Shown: piece by piece, positions 1 through 64,000 of the stretch
How positions within the stretch are numbered: position 1 is the first letter of the stretch
Layout of the letters: the number at the start of each line of letters is the position of its first letter
Assembly (NCBI RefSeq): GCF_964204865.1
Contig: NC_135256.1
Location: 19,220,001-19,284,000 of the forward strand
DNA length: 64,000 bases
Direction: 5' to 3'
Source: Styela clava
Lineage: Eukaryota
Made by a program: the position numbers and the translations under genes
The notes under the pieces: generated by a model
Told to the model about the DNA's origin: nothing
Databases searched by the model: none
Seen by the model: the letters and a program-made list of their open reading frames with translations, nothing else

Positions 1-120
1 GTTTGTGTTCCCGGTTGACCTGATGTGTTTCCATGATACCGTTCCACCTCGAAAATGCGAAGCATTAGCTACCATGAGCGTGGAAAATAAAAAAACGCAG
101 AATTGAATGCAATAAAGCAT
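1..120 (-). CDS. First coding exon (runs off the window edge) of a paralog of the ZP-domain gene at 20379-28652
   Basis: ATG at 120-118 gives MLYCIQFCVFLFSTLMVANA-SHFRGGTVSWKHIRSTGNTN: a signal peptide followed by the same motif as exon 1 of the complete gene (SHFRGGTASWKLISSNGND). Same pre-ATG context (aatatacaa). Not in the ORF track. Confidence 0.88.
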   Translation of the reverse strand, partial: MLYCIQFCVFLFSTLMVANASHFRGGTVSWKHIRSTGNTN

Positions 121-822
121 TTTGTATATTTCTTGAAAACTCACAAATGCTTTCTATTGGTTGTACAATCTAAATAAAATATATTTTTATATTGTTAACA
201 ACACTCTTGACAGCCAATCATAATGGACGGAAAATAATTTTTTAACTGTACGGAATCGGTTTCGCAATGTAGGCTATGCCTGAAATGTTAAAGTGTTGAA
301 TTTCGTGTGAGGCGGTAAGTATGGGAGATATATATCCAGGAGTGCCTACATAGTTTGACCCAACTTTCTGACCACTGAGCCATTGCGCCAAACGTTTCAA
401 ACCAAATGTTGAAACACATTAATCCTTGGACATATGCAGTGATCAGGTTCAAAATTTTAAGAACGACGGTTTTGCGCGAACTCGTGAGAACCTTTGAAAT
501 TCGCCATTGGGTGTATACAATCGAACAGAAAAAAGTGCATCTTGCATTCAAAGATTTGAATTTCAATTATATAAAGTCAAGCAAAAGTAAGAGGGGTGCG
601 ATATCTATCATCTTTTCTGTTCACGTTGATAGATATGCTGTTGTTCAATCCACATGGTGATATCTGAGCTGGTCTGTATAGGTATAAAACACTCGACCAC
701 TTGCTGATATTACAAATCCTGACTTCAGCTTTATTTAAAATATGAAAAAGTTGTCTTCTGAGTTTTCACAATGCAACGGAGACTTGCACAATGCAACGGG
801 CTGCAAGCAAGTATAATTGTAA

Positions 823-1092
823 CAAGAGAACGATGCTCTAATACATGGACCCCAAATCCAAACTGAAGCAGTACGGGTATGCAATCTGTCACAGTGAGCT
901 ACCGGTATGGCCTGACCACTAAATTGCTGACGCAAACGCGGATGACTTCGCACACACAAGAAAGCCCTTAGATCCCACAGAAATTTTCTCGTTAAATTTC
1001 GCGCAAAATACAATCTTTACCCACTGAAAATTTCAAAGCAATTGGTCCAGTAGATAATGTGGAAAGCGATTTTGTCATAACAACAAGAACCC
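823..1092 (-). mobile_element. Diverged Helentron-like HINE copy
   Basis: Begins caagagaacgatgctctaatacatggac, contains the core actgaaaatttcaaagcaattggtccagta, ends in a caa-rich tract; same family as 5830-7144 and 56592-56853. Confidence 0.6.
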
Positions 1093-2144
1093 GGAAAAGA
1101 ATTTTCACAACGAAAGTATCACAAAACTATCCATATGTGCATTTCGTGTCCAATACTCAATGCGAACTGTCCCCCGTGGCGAACATGAATATCGTAGGAA
1201 AGGCGCACTGGTGGAAAAAGCGCATTCAAATATAGACATCGTGAGTAAATAATGAACTTCTGAAAAAAGAGTTCTCTTTTTTCTAAATTTCTCTCTTCCT
1301 TAGAGATAAGATCAATGTTGCGTTTGCGTCCTATTTTATTAAACTTATCCCACCATCGAAAACAATAACGCGTATGTAACATTGGCTATTTTATTTTTAT
1401 ACCCGTATTTCAGGAAATTTTTGAATGCTGAATAAAAAAAATCAGTTGCAGGTAAGCTGTGCAATTTTTACAAGGTGTATTCAAACAAACACAAGAGCGG
1501 ATTTTACACAGAGAGGAGATGTTTTTATTGTCTTTGCAAAATGTCTTTTATGATGAAAAATGAAAAATAAATATTGTAAAAAGTTTATCGTTGAATGTGC
1601 AGACCAATCTAATAAGGCAATCCTTCTAACACTAAACATCTTTCTTATTTACTTTAATATTGCCCAGATATTATAGGATTTTGTTTTTTATCAATTCTGA
1701 AAAAACAGCCTGATTTAAAAGAAGGCTTGTTTTAAATCAATTTCATTTTTCTGTGTCATTTGTATTTTTTTTATTGAAATAGCCCTTGCATCGCAGTGAA
1801 ACTACGCCAAAATGTTACGTTCTGGCAGCTGCATACGCTGCCGGAATAATAATATGAAAATGTAAGAAAAAATCTTTGCTTCGATTTCCATTTCCATCGC
1901 GTAACTTCATTGCGATTCAAGTTTGTACCTACACCAATATCATAAGATTTTAACAGGAATGTTTGTCCGAGATATCAGGGAGACGCCTTGAGCAAGAAGG
2001 GCAAGAAAAATAATGAGACATAGCTCACGGGCCTACTACAATCCGAAGGCAGTTCGATCAGGGGTCTGCTCCCCTATTAAATACGGCAAAACGAGTGCGT
2101 CAATACAGTGATGTGGAATATACCTATTAGATCCTGGTTTAGAC

Positions 2145-2675
2145 CGGTGGTACCCAAACTTTTTGAAAAAACTTCATGACGGAACCCTTGCAATTATTTT
2201 AATAATTCCCGACAAAAGAATAGAAATCGCAATTCTAATGACATGTGTGACACCCAGTCTGTTTCGTTATTTGGTAAAAGAGCAAAAGGGCAGCGTCAGC
2301 TACAGCTCTGCAGTTACTGTGTTTCCCCAAAAGTAAGACTGGGTCTTATTTCAATTTTCTTCCAAAAAATAACACTAGGGCTTATTTTCTGCATGGGGAT
2401 GTCTTATATTTTCATTAATCAAAAACAAAATTACAAAGTAAAAAATTGCGAGATTTTCAAATATACAAAATATGAAACTATATATCCATTTTCTTATCAG
2501 TGTCTCCAGCGGTGATTGCGAAGCGGCAAAAGTCGACAAATGTGTAATTGCACATTTAAGCACTTAATTTTTGTATTAACAAGCTATTAGCCATATTACA
2601 GATTTTTTTCGCGGACCCTCTGAAAGTTCTTCATGAACCCTAAAAGGTCCGCGGAGCCTAGTTTTGAAACCACTG
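2145..2675. mobile_element. hAT-type MITE
   Basis: Imperfect TIRs cggtggtacccaaact / agttttgaaaccactg; 8-bp TSD gtttagac / gtttggac. Confidence 0.7.
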
Positions 2676-4623
2676 GTTTGGACGATGAGACACCCTAGCA
2701 TAGGCATCGGCTGGTCTAATTGTGAGGGTCCCTCTGTAACAATGACGTCACAACTAATATGTTATGGCGTCTTAATAGAATTTCAAGTTTATATATTAAT
2801 CACTTGCACAAAATTACAAAACGTATCTACAGCCAAGATACATACATACCACGTTTGCGAACGCATTGTGTTGCAGCTTGAGAATTTGTGTATGGGTAAG
2901 TCATCAATATTTATAGCGTTCCGAAAGGTTTATTGTGACTAAGTAGCGATTGACAAGTTTTTACATCCATTTTCCTTGTTTAAGTTTTAATCAAATAAAA
3001 CACCCATTTCAAACAAAACAGCCAAAAAAAATTGATTTAAAACAATTTTATTTGAATCAATTCTTTTGAACAAATCCCTAGATATAGCAAGGAAGATGAC
3101 TAAATAACAAGACAATAACGATTAAGAATTTTTTCTATGTTTAAGCAAAGCAAATATTTGGCGCCAAAGTTATCTAGCACTTTTCACATCCGCCTATCCT
3201 AAATTATGATTAAATGTGCTTAGCTCTATTTTGGTAAGCTGTCACGCGACACTTTGTTTAAACAACTTATCACAGTATTCAAATGAGTAAAAACTTTTTA
3301 AGTTTTATGTGTCGAGTGTTTGAACTGAAAGATCGAAAAAGATCAATTTAAGCATCGGGTAGTAAGCATGGGCAAGCCATAGACTTGCGTAAGAGTAATC
3401 ACTCCCATGGATGGCAAATCTTTTTAATGGATGGATCAAAAAAAAAATTTTTTTGTCATAGTAAGACTGTAGATTACCTACATTTAAAGTATGTCTGCAT
3501 CATTTTGAAAATTGCTGTTGCACCTTTGCCTAAAGTCTTAATCCTTTTTTTGCGTAACTTTGTGCTTTACACATACTGCAATTATGTCAAAGCCAAAATT
3601 TGTGCTACTCAGTTATACGAAATTCGTGTTTGATAACACGAGTTCACATGCATATAGAATGCCGAAAAACTTTTACACTGCTACGGCACGATTTTTTAAA
3701 ATGGTTTAGAAAGTTTTCCACTCTGAGATATTTTCGAACGGCTTTCGTCCGCTTTATATTCATAATCATCCAATTCCAGTTTTCTGCAATTGTTCAGATT
3801 GTTGTTTTTCAGTTTTCAACAGCGTTTATTCAAGTTTGTAAAATTTCGTTTTTTAAACGGCTCTGTATATACGAGGAAAAAGAATATACTGCATCAAGTT
3901 TTCGTATATCCCTAAAACCATTCACTTTATTCACTGAAATGTTTGTGTGTTTTTTGCATTAATTCGTGACTCGGCGGGACTTACATTCAAAAATTCAAAT
4001 CGACTTTTAATACTATTTATCTATTCTATACCTACATACTCTAATATGTGTATTTTAAAATTATAAAAAGTCATTTCTGATGACGGGATAAACAAAAAGC
4101 ACTCGTGTTATCATATCATAACTGAACTTCACCTCTTTCAACAATTCGTTTAAGTCGTTAAGAACCTCAAGTTTGCCAATTGTTTGAAAAAAAAACCTTT
4201 CAGATCTTTCTTACCAGCAACAAACATTTTTATCGTGCGACCTTGATGATAAAACTTTTGTCAGATAAAAGAAAAATCCCACAGCACGCAAACTTATTTG
4301 CGGGGAGTAATGATGAATAGACATCTAATGATTCACGTTCCAAAACAACCAACCACTTGTCTATTAGAATTACGTGAGGCTCATCGATTGGTTCAAATGA
4401 TTTACGGTCAGATACCATGTCTTAATAAACTTCTGCTGAAACAGCATTAAAACTTTTTTTAACATTAATCAGGTAAATATTAATGAAATATTCAAGTTTG
4501 CTTGTTTATTTGAATGATAATGACTACAGGGCAAATTTTAATCAGTAATGTGGACGTGCTGACGTGACAGCACAGCACAATTTTGCTAACGTTGTGGTAA
4601 CTGAGAACGCTCTTCCTATAGTC

Positions 4624-5245
4624 CAGGGGTGTGCAACCTTTTTCGTACGCGGGCCAAATATCAATAACCGGGTGAAACCGCGGGCCGCACCTACTTTTAA
4701 CACAGGCTTTCTATTAGTTGCAGGCACAAAATGATGTCTTTTTGTTATTGATCTCATGTCATCATTGGGGGTCCTTGCAGAAATGATGAGTTGAAATGCA
4801 TAAATTCCTTAAAACTGTAATTCAAATATACTGTCACACCCAATTTGAACGAATTCAGTGAGAAGTTTGTGGCTGGATTCTTTTCCCGACTACTTTTATC
4901 CAAATTTGCTTAAATGGAAGTGCTAGCAATTCTAAATGACGCTCATTTTAGAAAAAAAATATGTTACCGAAAAGTGCCATATTTGAAGCCATGGTTTTTT
5001 TTCAAATGTGGAAAGTTATTTTGATTGAGATGTTTTCTGTAAAATACGCCAAGATTCATTTCAAATAATTTGCTGTCAAATCTTATTCTAGGTTGGATTT
5101 AGACAAAATCAACCGAATCCGATAGATTGTAACCAAAACTCAGTTAGCTTTTGTATCTTTTAATATTATTTTTTTTAAACTGCTCTCCAGTTGCGTCCGC
5201 GGGCCGCACAATTTTCACTTGCGGGCCGCCCTTTGCACACCCCTG
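4624..5245. mobile_element. hAT-type MITE (622 bp)
   Basis: TIR caggggtgtgcaa / ttgcacacccctg; perfect 8-bp TSD ctatagtc; empty sites with a single ctatagtc at ~10917 and ~19116. Confidence 0.93.
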
Positions 5246-5829
5246 CTATAGTCCAAAAGAATTGTTGCGAAGTTCTTTATTATATTCAAACTCGCTGATA
5301 TGATTCTAGCCAAATATATATTCTAAAAAATGTAGTACTTTCTCAAGGCAGAGACCTATATCAGCTGTGAATTGGAAGAAATAAAACGTCAAAAATTATA
5401 CACACCCATATTATGCCTAACATACAACATTGATTAAAAATACAAGTTTGGTCCACCCCACATCAATGATACGAAAGTAATGAGCTGAAATGGACAAGTG
5501 TATTCAGCTCAGTTGCTATTGGCAATTTACTGATATGAAATCATCTTTAACAGTGTCCACTGACCAGGATTATGGTTGTCACAGTACCCTCTTCGGGTCC
5601 ATTAGAAAAAGCCCAAATATTTGCCCCCGGAACGGAATCATACAGTGGTGGGGAGACGCAAGTCACCTGTAATCAGCCCAAAACACACCAAAGATGAATA
5701 ACTCAAAAATATATCAGCCAGTTTGTTTCAGGTATTTTATTGCGACTAAAATTACCGAATTTGATTGGTTTTAAATGCCACAATAACTACGTCAATTATG
5801 TGCTCAATACGATATAATTATAATATTAA

Positions 5830-7144
5830 CAAGAGAGCTATGCTCAAATATATGGACACGTAGAGTCACATAATTTTGATGACGTCATAGCGAAAAAAGA
5901 AGTAATAGCCTTCTGGAGAAAATTTTTATCTTTAACCACTAAAAATTACAAAGCAATTGGTCCAGTATTCGAAGAGTAAAGCGACTTTTTAAAAACGTGT
6001 CAAGCGGTACTGAGTTAGCAGCCAGGCAGCATCTTACCTGTACACTGTAGGCCATATACGGTAATTGATCACAGAACAGTTGTTCCCTTGCAAATTTTAT
6101 GTTGTTTACACTTTAGGACAGATAATTGATCACAGAACAATTCTTCCCTTTCAAATTTTATGTTGTTTCCAGTAGACTCTCATCAAAATAAACAAATATA
6201 GTAGGCTACAAGTGCTACAACGCTTGCATTACTGCACTGGTAGGACCGTGAAAGAATAAGTTACGGTAATTTCATTGTGGTAAGACACCGGTACCGGCAC
6301 CAGTATCGTACTTACGTACTGAGCTACCAGTACCGGTTAGCAGTCAGCCAGCATCTTACCTGTACACTGTAGGCCATATACGGTACCGGTAATTGATCAC
6401 AGAACAGTTGTTCCCTTGCAAATTTTATGTTATTTACACCTTAGGACAGATAATTGATCACAGAACAATTCTTCCCTTTCAAATTTTATGTTGTTTCCAG
6501 TAGACTCTCATCAAAATAAACAAATATAGTAGGCTACAAGTGCTACAACGCTTGCATAACTGCACTGGTAGGACCGTGAAAGAATAAGTTACGGTAATTT
6601 CATTGTGGTAAGACACCGGTACCGGCATCAGTACCAGTATCGTACTTACGTACTGAGCTACCAGTACCGGTACCGAACCTGTAGGTCTGATATTCCGTTC
6701 CGCATACGATAGGCTATAAAACTTGCATTGCAGCATTAGTAATACCGCGGAAGGAATAAGTCAATTTCACTGCGTTACGGCACCGGTATGGCAACTTACC
6801 AGTACCGACCTACAGTAGCTGTTGTACTGAGCAAGACAATCGATCGCGAAACCGCTTGAAATAAGTGTAAAACAGTGTTCCCATGAGTAAAAATAAATAC
6901 CGCGAAATTTTGTATGAAATATCATATCTCATAGGATTCATATAAAATTTAAGAATAAACAAAAGTAATAGCCTTCTAGCGAAAAAATTAATCTTCAACT
7001 ACTGAAAATTTCAAAGCAATTGGTCCAGTATTCGAAGAGAAAAGCGACTTTTTAAAAACGTGTCAAAGAACAAGAACAACAACAAGAACAACAAGAACAA
7101 CAACAACATAATATTGAAACGATCGTTATGTCCACTACGTGTCC
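5830..7144 (-). mobile_element. Composite Helentron-associated element (HINE / DINE-1-like)
   Basis: Absent from the sister copies (empty site atattaattact); inserted at AA/TT. Subterminal inverted repeat ggacacgtag / ctacgtgtcc, terminal stem-loop gagc-tat-gctc, (caa)n microsatellite at ~7068-7108, internal tandem duplication. Confidence 0.78.
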
Positions 7145-8423
7145 AATTACTCCAATCGGTGGAAAATAATGACTCCGAGGAAAAATGCGATCCACGCCGT
7201 TGTGACTGCTTTTCTTTTACTTCCTGCAATAACTAAATGAAATAATTAGATGTTTGTTTATTTTGAGCAACCCCATACTATAAGGTATTTTAAGTGGTCT
7301 CTACTAGAAATATCTCAGCTAAGCAAAACTGCACAAACAAATTGTTGCGAGGGAGAATGTGCTCTGGGCCCTCGTGGGATCTTGAATCCCACTTGATTCA
7401 AATTTTAAATCCCGGCAATTTATGAGACCAATGGTATGTATATTGCACATGCATATAGAATGCCGAAAAACTTTTACACTGCTACGGCACGATTTTTTAA
7501 AATAGTTTAGAAAGTTTTCCACTCTGAGATATTTTCTAACGACGTTCGTCCGTTTTATGTTCATAATCATCCAATTCCAGTTTTCTGCAATTGTTCAGAT
7601 TGTTCTTTTTCAGTTTTCAACAGCGTTTATTCAAGTTTGTAAAATTTCGTTTTTTAAACGGCTTTGTATATACGAGGAAAAAAATATACTGCATCAGGTT
7701 CTCGTATATCCCTAAAAACATTCACTTTGTTCACTCAAATGTTTGTGTATATTTTGCATTAATTCGTGACTCGGCGGGACTTATATTCAGAAATTCAAAT
7801 CGTCTTTTAATACTATGTATCTATTCTATACCTACATATTCTAATATGTGTATTTTAAAATTATAAAAAGTCATTTCTGATGACGTGATAAACAAAAAGC
7901 ACTCGTGTTATCATATCATAACTGAACTTCACCTCTTTCAACAATTCGTTTAAGTCGTTAAGAACCTCAAGTTTGCCAATTGTTTGAAAAAAAAAACCTT
8001 TCAGATCTCTCTGACCAGCAACAAACATTTTTATCGTGCGACCTTGATGATAAAACTTTTGTCAGATAAAAGAAAAAACCCACAGCACGCAAACTTATTT
8101 GCGGGGAGTAATGATGAATAGACATCTAATGAGTCACGTTCCAAAACAACCAACCACTCGTCTATTAGAATTACGTGAGGCTCATCGATTGGTTCAAATG
8201 ATTTACGGGCAGATACCATGTCCTAATAATCTTCTGCTGAAACAGCATTAAAACTTTTTTAACATTAATCAGGTAAATATTAATGAAATATTCAACTTTG
8301 CTTGTTTATTTGAATGATAATGACTACAGGGCAAATTTTAATCAGTAATGTGGACGTGCTGAAGTGACAGCACAGCACAATTTTGCTGACGTTGTGGTAA
8401 CTGAGAACGCTCTTCCTATAGTC

Positions 8424-9056
8424 CAGGGGTGTGCAACCTTTTTCGTACGCGGGCCAAATATCAATAACCGGGTGAAACCGCGGGCCGCACCTACTTTTAA
8501 CACAGGCTTTCTATTAGTTGCAGGCACAAAATGATGTCTTTTTGTTATTGATCTCATGTCATCATTGGGGGTCCTTGCAGAAATGATGAGTTGAAATGCA
8601 TAAATTCCTTAAAACTGTAATTCAAAAATACTGTCACACCCAATTTGAACGAATTCAGTGAGAAGTTTGCTGCTGGATTCTTTTCCCGACTACTTTTATC
8701 CAAATTTGCTTTAATGGAAGTGCTAGCAATTCTAAATGACGCCCATTTTAGAAAACAAATATGTTACTGAAAAGTGCCATATTTGAAGCCATGGTTTTTT
8801 TCAAATGTGGAAAGTTATTTAGATTGAGATGTTTTCTGTAAAATACGCCAAGATTCATTTCAAATAATTTGCTGTCAAATCTTATTCTAGGTTGGATTTA
8901 GACAAAATCAACCGATAGATTGTAACCAAAACTCAGTTAGCTTTTGTATCTTTTAATATTATTTTTTTTAAACTGCTCTCCAGTTGCGTCCGCGGGCCGC
9001 ACAATTTTCACTTGCGGGCCGCATTTGGCCCGCGGGCCGCCCTTTGCACACCCCTG
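8424..9056. mobile_element. hAT-type MITE, same insertion as 4624-5245, copied with the tandem unit
   Basis: Same TIRs and same ctatagtc TSD at the homologous site. Confidence 0.93.
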
Positions 9057-12000
9057 CTATAGTCCAAAAGAATTTTTGCGAAGTTCTTTATTATATTCAA
9101 ACTCGCTTATATGATTCTAGCCTAATATATATTCTAAAAAATGTAGTACTTTCTCAAGGCAGAGACCTATATCAGCTGTGAATTGGAAGAAATAAAACGT
9201 CAAAAATTATACACACCCATATTATGCCTAACATACAACATTGATTAAAAATACAAGTTTGGTCCACCCCACATCAATGATACGAAAGTAATGAGCTGAA
9301 TTGAACAAATGTATTCAGCTCAGTGGCTATTGGCAATTTACTGATATGAAATCATCTTTAACAGTGTCCACTGACCAGGATTATGGTTGTCACAGTACCC
9401 TCTTCGGGTCCATTAGAAAAAGCCCAAATATTTGCCCCCGGAACGGAATCATACAGTGGTGGGGAGACGCAAGTCACCTGTAATCAGCCCAAAACACACC
9501 AAAGATGAATAACTCAAAAATATATCAGACAGTTTGTTTCAGGTATTTTATTGCGACTAAAATTACCGAATTTGATTGGTTTTAAATGCCACAATAACTA
9601 CGTCAATTATTTGCTGCAATACGATATAATTATAATATTAATTACTCCAATCGGTGGAAAATAATACCTCCGAGGAAAAATGCGATCCATGCCGTTGTGA
9701 CTGCTTTTCTTTTACTTCCTGCATTAAATAAGTGAAATAATTAGATGTTTGTTTATTCTGAGCAACCCCAAAATTTTAAGGTATTTTAAGTGGTCTCTAC
9801 TAGGAATATATTAGCTAAGCAAAACTGCACAAACAAATTGTTGCGAGGAAGAATGTGCTCTGGGCCCTTGTGTATCCACGAATCCCACTTGATTCAAATT
9901 TTAAATCCCGGCAATTTATGAGACCAATGGTATGTATATTGCACATGCATATAGAATGCCGAAAAACTTTTACACTGCTACGGCACGATTTTTTAAAATA
10001 GTTTAGAAAGTTTTCCACTCTAAGTTATTTTCGAACGACGTTCGTTCGTTTTATGTTCATAATCATCCAATTCCAGTTTTCTGCAAATGTTCAGATTGTT
10101 CTTTTTCAGTTTTCAACAGAGTTTATTCAAGTTTGTAAAATTTCGTTTTTTAAACGGCTTTGTATATACGAGGAAAAAAAATATACTGCATCAGGTTCTC
10201 GTATATCCCTAAAAACATTCACTTTGTTCACTCAAATGTTTGTGTATATTTTGCATTAATTCGTGACTCGGCGGTACTTACATTCAGAAATTCAAATCGT
10301 CTTTTAATACTATTTATCTATTCTATACCTACATACTCTAATATGTGTATTTTAAAATTATAAAAAGTCATTTCTGATGACGTGATAAACAAAAAGCACT
10401 CGTGTTATCATATCATAACTGAACTTCACCTCTTTCAACAATTCGTTAAAGTCATTAAGAACCTCAAGTTTGCCAATTGTTTGAAAAAAAAAACTTTCAG
10501 ATCTCTCTTACCAGCACAAACATTTTTATCGTGCGACCTTGATGATAAAACTTTTGACAGATAAAAGAAAAATCCCACAGCATGCAAACTTATTTGCGGA
10601 GAGTAATGATAAATAGACATCTCATGATTCACGTTCCAAAACAACCAACCACTTGTCTATTAGGATTACGTGAGGCTCATCGTTTGGTTCAAATGATTTA
10701 CGGTCTTAATAATCTTCTGCTGAAACAGCATTAAAACTTTTTCTAACAGTTTCTATCAGGTAAATATTAATGAAATATTCAAGTTTGCTTGTTTATTTAA
10801 ATGATAATGACTTCAGGGCAAATTTTAATCAGTAATGTGGACGTGCTGACGTGAATGAAATAACCATCAGTGACAGCACATTTTTGCTGACGTTGTGGTA
10901 ACTGAGAACGCTCTTCCTATAGTCCAAAAGAATTGTTGCGAAGTTCTTTATTATATTCAAACTCGCTGATATGATTCTAGCCAACTATATATTCTAGAAA
11001 ATGCAGTACTTTCTCAAGACAGAGACCTATATCAGCTGTGAATTGGGAGAAATAAAACTTCAAAAATTATACACACCCATATTATGCCTACAACATTGAT
11101 TAAAAATCCAAATTTGGTCCACCCCACATCAATGATACGAAAGTAATGAGCTGAAATGGACAAGTGTATTCAGCTCAGTTGCTATTGGAAATTTACTGAT
11201 ATGAAATCATCTTTAACAGTGTCCACTGACCAGGATTATGGTTGTCACAATACTCTCTTCGGGGCCATTAGAAGAAGCCCAAATATTTGCCCCCGGAACG
11301 GAATCATACAGTGTTGGGGAGACGCAAGTCACCTTTAATCAGCCCAAAACACACCAAAGATGAATAACTTAAAGTATATATATCAGCCAGTCTGTTTCAG
11401 GTATTTTATTGTCACTAAAATTACCGAATTTGATTGGTTTTAAATGCCACAATAACTACGTCAATTATGTGCTCAATACGATATAATTATAATATTAATT
11501 ACTCCAATCGGTGGAAAATAATAACTCCGAGCAAAAATGCGATCCACGCCGTTGTGACTGCTTTTCTTTTACTTCCTGCAATAAATAAATGAAATAATTA
11601 GATGTTTTTTATTTTGACCAACCTCAAACTATAAGGTATTTTAAGTGATCTCTACTATGAATATCTCAGCTAAGCAAAGCTGCACAAACAAATTGTTGCG
11701 AGGGAGAATGTGCTCTGGACCCTTGTGGGTCCACGAATCCCACTTGATTCAAATGTTAAATCCCGGCAATTTATGAGACCAAATTGGTATGTATATTGCT
11801 AGCAACTATCAGCAGCAGTAATTGCATCAGTATAACTTATGAATCAATGAATACGGGATAAAAATAATTTTACTTTTGAATGGTTCCTGTTATATTCTGG
11901 AAGGATGTAAATAAATTCGCAAAAGGTTATACGGCATTAAATTTAAACAAAACAACAAATTTACAAGCTTCATTTTTTAATATATAGAAGATTGTTAGGT

Positions 12001-12337
12001 TATTATTAATGAATTTTTTATATTCGATTTTGATGATAACGAGGCCGGAATGAACTTTCTTTAAGCAAAGAGAAGTTGTCAAACTGAGTAAGGGACTTTT
12101 CTTATCAATAACTGGTATCAAAATAATTTCGGAACGGGATTGCGAGTCGGGCCAAATCAAATTTCGTCCGGTAGTCAGTATGCTTGTATTTAGAAAACAT
12201 GGAACAGAAAAGCCAATCAAACGCATAATCAAATTTAATACCATTTGATATTTCACAATTATGCTCATCTAAATTTCACTTACTGAATGAAACAACCTAT
12301 TAAAATTAAATATTTTATGGCGTTAGTTCTATTGTTA

Positions 12338-15300
12338 TTAGTTGATCTGTACTAAAAACGAAACTAATCTGTACTGAGTAATCGTAAGCCAAAAGCAGAC
12401 AGCCAAATGCAAAACAGGTTTCTCACCGTTTCCGCCGTCGTTATCATTACCACCATCATCATCAAATATCAAAACCAGCGCGTTTGAAATGGTTTGCGGA
12501 GAAGATTTTTTGGTGGTGAGAGGAATCTCATCGTCGTCGTCATCCTCGACATCTTGGTTATCACTATCATTCTTTGCTAAGTTAGCTCTAACAATAGAAT
12601 CGTACTCTAGAATTGATCTGTCAATATTATAATGGGTATATAAGTTATATATTATGTAATACAGTAATTTGTTTTGTAACTTTAAGTTCCACATATTTTT
12701 CATGTGAATAATAATTATTGAAATATTAGGAATAGATTCAAATAGATCAAATGAAGGCAACAATAAATTATGGAATATTAAATGACTTATTAGCGATGTC
12801 TCGTGAGGAGAGCATGTCAGAACGAAAACATACACAACAACGCATTGTTGATGTATTATATGACGAAGAACATTGCAAGTACTGAAATGGCGTACCCAGT
12901 AGCAAAGCCGTTCACAAAACAAAACATTTACCTGTTGAAGACAGCTGATAGAATATTACTGGCCTAACAGATTGGAGCGCATTTTGCAACAGTCGTTAAA
13001 TAAAAATGACATCGTCTGACGAACAACAGGAACAACAATGCATTTATTGAAACGTGAAAACTAGTGACATATCTTTTGTCTCTGAATGTTGAAGATACGC
13101 ATCCTTGATAACATCTCGTAGTATTTGATAAATCACACAGAAGTACAGAACACTGAAAAAAAAATTTGACTGTGTTTAATCTAGGGAACAAAAAAGGTAC
13201 AAGCACAGTTCCTTTTTTAAATTTCACAAACCTGTATATAAACTGCTGCATCTTCCTTCGAAGCAAGTAGTTTGTCTGCAAATTGAAACGCTTGTATGCT
13301 GAATCTGTTTTCAAGAGGATTATCTGATGAATATTTTTCCATCGTAGGATCCTCGAGACATCTGAGAAAATAATAGCCCACTATGTATGACGGAAACAGC
13401 TTAGTGCCTGTGTTATAAGTTTCATTCAATATAATAAATTTCAACCAAACGGCTGAATTTACAATATTTGCATAATAATTATTGACTGGTAATGAAATAA
13501 AAACTTCTTCCATCATTACTTGAATGATGAACCGCCTCAACCTTCAAATGATATGATCTTTGCATGACATAATATAAACCTTGTTCAGATATGTGCACTA
13601 AATGAACATTCACGAAATATATAAACAAATTACCCAGCTGATATAAAGGGATATTCTAAAGTTGTTGGAGTTATCGTCTCGGTTGAAAACGCTACGCATT
13701 CTTCTGTGAACAAAGTCAAATCGCCCCGCCCAACCGCTTGAAGTGCAAAGTATATGTCATCATCGATAGAAACTTCTACTGGGTATTCAGCTGGACTATA
13801 GGCTGTCTGAAAAATATGAAAAAAAAACGTTTGCTATGTCTTCGTGTAGAATTTGCAAGCTAAAAAATTGCGTTTGTATAATAATCTTGAGAATGGGACT
13901 CAATCTACGCTACATCATAATCAAGTACCAGCCTTGCACTCGTGTGTTCAGGTGTCTGTTGTCATTCGCAACTAAAATGTTGAGTCTGTCTGTGGGTTCA
14001 TCTGACTCTCACAATAACTGATATGAATTTCTTTAACATATTTTTACAAAACTTACCTTGAAACTTTCTGTACGGTAAATATCAAACGAAAACACAAATG
14101 TTCCCATTCCTTCAATAGAAACCTCATTTTGTACATTATCACCAGTAATCGGAACTTCAGGTACAAAAGATCCGGTTAAATTTGATGATGCTGGTAAAGT
14201 ACAAACAACTGATATCTGTACCCATTCACCTCTCGTTATGACAGAGCTGGATCCAGCAGTATCTTCTTTGTAGACATAAATGACGGCTGCATATTGGATG
14301 CCAGCGGCACTGGACTGCCAATGCAAATAGACTTTTATACTTCGAAGAAATGTTTTGAAGCCACATTAAAAATAATTGCACGGCTTCAGCATTAATTAAA
14401 AATTTGTATATTTTTTGATTGATTTTTTACAACAACCAATTGATATAGAATATAGATAGACTAAAACAAAGATATAACTCTTAGTGTCTAAATGGGAAAT
14501 GCTTCATCTATATGTGTATAATGCAGTATACTTTTTCGGTATGTACAGCCTCTAATAATAATTTTTATTTTTGAAGTTTCTTCCCCAGTACGCTTTCACG
14601 AAGGAAATACTCAGGCTTGCAATATATGAAAACTCCATGTTTATTGTCGAAAACTTCTTTTGAATTTGCGTATATTCAAACATAAAGCATAAAGAACATA
14701 TATATAGACGTCACATCAGTTTTACCTCAGTTGTCATTCCGCATTGCCCACTGGTCAATGAAAGATGCTGTTGGGAAGTTCCTCTGGTTGACTGACATTC
14801 TGAATTTAGATTATTGTGTTCTCCAGCAAATATAACTTCTTCTGATGCACAGTTTGCAATAGGTACTGATGTTCGTTGTAAGACCGTCACATTCCACCGT
14901 CGAGAAGGCTGTAAAAACGACAAAATGTCCTATACGATTTGACGTCACGCACTCGTTACCACATATTCCCGAACACTTGTAGCATGTGGCTTATTGCCGA
15001 TAGGCGAAAATTTTGGTTGGGAGGAAGATCTAAACAGCAAACCTACCGCTGTACTTGAATTTTGTTTTCGCATGCTTGAACAAACTGGTTTAAACTAGGA
15101 AAGACCGTTACATATGGTGCGAATCTTCAGGTATGTCAGATCGCTTTAAATATCACACACCAGAGATAGAGTAGCAAGAGAACGTTATTCTGTCATTTGC
15201 TTTCTCACATTAGTTTACAATAACACAAACGATGAGTGAGTGAACAAAACTAATATAAGTAGGGTGTGGTTACATTATACAGCCTATAGATTATTCGAAG

Positions 15301-16492
15301 ATATTATGAAATCACTTACGAAGACAAGTTCTGTCATTGTCGTGTATTGACCAACAATTTAAATCGCATAAGCAGCTGTGCGAGTTGGTATCAGTTATGC
15401 AAGTGTTACTGCACCCACCATAGTCGACATCGCATGGATCAATATTTACTGAATTAAAAAGAGCAATGAAATACCAAAAGATTACAATTCTAAAATTTTG
15501 TTCACCTACTGTTACTGGAGATATATTTTTACCAAAAACACTCACCAGTTACAGTTATAGTGAAACATCTTTGTTCAGAATGTAGCCTGAAAGAGTGTAA
15601 ATAGAAAACTCGTTAGAATCAAATATGTATTTTGGCGTTATATCAAAAGGATTTATTTTACCCTTTAGAATCCACTGCGTAGTAGCAAACTGTGTGATCG
15701 CATGATTGATCGGATGTTGCATCCCAAATCATGTTCGACGAAAAAAGATCGTTTCCATGATCAGTTATCTCGGACTGGTGCAACCCCAGAGGCCCAATGA
15801 CAACAAACTGTGTTATGCTGAATAGCGATTTTCGAAGATTATAAAGAGACGATTATAATGATTTCAAATGAAATATTGGACATCGAAAGTAGTCTTATTT
15901 ATTTCAAGCATTGTGTAAATCATATTGCTCGTGTTTGCTATTAAACTATGTCATATTTGCTATGCCATATTGGAACATATCGCTTTATTTCTGAAGGACA
16001 ATATCATCAAGATTTTTGTCAGTCTAATGAATTAGTCAGAATATATAAAAGTAGTTACATTTTTAACCAACCCATATACCAAACTTTAGAAATATTTTGT
16101 TCGAATCGAAAACATTACCTTCCTCCAGAACCGCTTGGGTACGCATAGAGGGTCTCGTTGAACGTTTCGGTATCAGATATTACGAAAGTTTCTCCGTCTT
16201 GAATAGAATATGGTGGATACGTTGGGTTTATGTTGCAAGACGCCGCCGATGATACTGAAAATCAAATTGTATATCAAATTTAATATTATCATGATCAAGG
16301 TTGATAATATTAAAAAATAAATCTTACTATCAATGATAAATTGTAGAGGAATTTTACTGAGCACATTTGATGTTGTAATGGTGCTTCCATCAACAGTTAT
16401 TGTTTGTTTTGGATGATCCTCTACCATCAAAGCAATTGCGACCAAGTAGTATCCTCCACCTCACCTCCATTATACTCAAGTTTACAGGTTTT
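12338..16492 (-). pseudogene. Partial duplicate (exons 5-15) of the EGF-ZP gene
   Basis: Lacks exons 1-4. Carries a +5 nt tandem insertion (acctc, ~16458-16467) causing an early stop, a +4 nt difference at 14861-14864 in the ZP-N exon, and an exon-14 donor GT>AT change at 13072. Confidence 0.85.
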
Positions 16493-19400
16493 CTCAAAAA
16501 CAAAACAAATGGTCTAAATTTACTTCGGTCAAATTGGATTACTTTAATGTATGGAAAATTGGGCTGAAATTAGAAGCAATACCACAAGTTACCAATAATA
16601 TCGCATATAGCTCGCCTGGTCGTAACTTAAACTTGACCAATTTGCAGATGTACTTAAAACGATAAATAAGGAAAATTTCAAAAATGCATGCTTGTTCTAG
16701 CTAAAAAAAAAAGAATGGATTTATTCCTTCATGAAGGAAATCGGAAAGGAATACAGCCTCTTAAAAATATATCTCAGAGCAATGCTCAAGAATGAAAGAT
16801 GCTGGTTTTTTGAATGATAAATTGAAGCCATCTTTCCGAAAATATCGAAACCATGCCGCTTAAGTCTGCGACTTAAAGGGTACAACAAAAATCAATTGAA
16901 TGATCCAATCTTATGAACGACTGGCACAACAATAGAAAAAACTTTCAGCCAGCTCATGTCGATCATAAACTAACCACCCTTGTGTACAAGCAAGTAATAC
17001 ATCCATATGTGAAACACAGTATGGGTTTTTTAAATTAACTGCAAAAATTCAGTTCAGCCCGAATCTGTACTACCAGTAGTTAGCATGGTCGTGGCTTCTT
17101 CTTTGGACGATGAATCGTCTCCACAACGACGATATATAAGATGTGCGACACTGTCTTTAGAATTGCAAAAAAAGACACACGAGAAACACATTGTATACTG
17201 TAGTATAATCAGCCAATTATTTCTTATAAACAACAACTTTATATTTGACGAGAAACATTGTCTTCAAATTGAAGGAAGAGTAATGGAAGAGTAAGCCAAC
17301 ATGGGCATAACCTAGAACCATTGAAAAAAGGTCTATCAAACCACAGTATAATTGCCGCTTCATTGATGATCGTTTCCTTTTTTTATTACATGGCAAAGGA
17401 AAGCATTTATAATTTGTTACCCATGCACTGGGGTGGCAAATCACTGGTCCACGGGTCACGAAAATAACCCACCGTGTGATCTGCCAAGTCACGAATTAAC
17501 CCCAAAAACATACTCAACTTTGAATCTATTCTTTTGAACAAATTCCTAGATATAGCAAGGAAGATGACTAAATAACAAGACAATAACGATTAAGAATTTT
17601 TCTGTGTTTAAGCAAAGCAAATATTTGGCGCAAGTTATCTAGCACTTTTCACATCCGCCTATCCTAAATTATGATTAAATGTGCTTAGCTCTATTTTGGT
17701 AAGCTGTCACGCGACACTTTGTTTAAACAACTTATCACAGTATTCAAATGAGTAAAAAACTTTTTAAGTTTTATGTGTTGAGTGTTTGAACTGAAAGATC
17801 GAGAAAGATCAATTTAAGCAGTGGGTAGTAAGTATGGCCAAGCCATAGACTTGCGTAAGTGTATTTTTCCATCCAAGAAATAGCAATGTACAATCACTCC
17901 CATGGATGGCAGACCTCTTGATTAATGGATCAAAAACTTTTTTTGTGTGTTAAAGTAAGACTGTAGGTAATGTATATTTGAAGTATGTCTGCATCATTTT
18001 GAAAATTGCTGTTGCATCTTTGCCTCAAGTCTTAATCCTTGATTTTGCGTAATTTTGTGCTTTACACATACTGCAATTATGTCATAGCCAAAATTCGTGC
18101 TACTCAATTATACGAAATTCATGTTTGATAACATGAGTTCACATGCATATAGAATGCCGAAAAACTTTTACACTGCTACGGCACGATTTTTTAAAATAGT
18201 TTAGAAAGTTTTCCACTCTGAGATATTTTCGAACGGCGTTCGTCCGCTTTATATTCATAATCATCCAATTCCAGTTTTCTGCAATTGTTCTTTTTCAGTT
18301 TTCAACAGCGTTTATTCAAGTTTGTAAAATTTCGTTTTTTAAACGGCTTTTTAGATACGAGGAAAAAGAATATACTGCATCAGGTTCTCGTATATCCCTA
18401 AAAACATTCCCTTTGTTCACTCAAATGTTTGTGTATATTTTGCATAAATTCGTGACTCGGCGGGACTTACATTCAGAAATTCAAATCGTCTTTTAATACT
18501 ATTCTATTCTATACCTACATACTCTAATATGTGTATTTTAAAATTATAAAAAGTCATTTCTGATGACGTGATAAACAAAAAGCACTCGTGTTATCATATC
18601 ATAACTGAACGTTACCTCTTTCAACAATTCGTTAAAGTCATTAAGAACCTCAAGTTTGCCAATTGTTTGAAAAAGAACCCTTTCAGATCTCTCTTACCAG
18701 CAACAAACATTTTTATCGTGCGACCTTGATGATAAAACTTTTGTCAGATGAAAGAAAAATCCCACAGCATGCAAACTTATTTGCGGAGAGTAATGATAAA
18801 TAGACATCTCATGATTCACGTTCCAAAACAACCAACCACTTGTCTATTCGGATTACGTGAGGCTCATCGTTTGGTTCAAATGATTTACGGTCAGATACCA
18901 TGTCTTAATAATCTTCTGCTGAAAAAGCATTAAAACTTTTTCTAACAGTTTCTATCAGGTAAATATTAATAAAATATTCAAGTTTGCTTGTTTATTTAAA
19001 TGATAATGACTACAGGGCAAATTTTAATCAGTAACGTGGACGTGCTGACGTGAATGAAATAACCATCAGTGACAGCACATTTTTGCTGACGTTGTGGTAA
19101 CTGAGAACGCTCTTCCTATAGTCCGAAAGAATTGTTGCGAAGTTCTTTATTTTATTCAAACTCGCTGATATGATTCTAGCCAACTATATATTCTAGAAAA
19201 TGCAGTACTTTCTCAAGGCAGAGACCTATATCAGCTGTGATTTTAACAGTGTCCACTGACCAGGATTATGGTTGCCACAATACTCTCTTCGGGGCCATTA
19301 GGAGAAGCCCAAATATTTGCCCCCGGAACGGAATCATACAGTGTTGGGGAGACGCAAGTCACCTTTAATCAGCCCAAAACACACCAAAGATGAATAACTT

Positions 19401-20378
19401 AAAGTATATATATCAGCCAGTCTGTTTCAGGTATTTTATTGTCACTAAAATTACCTAATTTGATTGGTTTTAAATGCCACAATAACTACGTAAATTATGT
19501 GCTCAATACGATATAATTATAATATTAATTACTCCAATCGGTGGAAAATAATAACTCCGAGCAAAAATGCGATCCACGCCGTTGTGACTGCTTTTCTTTT
19601 ACTTCCTGCAATAAATAAATGAAATAATTAGATGTTTGTTTATTTTGACCAACCTCAAACTATAAGGTATTTTAAGTGGTCTCTACTATGAATATCTCAG
19701 CTAAGCAAAGCTGCACAAACAAATTGTTGCGAGGGAGAATGTGCTCTGGACCCTTGTGGGTCCACGAATCCCACTTGATTCAAATGTTAAATCCCGGCAA
19801 TTTATGAGACCAAATTGGTATGTATATTGCTAGCAACTATCAGCAGCAGTAATTGCATCAGTATAACTTATGAATCAATGAATACGGGATAAAAATAATT
19901 TTACTTTTGAATGGTTCCTGTTATATTCTGGAAGGATGTAAATAAATTCGCAAAAGGTTATACGGCATTAAATTTAAACAAAACAACAAATTTACAAGCT
20001 TCATTTTTTAATATATAGAAGATTGTTAGGTTATTATTATTGAATTTTTTATATTCGATTTTGATGATAACGAGGCCGGAATGAACTTTCTTTAAGCAAA
20101 GAGAAGTTGTCAAACTGAGTAAGGGACTTTTCTTATCAGGAACTGGTATCAAAATAAAAAAAATTAATTTCGGAACGGGATTGCGAGTCGGGCCAAATCA
20201 AATTTCGTCCGGTAGTCAGTATGCTTGTATTTAGAAAACATGGAACAGAAAAGCCAATCAAACGCATAATCAAATTTAATACCATTTGATATTTCACAAT
20301 TATGCTCATCTAAATTTCACTTACTGAATGAAACAACCTATTAAAATTAAATATTTTATGGCGTTAGTTCTATTGTTA

Positions 20379-23300
20379 TTAGTTGATCTGTACTAAAAAC
20401 GAAACTAATCTGTACTGAGTAATCGTAAGCCAAAAGCAGACAGCCAAATGCAAAACAGGTTTCTCACCGTTTCCGCCGTCGTTATCATTACCACCATCAT
20501 CATCAAATATCAAAACCAGCGCGTTTGAAATGGTTTGCGGAGAAGATTCTTTGGTGGTGAGAGGAATCTCATCGTCGTCGTCATCCTCGACATCTTGGTT
20601 ATCACTATCATTCTTTGCTAAGTTAGCTCTAACAATAGAATCGTGCTGTAGAATTGATCTGTCAATATTATAATGGGTATATAAGTTATATATTATGTAA
20701 TACAGTAATTTGTTTTGTAACTTTAAGTTCCACATATTTTTCATGTATATAATAATTATTGAAATATTAGGAATAGATTCAAATAGATCAAATGAAGGCA
20801 ACAATAAATTATGGAATATTAAATGACTTATTAGCGATGTCTCATGACGAGAGCATGTCAGAACGAAAACATACACAACAACGCATTGTTGATGTATTAT
20901 ATGACGAAGAACATTGCAAGTACTGAAATGGCGTACCCAGTAGCAAAGCCGTTCACAAAATAAAACATTTACCTGTTGAAGACAGCTGATAGAATATTAC
21001 TGGCCTAACAGAATGGAGCGCAACAGTCGTTAAATAAAAATGACATCGCCTGACGAACAACAGGAACAACAATGCATTTATTGAAACGTGAAAACTAGTG
21101 ACATACCTTTTGTCTCTGAATGTTGAAGATACGCATCCTTGATAACATCTCGTAGTATTTGATAAATCACACAGAAGTACAGAACACTGAAAAAAAAAAT
21201 GACTGTGTTTAATCTAGGGAACAAAAAAGGTACAAGAACAGTTCCTTTTTTAAATTTCACAAACCTGTATATAAACTGCTGCATCTTCCTTCGAAGCAAG
21301 TAGTTTGTCTGCAAATTGAAACGCTTGTATGCTGAATCTGTTTTCAAGAGGATTATCTGATGAATATTTTTCCATCGTAGGATCCTCGAGACATCTGAGA
21401 AAATAATAGCCCACTATGTATGACGGAAACAGCTTAGTGCCTGTGTTATAAGTTTCATTCAATATAATAAATTTCAACCAAACGGCTGAATTTACAATAT
21501 TTGCATAATAATTATTGACTGGTAATGAAATAAAAACTTCTTCCATCATTACTTGAATGATGAACCGCCTCAACCTTCAAATGATATGATCTTTGCATGA
21601 CATAATATAAACCTTGTTCAGATATGTGCACTAAATGAACATTCACGAAATATATAAACAAATTACCCAGCTGATATAAAGGGATATTCTAAAGTTGTTG
21701 GAGTTATCGTCTCGGTTGAAAACGCTACGCATTCTTCTGTGAACAAAGTCAAATCGCCCCGCCCAACCGCTTGAAGTGCAAAGTATATGTCATCATCGAT
21801 AGAAACTTCTACTGGGTATTCAGCTGGACTATAGGCTGTCTGAAAAATATGAAAGAAAACGTTTGCTATGTCTTCGTGTAGAATTTGCAAGCTAAAAAAT
21901 TGCGTTTGTATAATAATCTTGAGAATGGGACTCAATCTACGCTACATCATAATCAAGTACCAGCCTTGCACTCGTGTGTTCGGGTGTCTGTTGTCATTCG
22001 CAACTAAAACGTTGACCGTCTGTGGGTTCCTCTGACTCTCACAATAACTGATATGAATTTCTTTAACATATTTTTACAAAACTTACCGTGAAACTTTCTG
22101 TTCGGTAAATATCAAACGAAAACACAAATGTTCCCATTCCTTCAATAGAAACCTCATTTTGTACATTATCACCAGTAATCGGAACTTCAGGTACAAAAGA
22201 TCCGGTTAAATTTGATGATGCTGGTAAAGTACAAACAACTGATATCTGTACCCATTCACCTCTCGTTATGACAGAGCTGGATCCAGCAGTATCTTCTTTG
22301 TAGACATAAATGACGGTTGCATATTGGATGCCAGCGGCACTGGACTGCCAACGCAAATAGACTTTTATACTTCAAAGAAATGTTTCGAAGCCAGATTAAA
22401 AATTATTGCACGGCTTCAGCAGTAAATAAAAAATTGTATATTTTTCGATTGATTTTTTACAACAACCAATCGATATAGAATATAGATAGACTAAAGCAAA
22501 GATATAACTCTTAGTGTCTAGATGGGAAATGCTTCATCTATATATGTTCCGGTCCCAGTACGCTTTCACGAAGGAAATACTCAGGCTTGCAATATATGAA
22601 AACTCCATGTTTATTGTCAAAAAATTCTTTTGAATTTGCGTAAAGAACATATAGACGTCACATCAGTTTTACCTCAGTTGTCATTCCGCATTGTCCACTG
22701 GTCAATGAAAGATGCTGTTGGGAAGCTCCTCTGGTTGACTGACATTCTGAATTTAGATTATTGTGTTCTCCAGCAAATATAACTTCTTCCGATGCACAGT
22801 TTGCAATACTGATGTTCGTTGTAAGACCGTCACATTCAACCGTCGAGAAGGCTGTAAAAACGACAAAATGTCCAATACGATTTGACGCCACGCACTCGTT
22901 ACCACATATTCCCGAACACTTGTAGCATGTGACTGACTTATTGCCGATAGGCGAAAATTTTGGTTGGGAGGAAGATCTAAACAGCAAACCTACCGCTGTA
23001 CTTGAATTTTGTTTTCGCATGCTTGAACAAATTGGTTTAAACTAGGAGACCGTTACATATGGGGCAAATCTTCAGGTATATTAGATCGCTTTAAATATCA
23101 CACACCAGAGATAGAGTAGCAAGAGAACGCTATTCTGTCATTTGCTTTCTCACATTAGTTAACAATAACGCAAACGATGTGTGAGTGAACAAAACTAATA
23201 TAAGTAGGATGTGGTTACATTATACAGCCTATAGATTATTCGAAGATATTATAAAATCACTTACGAAGACAAGTTCTGTCATTGTCGTGTATTGACCAAC

Positions 23301-26300
23301 AATTTAAATCGCATAAGCAGCTGTGCGAGTTGGTATCAGTTATGCAAGTGTCACTGCACCCACCGTTGTCGACATCGCATGGATCAATATTTACTGAATT
23401 AAAAAGAGCAATGAAATATCAAAAGAGTACAATACTAAAATTTTGTTTACCTACTGTTACTGGAGATATATTTTTACCAAAAACACTCACCAGTTACAGT
23501 TATAGTGAAACATCTTTGTTCAGAATGTAGCCTGAAAGAGTGTAAATAGAAAACTCGTTAGAATCAAATATGTATTTTGGCGTTATATCAAAAGGATCTA
23601 TTTTACCCTTTAGAATCCACTGCGTAGTAGCAAACTGTGTGATCGCCTGATTGATCGGATGTTGCATCCCAAATCATGTTCGACGAAAAAAGATCGTTTC
23701 CATTATCAGTTATCTCGGACTGGTGCAACCCCAGAGGCCCAATGACAACAAACTGTGTTATGCTGAATAGAGATTTTTGAAGATTATAAAGAGACGATTC
23801 TAATGATTCCATTAAAATATTGGACATCGAAAGTAGTCTATTTCATTTCAAGCATTGTGTAAACGGTCATATTACTCGTGTTTGCTATTAAATTATGTCG
23901 TATTAGCTATGCCCTATTGGAACATTATTACATTGTTTTATTTATTTCTGAAGGACAATATCATCAAGCTTTTTGTCAGTCTAATGAATTAGTCAGAATA
24001 TATAAAAGTAGTTACATTTTTAACCAACCCATATACCAAACTTTAGAATTATTTTGTTCGAATCGAAAACATTACCTTCCTCCAGAAACGCTTGGGTACG
24101 CATAGAGGGTCTCGTTGAACGTTTCGGTATCAGATATTACGAAAGTTTCTCCGTCTTGAATAGAATATGGTGGATACGTTGGGTTTATGTTGCAAGACGA
24201 CGCCGATGATACTGAAAATCAAATTGTATATCAGTTCTAATATTATCATGATCAAGGTTGATAATATTAAAAAAATAAATCTTACTATCAATGATAAATT
24301 GTAGAGGAATTTTACTGAGCACATTTGACGTTGTGATGGTGCTTCCATCAACAGTTATTGTTTGTTTTGGATGATCCTCTAACATCAAAGCAATTGCGAC
24401 CAAGTAGTATCCTCCACCTCCATTATACTCAAGTGTACAGGTTTTCTCAAAAACAAAACAAATGGTCTAAATTTACTTCGGCCAAATTGGATTACTTCAA
24501 TGTATGGAAAATTGAGCTGAAATAAGAAGCAATACCACAAGTTACCAATAATGTCGCATATAGCTCGCCTGGTCGTAACTCAAACTTGACCATTTTGCAG
24601 ATGTACTTAAAACGATAAATAAGGAAAATTTCAAAAATGCATGCTTGTTCTAGCTAAAAAAAAGAATGGATTTATTCCTTCATAAAGGAAATCGGAAAGG
24701 AATACAGCATCTCAAAAAATATATCTCAGAGCAATGCTCAAGAAGGAAAGATGCTGGTTTTTTGAATGATAAATTGAAGCAATCTTTCCGAAAATATCGA
24801 AACCATGCCGCTTAAGTCTGTGACTTAAAAGGTACAACAAAAATCAACCGAATGGTGCAATCTTATGAACGACTGGCACAACAATAGAAAAACTTTCAGC
24901 CAGCTCATGTCGATTATAAACTGACCACCCTTGTGTACAAGCAAGTAATACATCCATATGTGAAACACAGTATGGATTTTTTAATTTAACTGCAAAAATT
25001 CAGTTCAGCCCGAATCTATACTACCGGTAGTTAGCATGGACGTGGCTTCTCCTTTGGACGATGAATCGTCTCCACAACGGCGATATATAAGACGTGCGAC
25101 ACTATCTTTAGAATTGCAAAAAAAGACAGACGAGAAACACATTGTGTACTGTAGTATAATCAGCCAATCATTTCTTATAAACAACAACCATATATTTGAC
25201 GAGAAATATTGTCTTGAAGGAAGAGTAATGGAAGAGTAAGCCAACATGGGCATAACCTAGAACCATTGAAAAAAGGACTATCAAACCACAGTATGATTGC
25301 CGCTTCATTGATGACCGTTTCCTTTTTTTATTACATGGCAAAGGAAAGCATTTATATCTTGTTACCCATGCACTGGGGTGGCAAATCACTGGTCCACGGG
25401 TCACGAAAATAACCCACCGTGTGATCTGCCAAGTCACGAATTAACCCCAAAAACATACTCAAATTCAGTGATAAAATTGATGATAAACTCGGCTTTAATT
25501 CAAACCAACAACATACCATAGCAGTGGTTCTCAAACTTTTTAAGCCGCGCCCCCTTTTTTAGAGTTCTTATGGTCTGGCGCCCCACCTCAAAAACAACCA
25601 GCTAACAATAAGCAACAAATAACAGATAGTAAGGCGAAGGTATGTTTTATTCAACAAACACGTTGGAAATACGTGGATGGAATGTAAAGCGCAATAGCTC
25701 TCTACAATCTCTTAACAATAAAAACGTGTATATATCCAAAAGTAACGAGCAAGATCAAATCTAACAAATATTTTTATTTAGCTTCACGCCCCGTCAAAAA
25801 ATTGTCTACGCCCTCTTGTGGGGCCCGCCCCTTCGTTTACAAATCAATGTACTATAGTATTTCAGTATGCAGCTACTGGCAACAATACTGTTACAACGTT
25901 TAGGACATAACAAAACAATTGATCTATTCATTCCTTGCAAAGTTCCCTTACGGAGTTAGATGAACCAGAGGGGTCCGCAGAATGTTTTGGAGGTATACAT
26001 GAATTAGATACTACTTTGGAGTTCGTTTTTCACAGCGTTCAATGTCGTCAAACAACAAAATTGACTTCAATAAACGACCACGGATATCTAAAATAACAAA
26101 ACCTATCGAATAATATAATTCTCTCAGAGTAGAAATATTTTGAAACAATGAAAGATTTGTCGTATCATTATAAGTGTTTTTGTTGATTTGTATGCATTTG
26201 TATGCGAACCTGTGTTTTGGCACGTGAGTTTCATAAAGTCAAATACGAGTTTTGACATAAATGCTGTACGCGTATGCTCAAAACTACAAAATACCTACCA

Positions 26301-28652
26301 AGGATATGACTCGCAGAAATAATGCAACAGCAAGTTTCGCAGTGAAGTAAACTGACTAAATATATATGGCCCACAGTCTTTTTATCCACATTTGTAACCC
26401 GTTAATTAACAGCGGTTCACTAAGGGTGCGCCGCTTTTGAATCACGTAGAATATTTGCCTCCTCTCTTGCTACGGTATCCTTGTATTTATTATACACATA
26501 CTGGTTCACTAGCGCAAAAGCATAGTAGAAGACTAAGTAGGTTTTAATGACAATTCATTTTCTATTATTCTAATATTTTTTTTATTTTTTTATATCAATA
26601 TCGTTGATCGGAGAACTATATGCAACTCGACAAATTTAGGACACTCCCTATGATGAGGTAGGTGATCTGCCTGCTTTATACAATGTACACGTGGAAGTCC
26701 AAAATCTCAAACTAGCAACGTCATATTCAGGCGAAATAGTACAAAATTACAGAATAATGTTTGTTAGTTGCATATTTGAGCTGGGGACAGCTGTTGTGTT
26801 GTTACAAGGAAAATGTAAACACAGAGCAAAGTACATACCTCTACTAAAGTAATATAAGGAAAACTTCCACATACATCTCCGCATTCGTCACTACCAGTGG
26901 CATACCTGCACGTCACATCATCATTGTCATCGTCAAGAGCTTGGATTATTATGGTACTGGGGCATCCCAGCTGTAACCTTGAGGGAGAAGAATTCAAACC
27001 TCAATGAGTAGACATTGAACAATTTATTGATGTAACTCAAGCAGAAACATTTATTACCTTACTATTGGTGCATTGAGAGTTCTTGGTGGATTGTTAACAT
27101 TCCCAGTATCGCTTCTAATTCCGAGGTCTATTCCTAGCAGACCAACAGACCAGCGACCGTTACTTCCACGATATAAACCACCAATCCAAGCACCGCTAGC
27201 AAAGCTGTAAATGATACAAAAATGGAGGCTAATACCATAGAAGAGCACAATTTTTAGAAAATAATTCAACGCAGTTTTCTCAAACATCCGATATCATCCA
27301 TAGCACTCATAATAATTTATGAACTTAGTAACTGCTTGTCTTAAGTTACTGACATCTGCATGACAATTGTATTTTTTGCCATAATTGCTTTGACAGCAAG
27401 GAAGACGTCTTCAAAAACCATATGTTGAAATTGAATCAGTTTTGATGTAGAGAATGTGACAAAAAATCTAAACTTAAGATGTAACAACTATAATTGTTCA
27501 TAATGAGGCATATGAAAACTGCATTGTAACTTACATGATGTCAAAGTTCGATGACGATGTGATATTAGCGCGAAAGCTATTATAACCATACGCCCAATTT
27601 TCGTCAGGCTCATAAACAGTGCATTTGATTGCAGTAGAATGGGGGAAATCGTAACTAGATGCTCCATAAAGCGACCAACTTCCTCCATCATATGCTTCGA
27701 CTTGACTTAAAATCATACCGTCGTCGCACACTGGATTATTGGAGTCTCTTCTCCAACCAAGACGATAATTCATTTCAATCTATGAAAATAAGGAGGATGG
27801 AGAATGAGGACTTAATTTATTTAGGTAAAGATATAATATATTAAGGCAGGGGTCGGGAACCTTTTTGGTCAAGAGAGCCATGAAAGGTACATATTTTCAA
27901 TTGCATTTCCGCGCGAGCCATACAACAATTTTCATTACCTAATAATGTCTTGACTTTTTACTCAAAAGTCAACACATACAATGTCAATATATTTATTGCG
28001 ACTTTTGATGCTGCGTGTTGTCGCTCAGGGCCTCAAACGACTTCTCACATGCAGCACAAAGTGAAATCAACGATACTCATCACCTTTTCTTTTGAGCATC
28101 TCCGTAGTGCTTAAAAAATTAGATTCGCTGGTCCAACCTGAATATTACAAATAAACAGTAGGCCTACAAACTGACGGAATACCTTCCTTTATCGTCCCGC
28201 GACTATATCGCTTCGTAATATGTTCCAGAATCCCCTAGTTTGTCACAATGTCTGTCTGGTATTCTCTCGCATAATATAGACATGTCCAGGGCGCGAGTTC
28301 TCAAACGTATTGGCAAATTTTCTACCAAATTTGGCTATAAAAATGTTTGAAATCTGGTAACAATAGTAAGCTCAAAGTCTTAGAATATTTAATTTTTTTG
28401 GGAGCCATGGGTTCCCGTACTTCCTTCCCGTATACAATATTCTGTCTCCGCAATTTAGGTTGCGATCTATGCGTCTACCTCCAATCATGGTTTCCTGAAA
28501 ATAGAGCAAAATCTATGAAAATTAATTCTAACCTCATGATCATTTCCATTTGAGCTTATGAGCTTCCACGATGCTGTACCTCCACGAAAATGTGAACCTC
28601 CAACGACCGGGAGCGTTGTGCAAAGAATGGCGCACAAGATACCAGAAAGCAT
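20379..28652 (-). CDS. Secreted/membrane-anchored protein: signal peptide + SHFRGG N-terminal region (Sib / integrin-beta-like-protein type) + EGF + ZP domain, about 790 aa, 15 exons
   Basis: GT-AG exons with consistent phases: 28652-28533, 27779-27535, 27204-27058, 26977-26839, 24445-24286, 24211-24076, 23762-23607, 23531-23491, 23393-23265 (EGF: CDVDNGGCSDTC..CLC..C), 22851-22673, 22344-22087, 21839-21667, 21394-21265, 21186-21107, 20658-20379; total 2373 nt, open. ZP-C motifs (YPVEV..IYF, ECVA, YPFISAGC..DPT, RFSIQAFQF, VYIQCSVLLC), furin site RDKR, hydrophobic C-terminus. The exon-5 acceptor could lie 21 nt further upstream, still in frame. Confidence 0.88.
25522..25849. mobile_element. 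hAT-type MITE in intron 4
   Basis: 5' end cagtggttctcaaac, degenerate 3' TIR, TSD taccatag / tactatag. Confidence 0.65.
27847..28100. mobile_element. hAT-type element end in intron 1
   Basis: caggggtcgggaacctttttgg is a typical hAT terminus; the other end was not resolved, so the end coordinate is approximate. Confidence 0.45.
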
Positions 28653-31484
28653 TGTATATTCTTCTAACATAAACAATTTAAAATAATATGTATTCTGCAA
28701 AATAAAAATGCTCGATATTAAGCGTGAATTAAGGCTCTTATCAATCAAATATCGCATGAATTCCGTTTCAGAAATTTCTATCTCATTTATCTTGAATATG
28801 TTTGAAAAGATGGTATTGATCTGACCCGTCCGATGGCACAGTTTGTAGAGCAGGATTGTTATTATCGAAGTTTTAAGATTTGTATCTCTGCCCTATTTTC
28901 AAGTGTTGCCTCCAAGATGACACAAAAAGACTGGAAGTTGCATAAAATTATATCAGAAATATACAGCTACATTTTGATATAAGCCAAAGCTCAAATCCCT
29001 CATTGTTCCATTCAGTTGATGGCAGCTGATGAGAGAAAAGTTGGATGCATTTTATTTTAAAATAATGCTAGATCACTTTTTAAATTTATATACAAATTCT
29101 ATGTTTTCAACGTTGCGCATTTTGGATTGCTAAGGAGTCAGGTATCTGTCTCAAAGACAACGCAAAGTGAACTAGAATAAATTTGTATCCCGGATTAATA
29201 TTGCCATTGAGGTATCAACTATACGTAATCCAACTGTAAAAAGAAAAAGTACTTGCCCCTTTTCTTATTCTGTTCTCGTTTTATTTCGAAAACTCGCGCA
29301 ACTCCTGTGTAATCATTAACGTTAACTTTTGAAATTCACTCAAGATGTTTCAAGCCCATCTCGCAGTCATGCTCAGTTTACAAATAATTTTACTTTCTTT
29401 TGTTTTATACCTTAACACCTTTTTGAAATTTTTTTTATGCGAAATAAACACATGGCAAATATTTACAATTTTAAATTTTGGAACAAAAAATTAAATGAAA
29501 ATATAGGAATAGCGGGCAATTGTTTTCAAGCTTTTTCAAATGATGAAATATTTTCATGCCACTGCAATTTTGGATAATTTTGATAGTATAATATATTTCC
29601 GGAAAGAAATTGGAATGAATGTACCAATAAATAATATTGTATTGTTGTCTTGAATACTAAGTAAGCTATGAGTTCATTTTATACATTGGCTCATAATATT
29701 ATTTTATAAATTAATCATTAGACCAATGTTACATATGAATTATATACTTCAACTTGACAGGTTTTCACCTCATAGTCGTTAGGAGGTAAAATTAGCGTAC
29801 TTATTGGTCGTGAATGAATCATTTTACTAAATTGTTGTTAATTTTTGTTACGATTCTTATTATTATTGTTGATGCTGTTCTTTCTCATTAATTCTGGATC
29901 AATCAATTTAAAATATTTCGTCTTAAAAATGGTATACACGTGGCTAAAAGCCAATTACTTTTTCTTAATTTTTTGCTTTTTCGTTTTAATTAAAGGGAAC
30001 TTATTTTGACATTTGACTTTGGTATTCCCGAATATTAGTAGGCTAAGTCATTTTTCGACAAATCCGATGCTCAGCTACAGCATCAACAGCATAAATTGCT
30101 ACGATGTGGACTTGATTTGTAAGTTTCGTTTGAATGATAAAATACCAGGTTTACTTGTATGTTGCATAAGCTACTGATGCACTGCTATTAGTTATTCGAC
30201 TTTTGAGCCCATGAAGTTGAGCATTGCTCTCTTGTCTTTACAATAATCGAAATGCAACTAAGCAGTGAAGTTTCGCCTTTTTCCGAACTGTCATTATAGA
30301 AATAACAACAAAGATAGGTTCGAAAAGTTGTCGCTTCAATGCCATGTTTATTTTATTATCACTCTCGCATACTAGAGAAATAAAATCACACATATGATTA
30401 ATAACATCTATATTCTCCATATTTATGTAAAGTAAACATTTGGCGCCAAAAGCTGTCTGGAACTGTTTACATCTTTCTTTTCTGATATTGATAAGATAGA
30501 ATTTTTGTCCTCCTTCTGTCCTACAAAATCCTCGTCACGCGATACTACTTATATTTGCAATATTCAAATGAGAATCAAGGTTTGGAACCGGAGGTTGGCG
30601 ATTATAAAAATCGTGCAATCGGCTGTAACTGAATCATGAATGGCCAATCTAAATTTCCTTCATATCATTTATCCATAGTAGTGCGGCTCAATGCACATTC
30701 ACTTATACAGTTTAAGTTTTGAGAATATATAATATGATAATGGAAACAACATATATATTATACTGTATATGAATGGTAGAGTTGTAACACAGGGGAATAT
30801 TTTGTAGAATGTTTTGTGTTTCAGCCGCACCCGCGTGGAATTGAATTCACCAGTAACCATATTTTGAACATGGTCCAAATCCTTAATTCTTCGATAGATA
30901 TTGCATTGCTCTTATCTAACATGAATCAAAGGGAATTCTCATAATATAGATTTGATCAAAAAAGGTCAATAGCTCCAAGTTTACATTTAATTTTAATCGC
31001 GTTTGTCTCTACCATCTTCTATTCATGTTCCATTATATTTTGGTGTTGGCCTACTAATTTATTCGATGATGAACACAAAAAATTTGGATAATATTTATGT
31101 AACCTTTTTTGATAATTTTCCACACAAAGTAACACACACACAAAATATCCCAACCGCTGGTGAGAGGTTCACATTCCACATTTTCCCCGGCGGAAACAAC
31201 AGTGAAGATCACCCTCTTCAGGTATCAACGGTAACTGGAAATTAAGCAATATCTTGAAAACAACTTCAGGTAGCATTGTTAAGCGGAAATTGGGTTGAAA
31301 CGCAACATTCAGGTCTGAATTTTTCTGGTAATTGTCTTTTTCATTTGATCTTTATCGATTTTTTCTGACCAAGCCAAGCCAAGCCGGCCTACTTCAGGGC
31401 ATTGGACCATTGCTTGAAAACTAATGGTCCATACTCTACATACCAAAAATGCTGTTTATTTGATTTTATGTTGTTTTATGACTC

Positions 31485-31760
31485 GGCGGTGTGGCGCATC
31501 GTCGTCATGTTCGAATCCCGTGTGGGGTTGATTATGTGCGAGAGAATTGCTAGACTCCTCGCCGTCGTAGAGTGGTTCACGTAACCGCTGGTCGATTACA
31601 GCTTTCTCCACCATCAAGTTCATGCATCTGAAAACTGGCTAACTAATCCCATACCCGACATGGACTGGTAGCCGGTCGAGAGGCCGTGGTTTGCCATATG
31701 AATAGGCGGTATTATCGGCTTTCCTCTCCCTCGGGATAAATAGGTAAATTCTATCTTATC
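31485..31760 (+). mobile_element. tRNA-derived SINE
   Basis: A-box-like ggtgtggcgca, B-box gttcgaatcc, shared body ggttcacgtaaccgctggtcg..cgggataaata; several copies in the window. Confidence 0.8.
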
Positions 31761-32220
31761 ATGGTTAGTCAAAAATGAAAATGTATATGTTACAGGTTTT
31801 AGGCTGTCTATACCAGAGTTCCTTAAACGACATCCGTTAGGAATTTCCAAGCTTTCTGCGACCCATTCTTATTCTCATATATATATATATATATATATGA
31901 AAAAGGATATGAGATGAATGTTGATTGTTGGTATTTTCCATGAAATCTAAAAAAGTATATATATATATATAGGGGGTTTTAGATTTTATCATTTCCGCAA
32001 TCAAGCGAGTTAATGGGACCTCCGTAAAAAATACAATAATCTAAAATTAATAATATTGGTGATAATGATAATGCATTTTTATCAAACTTTCAAACAGCTC
32101 GTGTTAACCCCGCTTCATTGATCAAAATAGTTTATTTGGTAAATGAAGTGGATAATTTCATTTTAAAAATTTCAAGTGCCACGTTTATATAAAAAAAAGA
32201 ACCACTCAAGTTCTCTATTC

Positions 32221-32278
32221 CCAGTAATAAACATCCTTATCGCCTGATATTGATGATAAAAGTATTTGTCTGATAAAG
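32221..32278. promoter_or_regulatory. Conserved non-coding GATA/Fox-rich block upstream of the ZP gene
   Basis: ccagtaataaacatccttatc..tgatgataaaagtatttgtctgataaag aligns with 4214-4271 upstream of the paralog; three GATA cores and one AAACA forkhead-like core are retained. Function is inferred. Confidence 0.5.
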
Positions 32279-33281
32279 GTTAAATTTAATGACAGGAAAA
32301 ATGTTTGTAGACAGAGCTGACGAATTGACAACTCACGTCCACGTTGATCAGAAAGAACGTTCATTCACTTGCATTTCAGTGTATGTTGTGATAAAGTTTA
32401 AGGCTCGATGCCATAAGCCAGAACGTGGTACGCAGTTTGGTAAGAATGTATTTATAATGAATCCTAATTCCTAATAACTCACGTTTATATCGAAATGAAC
32501 TAAATCAGCATGTTCATTCACATAAATGTGTGCCAAACTTCGTGAAAAATTTTTTCGGAACCAAAGTTGACACTCAACTGAAACGTCTGGAATTGAAGTC
32601 AAACCAAGTTTTGCATGACGTTTTTCGCATTCCACGTTTCCCAAAATTCATTAGAGTTTTACATTCGCCTCCAAGGAGAGAAATATCCAGTTTTGTTGTG
32701 AAATGCAAAAAATGGTATGCACATTTACATGATTTCATTTTTAGCGACTAACTTTTTAGTTATTTTCAAACTCCAAATAGTATGGCAACGGAAAAGAGTC
32801 TTTGGTACTCCATGACTCATGAGTGGAGAAATTATGTCCAATATTATATAAAGGCGTAATTAAAATAGGCGGTTATGGATATAGTGGAACCATCAAAAGG
32901 TAATAAGAATAATTATCCACAATTTAAGTGATTAATTAGTCATCAGAGAAATATTTACTCAAATTATCCAATATTTGCCTGTTTAAGTGTCATTAGGGAA
33001 ATATTGCAGTCATTTAAAATGAGTCATCTATTTTATGTCTATTTTGAACATTTTCATCGCGCAACGGTGATAATACTATTTGTTAAATATAAGTAGAATG
33101 CTAATATATTTGCCCAGACATTGCTGACGTAGGAGTTCACCATGTTCCAATAACATGAATGGATGAAAGACAGTAAACACTTCAGTAAGATTTTAAACAC
33201 GTACAAGGGCGTAATTGTCTGGGTCAAATATTGTTTCAAATGTCAGTAATAGACTCCATCTCACACCGTAGATTACAGATG

Positions 33282-33549
33282 TGCTTGAGTGCAAATGTAA
33301 GTTGGTGCAAATATCTGTGGGTGCGAATGTCCGTCCGTTGATCCAAAGGTTCAAGGTTGCAAATGTCCGTGAGTTCAATTGTACGTAGGTGCAAACGTCC
33401 GTGGGTGCGAATTTCCATGGGTGCAATATGCAAGTAGGTGATAAAATCTATGTGTGCCAGTGTCCACGGGTGGAATATCCGTGGGTGTAAAAGAATATAG
33501 GTGCAAATGCCTGGGTGCAGTTTGCGGGTGCAAATGTGCGTGGGTGTAA
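33282..33549. repeat. Degenerate minisatellite, unit ~15-17 nt (gtgggtgcaaatgtcc)
   Basis: Head-to-tail repeats of ggtgcaaat variants without unique spacers. Confidence 0.8.
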
Positions 33550-35832
33550 AGATAATAGAACTATCTTGCAAATACTGAATCAGGCGAAGGGTGCTTGGAG
33601 AAAAAAAGCTGCAGTGACCAAATAGCTACATTGCCTGGGCATATTTCTTATGATATTTGAAAATTTACGCTATGCTATGAGTCGGTAGGAATTTTCCCAT
33701 GCCCGAACAATTCTCATTAATGCAGCATACACGCGGCATTTTAATGAACTTATAGCAGGGGTGGGCAATTACTTTCCTGTGTGGGCCGGTTCCAGATAAT
33801 AGATTTGGTTACCGGGCCAAAGGCCCATAATACAATATGAAACTACGAATAAAAAAAAAATTCCAGTACTGAAATTGACGTACCGGACAAAAGGAAGGAA
33901 CAAATGTTGCAGCATTTACGGCCGCACGAAAAAATCCTCGAAGGTAGCTCTCTGAATGACGTAATTTGCAGGCCTAAATGCTGACATATCAGGCAGACAT
34001 ATCAACCTAATCTTTACCGACTGTTGGTGACGAATGCCATTGTGGCGTTAGTGTGACGCCTCAGTGAGCTCCCAACAGTGTGGGTTGCTGGTCGTCTTTC
34101 AGTTATCTTTACTGCAAAACGATGATTCCTGAATTTGTGTAGAACCACGAATATTCGCTGAATAACGATTGAAGGTCACAAATGGACCCGATTGGTAAAA
34201 ACGCGATCGGATTTGATTTTAAATTGGGTCTCCTAAACCAATCTTTTCCCGACCTATGGGTCGCGACCCTAAACTGGATCGCCTCAAAATATTTGGTATT
34301 GAGGTGCTGTTCGATAGTAATTGTATAGCTTTGTGTTAGCGAACACCCGACATGTTTTCGTCCATTATAATTTCTCAACAAGTTTCTACCACAAGCGATG
34401 AATGCTTCCTTCGAGCATTCTCAACTTGCTTCTTCACTTCCGTTGTATTGACTAATTAGACCAGTGTTTCCCGAGTCCGCGGAGCGTTTGAACAAGTCCG
34501 CAACGAGCCAGAAATTCACTGCGGGCCGCAAACGTTTTAGCGAAACTTAATCATCAGCTGCGTTACGATTTACGTTAGAATTTACATAGAACATAAAAAA
34601 AGCAAGTTTATTCACATAACATTAATCGAGTCAAAAATTAATGGATACTGAGTAAGGCTGAGCATATATTCGAATATTCAATTCCAAAATTTTGTAACAT
34701 GTGACGCGACAGGTCACATGCGCGTCGCTTAATCAAACGATTGGATTTCACAACTCACTTGCGGATTTCTGACAATAACACGAGTCGGCACGCGCGTGGA
34801 TAGATAGATACCTAAGTGGTGTTTCTCGCGAGCTCGAACAACGGGAAGTAATTTTTTTCTGGTGGGTGGCAACCTTAATTTTCTAAATTGAAAAGCGACA
34901 ATACAAAATACTAAAAATGAAACTGAGAACACCAAGTTTTGTTTCAAAATAAAAACGGCTTTTTAGACATTGCAAATCGCAAAATTTCGGGTGTTACTGT
35001 ATAGTATACGTGTATCAGGGCATTTAACCTCACTATTTTTTGCTTTACTGCCTCCACACTGGTAGGTACAGTACCGGAGCGCCGTAAATGTTTTACGGAC
35101 AGCTCAGATTTGTCGAATTCACAAAAATACGAATCAAAAACAAAATATAATCGGGCACCACGCATTTTTGTGTCCACTGATTGTCATATTTTTAAGTATG
35201 ATTGCTTTTATTTCGTCAACACAGCCGCAGATTGAAATGATCAAAATTAAATTAATATTAAAGCAATGCGATATTTTTTTTTTGATTTACTAATATACTT
35301 AATTATATTTTTAATAAATTCTGAATCAAGCTGTACCTCCTGGAAATTTATAACAGATAGTAGGATTTTTCTAACGGCGATAACAAATTCGCAAGATCGC
35401 AAAAAATATGTATATATATATATATATCAAAACTAAATATAATTGGGCAATATATTCTCACATTATTATGTTCGCGGATGGCCGTGGAATTTTAAAGAAG
35501 TAATGCTTTCATCTTGTTATAAGTCGACGCGACCGCGAGTGACCACGAAGTTTATGACAACAACAGCATTTAACGTTCTATTTGAAAATATACAGCAAAT
35601 ATTTATTATCGGGATTTCATTCTCGGAGTTTGGAACTGGAGTTTCAGAGAACTGGGTGTATGGACGTGTCTAACTTCCTGCTGCCCGAGACGAGTTTCTG
35701 ATAATAATGCCCCTATTCCTCCCATCTTCACCAATTATTTGGGGGATGAACAAATTAAAGAAGTTGTTATACATGAGGGGGGGGGGGGGAGGGATGTCAC
35801 ATGTGTTGAAGTTATAGTTTCGTTGCTTAGAT

Positions 35833-37419
35833 CAGGGGTTCTCAAACTTTTGGTGTCACGGAGCCCGTGAAGAGGTTGACTATTATTCACGGAGCCCCAC
35901 AAATAAGTTTCAAAAATAAAACTGACAAAAACACATTGTTGCTTACCGATTAATGTTCCTGAGTAAATTAAAATTACTTTCCTTAATTTAAAACTGCTAT
36001 TTAATTGGGTTAAAACAAGGCATGAATAAATCTGAATTTCACAGATAAACTATATATCATGAGGCCGTAGATTTGACACTTGACAAACACATTAATAAAT
36101 TCGTTGTCCAATTCCATTCCTTTTGATAATTTTGGAAGGCTTAGAAAGTCGCTGATAACGTGCGCGACTGCATTTCGTTAAAATCGCCAATTGTTTTCGT
36201 CAGCGTGGCGTGTTTTTAAGACTGTAAACATCTTTACGTCGGTGTTTATATTCCCAAATTTCCCCTGGCTTAGGCACGTGTTGTTCCACGAGGACGACGA
36301 TTTTTTGTTCTCGTACGGAATTGTGGGTTCATTGTAAAAAACTTTAGTATACTCATATAATCATTAGCAACGAGATGCCGAAAATAATTAATGAAGAGGT
36401 GAATCCGCAACCCTAATTTCGGCATTATAAAGTATTAAAACTAAAATCGAAAACGGAAAATAACACCATAAGTTTTGTTTGAGCAGACCTGCGACAGACT
36501 AAAAACGATTTTTCATACATTGTAAATCACAAAATTTGATGTTATGTTGGGTTTTCTTTGGAAATCATACAATAGTCACTTAAATCGAAACACAGTCAAC
36601 TGTGCGCGCGATGTCCCTTTTTATCCATTGTGAAACTACCGCCAGGGCTGCATGCGCGTTTTTCGCGGTATGTGACGACATTTCAGATACTTAATGAAAT
36701 GTATTTCACTCAATTTTTATTGTAATAAAATTACATTCAACCCAATTGAACCAAAACAAGGTATTTTAAATATGCCCGCATTCTTCATGGATTGCGCAAT
36801 TGTAAATATTGAGATATTCGTAAGGGCGATATCTTGATTAAAAATAGTCTTGAGTGCTGAACGAAGAAACCCTAATACGACAAATCCTAATATTGCAAAA
36901 TGCGATCTAATCCATTTTCAGTTGGCAGTTTAGCACTTACTTTATGTTATTTTAGAATAGTAATCTCTCATTTTAGTAATCGTAATAGTAATTTCGACTC
37001 AAAGGCGAGTAACGATGAACACAAATAAATTATTATGACAATACATTATAAATGTTCGCATCGGCCACGGATTTAATATTATACGCAACAGAAAACTCGT
37101 TATCCAATAAAAAAGTCTTTTTTTAAAGAATGACCTAATTGCGAAGTATGCTCCACGGGAATTTCTGATTCCAATTCTAAACCCTCTCCTCCTTTTTAAA
37201 AATCCTAGCTGCGCACCTGCTTATAGTTAATGTCATATTTGAATTACCGCCTCGTTGCCATATTTCGACGCTACTATTGTCAAATTTTATGAAGACTTCT
37301 TTGAAAAGTTACAATATTATCCGAGTCAGTATTTTAAAAGTTATCGAATAGCTCGCGGAGCCCCTACGTTTCTCTCACGGAGCCCTAGGGCTCCGTACGG
37401 AGCACTTTGAGAACCTATG
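35833..37419. mobile_element. Non-autonomous hAT-type element (~1.6 kb)
   Basis: TIR caggggttctcaaac / tttgagaacctatg, subterminal cacggagccc repeats at both ends, TSD gcttagat / gcttagcc. Related internal sequence at ~34900-35010. Confidence 0.75.
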
Positions 37420-38346
37420 GCTTAGCCTTAGATGACTTAATTGAATAATAATAATACATCCATTTCACTTTTACTTGGCCTTCATTCTCATGTATAACAA
37501 CTCTATAATTAGTTTATCTGCAAAAAACTCGTCGTCATGGATTGAATATTGTGCGACAGAAAAGGCCATTTATACACTAAAAAAGTCGGCTCGTTTAACA
37601 AACGCTTAATTGCGGCGAATTTTCGATTTTAAAATTCTGTTGTGTTTGGTTTTATTATTTCTTCACACAGAGTAAGTGCGGTTGCAATAAACGCACGTTG
37701 GGTCCGCAAAGGTTTTCGCCGGTGAAAAAATAGTCCGCGACCAAAAAAGGTTGGGAAACGCTCGAAATTAGAACTAATGTCAACGGTGAAACAACATTTG
37801 ACTCGCTTTCGTTTTCTAGCAATTAGTCTTTTTTCTTTCGAAATTTGGGAGTGACTAAAAATAACCCTATGATAACTTTTTCTGCACAAGCCTTAGTTTA
37901 GACCCGATCGGTTCTCCAGTCCCGCACAAAACCAATTACGAACGTTTATTTACGTTATACGCAAATACTCTTATACAAAACGCGACCACGATAGATAGAC
38001 AATGTGGAAGAATTTTCAGAACTCAGCAGTAATAAAATATATTTATATAAAAATAGGGTCCTTTAGCGAAACACCAAGTAAAAATAATTTCAAACTTTTT
38101 GATTCATATATGAAGCAGTTAAAATAGAAAGTTTGTTTAAAACGTGCTAACATTTAATATTTACAAAACTAATGCCAAGAATGAAATTCACAATTTTAAA
38201 AAAGTTTTAAGGCAAAACTGTGATATGTGACTGAGCCCTGGATCACTATTTGATCATGATTTAGGACTTTCAATTCAACAGATTCTTTGTGACCAGCATG
38301 GAGTGGAAGCATTTGATCAGACGCTGAAAAAAAACTTTGCCATTGA

Positions 38347-39825
38347 CTATAAGTTTTTCTTCAATGCTAAAACACCGATGATAACAATAGTCTCAGTAAT
38401 TGCTGGAAGGGCACTGTAAAAAAAAAAATTGACAGAGCAATGGAAATGGATTTTGTCACTGAATAAAATTATAATAAAACTCAGTGGCTACCATAAGCTT
38501 GTTTCTCTCAATTTTGGTAAATTCAGGAGAATTAAAAAGACGGAAAAAAACAATCATATTTTCAAACAAATATTGTTATAAGAGACTTAAACGTAGAGAT
38601 TCTCTCACAACAATGTTGTTGGGCATTTTGTTACAATGATGCTACTTATAATAACTGGAATTTTTTACATTTCATATACATTCAAAACCTCCAACAGGTC
38701 TTTTTAAACTTACAAACTGTATTCAACAGAACTTAGAATTAGTCACATATCAAGAAGTCTCGAAAATCAAGAAAAACAAGAAGATCGACAGTGAAATGAC
38801 TTAGGGCCTTGGAGTATACAAGAGTGGAAAATATATTGGTCATATGATGCACCATTATTTTAAAATATTCTGTGGCTTGGTCTGATGAAAAGTATATGAG
38901 AATAAAAGTTTTGTTGATAATTACTAACCTACAGAATGCAAAAATCCACCAATATAAAGAGCAGCTCCAAGAATCAAAAACGAAAAAGGCGAGAGTGACA
39001 CTGGCCCCTGCATGAGCCGCAATAGCTGAATAGTTCAGTATAAGGAAGTTGAGGTAAACAATGTGAAATCTCAATTACTAAATACAAATTTTGCTGAATC
39101 CCACTTGAGTTCAACCTGCCTTCATAAAAAAATTTGTTAACGTCTTATTCCCCAATAATCTTACATTGAAGATATAAATTAAACACTATTTCCATTTATT
39201 GCAATTCAAAATCTTTTTTTATAGAATTAAATAAACTATTTGTTAAAAAGGATACAAAATAGAGACTGCGTGTGACTGAACATTGAAACTCCACCAATAA
39301 ACCCTCCAAATTCAACCAAAAAGAATGCTAGTGTTATTGAAAGGCCAATAATAAGTTCAGTGTCTCTGGATGAATATTCTGCAGCAGTGTAGTTAATTGG
39401 AAGACATGCTTTCACATTCAGATCCTGTAGTAATATTGAACACTTCATGATTTACTCAAAACTAGAATAGAATATAACCAAAGGCACGCACTATTAATTA
39501 AATAGGTCAAAAAACTAATACACATTTAATTTGAGGTTTTCTGATAAAAGAAATATTTAAATCAACAATTACGGTAGTAATTTCTGGTGTTTAAAGCTAT
39601 ACATGTAAACATGATGGTCCCAAAAAACTGTGCTAAGAGTTCTGGTGCATGGTGCTCTGAAATACACTTTAGTTGCTACGTTTGTCATAAAATAGCAATT
39701 GTATTTTATATACAATATGATAATGAAAAAATACTCACCCTTGACCAGAATATTGATATGACAATCACCAGATGTGCTATGAGAACCAAGAATCTAGTTG
39801 GTACCAAACCACTTACAGCTCTCAT
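38347..39825 (-). CDS. TMEM107: Transmembrane protein 107 (ciliary transition zone), 139 aa, 4 coding exons
   Basis: Exons 39825-39739, 39424-39256, 39025-38929, 38413-38347 (420 nt) give MRAVSGLVPTRFLVLIAHLVIVISIFWSR-DLNVKACLP..GGVSMFSHTQSLF-SIAAHAGASV..WWIFAFC-SALPAITE..LKKNL, matching the TMEM107 family throughout. Confidence 0.95.
39026..39255 (-). other. U12-type (minor spliceosome) GT-AG intron in TMEM107
   Basis: 5' splice site GTATCCTTT; branch-like TTCCTTATAC at 39047-39038, about 12 nt from the AG; no polypyrimidine tract. Confidence 0.85.
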
Positions 39826-39953
39826 AATTTTAATATGCGGCGGATTGAATCAATTTACAGGTGACGGTAGATAGGCTTACCCCTGTGAAAACAGAAAATA
39901 TTCCATAATAAATCTGTGGTACAGCAAAGACAGTTATAGGTGTATATATTGGG

Positions 39954-40165
39954 AACATATTTATCCTTGGGGAGAGCAAAACGTTTGCCTAATCATGTTG
40001 AAAACTACTGCCTCTTGTCCAATTATCAGTTCATCAAGTATAGGAATACATAACTAGAGTGTTTCTTTCAGTTCATGAACTTGATGGTGGCAGGGTAGAG
40101 GAAGCCATAACCAAACAGATGATACAAACTTACTGAACCACACTACGATAGCAAGGGATGAGCCT
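39954..40165 (-). mobile_element. Diverged SINE copy
   Basis: acatatttatccttggggagag and acttgatggtgg..gaggaagccataacc match the reverse complement of the SINE body. Confidence 0.55.
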
Positions 40166-41031
40166 TGTCATAACCGGACAAGGTATTTACACAAGTATTC
40201 TAATGAATGAGGTGAGCCAACCCAATTACCTAACTTATTTGCAATACTGTCTGAATATGGTACTAGAATACCGGCACCAAAATCATGAAAATAGTCTACT
40301 AAATATGGGATACCAGTAATGGAAAGTAACTATACCAGTAACTATATTTCCATCAATAGTCTTCTATTACTGTGTTATATACAGTAGGCCTATATAAGTT
40401 TATTTTGAATTCCCCGATGGGCAACACACATTCTAGCATTTGCTGGATGAGTCTGACAGTTGTACTGGCACCATAATATTGCAGTAAGACGGGAGATAGG
40501 CTACAAAATGAGATTAAATCTGTGAATAGTCAATGTATCGTAACTGTAGTACGGTAAGTTTTAGTTATGCACCATAGGCTAACCGGTACCGATAACTCTT
40601 GAGATCTAGGACAGTGATACAGTTCGATACCGGTAATAGCATTCTGACGTCTTTGCTTATGCCCCGGTTAAACTTAAATCGCGCATAGACTAGGTACCGT
40701 ACCGGTATATCTGTACGGTATCGGTATAGTCTAGTCTAGCTCATTTGAAACGTAGGCTATCAGATGATAGTGTTAACTCTCATGAGCACGATCAACCGCT
40801 CGATTTAATGCGTAACCAACCCCGTCGCTGCATATGATCGTAAATATATACTACTACGATATGATCGCTAAACTTCTGATGAGAGATGTCTGTACCACTG
40901 TACTACTTTATCGGATCACCGAAGAGCGCCGGTATTGAAATTACCGTCAATATATATATAAATTTCATTGAGTGGGTATCTATTAAATATTTACCTGTGA
41001 AACGGTGTTTGCAGAGAACAATATTCGAATC

Positions 41032-41080
41032 GGCGGTGTGGCGCATCGTGCTATACGTTAAGAATACGCTTGCCATCGCA
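41032..41080 (+). mobile_element. SINE 5' head fragment
   Basis: ggcggtgtggcgcatcgtgcta..aatacgcttgccatcgca matches the heads at 31485 and ~57260. Confidence 0.6.
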
Positions 41081-41589
41081 CATATGATTAACCTGATTGC
41101 TTTAGTCAATATTCATATAAAACTTGATCCTCGTAAAAAAAATCATGTTTATTTCAATTGCTAAAAAAATTATTTTTAAACAAACTTCGAAAAAAAATTA
41201 ATAAACCCTGAAGGGGATTTAGGATTTTGGTACCGGTACTCGTTGAAATAAGATGATTGTAACAAACATTACTTGCAATGAGAATAAAAACGTTGTGGTC
41301 ACAATTGGTGATCTGAATTTCATTTATTATTTATAACCGATCATGTTTTTTAATCCTGGGAATATATTTGTGAGTACATAGCATATATCCCAATTATGTC
41401 TACCCAAGAGATTGGTTTTCAATCGTTGGTTGTAAATTGAAGATGAGGTATTCCTAATATATGATAGTACTTTCCCCCACCACAGGACGACAGATTTCTT
41501 CTATTCATGCATCCATGCATAAAGGGAACAAATAAAACACCCCAGTGAACATATGGATTTTCATATGGGTGGTTGGCTTCTGGGATATT

Positions 41590-41790
41590 GGGTGGTTCAC
41601 GTAACCGCTGGTCGGTTACGGCTTCCTCCACCACCAAGTCCATGCTTCCGAAAACAAACAATACAGTAAATCTAATCCCATACCCGACTTGGAATGGTAA
41701 CCGAACGAGAGGCCGTGGTTCGCCATATGAATAAGCCGTCTTATCGCCTTTCCTCTCCCCCGGGATAAATATGTAAATCCTATCCTATCC
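41590..41790 (+). mobile_element. SINE 3' portion
   Basis: gggtggttcacgtaaccgctggtcggttacgg..cccgggataaatatgtaaatcctatcctatcc. Confidence 0.8.
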
Positions 41791-43049
41791 ATATTCATAC
41801 TTGACGTAAACTCGTAAACGGTCCCCGTGCGTTGGTTGCTTTCCTAATTTTGTGATCAGTTTTGTCAAATATTTAATCATTATGCTAATTAGAAACTAAA
41901 ATGATAAGCATATGAATAACCGTATTTCGGTTCTATTATATCGCGAAACATCCTCTTGCTTGTTTTCAACCGATTCCAAAATTTTTGACTCTAAACACTA
42001 CAATACCGACAACACGCTTGTTCCAATTCCTACACTGCTGTCAGCCTTTAGTATTTGAGTATATTTCAATTTCTGAGCTAACTTAGGCAAAGGCAGTATG
42101 GCTACGGTACGGTACCGTACCGGTGCGAAAGTTGCCAGACGATAAGTTGAACAGACCTGGGCATTAATTGTCAACCATTAAGCCCTAAATGACTTTTTCA
42201 TAGCGTGTTTTTAATAGAGTTCTATACCGGTATGTTTAAAACACACTCCTAAAATAATATTTTTTTATGCGACAAAATTTCTATTGAACAATCTTGAACT
42301 TGCGAGATTTTGTGTCTAGTAGAGGTTAATTAATTTTTATTTCAACGTTTTCTTGTGTTATTTTCCAACAGAACAACACCAAAACCACTATTATAGCAAG
42401 AATGGATACCGGTACTCTAAAATTCACGATTGTATTTACAGAATTTTCAAATTCAAGGCTTCAATTGACAATTTTGATGATGTCATACCTCTAATTATTA
42501 CTGCACAGTTTATTGTAATTTATTTCCTGTCTGAGTCACTCTAACGATTTTACATGCCACTCAATGTATCGAACTAGTATTTAAAGCGAAGCTAGAGTCC
42601 CTTTTTCGTGAAACATACGACTCTACTATAGAACATTAACTGTAAAAGACCATTATTCCAGTTGGTTAGGCTTGAATTATACTGTGTACATGCCATCCCC
42701 CATAGTATGGTTTAAACATATTCAATTGAGTTTTGTTTTTGTTTTCCTCTCTGTTAGTTTTGTTAATTTATTTTCGGTGTATGCTACTTCAGCTCAATTT
42801 CGTTTAAAAAATGGTAATTTTATATTTTTTTAAAGGCTGTGACTGACTCGATGACCTAACGGTCGCTTCATCACAGCCTCGTCACAATGCCTTGGAAATT
42901 AATTTTGAAATGTTGTATTTTGATTTTGACATTGTTGACGAAATAAAATACTACTACTACTGACATGACCATTCTCGTACTGTTGTCAGTTAGCGTTAGC
43001 TAGGTGTGGCGCTTAGTTAGATCTAGAGATAGGAATACGCTGGCCACTG

Positions 43050-43328
43050 TATAGTATACCCTAAATTTATCGCGTTTTATTTTTACTTAAATAACTTCTC
43101 AGTGGTTGTGTGTGTGTGGCTGGTGGGTGCATGTGAACGTGTGTGAAATAACTTAATAATTTTAGGTGAGTAAACACGTACCACTTCCTCTTGGCAAAAC
43201 CTTCCATCTTATATTTTGTACGTTATAAACCTTATCTAAGGTTTCGCTTGCTCCCCTGATTTCATAATCAGTTTTTATCTGTCGAATGTATTGTTATGCT
43301 GATTATGGAGTTGAAATAAACTTATACC
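43050..43328 (+). repeat. Dispersed repeat, probably a retroelement 3' tail; second copy inverted at ~50568-50790
   Basis: ttttaggtgagtaaacacgtaccacttc..ttggcaaaac..tatggagttgaaataaacttatac is shared with the reverse complement of 50568-50790. Confidence 0.65.
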
Positions 43329-43359
43329 GAATCAATGTTTAGCGTTGGCGGGTTTGCCG

Positions 43360-43620
43360 TGTAAATCCTGTGATGTGATAATGATGTGCGAGAGGATTGC
43401 TGGACTCCTCGCAGCTTAGGCTGTTTCACGTACCGTAATCGCTGGTCGGTTACAGCTTTCTCCACTCTGCCACAGCCAAGTTTGTGCATCTGAAACAAAT
43501 AACTGCTGAACTGACTAATTTATCCTATAACCGGCATGGACTGGTAACCAGATGAGAGCCGTGGTTTGCAATACAGCAATATGTTTAGGCAGACTTATTG
43601 GGTTTCCTCTCGATAAATAG
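43360..43620 (+). mobile_element. Diverged SINE copy
   Basis: atgtgcgagaggattgctggactcctcgc..gctggtcggttacagc..gccgtggttt. Confidence 0.7.
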
Positions 43621-43908
43621 CCTTTACAGCTTTAAAAATCTCAATTCTATTCATCAAATGATAGCCTAGCTTGGATGGTTAAATATCGAGCCACTTTTCT
43701 ATTATGACTAGAATGAATTTGTAATCATAATGTTTTGACTCATTGGAACTTGTTAATGCCGCATTGTAAGTTAATATTATATGCAAATTTACATCACTGC
43801 ATGATATTGTAGTAATATATATTGAAACCTCATTGAAATCCTCAGTGCTTAAATCAATTCTTTGTACTCTTTAACTCTGCAGTTAGTATATAATATACAA
43901 ACTGCATA

Positions 43909-44400
43909 ATGCGCATTGAAAAATGTTACTTTTGTTCTTCTCCAATCTATCCTGGACATGGAATCTGTTTTGTACGAAATGATTGCAAAATGTTCAGGTT
44001 TTGTCGGTCAAAGTGTAAAAAGTCTTTTAAGAAAAAGAGAAATCCTAGAAAAGTCAGATGGACCAAAGCTTTTCGTAAGTCACACAACAAGGAACTTACT
44101 ACTGATGCTTCACTTGAGTTTGAAAAGAGAAAAAATTGTCCAGTCAAGTACGACAGGGAATTATGGGAAAAGAGCATCAAGGCAATGAAACGGGTTGAAG
44201 AAATAAAAACAAAGAGACAAAATCAATTTATAATGAATAGACTGAAGGTTGGCAAGCAGCTTATGAAAGAAGCTGATTTCCGTGAGGTTAAACAAAATAT
44301 CAATCTGATCAAATCACCAGCTGCTACCACAAAACAAAAAGAAGAGGCGATGCTGGAAATTATCACTGAACCAGATGAGGAAATGCTGGAATGTAATTGA
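43909..44400 (+). CDS. RSL24D1: Probable ribosome biogenesis protein RLP24 (RSL24D1), 163 aa, intronless CDS
   Basis: [57 protein letters not shown] is the RLP24 signature; full-length uninterrupted ORF. Confidence 0.97.
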
Positions 44401-44817
44401 TTTGTATATCGAAATAACAATGAATTCGGGTACAATATTATTATGCCTTTTTTCCAGATTACAACGGACATAGTTGTATGCGATTCAATGTCAAGCTAAC
44501 TTTGAAATGTGTAAATATTGCATATATAACAATAGGTTTTCTGTACAAGGGAACAATGCATAATTGCTCATCAATTATCCTGATATCTCATAATTACGCA
44601 GCGTTCTCATTGTATGTTTATATGCATGACAGAACTCTGGTAGTAATTTGCAAGATTTGTTTGGTGCAGGTGCCTGTTACTGCCTTGATACATTAATTCA
44701 TTGCAAAAATATATAACGGTGTGGTTATACATGGATGTAGAGAGTGCACAGTAAAAATTTAAGGGTGAGGAGTATTTTTGTTAGCTTGTTTTAAACTGAC
44801 AGCATGCCTGGATATGA

Positions 44818-45012
44818 CTTACATATTTATCCGGGGGGGTCAAGAAAAGCCGACAAGACGGCTTAACCATATGGCAAACCACGGGCCTTTCATCCGGTTC
44901 CGGATTAGTTACTTATTAGTTTGACCAGCGATTACATGAACCACCCCCACATGGGATTCGAACCTCCGAACCCATGCAAAGTAATCGAAGGTGCGGTGGG
45001 CCACAACGCCGC
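44818..45012 (-). mobile_element. SINE copy with internal deletion
   Basis: Reverse complement of the tail (acatatttatccgggggg) and of the B-box (gggattcgaacc). Confidence 0.7.
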
Positions 45013-45462
45013 GCTAAAACTAGTTAGTTCTATATTGGAGTTTCAACGAACCAAATTGTTGGATGTCAACATGTTTTGGGATAATACTGGTAGAGAACTT
45101 CTTCCGACAAGCTCCACTCTTCAGTTCTGGCAAGAACAGCAGCAGAAAATCCAATACTTGACCAAGGCCAAACTAGTCTTTATTTGTCAATTTTATCTGA
45201 TCTGGGTTGTGAAAATTAAACTCAAGGAATAACAGCATTATTCCATAACGGAGGTGGCCCAGTTACAAATAATTAGACTTGGCTGGAGGATCAAAACTCA
45301 ATAAGAAAAACAGGTTAATTTACAAAAGATAGGATAACGTTTATACAATAAGAATCACAATGTAGCAATAGTTTCATCGATATTTTCAATGCGTCAATTT
45401 ATATCCATAAAAATTATAGTCTTAATTTCAGCAGACAGATTTTGCCCACTGCTGTTCTAGGA

Positions 45463-45764
45463 CAGGGGTGGACAACTCAAATGGGGACACAGGCTAAATT
45501 TTCCAAAATAATCTTGTTGGGTGCCATGCACAATCGTTGGTATTATAAATTAACTCCCGTAAAACACACATCAAACAAATTTCAATAACAAGACATAATA
45601 ACGGATATCTATTTATTGAAACAATTTAATGTCCTGAAAAACTGCTGATTTTGATAGAAACGTGATATTTTAATGCATATCATAAATACAATTTTTATTT
45701 TTACAAAACCATTCGCGTGCCACGTGCCAAATTTGGAACGTGTGCCCTGTGTTGTGCACCCCTG
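45463..45764. mobile_element. hAT-type MITE
   Basis: TIR caggggtggacaac / gttgtgcacccctg; TSD ttctagga / ttccagaa. Confidence 0.75.
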
Positions 45765-46049
45765 TTCCAGAACATTACTGCTGAATGTTCAGAACACACA
45801 TTCAAGCTAGAATGCTGGCAAATTCACAGTCGTAACAGCATCTGTATATAATCCAAGATGTGAACCCCATAATCCAAGTAATCTAGTTTATTGCCAACAG
45901 TAAATCACCACTGATTCATAAATGGAAATTGCAGAAATGCACTCTTGAGCACTATGTTATAAACTATAGTTGATGCAGGACAGAAAATGCAACAATCATT
46001 GTACATAGAACTTTGAACACTCAAAAATAACCACTTGCCTATCAAAAGT

Positions 46050-46110
46050 AGTTTTTTATCCAGCTGTTTCATGCATAAACGCTTTGAGAAACTGCCTTCA
46101 TTAAATTTTA
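46050..46110 (-). promoter_or_regulatory. SECIS element (type II) in the SELENOT 3' UTR
   Basis: Minus strand reads ATGAA-GGCAGTTTC-TC-AAA-GCGTTTATGC-AT-GAAACAGCT-GGAT: AUGA/GA core, 11 nt to the apical AAA, paired helix II and an apical mini-stem; about 85 nt after the stop codon. Confidence 0.88.
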
Positions 46111-46185
46111 TCGGTTCTAGCTCATATAGGCTGGTTGTTGCATTTTCATAAAAAAACAAAATCTGTATCACACTTAATGAAAATT

Positions 46186-46782
46186 TTAACTATGTACACT
46201 GTCAAAGTTTGTGCTCCCTTTAATCTTGTATTCAATGATTTCAAGGAGCTCATCAACCCTTGGTATTCTTCCAGATTGCAATTTTGACCAAACAGTTACA
46301 TCATTGAGCACAATTTCAAAAGCTCCGGTAGATACCAGCTGAGTTTCAATTGCGTTGCATAAAAAAAATGTCATCATAGCAGCATAAACCATATTTTCAC
46401 GTGCCCACAAATAAAACTGTGGGGTGTCCATGCCCATATGAGGAAAAGGATTCAATCCAGTAAGAATACAACCAATAAAAATAAATTTGAAAATTGAGAT
46501 AGCAGATGCAATAGCTTGATAGGCTTTGGGAGGAGGGTAATTTGATGCCTCAATCTTGATGTCTGAGTAACGCTGTGAAATTATTTGCGCATATTCCTCA
46601 GATGCACGGCGATACCCTCAAGAGACACATACCAAAAACTTCAAAACTGGGGTTGTAAATTTTGTTTTAAGTCCACGTACAGGTGTGTCTTCCACGCTGC
46701 TTGCTTCGACTTCCGAAAGATCCATCCAAGTTATGGCAGTAACTAATATAACAACACTACCAATGAGAGCAAGACGCCCCAT
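46186..46782 (-). CDS. SELENOT: Selenoprotein T (thioredoxin-like Rdx family), 198 aa with Sec at codon 55, intronless CDS
   Basis: ATG at 46782; signal peptide; LKFLVCVS-TGA(46620-46618)-GYRRASEEYAQIISQRYSDIKIEASNYPP, then ..IETQLVSTGAFEIVLNDVTVWSKLQSGRIP. CxxU motif plus downstream SECIS. The ORF track shows only the C-terminal part. Confidence 0.96.
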
Positions 46783-49780
46783 CTCCAACCTGTTGCAAAA
46801 CTTCGTAGAACTTCCTAGTCAGATTATCTATTTATGATAAACAATCGAGTATCTAAAATAAGAGTTGTCAAGATAACGCTTTTAATGGGGAAAAAGCCGG
46901 TAAGATCATATGGCGTATCTTGGTCCCTGCTTCCATGTCAGGTACGCGATAAGTTGGCCAGTTATTTGGTTAAGATGCATGGACTTGGTGGTATCCGGGA
47001 TACAATAATAATGAGAGAAAGTACGCTATATACCACTGTTAAGCCAGTAGGCTTATCGATTTTTGTACTTTTGATTGCTCTTGTATATATACTTCAAAAC
47101 TAAAATGATTCATTCCAACTTTCAAGAGCTTTTCAAAAACATAAGTGGTAAATCGAAATACTAAACTGCTTTATGCATGTTTTACTACTTATCAGTAACA
47201 ATTTGACAAACTGTAGTGTAAATCTTTGCCACATGAAGCATAAGCAATGCTACAGTTGAATCAATATTGATCAAGATACAGTACCAAGATAACTACAGGA
47301 TTAAACATACTGACATACCATCTAAAAAATCAATGCAGAGACTCCATGTTCAATTGGAATTTTTCAACCTCCCAGTAGACCACTCAAGTGAGTATTTTAA
47401 GAAACATACATCATTATTAGGATCTGGTATAAGTAGGCTACTTCTAGTAGGCAAAACTCAAACAACCCCACGCAGCCACGCTGCATGTGCAGATAAGGCA
47501 TATAATTCACAATTATTAGTGCTTCTGTTCACTCGGATTATAGTTTATTCGATTTTATCTCAATACAAATTATCCAATAATCAGATGATAGAAAATTACC
47601 CACGCAAATTTCAAGTGATTTCTCTATTAGCAGATTATGATAGATAAGAATGAAAAAACATTTGAAAAATTCCTAAACCAGTACGATACCGGTACTGTAC
47701 TAGGTCTATTCTGCTCTCCCTACTATCTTGGTCGTTAGTGAAATCTATTAGCAAAAACTGGATATAAACTTAAACTACACTGACTGGTCATTATGACACA
47801 AACAGACAAATGTTTCCTACATCCTGACATCTGTCACTTCTTTGAGCAGATAAGGTGAAAGAAATAACCAACACGTTCAGGTATCGAAAGCAAATTATTA
47901 TTAAGTTATGGCGCTTTTCTCTACTGGGATTATGTGCGCCAGTCTGGGGCAACCCTAAAATGCGGGAAACGGGAACTACGGGAAATGCACTAAAATGCGG
48001 GAACTGCGGGAACGACGGGAAATTGCAAAAACTAAAATGCGGGAACTACGGGAATGACGGGAACTACGGGAAATTTCACTAAAAAGCGGGAAATTTCACG
48101 AAAAGCGGGAATGACGGGAAATCGCTTTAAGGTACGGGAAATATTCATTTTGGGGTATGTTTAGGGGAAATTGTTCTAGAAAACGAAAGAAATGGTTAAT
48201 ATGCGCTTGGGGGTGTATGTACGTGAAAATTTATCTAAAATGCGGGAACGACGGCAAATCGCGTTAAAGTACGGGAAATACTCATTTCAGAGTATGTTTA
48301 GAAGAAATTGCACTAGAAAATGGAAGCAACGGGAAATATACGCTTGGGTTGTGTGGATACGGAAATTTCACTAAAAGATTCTAATAATATTCGGATTCGG
48401 ATAATATGTATTCGGATAGTATGTATGTTAGTACAATTACCCCGTACATGCACACTCAAGTATAAACGGCACTCCGAAAGTATGTGCAACAAAATGACGC
48501 ACAATCTGAACTCTAACCTGGTATACATACTATGTTCAGGTTGTGCGTCATCTTGTTGCACATACTTCGGGAGCGACGTATAAACTTGCCGTTGCTTTTG
48601 CTATTCAATGCAAAATTGCCCCACACATACTCTAAAATACTTATTTCCCATACCCTAAAGCAAATTCCCGTCATTCCCGTCTTTTGTGAAATTTCCCGTA
48701 GTTCCGGCAATTTCAAATAGACAAATTCCCGTCGTTCCCACAGTTCCCGCTTTTTAGTGCATTTCCCGGCGTTCCCGCAGTTCCCGCATTTTAGGGCCCT
48801 AAAATGCGGGAAACGGGAATGACGGGAAACGTTAATAACAAGCGAGAAAATGTTACAAAAAACGGGAATGACGGAAAATCGCTCGAAGATAAAGGAAATA
48901 CGTATTATAGTACGATTACTACGTACATGCACATTTAAGAATAAACGGGACTTCGGAAGTATTTGCAACAAAATGGCGCACAACCTGAGCTTTAACCTGG
49001 TACACATACTTGGTTCAGTTGTGCGCCATCTTGATGAACATACTCGGGAGCACTGTATAAACTTGCCGTTACTTTCGCCCTTCAGTGAAAATTTACCTCA
49101 CACATCCTCTAAAATACATATTTCCCATACCCTAAAGTAAATTCCCGTCATTCCCGTCTTTTGTGAAATTTCCCGTAGTTCCCGCAATTTCAAATTGACA
49201 AATTCCCGTCGTTCCCGCAGTTCCCGTTTTTTAGTGCATTTCCCGTCGTTCCCGTTTCCCGCATTTTAGGGCCCTAATGACGGGAAAATTTACTAATAAG
49301 CGGGAGAATGTTACGAAATGCGGGAAAGAGGGGGAAATTGCTCTCAGATAGGGAAAATATGCATTTTAGAGTGTATGTAGAGGGAATTTCACTAAATAGC
49401 GGGGAATTTCACACAAAGTGGGAATGACGGGAAATAGCTCTAAGATTGAGGAAATGGGCATTTTATTGTGTATGTACGGGAAATTGTACTAGAAGGCGAG
49501 AGCAACGGGAAATATACACTTGAGTGTGTAGGTACAAGAAATTGTATTGAAAAGCGGAAATTACGGAAAATATTACTCATGAGTAGGAACTATGTGATAT
49601 TTTGGGAAATTTCACTGAAAATTGGGTGGGTATAAGGGAAATTCTCTAGATAAGCGGCGATGACGGGAACAACGGTAATTGATGGCGATGACGGCAATGA
49701 AAAGCGAACGTATTGACAAATGACGGGGAGAGTCGGAAGAGTAAGAGCATCGCGTAAAAATAAAATAATATGTAATTAGC

Positions 49781-50360
49781 TGTTTTATATAGAAAATTAC
49801 AACAAAATATGTAAGTATTGAAAATGGCGGGAAGAGCGGAAATTGGGGAAAGGGCGGGAAGAGTAAGAATATCTCGGGAATGCGGAAAATAGGTATTTAG
49901 GTGTTTTATATAGAAAATTGCAACAAAATACGTGAGTCTTGAAAATGGTGGGAAAAGAGGAAAATTGCGGAAAAGACGGGAAGAGTGAGAATATGGCGGG
50001 AATGCGGAAAATAAGTATTCAGGTGTTTTATATAGAAAAGGGCAAAAAATACGTAAGTATTGAAAATAGCGGGAAGAGCGGAAAAATGCGGGAAGAGTAA
50101 GAATATCGCGGAATGCGGAAAATAAGTATTCAGGTGTTTTATATAAAAAATTGAAACAAAATACGTAAGTATTGAAAATGGCGGAAAAGGCGGAAAGAGT
50201 AAGAATATCTCGGGAATGCGGAAAATAAGTATTTAAGTGTTTTATATAGAAAATTGCAACAAAATACGTAAGTATTGAAAATGGTGGGAAGAACGGAAAA
50301 GGCGGGAAGATTGAGAAAATCGCTGTAAAACAGGAAGTTTATATATAGGTGTTTTTTATA
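49781..50360. repeat. Tandem repeat, about 5 units of ~100-125 bp, inside the foldback element
   Basis: Unit tgttttatatagaaaattgcaacaaaatacgtaagtattgaaaatggcggga.. recurs at ~49781, 49901, 50024, 50135 and 50237. Confidence 0.85.
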
Positions 50361-50945
50361 CAGGACATTACAATGAAATGCGAGATTCGGGAAGAACAAG
50401 AAATCTATGTACAGCATAAGATTCCTGCGGAAATCGTTTTTATTTCCACAACAGCAAGAAAAGCATCTTATAAAGTCAATTCATATGTAGCCTGCTAAGA
50501 CATGGCAGGCTGCGCTTTCGAAATTGTCCAAGCTATGTAGCGCGCGTTTCATCTATCACGATTAATAAGTATAAGTTTATTTCGACTCCATAAATAAATA
50601 AAAACCGATTATGATATCAGGAGAGCAAACAAAATCTTAGATAAGGTTGAAAACGCACAGAATATAAGATGGAGGGTTTTGCCAAGAAGAAGTGGTACGT
50701 GTTCACTCACCTAAAATATTTCACACACGCTCACACACACAATCATACAGAAGTTATAAAGTAAGAAGAACATGATAAATTACATACTGGTAGTTAAAAA
50801 ATATAAATGAATAAATGAAAAATCACTGGCCACACCATTTTAATAAATTTATATTGTTTTCCACTGCCGAATTGATCGATTCTATAAATAGGAGTGAACA
50901 GTAAAAATGAATTTTTATGAAAAATATATCGCCAAGCTGATTATT

Positions 50946-51213
50946 GTACACTTTTGTGGACATAACGATCGTTTCAATATTATATTATTATTTTTCTTTT
51001 GCTTGGTCATGATAAAATCGCTTTTCTCTTCGAATACTTGACTAATTGTTTTGATATTTTCAGTGGTTAAAGATTAATTTTATCGCCAGAAGGCTATCAC
51101 TTTTACTTATTTCAAAAATTTCTGTGGACTTCAAGAGATTCGTTTTTTATGTGTCAGAATAAAAAATAGCGACACCTTGTGACGTGTCCATATATTTGAG
51201 CACAGCTCTCTTG
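50946..51213 (+). mobile_element. HINE copy nested in the foldback loop
   Basis: gtggacataacgatcgtttcaatatt..gacgtgtccatatatttgagcacagctctcttg followed by tt. Confidence 0.75.
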
Positions 51214-54200
51214 TTATATTTAATTTAGGGTAGGGCGATAGGGTAAAGGAATATATTGGTTACCAAGATAAGGTTTTTTTAATTTTTAGATATTGACTTC
51301 TGCAAGGATAACGGAATTAGGATTGTTACTTAACAGGATCATTTCTTCATTAAGTTATTATGACGCAATTGATGTCAATTCAAATTTATCGTGGATGAGA
51401 CATCAGCGAATTTTGTTGATGTAGACACCATTTATATTCAATAAGCTAGCCAATGAATTGATCATCACGAAACGACCTGAAAAACGGAAAATAAATCTGC
51501 GAGTAATAGAATATTAAGGGTTACATATTAGGAAACAACACTACCCTATCTACACTTTTGTTGAGAAGAAATTATTATTTTGAGTAGATATTGATCATTA
51601 ATTATTTATCTTTAAAACGCTAGTTGAAAGGCATGAGTTGAATTCTGGTTGGGATACGGGGTAAATTTCTCGCAAACCATACAAAAACTCTCAAACCAAA
51701 CTAACCATTTGCATGTTTCGTGAACTTTAACCACTTCTAATAGTCATATTTTACTGTGAACTTATCAGCGTAAACTTGGAGGGAGCTGACTCCGATGACT
51801 GCATGATCGTATCACTCCTTCCAGTCTATACCGAATAAAGTGTATTTTTTCTTTAGCCATTATTTATTGTTATGAATGCTTTCTCTGGTGCGCGAAATAA
51901 AATCTCTCTCTCTCTGTTGGCCTTCACGTTCATTTCACAGCAGAACCTTAACCTAGAATAAAATTTTGTATACACACAAGACAAATCATAGAATACCACA
52001 ACAAATTAAAACCAAGGGGATAATCCAATATATCTCTACTGGTCGCCTAATTACAATAGGAGGTACAGGAGCTAAACTATACCGTCTACAACCCTCATAA
52101 GGTATTACACCGCCCAAATAGAAACAAAGACCATGCATGTGTGATGTTAAAAGTTGGTTCATCGGTTGATTCGTTTGAAAAAGGGATTATTGATAGCAAG
52201 CCGGGGAACGTCCGGTTTTCAGTAAATCGTTCAAGAATATAGCACATTGACGTTGACAAAGTCGTAAGAATTTATGTATCACTGCAAATGTCGCCAAATT
52301 GCATTTCAAAAAATGTTGAAAGTTTTGGGAAGGGCCCATGGAATTTCGTTTCATCGCATATAGTTGCATCATTGATTTAAGTGTATTTCACTATCTGTTG
52401 TTCGGAACAATTCAATTCGATCGTACAACTTTACACTATATGAAAATTTTACATTACAATCCATTGCGTTTCTATTTGATCTCTGAGGGTATTCGGTTAA
52501 TTCCACTAAAATACCTTTAAAGAGAATCAGAAGGAAGATTCAGATTATAGGGAGCATTAAACCTATACTTGCATAAGACAATATTGGGCAACACCCTTCA
52601 CACAAATAAAACAGCACTGAAATGATGCTAAGTTAACAGGAAATATCAATTCACTGAATAACAAAAATCTACAAGTAACACTCGTAATAAATTACGTAAA
52701 ACAATGGAAGATGGTTTAGATCGCCAGTTAAAAAACAGCTAAATACATATTATTTATTTTTTACGCGATGCTCTTACTCTTCCGACTCTCCCCGTCATTT
52801 GTCAATACGTTCGCTTTTCATTGCCGTCATCGCCATCAATTACCGTTGTTCCCGTCATCGCCGCTTATTTAGAGAATTTCCCTTATACCCACTTGATTTT
52901 CAGTAAAATTTCCCAAAATATCACATAGTTCCTACTCATGAGTAATATTTTCCGTAATTTCCGCATTTTAATACAATTTCTTGTACCTACACATTCAAGT
53001 GTATATTTCCCGTTGCTCTCGCCTTCTAGTACAATTTCCCGTACATACACAATAAAATGCCCATTTCCCCCATCTTAGAGCAATTTCCCGTCATTCCCAC
53101 TTTGTGTGAAATTCCCCGCTATTAAGTGAAATTTCCCCTACATACACTCTAAAATGCATATTTTCCCCATCTTGGAGCAATTTTCCCTCTTTCCCGCATT
53201 TCGTAACATTCTCCCGCTTATTAGTAAATTTCCCCGTTTCCCGCATTTTAGGGCCCTGAATGTATAGGCCCTAATATGTATTTTAGAGTATGTGTGGGTT
53301 AAATTTTCACTCAAGGACGAAAGCAACGGCAAGTTTATACAGTGCTCCCAAGTATGTTCATCAAGATGGCGCACAACCTGAACCAAGTATGTGTACCAGG
53401 TTAAAGCTCAAGTTGTGCGCCATTTTGTTGCAAATACTTCCGAAGTCCCGTTTATTCTTAAGTGTGCATGTACGTAGTAATCGTACTATAATACATATTT
53501 CCTTTATCTTCGAGCGATTTTCCGTCATTCCCGCTTTCTGTAACATTTTCCCGCTTGTTATTAACTTTTCCCGTCATTCCCGTTTCCCGCATTTTAGGGC
53601 CCTAAAATGCGGGAACTGCGGGAACGACGGGAAATGCACTAAAAAGCGGGAACTGCGGGAACGACGGGAATTTGTCAATTTGAAATTGCGGGAACTACGG
53701 GAAATTTCACAAAAGACGGGAATGACGGGTATTTGCTTTAGGGTATGGGAAATGTGTATTTTAGAGTATGTGTGGGGTAAATATGCATTGAATAGCAAAA
53801 GCAACGGCAAGTTTTTAGGGCGCTCCCAAAGTATGTGCAACAAGATGACGCACAACCTGAACATAGTATGTATACCAGGTTAGAGTTCAAGTTGTGCGTC
53901 ATCTTGTTGCACATACTTCCGGAGTGCCGTTTATACTTGAGTGTGCATGTACGGGGTAATTGTACTAACATACATATTATCCAAATACATATTATCCGAA
54001 TCCGAATATTATTAGTCTATTAATCTTTTAGTGAAATTTCCGTATCCACACAACCCAAGCGTATCCTATTGCTTCCGTTTTCTAGTGCAATTTCTTCTAA
54101 ACATACTCTGAAATGAGTATTTCCCGTACTTTAACGCGATTTGCCGTCGTTCCCGCATTTTAGATAAATTTTCACGTACATACACCCCCAAGCGTATATA

Positions 54201-54989
54201 CACCATTGCTTTCGCTTTCTAGAACAATTTCCCCTAAACATACTCCAAAATGAATATTTCCCGTACCTTAAAGCGATTTCCCGTCATTCCCGCTTTTTGT
54301 TAAATTTCCCGCTTTTTAGTGAAATTTCCCGTAGTTCCCGTCATTCCCGTAGTTCCCGCATTTTAGTTTTTGCAATTTCCCGTCGTTCCCGCAGTTCCCG
54401 CATTTTAGTGCATTTCCCGTAGTTCCCGTCGTTCCCGTTTCCCGCATTTTAGGGTTGCCCGCCAGTCTGAAAATAATTTTCTATACAATACTGCAATACG
54501 GTACATGTCCTGAGGTCCACACCACATAGCAAAAAAAAAAACAGAGAGAAATCAGAGGTGGCCTTGTCATGATAATCATCATGATGACATCATTAAGCTT
54601 CATAAAATATTCTAAGCTTTAGAAAATGTACCGGTTTAGAAAACGACTGAACGTTGTCACCGGACTGCCAGACAAAGCGCTCTGCTGTTTTGTAACAATC
54701 ATCATTATTTCGGGCAAATGAGTCAGCGTTTCACGTGATCTTTACTACAACTCAACTTGGACTGAATGTTTTGGGGCTATTTTTTTCTAATTAACTCTGT
54801 TCAAAATCGGCATAGTCCTGTAGTCGGGATTTGAATAGACAAAATGGTCTGCGGCAGTGATTTCCTTCACCCCCCCCTAAAATTTTAAACACCCCCCCTA
54901 ATTTTGAGGAGCGATTCAACACTGTAATTCCGAACTCAAGTATACTTGTAAATAAATATATAGGATATGGCATAATTATCAGTGTAGAT

Positions 54990-55450
54990 CAGCGGTTCCC
55001 AAACCGCGGGTCAATTACGGCCCGCGTAACGACTTAAAATGGCCCGCCGAACTTGAGTGAACTAATACGTTCAACACTTTTTGTGTTTAGCCTACCCTTT
55101 TTGCGTTCTAAATACCGTCAATTGTTGCACCATTATCCAAGTTTAAGCACGAGTATATCGTAACAATTCAACTACACCAGTATCTTTTGCATACGTACCA
55201 GCATTAGGATTACATACGACAGTATTTTAAGCATCAGGCGTATATTAAGAAAGCTTAAAGGAAAACTAGACACTGAAAACAGACGTTTTTTAGATTAATG
55301 GCAGCGTTCTTATTTCTTTATTGAATAGAATCAAAGCTCAGCGATTTGTCTTCCTGGCCAACAAAATATTCCAGTTCTGATGGAAAACAACATTAGCCGT
55401 CATTACGAGACGAAGCATTCTTCCGAAGTAGCCATTTATACGGGGCCGCA
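54990..55450 (+). mobile_element. Decayed hAT (Charlie/SPIN/GTF2IRD2-like) element with transposase N-terminal remnant
   Basis: Terminus cagcggttcccaaac at 54990. 55251-55421 translates KLKGKLDTENRRFLD*WQRSYFFIE*NQSSAICL..ENNISRHYETKHS, resembling the BED-finger region of these transposases, with two stops. Confidence 0.75.
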
Positions 55451-56591
55451 TGCAAGTTCAGCAAGTAACTTCATTAGTCACTATTACCGGTAGTTGCAAA
55501 TTTATTGTTGAAAGTCGTGCTGGTTATTTATTTCTCGGGTATTCTATAACCTAACTATTATATTTATTGATTTTATTACATAACAAACTGCGATGCTAGG
55601 CGTATCTAAAATCAATCTTGCAGCCTGTTTTAGTGCCTATATTTCAATTTTTCTCCGGCCGCTTGAGCGCGCCCTGAACCCCAGCCGTGCCGTCGCGATC
55701 TTTTTGCCGCTCCCTTTTCTGGCCCATGATTATTCTTCTGCTTCCATTTTTGGTCCGAGATCAATCAACTTTCAACCTAAATTTCAACTCCCCCCCCCCC
55801 CTAAAGTGAAAAGCTGGGGAACATACCAGTCCTCGGGACGCCGGGCACGTACCTTATTTCATATGACATGATGACAATAACACGAATTTTTTATTTGACC
55901 TATTCGATAACAATAAATCTCTCCCACGTGTTTTAAATGATTAATAATCTAAGTTTTGCTGTTATTTTGAATAAAAATGTGTTATAATGGATATCGGTTT
56001 TCATATTTAGGATATTTGAAAATCTCGTAATTCTCTACTTTGTAATAAATTTTTGATAAATGAAAATATAAGACATCCCCCGAAAAAAAGCTCTAGTGTT
56101 ATTTGTCAAAAAGAAATTCAAATGAGACACTTTCTCATTTTCAGCGAAACACGGTAATCGTCTTCAGCAAACGCTTTTCGATTTCATTTCATACCTGTTG
56201 CTAAAATGTGCAGCTATTTCGTCGACTGCCGACAGTTGACAATTTCGTGATTTTTTTCAATCATAGTAATAATCCGTCATACAATTTTTGTTTGTTTTCC
56301 GATAGGTCATATCGGCCAATCGCTTTGTTGAGATTCATGGGGTGAAACTGAGTCAGAGTATTTATTTACGGTCATAGCTTTATAAGATTACGCATCAGAT
56401 CATGCTGGCCTTTATCGCAGAAACTGATCGAAGCTGAGGATATCATGAACAGACAAACATCAGAAGTAACGATATTTGATGATGGATTACATGAAAAGGA
56501 CTGCTTACACATGGATTTTGATTAAAACTCTGGAGTTGGAGCGCCAGGGCGTAGAATGCTTTTGTCATATTTCACTTCGTTTGTTGTTATT

Positions 56592-56853
56592 GAACACGTC
56601 AGTGGACATAACGATCGTTTCAATATTATGTTGTTCTTGTTCTTTGACACGTTTTTTAAAAGTCGCTTTTCTCTTTGATTACTGGACCGATCGCTTTGAA
56701 ATTTTCAGTAGTTAAAGATTGATTTTTTGCCAGAAGGCTATTACTTTTACTTATTCAATTTCTGTGGACTTCAAGAGATACGTTTATTATGTGTCAGAAT
56801 AAAAAATAGCGACACCTTGTGACGTGTCCATATATTTGAGCATAGCTTTCTTG
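56592..56853 (+). mobile_element. Short HINE copy
   Basis: tt|gaacacgtcagtggacata..gacgtgtccatatatttgagcatagctttcttg|tt: subterminal inverted repeat, terminal hairpin, TT flanks. Confidence 0.78.
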
Positions 56854-56952
56854 TTAACTTTTACGCTGCTTTTATTATTGCTGTTTATCGTCCAGTAGAC
56901 TATTAGTGTGTTAGTTGAGTGCGTTCTTAATCACATTAATTATCACATAGTA

Positions 56953-57265
56953 TAGGATTTAAATATTTATCCCGGGGGAGAAGGAAGACGATAAGACGGC
57001 TTACCCATATTACAAACCACGGTCTCTCGTCCGGTTGCCATTCCATGTCGGATATGGGATTAGTTAGTTATTTGTTTTCGGAAGCATGGACTTGATGGTG
57101 GAGGAAGCCGTAACCGACCAGCGGTTACGTGAACCAGCTTACGGCGCCAAGGGAGTCCAGCAATCCTCTCGCACATAACCATCCCCGCATGGGATTCGAA
57201 TTTGCGAACCCACGCAGCGTAATCAGAGGTGCGGTGGCGAGCGTATTTCTAACGCTTAGCAAGAC
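56953..57265 (-). mobile_element. Near full-length tRNA-derived SINE
   Basis: Reverse complement of the whole SINE body, including the B-box region gggattcgaa and the tail taggatttaaatatttatcccggggg. Confidence 0.82.
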
Positions 57266-58604
57266 CGCTTTTTTGTTTGTTATATTCTACACGTCTCGTT
57301 ATTTTCTTGTACGGATATAGTAGAAACTGTAGTCTATAATTATAGCCCGAATTATCTTTTGGGTATTTTTTTTACTTCAACTGTGTTGTTTGCTGTTTTG
57401 GGTAAGTGGGCAAGTGCATCAGCACGTCTTAAATCTTTTTTAGATGTTGCCCACTTTCCTGATTTTCCGTATATTTGTTTGTAATTGCCATGTAATGTTT
57501 TGTCGTATCGGGAAATCGAAATAAATACTTACTTACGTGTAAAAATGTCGGTTACTGATTTAAAAATTATTTACGGATTTCGAAAAAGATTGGTAAAGTT
57601 GACTCGAAACTGGCTTATGGAGCAAATTACCTTGTCCATTAAATATGGATTCTGTTTTCAAATATATTTACAATGAACTTTTGCTCCCCCAGAGAAAATT
57701 TTATGCGATCTACTAGATTGGTACGGTGGCGCATCTATGATCTGCTAATCCGTTGTTGTAGTGGAGCTTGACAACGAAAGTTTCATTGCAAATTGCATTA
57801 AAATCTTATTTCATAGGCTATATATATATATGCATATTAAATGCGCCGCTAAACGATATTTTTATTTTTCCTCATTATCACCCCGAACTACTTAAAATCT
57901 TTGTTGTTTTCATTTTACACATACATACCTACTAAACCGCAATAATCTGTTCCAAATCTCGTGAGACTGCGCATTCGGAACCACTGACTACGGCTACGCT
58001 GCATTGGTGTGTGAATAATTTGGTGATATTAATCAATGGGTATAATTAATACATCGTACGTACACGCTGAAACAAGTGTGCAGTCAGTCATTAATATCTT
58101 TCAACCTCTATCCGGCAGGAAACAATGAATCATGTCCTATCTGCGCGCGTGAGAACAGCAAAAAGTGCCGATAACCACTAAGTATAACTGTTGTTACATA
58201 CTGGATTCCTACGTTTGGGATCAATTTGGAATCTTTGGAATGAAAACCCTTAATTCCAAATGCTTATAAATCCGACATTGAATCTAATTTCAGAACTATG
58301 GTCACAGAACTGTGACCGTGTCAAGCCGAAAAGAGTTGGAGACCGTATGAAAACGAAAACAAATACAATATGTTAAACTAATATATAAACCGATGGATCT
58401 GCCTAAATGGACTACGGAAGTTTCAAGAGAAATACAAACAAGTAACCAGAACTAACAGTTGGGGTTACGTGAAACTAACTACCTTTCCTTGCCCTATGCC
58501 TTTGCGCAGATGGATCCGTATGCGTATAACGCAAGATGCTATAGCAAGAGTGAAAATAACTATTCATTTCAAGAGTCTTGCTGCACACTTACACAAATAT
58601 ATTT

Positions 58605-58646
58605 CTGTAACGTTTCGTCTGACCGGGGTCAGACCTCTTCAGACAA
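58605..58646 (-). ncRNA. Minimal type I hammerhead ribozyme motif (Penelope-like retroelement type)
   Basis: Minus strand reads TTGT-CTGAAGA-G-GTCTGAC-CCCG-GTCAGAC-GAAAC-GTT-ACAG: CUGANGA and GAAA cores, perfect stem II, palindromic AACGTT stem III, short stem I (TTGT/ACAG). Confidence 0.75.
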
Positions 58647-58800
58647 GCATTTTACAACTATCAAAATCAGACTAAAATGCTTGTCTGAAGAACAATCAGA
58701 CTGCAACAATCAGACTGCCTTCTAATTTTGGTATTTTCATGTAGCAAGTATGCCTGTTCCAGTGTTTGTTTGTTTTGTATTCTCTCCAATCACTTGTAAT

Positions 58801-58987
58801 CAGTAGTGGGATTCAGCTCGTTCGCACCGGTCCTATAGAACCGTCTTACGGAATTTTATGGGATCAGCGAACCGGTCAGCATTACTGGTTACTGTCAATG
58901 ATTTTTTGTAATAGAACCGGGTGAAAAATATGACTTTTGTGATGGAACCGGGCAACCGGTTGACAAAAAAATTGAATCTCATCACTG
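58801..58987. mobile_element. Short hAT-type MITE
   Basis: TIR cagtagtgggattca / tgaatctcatcactg, internal gaaccgg repeats, TSD cttgtaat / cttttaat. Confidence 0.75.
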
Positions 58988-59230
58988 CTTTTAATTATTA
59001 TCCAAGTAAGTTGACATGACTGTAACGCCATTGCGACCGATACACCTTGTACTTTGTCGTGTTTTTTTCAACTTATGCGCGTGCCTCAATTTTCTATCGT
59101 ACGAAACGCCCGACAAGCTTCTTACTGTTGCTCATCGAGTCATTGTATAAATACTGTTATGTGTGTTATTTTGGTGCGTTACACGTTATAATCTTTATTT
59201 TTAAGTTTACTCGTTTTTCAGGCAGTTCTG

Positions 59231-59265
<35 letters not shown>

Positions 59266-61183
59266 GTTTGATTCATTGTGGGTTGTGTTTTTAGAATGCC
59301 GAAATAAATGGTCTTGTTTTCTTGATTAGCCCACTACCAGCCCCAGCACTAACTTTATGAACGTCAGATATCATCCTACAAGAGCCTAAAATCAATCAGG
59401 TACGAATTCAAATGAATTGTTATCTTAGTTGTTACATGCTCGTTCATACACGAATATGCAAAGTAATGTAAAATTACTAAAATATTGTACTTAAAATAAT
59501 TAATATTCAAGACAACGGCAGTCGCACAATATTAATACATAAGTTACAGTAAATACAATAAGGTTATAATTGAAACTGCAAACAAATAATAATTTGTAGA
59601 GCGAAAAAAAACGATATATATATGCAAAAAATATAATTCACACCATATCGGTTATAAAAGTATATGTACATCAAAATCCATCAAGCAAACTTGGCTTTGT
59701 CGCCTAGTTCATCTTAAGTTCTTTATTAGAAATAAAATTGAAAATATAAGTCATGTAATATTGAATTGGGGTGCTCTGGAGCAGTGGTTTACAACCTTTT
59801 TTTTTTATATCTCGGCACACTATTGAGAACTTTGGATATCCAGATTATTCCTGTAAATACAACATACCCTCTATTTGGTACCAGGTATATATTATTAATG
59901 GGAAATGTCAGTAGGAATGCTATGCCTGGTGCTTTTTTACTACGCTGCAAGTTGTCGACAAATGTAAGGGAGACATACTCATAATTCTCTGAGTGAGACA
60001 CGCTCCTAACGCGGGGTGCGGCCCCCAAAATTTCTTCTATATATATTTAAACACATTGTATTTGTATTTTTTCACATTGTATTTAACACACATTGTACAC
60101 ATTATATTATTATATTACATTGCATCCGCTTTACAAAATTATCATTCCCGAAAATTGCGATAGTCGAGCACGAACAAACGATTAATTAATAATGTACACG
60201 AGAGCGCCTTCAGGGCACTTCAAATTATTGTAAAAGATGCGCGGCCGCACGGGTAATACGTGTTCTCCAAACGCACCGCCGATCACGCGCTTCGGTTTTG
60301 CTCACCCTTCCACGTTACGCCCTTATTATTGTCGCAAGTATTCTCACTTTTGCACAACCTAATTCTTTTTTGTTACAATTTGATATGTCTCTCTCATTGC
60401 CAAAATCATTCAATAGTGTTATTGTCGGCACTTACAAAAGAAATGAAAACGGCAAATAAACTGTATTTCAATACAACAGTTAATTATTATCGATAAAAAC
60501 ACTAAATGGGTAAAACCGCTCGGCGTATCTTTTCGCGTTATGAATTTCGAATTGATGGCAATGATTATAGGATTTACTATGTCGAAACGCTTATTCGGGT
60601 TTTCAGACCGCCTGAAACTATTCGAAAACTGTAACCGTTTTTGTGTTCGAGATATGAAATAATCGTCAATTCCATCACGGTTTCGTGAAATAATGCAATT
60701 TACTAAATTTAATGAAAGTTTTATCAAGTTTCATTGCATCAATGTTTGGACTACCATGCACGCGTTTTGCCAGATTACTGGCGTGATTACATATCGCAAG
60801 GGAGGGCAAAATACAATATTTTTATCAAATCGAATATTTTAAACGAATTGTCGAATATTGTTATTTTTAGCATATATATTTATATATACGGTATATATAT
60901 ACAACAGGCACCCAGAACGCTAGACACTCCAATGTTGGTAAGCTATTTCCACCCAACCTATTTTTTACAAGGACCAATTATTACAAAACGGCGAACGTCG
61001 AAGTTTGGCTTTATATTCCTGGAAGAACTATATATGAGTTCTTATCGGCGACATATGATAAAGACAGCTAATAAGGACTGAATTCGGGAATTTGTTCGGA
61101 GTTTTATCTTTTGCGTCGGCTTTAATCTTTCTCACCACTGTGTGTAAATTACCTGTCTCAAGTTTAAGCTAACAATATTATCA

Positions 61184-64000
61184 TTTTTTTTTTTTTCATT
61201 TATGCAGATCAGAATTTTTCCAGAAGCTCGGATCAGTGTCTTAAAGACACGTCATATCCGAAGTCATATCGGTATAACGCTTCATAAGCATGCCACTGCG
61301 TAAGCAGCAGTCGTATACTTATGGAGGCTTCAGTATTTGCTGCGCCACTGCAAAACACAAACTTCCACCCCGGGGTTCGGCATATGCTGTATGTCACAGC
61401 ATTGCTTTATTCCGGGGCTTCCGTCTATGCCACGCAGAGCGCAATACAACTTCTGCCACCCCCGGCTTCCGTACATATTGTGCGAACTTACAACATAGCA
61501 TGACATCCACCGTGAAGCTTCCGAAGCTTGGATCAATTCTGGCACCCCGAAGCGCAATATTCACTGGGGACCACATCCGCTAAGTGGGAGATGGTATTTC
61601 TTAGTGTTTAAAAGGGCTAAAAAATTGCAATATGGGGTCTGCAATTATGCTACTGTTCGTGGTGGTTCGAGATTTTTTATTCTACAAGTTAGTTAGGTTC
61701 TTTTGTGGGAGTAGATCATGTGGTAGAGTATCCATTAAGGATCTCCTTCCAATTTGTCTTCACTCCTAGGAATTCGATGTTCTCAAACTTCTTCTCCATT
61801 AAGAGGAGGAAATCGAAAAATTTCGTTTTGATGGTTTGTGATAAATTTTGGTCGGTGGGGGATGCAAATGTGTTTCCTATATCGAGAGTTATTTTTCTAT
61901 TTATGATGGTCTTTTTTAGGATGGCGTAGCATTTTATCACCGCTGTTTCATTTGGTCCTTTATAACTGTTGTATAGGATCTGGTCTTTGGAAATTGAAAT
62001 TGGGGTGCTCAGAATGTCGTTGAGAAATTTATTAGTGTCCATAATATATTTGGCTATAGGATTACAATGTAAAAGTAGATGTTTCGTGTTGTCTCGGGGG
62101 GCTCTGCAGAATTTGCAATTCAGAATTTTAAGTTCGCCAGTTGGACCAAATCTAAGGCTCGTGCCGCGCATTCGATCACCGAAAAAATAGCCGTCTCTAG
62201 CTATGCGGTAGGAGACTATCCGTTCCGTATTTGTTACAAACCTGGAGGTGTTTCCCAGCAGAAGTACATCCTCCCAGATGATGTTATCTTGGGGTTGAGT
62301 ATGGTGTTTGCTCTTCAGTTTTGCGTATATATTTTTATGTCTGGCAGCCTGCCATTCTTCTGTCTAGATTTTCATGACGTCCTTCCAGTATTCTGTTAAG
62401 GTTGGAGCGTGGGGCATAGAATTGTTGTACAGGTCCTTATTTATCTCTTTAACCCTTGAGCCCAGAGAATACTTCAAGAATACTAGTGCTTCAATGTGCC
62501 AGAATTGATCCAAATTTTCGCCTTTCACCAAAGCTTTCAGTTTCTCTACCCGGCAAGCTGCCATTTTTTCTTTGATGTTTAACATGTTTATACCACCTCC
62601 GTCTCGTGTTAGTTGTAGATTTGCCCCGCTGATGGCTTCTATTTTGTTAGGATGCCATAGAAATTTAAATATCTCGCTGTTTATATCTTTTGAAGTTTTT
62701 GGGGAAATAGGTTTCACCTTGGCTTGGAACATGATTATTGACATAATTAAGGAGTTTATCATAATTTGCTTGCCAAACCACGTTAGTTTACGGAATTTTA
62801 TGTAGTTCAAAATTCTGGTTAGTTTTATTTGTATTTCCTCCCATGTTTTATATAGGGGTTTTTGTCCAAAATTCATTCCAAGTACCTTCACGTCTTTCAT
62901 AATATATCGGCTGTAGGGAGATTGATAAATCGAATTATATGATGATTTGGTAATACACAGGATTTGGGTTTTTTCTCTGTTAATTTTTTGTTCGGAAGCT
63001 AATTCGAAATTGTGAAATTCGTAGAAAATTTCAGTGATGGAAGATTGGTTTGAAACTGTGAGGGTTATATCATCTGCATATTGATCGAGTTTGTGCTCCT
63101 GTTTTGTCAGTTTTATTCCACGTATGTTCTGATTCAGCTGAAGTGACCTAGCTAAAGGTTCAGCGCTTAGTGCATATAGGAGCATGCTTAGTAGGCAGCC
63201 CTGTTTTATTCCGCGTCTAATCTCAATTTCCTGAGTTAACTTCCCGTTTACATCAATACAGCTTTTGTTATCGAGGTACATGTTTTTGATAACGTTCGAA
63301 AGCCGATTCCCGATCCCTATTTTGTCCAGTATGTCAAAAAGAAAGTTGTGATTAACATTGTCAAATGCCTTCAAATTGTCAATAAGTATTATCGTTGCGG
63401 GTATATTTTTTATTTTACAGTATCTGATTATTGCGTCCGTATTATAATGTATGTCCGACATGTTTCTTTGTGGTACTGCGCATTTTTGAGTAGGGCCAAT
63501 TATATGAGCTAGAGCGGGTTCCAATCGTTTGACAAGTATTTTCAATATAGTTTTATAGTCCATATTTAGTGTGGATATGGGACGCCAATTCTTCAGTTCT
63601 GTTTCATTACCTTTTTTATATAGAAGTTTGACTTTTGCTAGTTTTGAAGATTTTGGAAATTGTCCAAATGTCATAATATTGTTTACCAATTGCGTAAATT
63701 GCGGTTTTATTGTGTGCCAAAAGGTTACGTAGAACTCTCTACTTAGTCCATCCATGCCGGGCGACTTATTGTTTTTCATGAATTTTATAGCGGTATATAC
63801 TTCTTCAGCCGTTACGCGTTGTTCTAGGGCGTCTTTCTCTAGCTCTGGTATTGTGATTGAACGCATGAGGGAGAGATAGTGGTCTTGATGTTCTTTGACA
63901 GTTTCACACGCAGATCCCCACAGGTTTCTATAGAATTCTTCAATAGTAGCCAGAACTTCCTTCTCACTTTGGACCATACAGTCGTTGCTATCTTTGACCC
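61184..64000 (-). mobile_element. L1/Tx1-type non-LTR retrotransposon, 3' part
   Basis: RT ORF, ~520-nt 3' UTR with short GC-rich repeats, and an A13 tail (T run at 61184-61196); continues beyond the window. Confidence 0.9.
61716..64000 (-). pseudogene. LINE ORF2 (reverse transcriptase + C-terminal zinc knuckle) with one in-frame TAG
   Basis: KSPGMDGLSREFY, WRPISTLNMDYK, KAFDNVNH, GIKQGCLLS, YADD, and CKFC..HLLLHC. ORFs 62364-63977 and 61716-62171 are in the same frame, joined by 64 open codons after the TAG at 62366-62364. Confidence 0.9.

What the first reader, a model, noticed from the sequence alone, without database searches (positions are those of the whole stretch)
58605..58691. Hammerhead ribozyme motif with an inverted partial twin
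Seen: a complete minimal hammerhead core on the minus strand (CUGAAGA, one extra G, 7-8 bp stem II, GAAAC-GUU). Its 5' flank plus core is repeated in inverted orientation as a perfect 19-bp repeat (58636-58654 / 58673-58691, taaaatgcttgtctgaaga). Established: Penelope-like retroelements carry such minimal type I hammerheads with palindromic stem III, thought to cleave as dimers, and often leave inverted terminal copies. Inference: a non-autonomous Penelope/retrozyme-like remnant. In a transcript the 19-bp hairpin would sequester the CUGAAGA core, a possible off-switch.
Basis: partly seen in the sequence, partly recalled or inferred. Interest (0 to 1): 0.7.

Follow-up and report, generated by a model that had tools for sequence, protein, structure and literature searches.

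The report
Penelope stub ending at RNA cap
This is a 212-base stub of a common Penelope-type jumping gene that carries the element's usual small hammerhead ribozyme motif; the mirror-image piece beside it is likely an insertion scar rather than an off-switch, and the stub's front edge with one extra G likely marks the capped start of the element's RNA.

Summary
In detail: a minimal type I hammerhead core (58642-58609, minus strand) and a perfect 19-bp inverted repeat. The motif lies in a 212-bp stub (58661-58450) of the terminal repeat (pLTR) of a Penelope-like retroelement. The same motif follows an RT/GIY-YIG frame in 28 of 30 protein-hit loci, 425 intact cores occur genome-wide, and a distant family shows compensatory changes in stems II and III. 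The off-switch is not supported: the short twin is private to this copy, inverted 5' neighbours occur at 44 of 98 sister copies, and such palindromes are in print. The copy also has a private A-to-G change predicted to misfold it. The by-catch is better: 5' ends pile up 15-20 nt before the core (14 of 98 and 32 of 99 copies, 3.3 expected each), often after a non-family G as here, 31 nt below a TATA-like box in three families, and not at the cleavage site. This likely marks copying of a capped, uncut sense RNA to its start. A fifth family did not show it and no RNA start data exist. The scan already noted this cap-G pattern in other genomes; I did not find it in print.

The parts
58450..58661 (-). 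212-bp stub of the pLTR of a Penelope-like element (family A here); runs from -19 to +199 of the family coordinates (0 = C3 of the ribozyme), with small private deletions
   Evidence: Homology to sister loci starts at 58661 and ends at 58450; 3' ends of sisters cluster at about +79-86 and +195-200
58605..58646 (-). Minimal type I hammerhead motif: stem I 58646-58643 with 58608-58605, core CUGAAGA 58642-58636, extra nucleotide 58635, stem II 58634-58617, GAAA 58616-58613, palindromic AACGUU 58614-58609; predicted cut after 58609
   Evidence: Sequence; pair counts across five families; architecture as in PMC4209133
58635..58635 (-). Private A-to-G change at the extra core nucleotide (a second private change, T-to-C, at 58626 in loop 2); predicted to favour a misfold
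   Evidence: 100 of 100 listed intact cores have A; 234 of 242 laid reads have the family letter; stem II probability 0.43 here against 0.83-0.94 in five sister copies
58661..58662 (-). 5' end of the stub (A at -19) preceded by a G that is not the family letter: inferred transcription start and copied cap guanosine
   Evidence: End pile-up; G before -19 in 9 of 11 family A matches; internal control 6 of 29
58673..58691 (+). 19-bp inverted copy of family positions -12 to +6 (the 'twin'), head to head with the stub; inferred junction scar
   Evidence: inverted 5' neighbours in sister copies
58663..58718 (.). Scrambled 5' junction: 14-bp tandem duplication (58691-58704, 58705-58718), 9 nt of which recur in the spacer (58665-58673); no clear target-site duplication with the 3' flank
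   Evidence: Read from the sequence; similar scrambled junctions in sister copies L117 and L121

Best explanation
The feature is a dead, solo stub of a Penelope-like retroelement's terminal repeat that carries the family's minimal hammerhead motif, and it was likely made when the element's reverse transcriptase started about 200 nt inside a capped, uncut sense RNA, ran off its 5' end adding a C opposite the cap, and the junction was then likely closed with a short fold-back copy (the 19-bp twin). SHOWN: element identity, boundaries, copy number, covariation, the pile-up of 5' ends at -20 to -15 in two samples, the G excess, and no pile-up at the cleavage site. INFERRED: that -19 is the transcription start; that the G is the copied cap; that +199 is an internal start of reverse transcription (by analogy with the in vitro result of PMC11167929); that the twin arose by self-priming or template jumping during insertion. 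In the parent element the ribozyme would sit 19 nt behind the cap in a 5' leader of about 250 nt, would need a second copy (or the element's protein) to cut, and would remove a 53-nt capped piece. This copy lacks the TATA-like box, a same-strand partner nearby and the family A at the extra position, so it most likely does nothing.
For: Family: 46 matches among 40 scored of 782 candidates; 974 exact hits of a 17-mer, control 0; 425 intact cores. Linkage: 28 of 30 loci of RT/EN hits have the motif some 340-760 nt past the protein match; RVT_1 and GIY-YIG in a 960-aa open frame of sister family B, GIY-YIG above cut-off in family A fragments. Structure: 89 of 91 cells paired, three pairs changed on both sides, including a CG-to-GC swap that keeps the stem III palindrome. 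Inversions: 44 of 98 (control 4) and 36 of 86 copies. 5' ends in -21..-14: 14 of 98 against 3.3 expected (p 1e-5), then 32 of 99 against 3.3 (p 7e-21) in family B with the window fixed beforehand. Cleavage site +32..+36: 5 against 5.0 and 4 against 3.2. G before -19: 6 of 8 B ends (read by eye), 2 of 2 in the C1 set against 16 of 96 at other ends, 9 of 11 in family A, 8 of 14 independent-looking B ends; control 6 of 29. 17 raw DNA reads of another sample have loose ends at the same place with a consensus ending in G. TATA-like box 31 nt upstream in A, C, D; pyrimidine-purine at -20/-19 in A and B. A near-full-length B copy begins at G + (-19) and ends at +198 of its second repeat (L214). Family B has no AG at -17/-16, so the pile-up is not a splice acceptor.
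Against: Family E (distant) shows no pile-up: 0 of 33 ends in -21..-14 and no TATA-like box at -50 (six of the 33 are long ORF-linked copies). Family B has the strongest pile-up but no TATA-like box at that distance. The ends spread over six positions, not one. Several Gs follow TTGTT and could be slippage copies of the element's own 5' end. The raw B count of 65 G in 100 is inflated: 16 of the first 30 loci are one insertion multiplied inside another repeat. Samples hold both halves of head-to-head pairs and some duplicates, so the p values are too small. Family B's -19 begins with ATT, the motif that a Penelope endonuclease prefers in vitro (PMC11167929). No RNA 5'-end data and no cleavage assay. 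The twin's outer end (+6) is not one of the two usual 3' ends, so its exact route is not settled.
Confidence: 0.72

Rival explanations
1. Ordinary random 5' truncation plus a DNA-level cut: the stub is the same dead pLTR fragment, but the pile-up at -19 reflects the element's endonuclease (or repair microhomology) acting on an AT-rich site in its own repeat, not an RNA cap.
For: PAc endonuclease cleaves its own pLTR at an ATT motif in vitro (PMC11167929); family B reads ATT at -19; ends are spread over -20..-15; family E lacks the pile-up.
Against: Does not explain a non-family G just before -19 and not before other ends, nor a TATA-like box 31 nt upstream in three families; family A reads ATA, not ATT.
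Confidence: 0.18
2. One reading: the 19-bp inverted arm is kept to sequester CUGAAGA and regulate self-cleavage of a host or element transcript.
For: With the arm, the core is predicted fully paired and the hammerhead fold costs 15-17 kcal/mol more than the best fold, against 3.4-3.6 without it.
Against: The arm and junction are private: upstream of -19 only two of 46 matches reach into it, through their own different inversions. A perfect 19-bp stem has no predicted second state. A transcript starting at -19 would not contain the arm. The monomer has no stem III, single motifs of this type did not cleave in vitro (PMC4209133), and the A-to-G change already predicts a misfold. Inverted 5' neighbours are routine.
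Confidence: 0.03
3. A non-autonomous retrozyme or SINE-like family: the -19..+199 unit is transcribed and multiplies on its own through circular RNA.
For: Many copies share both ends; a 360-bp three-unit tandem of the family B repeat exists (L228).
Against: The unit is identical to the end of autonomous elements, lacks the upstream TATA-like box, is a monomer here, and its ends are not set by the cleavage site.
Confidence: 0.07

Closest known systems
Minimal hammerheads (min-HHR) in the pLTRs of metazoan Penelope-like elements (Cervera and de la Pena 2014, PMC4209133; parts 1-2 of 4 of the text read, plus passages)
   Same: 7-8 bp helix II, 4-5 bp helix I, unpaired nucleotide before G10.1, G10.1-C11.1 pair, palindromic 15.2-16.2 without loop 3, mostly solo copies, some pairs on opposite strands
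   Different: This copy has G at the extra position where its family has A; the paper does not map 5' ends relative to the motif in the parts I read
Inverted pLTRs and 5' palindromes of EN+ Penelope elements (Arkhipova et al. 2013, PMC3846280, passages and Discussion read; Craig et al. 2021, PMC8557442, passages)
   Same: Head-to-head inverted 5'-truncated neighbour; 18-bp and 38-bp palindromes at pLTR 5' ends; about 200-bp pLTR; two alternative 3' ends; CX2-5CxxC linker of Neptune/Nematis type
   Different: The two 3' ends here lie about 110 nt apart, not 30-40; that paper favours self-priming on an antisense template, whereas the G excess here points to a capped sense template
PAc Poseidon element in vitro (Frangieh et al. 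2024, PMC11167929; parts 1-2 of 4 read)
   Same: Two internal starts of reverse transcription matching genomic 3' ends; uncut RNA is the main substrate; no ends at the ribozyme cut site
   Different: Other clade; there the ribozyme overlaps the start codon, here the main ATG of family B is at +232
Untemplated 5' G of full-length LINE-1 insertions, read as reverse transcription of the cap (PMC9341517, passages)
   Same: Single extra G at a 5'-complete junction next to a pyrimidine-purine start
   Different: Shown for L1 from a 3' poly(A) start; here inferred for short copies from an internal start
Non-LTR retrozymes (bioRxiv 10.64898/2026.07.22.740005; part 1 of 5 and passages read)
   Same: Type I hammerhead, non-coding, derived from PLE pLTRs
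   Different: Defined as tandem arrays of at least two units; this locus is a monomer

Membership tests
Minimal type I hammerhead of metazoan PLEs | Core CUGAnGA / GAAA / NUH | tested here: met
   CUGAAGA, GAAA, GUU
Minimal type I hammerhead of metazoan PLEs | 7-8 bp helix II with G10.1-C11.1 and one extra nucleotide; 4-5 bp helix I | tested here: met
   two helix II pairs change on both sides in family E
Minimal type I hammerhead of metazoan PLEs | Palindromic helix III without loop (dimer partner) | tested here: met
   AACGUU; self-duplex -5.5 kcal/mol; CG-to-GC swap keeps the palindrome in family E
Minimal type I hammerhead of metazoan PLEs | Self-cleavage as dimer or with protein | not testable with these tools
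   No assay; genomic 5' ends show no excess at the cut site
Rfam hammerhead families | Covariance-model hit | tested here: not met
   No hammerhead family among 9 matches at E<=10 in 56000-61000
EN+ Penelope-like element (fragment) | Single frame with RT and C-terminal GIY-YIG next to the repeat | tested here: met
   In sister copies, not in this stub; no intact family A frame was found among the hits
EN+ Penelope-like element (fragment) | pLTR in partial tandems, inverted 5' neighbour, two 3' ends | tested here: met
Neptune/Nematis-type PLE | CX2-5CxxC linker between RT and EN | tested here: met
   C-x4-C-x2-C in the L023 translation; motif definition from PMC8557442
Neptune/Nematis-type PLE | Phylogenetic placement in Neptune or Nematis | not tested
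   No reference set, no tree
Non-LTR retrozyme | Tandem array of two or more ribozyme-bearing units | tested here: not met
   One core in the whole window
Non-LTR retrozyme | Circular RNA | not testable with these tools
   No RNA holder on record
Regulatory RNA switch | Conserved sequestering arm with two accessible states | tested here: not met
   Arm private to this copy; one predicted state

The most novel reading that the evidence does not exclude
The short pLTR stubs are 5'-complete run-off cDNAs: Penelope-like elements copy a capped, ribozyme-uncut SENSE RNA whose start lies 19 nt before the hammerhead, and the head-to-head palindromes form at the cap end of the cDNA. The genome thus records the transcription start of the element, answers the sense-or-antisense template question left open in PMC3846280, and makes the hammerhead a cap-removing device that is idle on the RNAs that get copied.
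Probability: 0.6. Interest if true: 0.55.

Novelty: new member of a known kind. Interest (0 to 1): 0.3.

Why it matters
The locus itself is ordinary: one of hundreds of dead pLTR stubs. Its value is as a fossil of the copying step. How Penelope-like elements replicate, whether from a sense or an antisense template (left open in PMC3846280), and what their hammerheads do in cells (called unclear in PMC8557442) are open questions. A pile-up of 5' ends with an extra G just before the ribozyme, and none at its cut site, gives a sharp, cheap prediction: capped starts at -19 and uncut templates. The scan has seen the same pattern in several other genomes, so this is a further replicate, with one family that fails to show it.

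Tried and rejected
Rfam scan: no hammerhead hit. Splice-acceptor explanation of the 5' pile-up: families A, C, D and E have a pyrimidine tract and AG 15-16 nt before the core, but family B lacks the AG and has the strongest pile-up, ends are not sharp at -15, and no shared upstream exon or leader precedes them. Ribozyme cleavage as source of 5' ends: no excess at +32..+36. Target-site duplication for this copy: none recognised. Empty-site allele: no joint skipping the stub in four laid runs, but unique flanks were thinly covered. Expression: no RNA holder listed; contigs of runs only guessed to be RNA cannot show starts or strand, so nothing is concluded from them. The Fisher tests printed (41:13, 65:13) were set aside because duplicated loci inflate them. 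Sigma-70 promoter scan does not apply to a eukaryote. Replication in family E failed. The primary paper on the extra nucleotide (PubMed 11454858) is not held; its result is taken from a review passage (PMC3705267). PMC1636495 had no passage on GUU. Look-up of earlier findings by sequence gave nothing. No supplements were opened; alignments in the supplements of PMC4209133 and PMC11167929 could bear on whether the 5' pile-up is already described.

Full report
Observation. The minus strand from 58646 to 58605 reads TTGT-CTGAAGA-G-GTCTGAC-CCCG-GTCAGAC-GAAAC-GTT-ACAG. It is the only hammerhead descriptor hit in the window and none arose in 60 simulated 64-kb sequences. The 19-bp arms are perfect and 18 nt apart. 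A contig of a public run covers 58637-58876 without a difference (it may be the window's own sample). Rfam gave no hammerhead family at E<=10 in 56000-61000. Below, positions are counted from C3 of the core (58642 = 0).

What it belongs to. A search of the own genome (377 Mb) gave 46 matches from 40 scored of 782 candidates. Homology runs from 58661 (-19) to 58450 (+199). A 17-mer from the part 3' of the ribozyme has 974 exact hits, control 0; a pattern for the intact core has 425. Three of the first 30 loci carry RT or GIY-YIG coding sequence upstream on the same strand. Searching with that protein gave 118 matches, with open frames of 940-977 aa in sister families; one holds RVT_1 and GIY-YIG. 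In 28 of the 30 loci fetched, the ribozyme follows the protein match. They fall into four close families (A, to which the window copy belongs, B, C, D) and a distant one (E). The linker has C-x4-C-x2-C, the Neptune/Nematis mark named in PMC8557442 (passages); I built no tree. No intact family A frame was among the hits. So the stub is the pLTR end of an EN+ Penelope-like element.

Is the motif a real ribozyme motif? On seven sequences from five families, 89 of 91 cells pair and three pairs change on both sides: two in stem II and the C-G of stem III, which becomes G-C and keeps the palindrome. All three come from family E, so they are three events on one branch. The architecture is that of the min-HHRs of PMC4209133 (parts 1-2 read), where single motifs did not cleave and dimers cleaved weakly. 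This copy has two private changes. All 100 listed intact cores have A at the extra position and 234 of 242 laid reads show the family letter at 58635. Stem II has a predicted probability of 0.43 here against 0.83-0.94 in five sisters. A review states that A-to-G at this position was strongly detrimental in a viroid hammerhead (PMC3705267, passage; the primary paper is not held).

The twin. It is an inverted copy of -12..+6, head to head with the stub. Folding confirms that it would bury the core: 15-17 kcal/mol against 3.4-3.6 without it. But it is not shared: only two of 46 matches extend into it, through their own inversions. In 98 of the 100 places listed on contig C1 (two lay in earlier loci and were left out), 44 have an inverted element piece within 40 nt of the 5' end, against 4 in a reversed-sequence control; in family B 36 of 86. 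Both halves of a pair are counted. Most of these partners are longer and end at one of the usual 3' ends; short ones like this are the minority (L002, L248). Palindromes of 18 and 38 bp at pLTR 5' ends are described in PMC3846280 (passages and Discussion) and inverted 5' neighbours in PMC8557442. The junction here also holds a 14-bp duplication, part of which recurs in the spacer, like the scrambled junctions of L117 and L121. I read the twin as a one-off scar.

Where copies end. 3' ends cluster at about +79-86 and +195-200, as expected for two internal starts of reverse transcription (shown in vitro for another clade, PMC11167929, parts 1-2 read); the main ATG of family B is at +232. 5' ends were mapped in samples anchored 3' of the cut site, so not chosen for their 5' ends. 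In the C1 sample 14 of 98 lie in -21..-14 against 3.3 expected (p 1e-5, best of 109 windows). With that window fixed, family B gave 32 of 99 against 3.3 (99 copies from the 100 listed of 256 places; 13 ends at -342/-346 are a reference artefact of long copies; a few near-duplicates remain). At the cut site there is no excess: 5 against 5.0 and 4 against 3.2. Family E did not replicate: 0 of 33.

The extra G. The window copy has G before -19, where the family has T or C. So do 6 of 8 B copies ending at -19 (by eye; a script that recovered six of them gave 4 G) and 2 of 2 in the C1 set, against 16 of 96 and 12 of 47 at other ends. Genome-wide, family A has 9 G and 2 A (the Gs include this copy and one head-to-head pair, the As are one duplicate), against 6 G of 29 at an internal control position. 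For B, 65 of 100 listed are G by my count, but 16 of the first 30 loci are one insertion multiplied in another repeat; collapsed, they give 8 G, 3 A, 3 T. Some Gs follow TTGTT and may be slippage. Raw DNA reads of another sample show 17 loose ends at this place with a consensus ending in G. A TATA-like box lies 31 nt upstream of -19 in A, C and D, not in B or E. One near-full-length B copy starts at G + (-19) and ends at +198 of its second repeat (L214). An untemplated 5' G is read as copying of the cap in LINE-1 (PMC9341517, passages). The Drosophila Penelope promoter lies in the pLTR and needs the partial tandem (PMC2377424, passages and Discussion).

Mechanism. Inferred: in a partial tandem the upstream repeat drives a capped RNA from -19; the ribozyme sits in its first 55 nt and again near its 3' end. 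The protein primes at +86 or +199. From the 3' copy it gives long or randomly cut insertions; from the 5' copy it runs into the cap after about 105 or 220 nt and gives stubs like this one. The free cDNA end then folds back or jumps, leaving the inverted piece. The templates were uncut, in line with the in vitro result of PMC11167929. This copy has no TATA-like box and no same-strand partner in the window and is predicted to misfold, so it is likely inert. The main rival for the pile-up is a DNA cut by the element's endonuclease at its own AT-rich site.

Novelty. The motif, its host element and the inversion are known kinds. The cap-G reading I did not find in print in three searches, which cover only the open library and no supplements. 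I wrote it down before looking up earlier notes; one search then showed eight unreviewed notes of this scan with the same reading in other genomes, and one note from this genome that calls a similar fold-back ordinary and names the host a sea squirt (not checked by me). They are not independent proof. Expression could not be judged. Verdict: real, ordinary locus; off-switch rejected; a useful further replicate of a testable idea about Penelope replication, with one family against.

Noticed in passing
window 58793-58993: A second, unrelated high-copy repeat lies about 75 bp from the junction (hit in L024; deep read pile).
   Followed up: no
window 61716-64000, minus strand: LINE-type RT frame (RVT_1, E 4e-30) continued by a frameshifted C-terminal frame with a weak zf-RVT hit.
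   Followed up: partly
window 43894-44400 (+) and 46186-46617 (-): Long uninterrupted frames for a Ribosomal_L24e-family protein and an Rdx-family protein; intron-less genes or retrocopies. The Rdx frame starts right after a stop, which may be a selenocysteine codon (recalled, not tested).
   Followed up: partly
window 48513-49140 and 53287-53883; 54026-54455: Two similar stretches on opposite strands about 4 kb apart, with short TTCCCG-rich tandem repeats next to them: a possible large fold-back element.
   Followed up: no
L228:3570-4662 (G000 C3, about 14.33 Mb): 360-bp tandem of the family B repeat with three intact hammerheads, a retrozyme-like array in which dimers could form.
   Followed up: no
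L200:1571-1670: Two family A hammerhead cores in direct tandem only 65 nt apart.
   Followed up: no
L191, L195, L197, L203, L206, L207 (family E): Hammerhead variant with U in place of C3 while G8 is kept, and a GC instead of CG palindrome; five of six copies have a mismatch at the loop end of stem II. Four copies share a break at -89 with similar upstream sequence, probably a subfamily difference.
   Followed up: partly
window 58650-58639 (minus) and families C, D: A three-codon upstream frame (ATG at -8) ends at the UGA of the ribozyme core in families A, C and D; B has CTG, E lacks it.
   Followed up: no
Families A, C, D, E, positions -30..-16: A pyrimidine tract with AG, like a 3' splice site, precedes stem I; absent in B. 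Penelope of Drosophila has an intron ending at helix I (PMC4209133).
   Followed up: partly
L275, L276, L280-L293: One short family B stub sits inside another repeat that has been multiplied at least 16 times on C3 and C4.
   Followed up: no
L158:6369-6417: A 47-nt skip with GT..AG ends in one contig of a run guessed to be RNA; one extra letter at the joint, so a deleted genomic copy is as likely as an intron.
   Followed up: no
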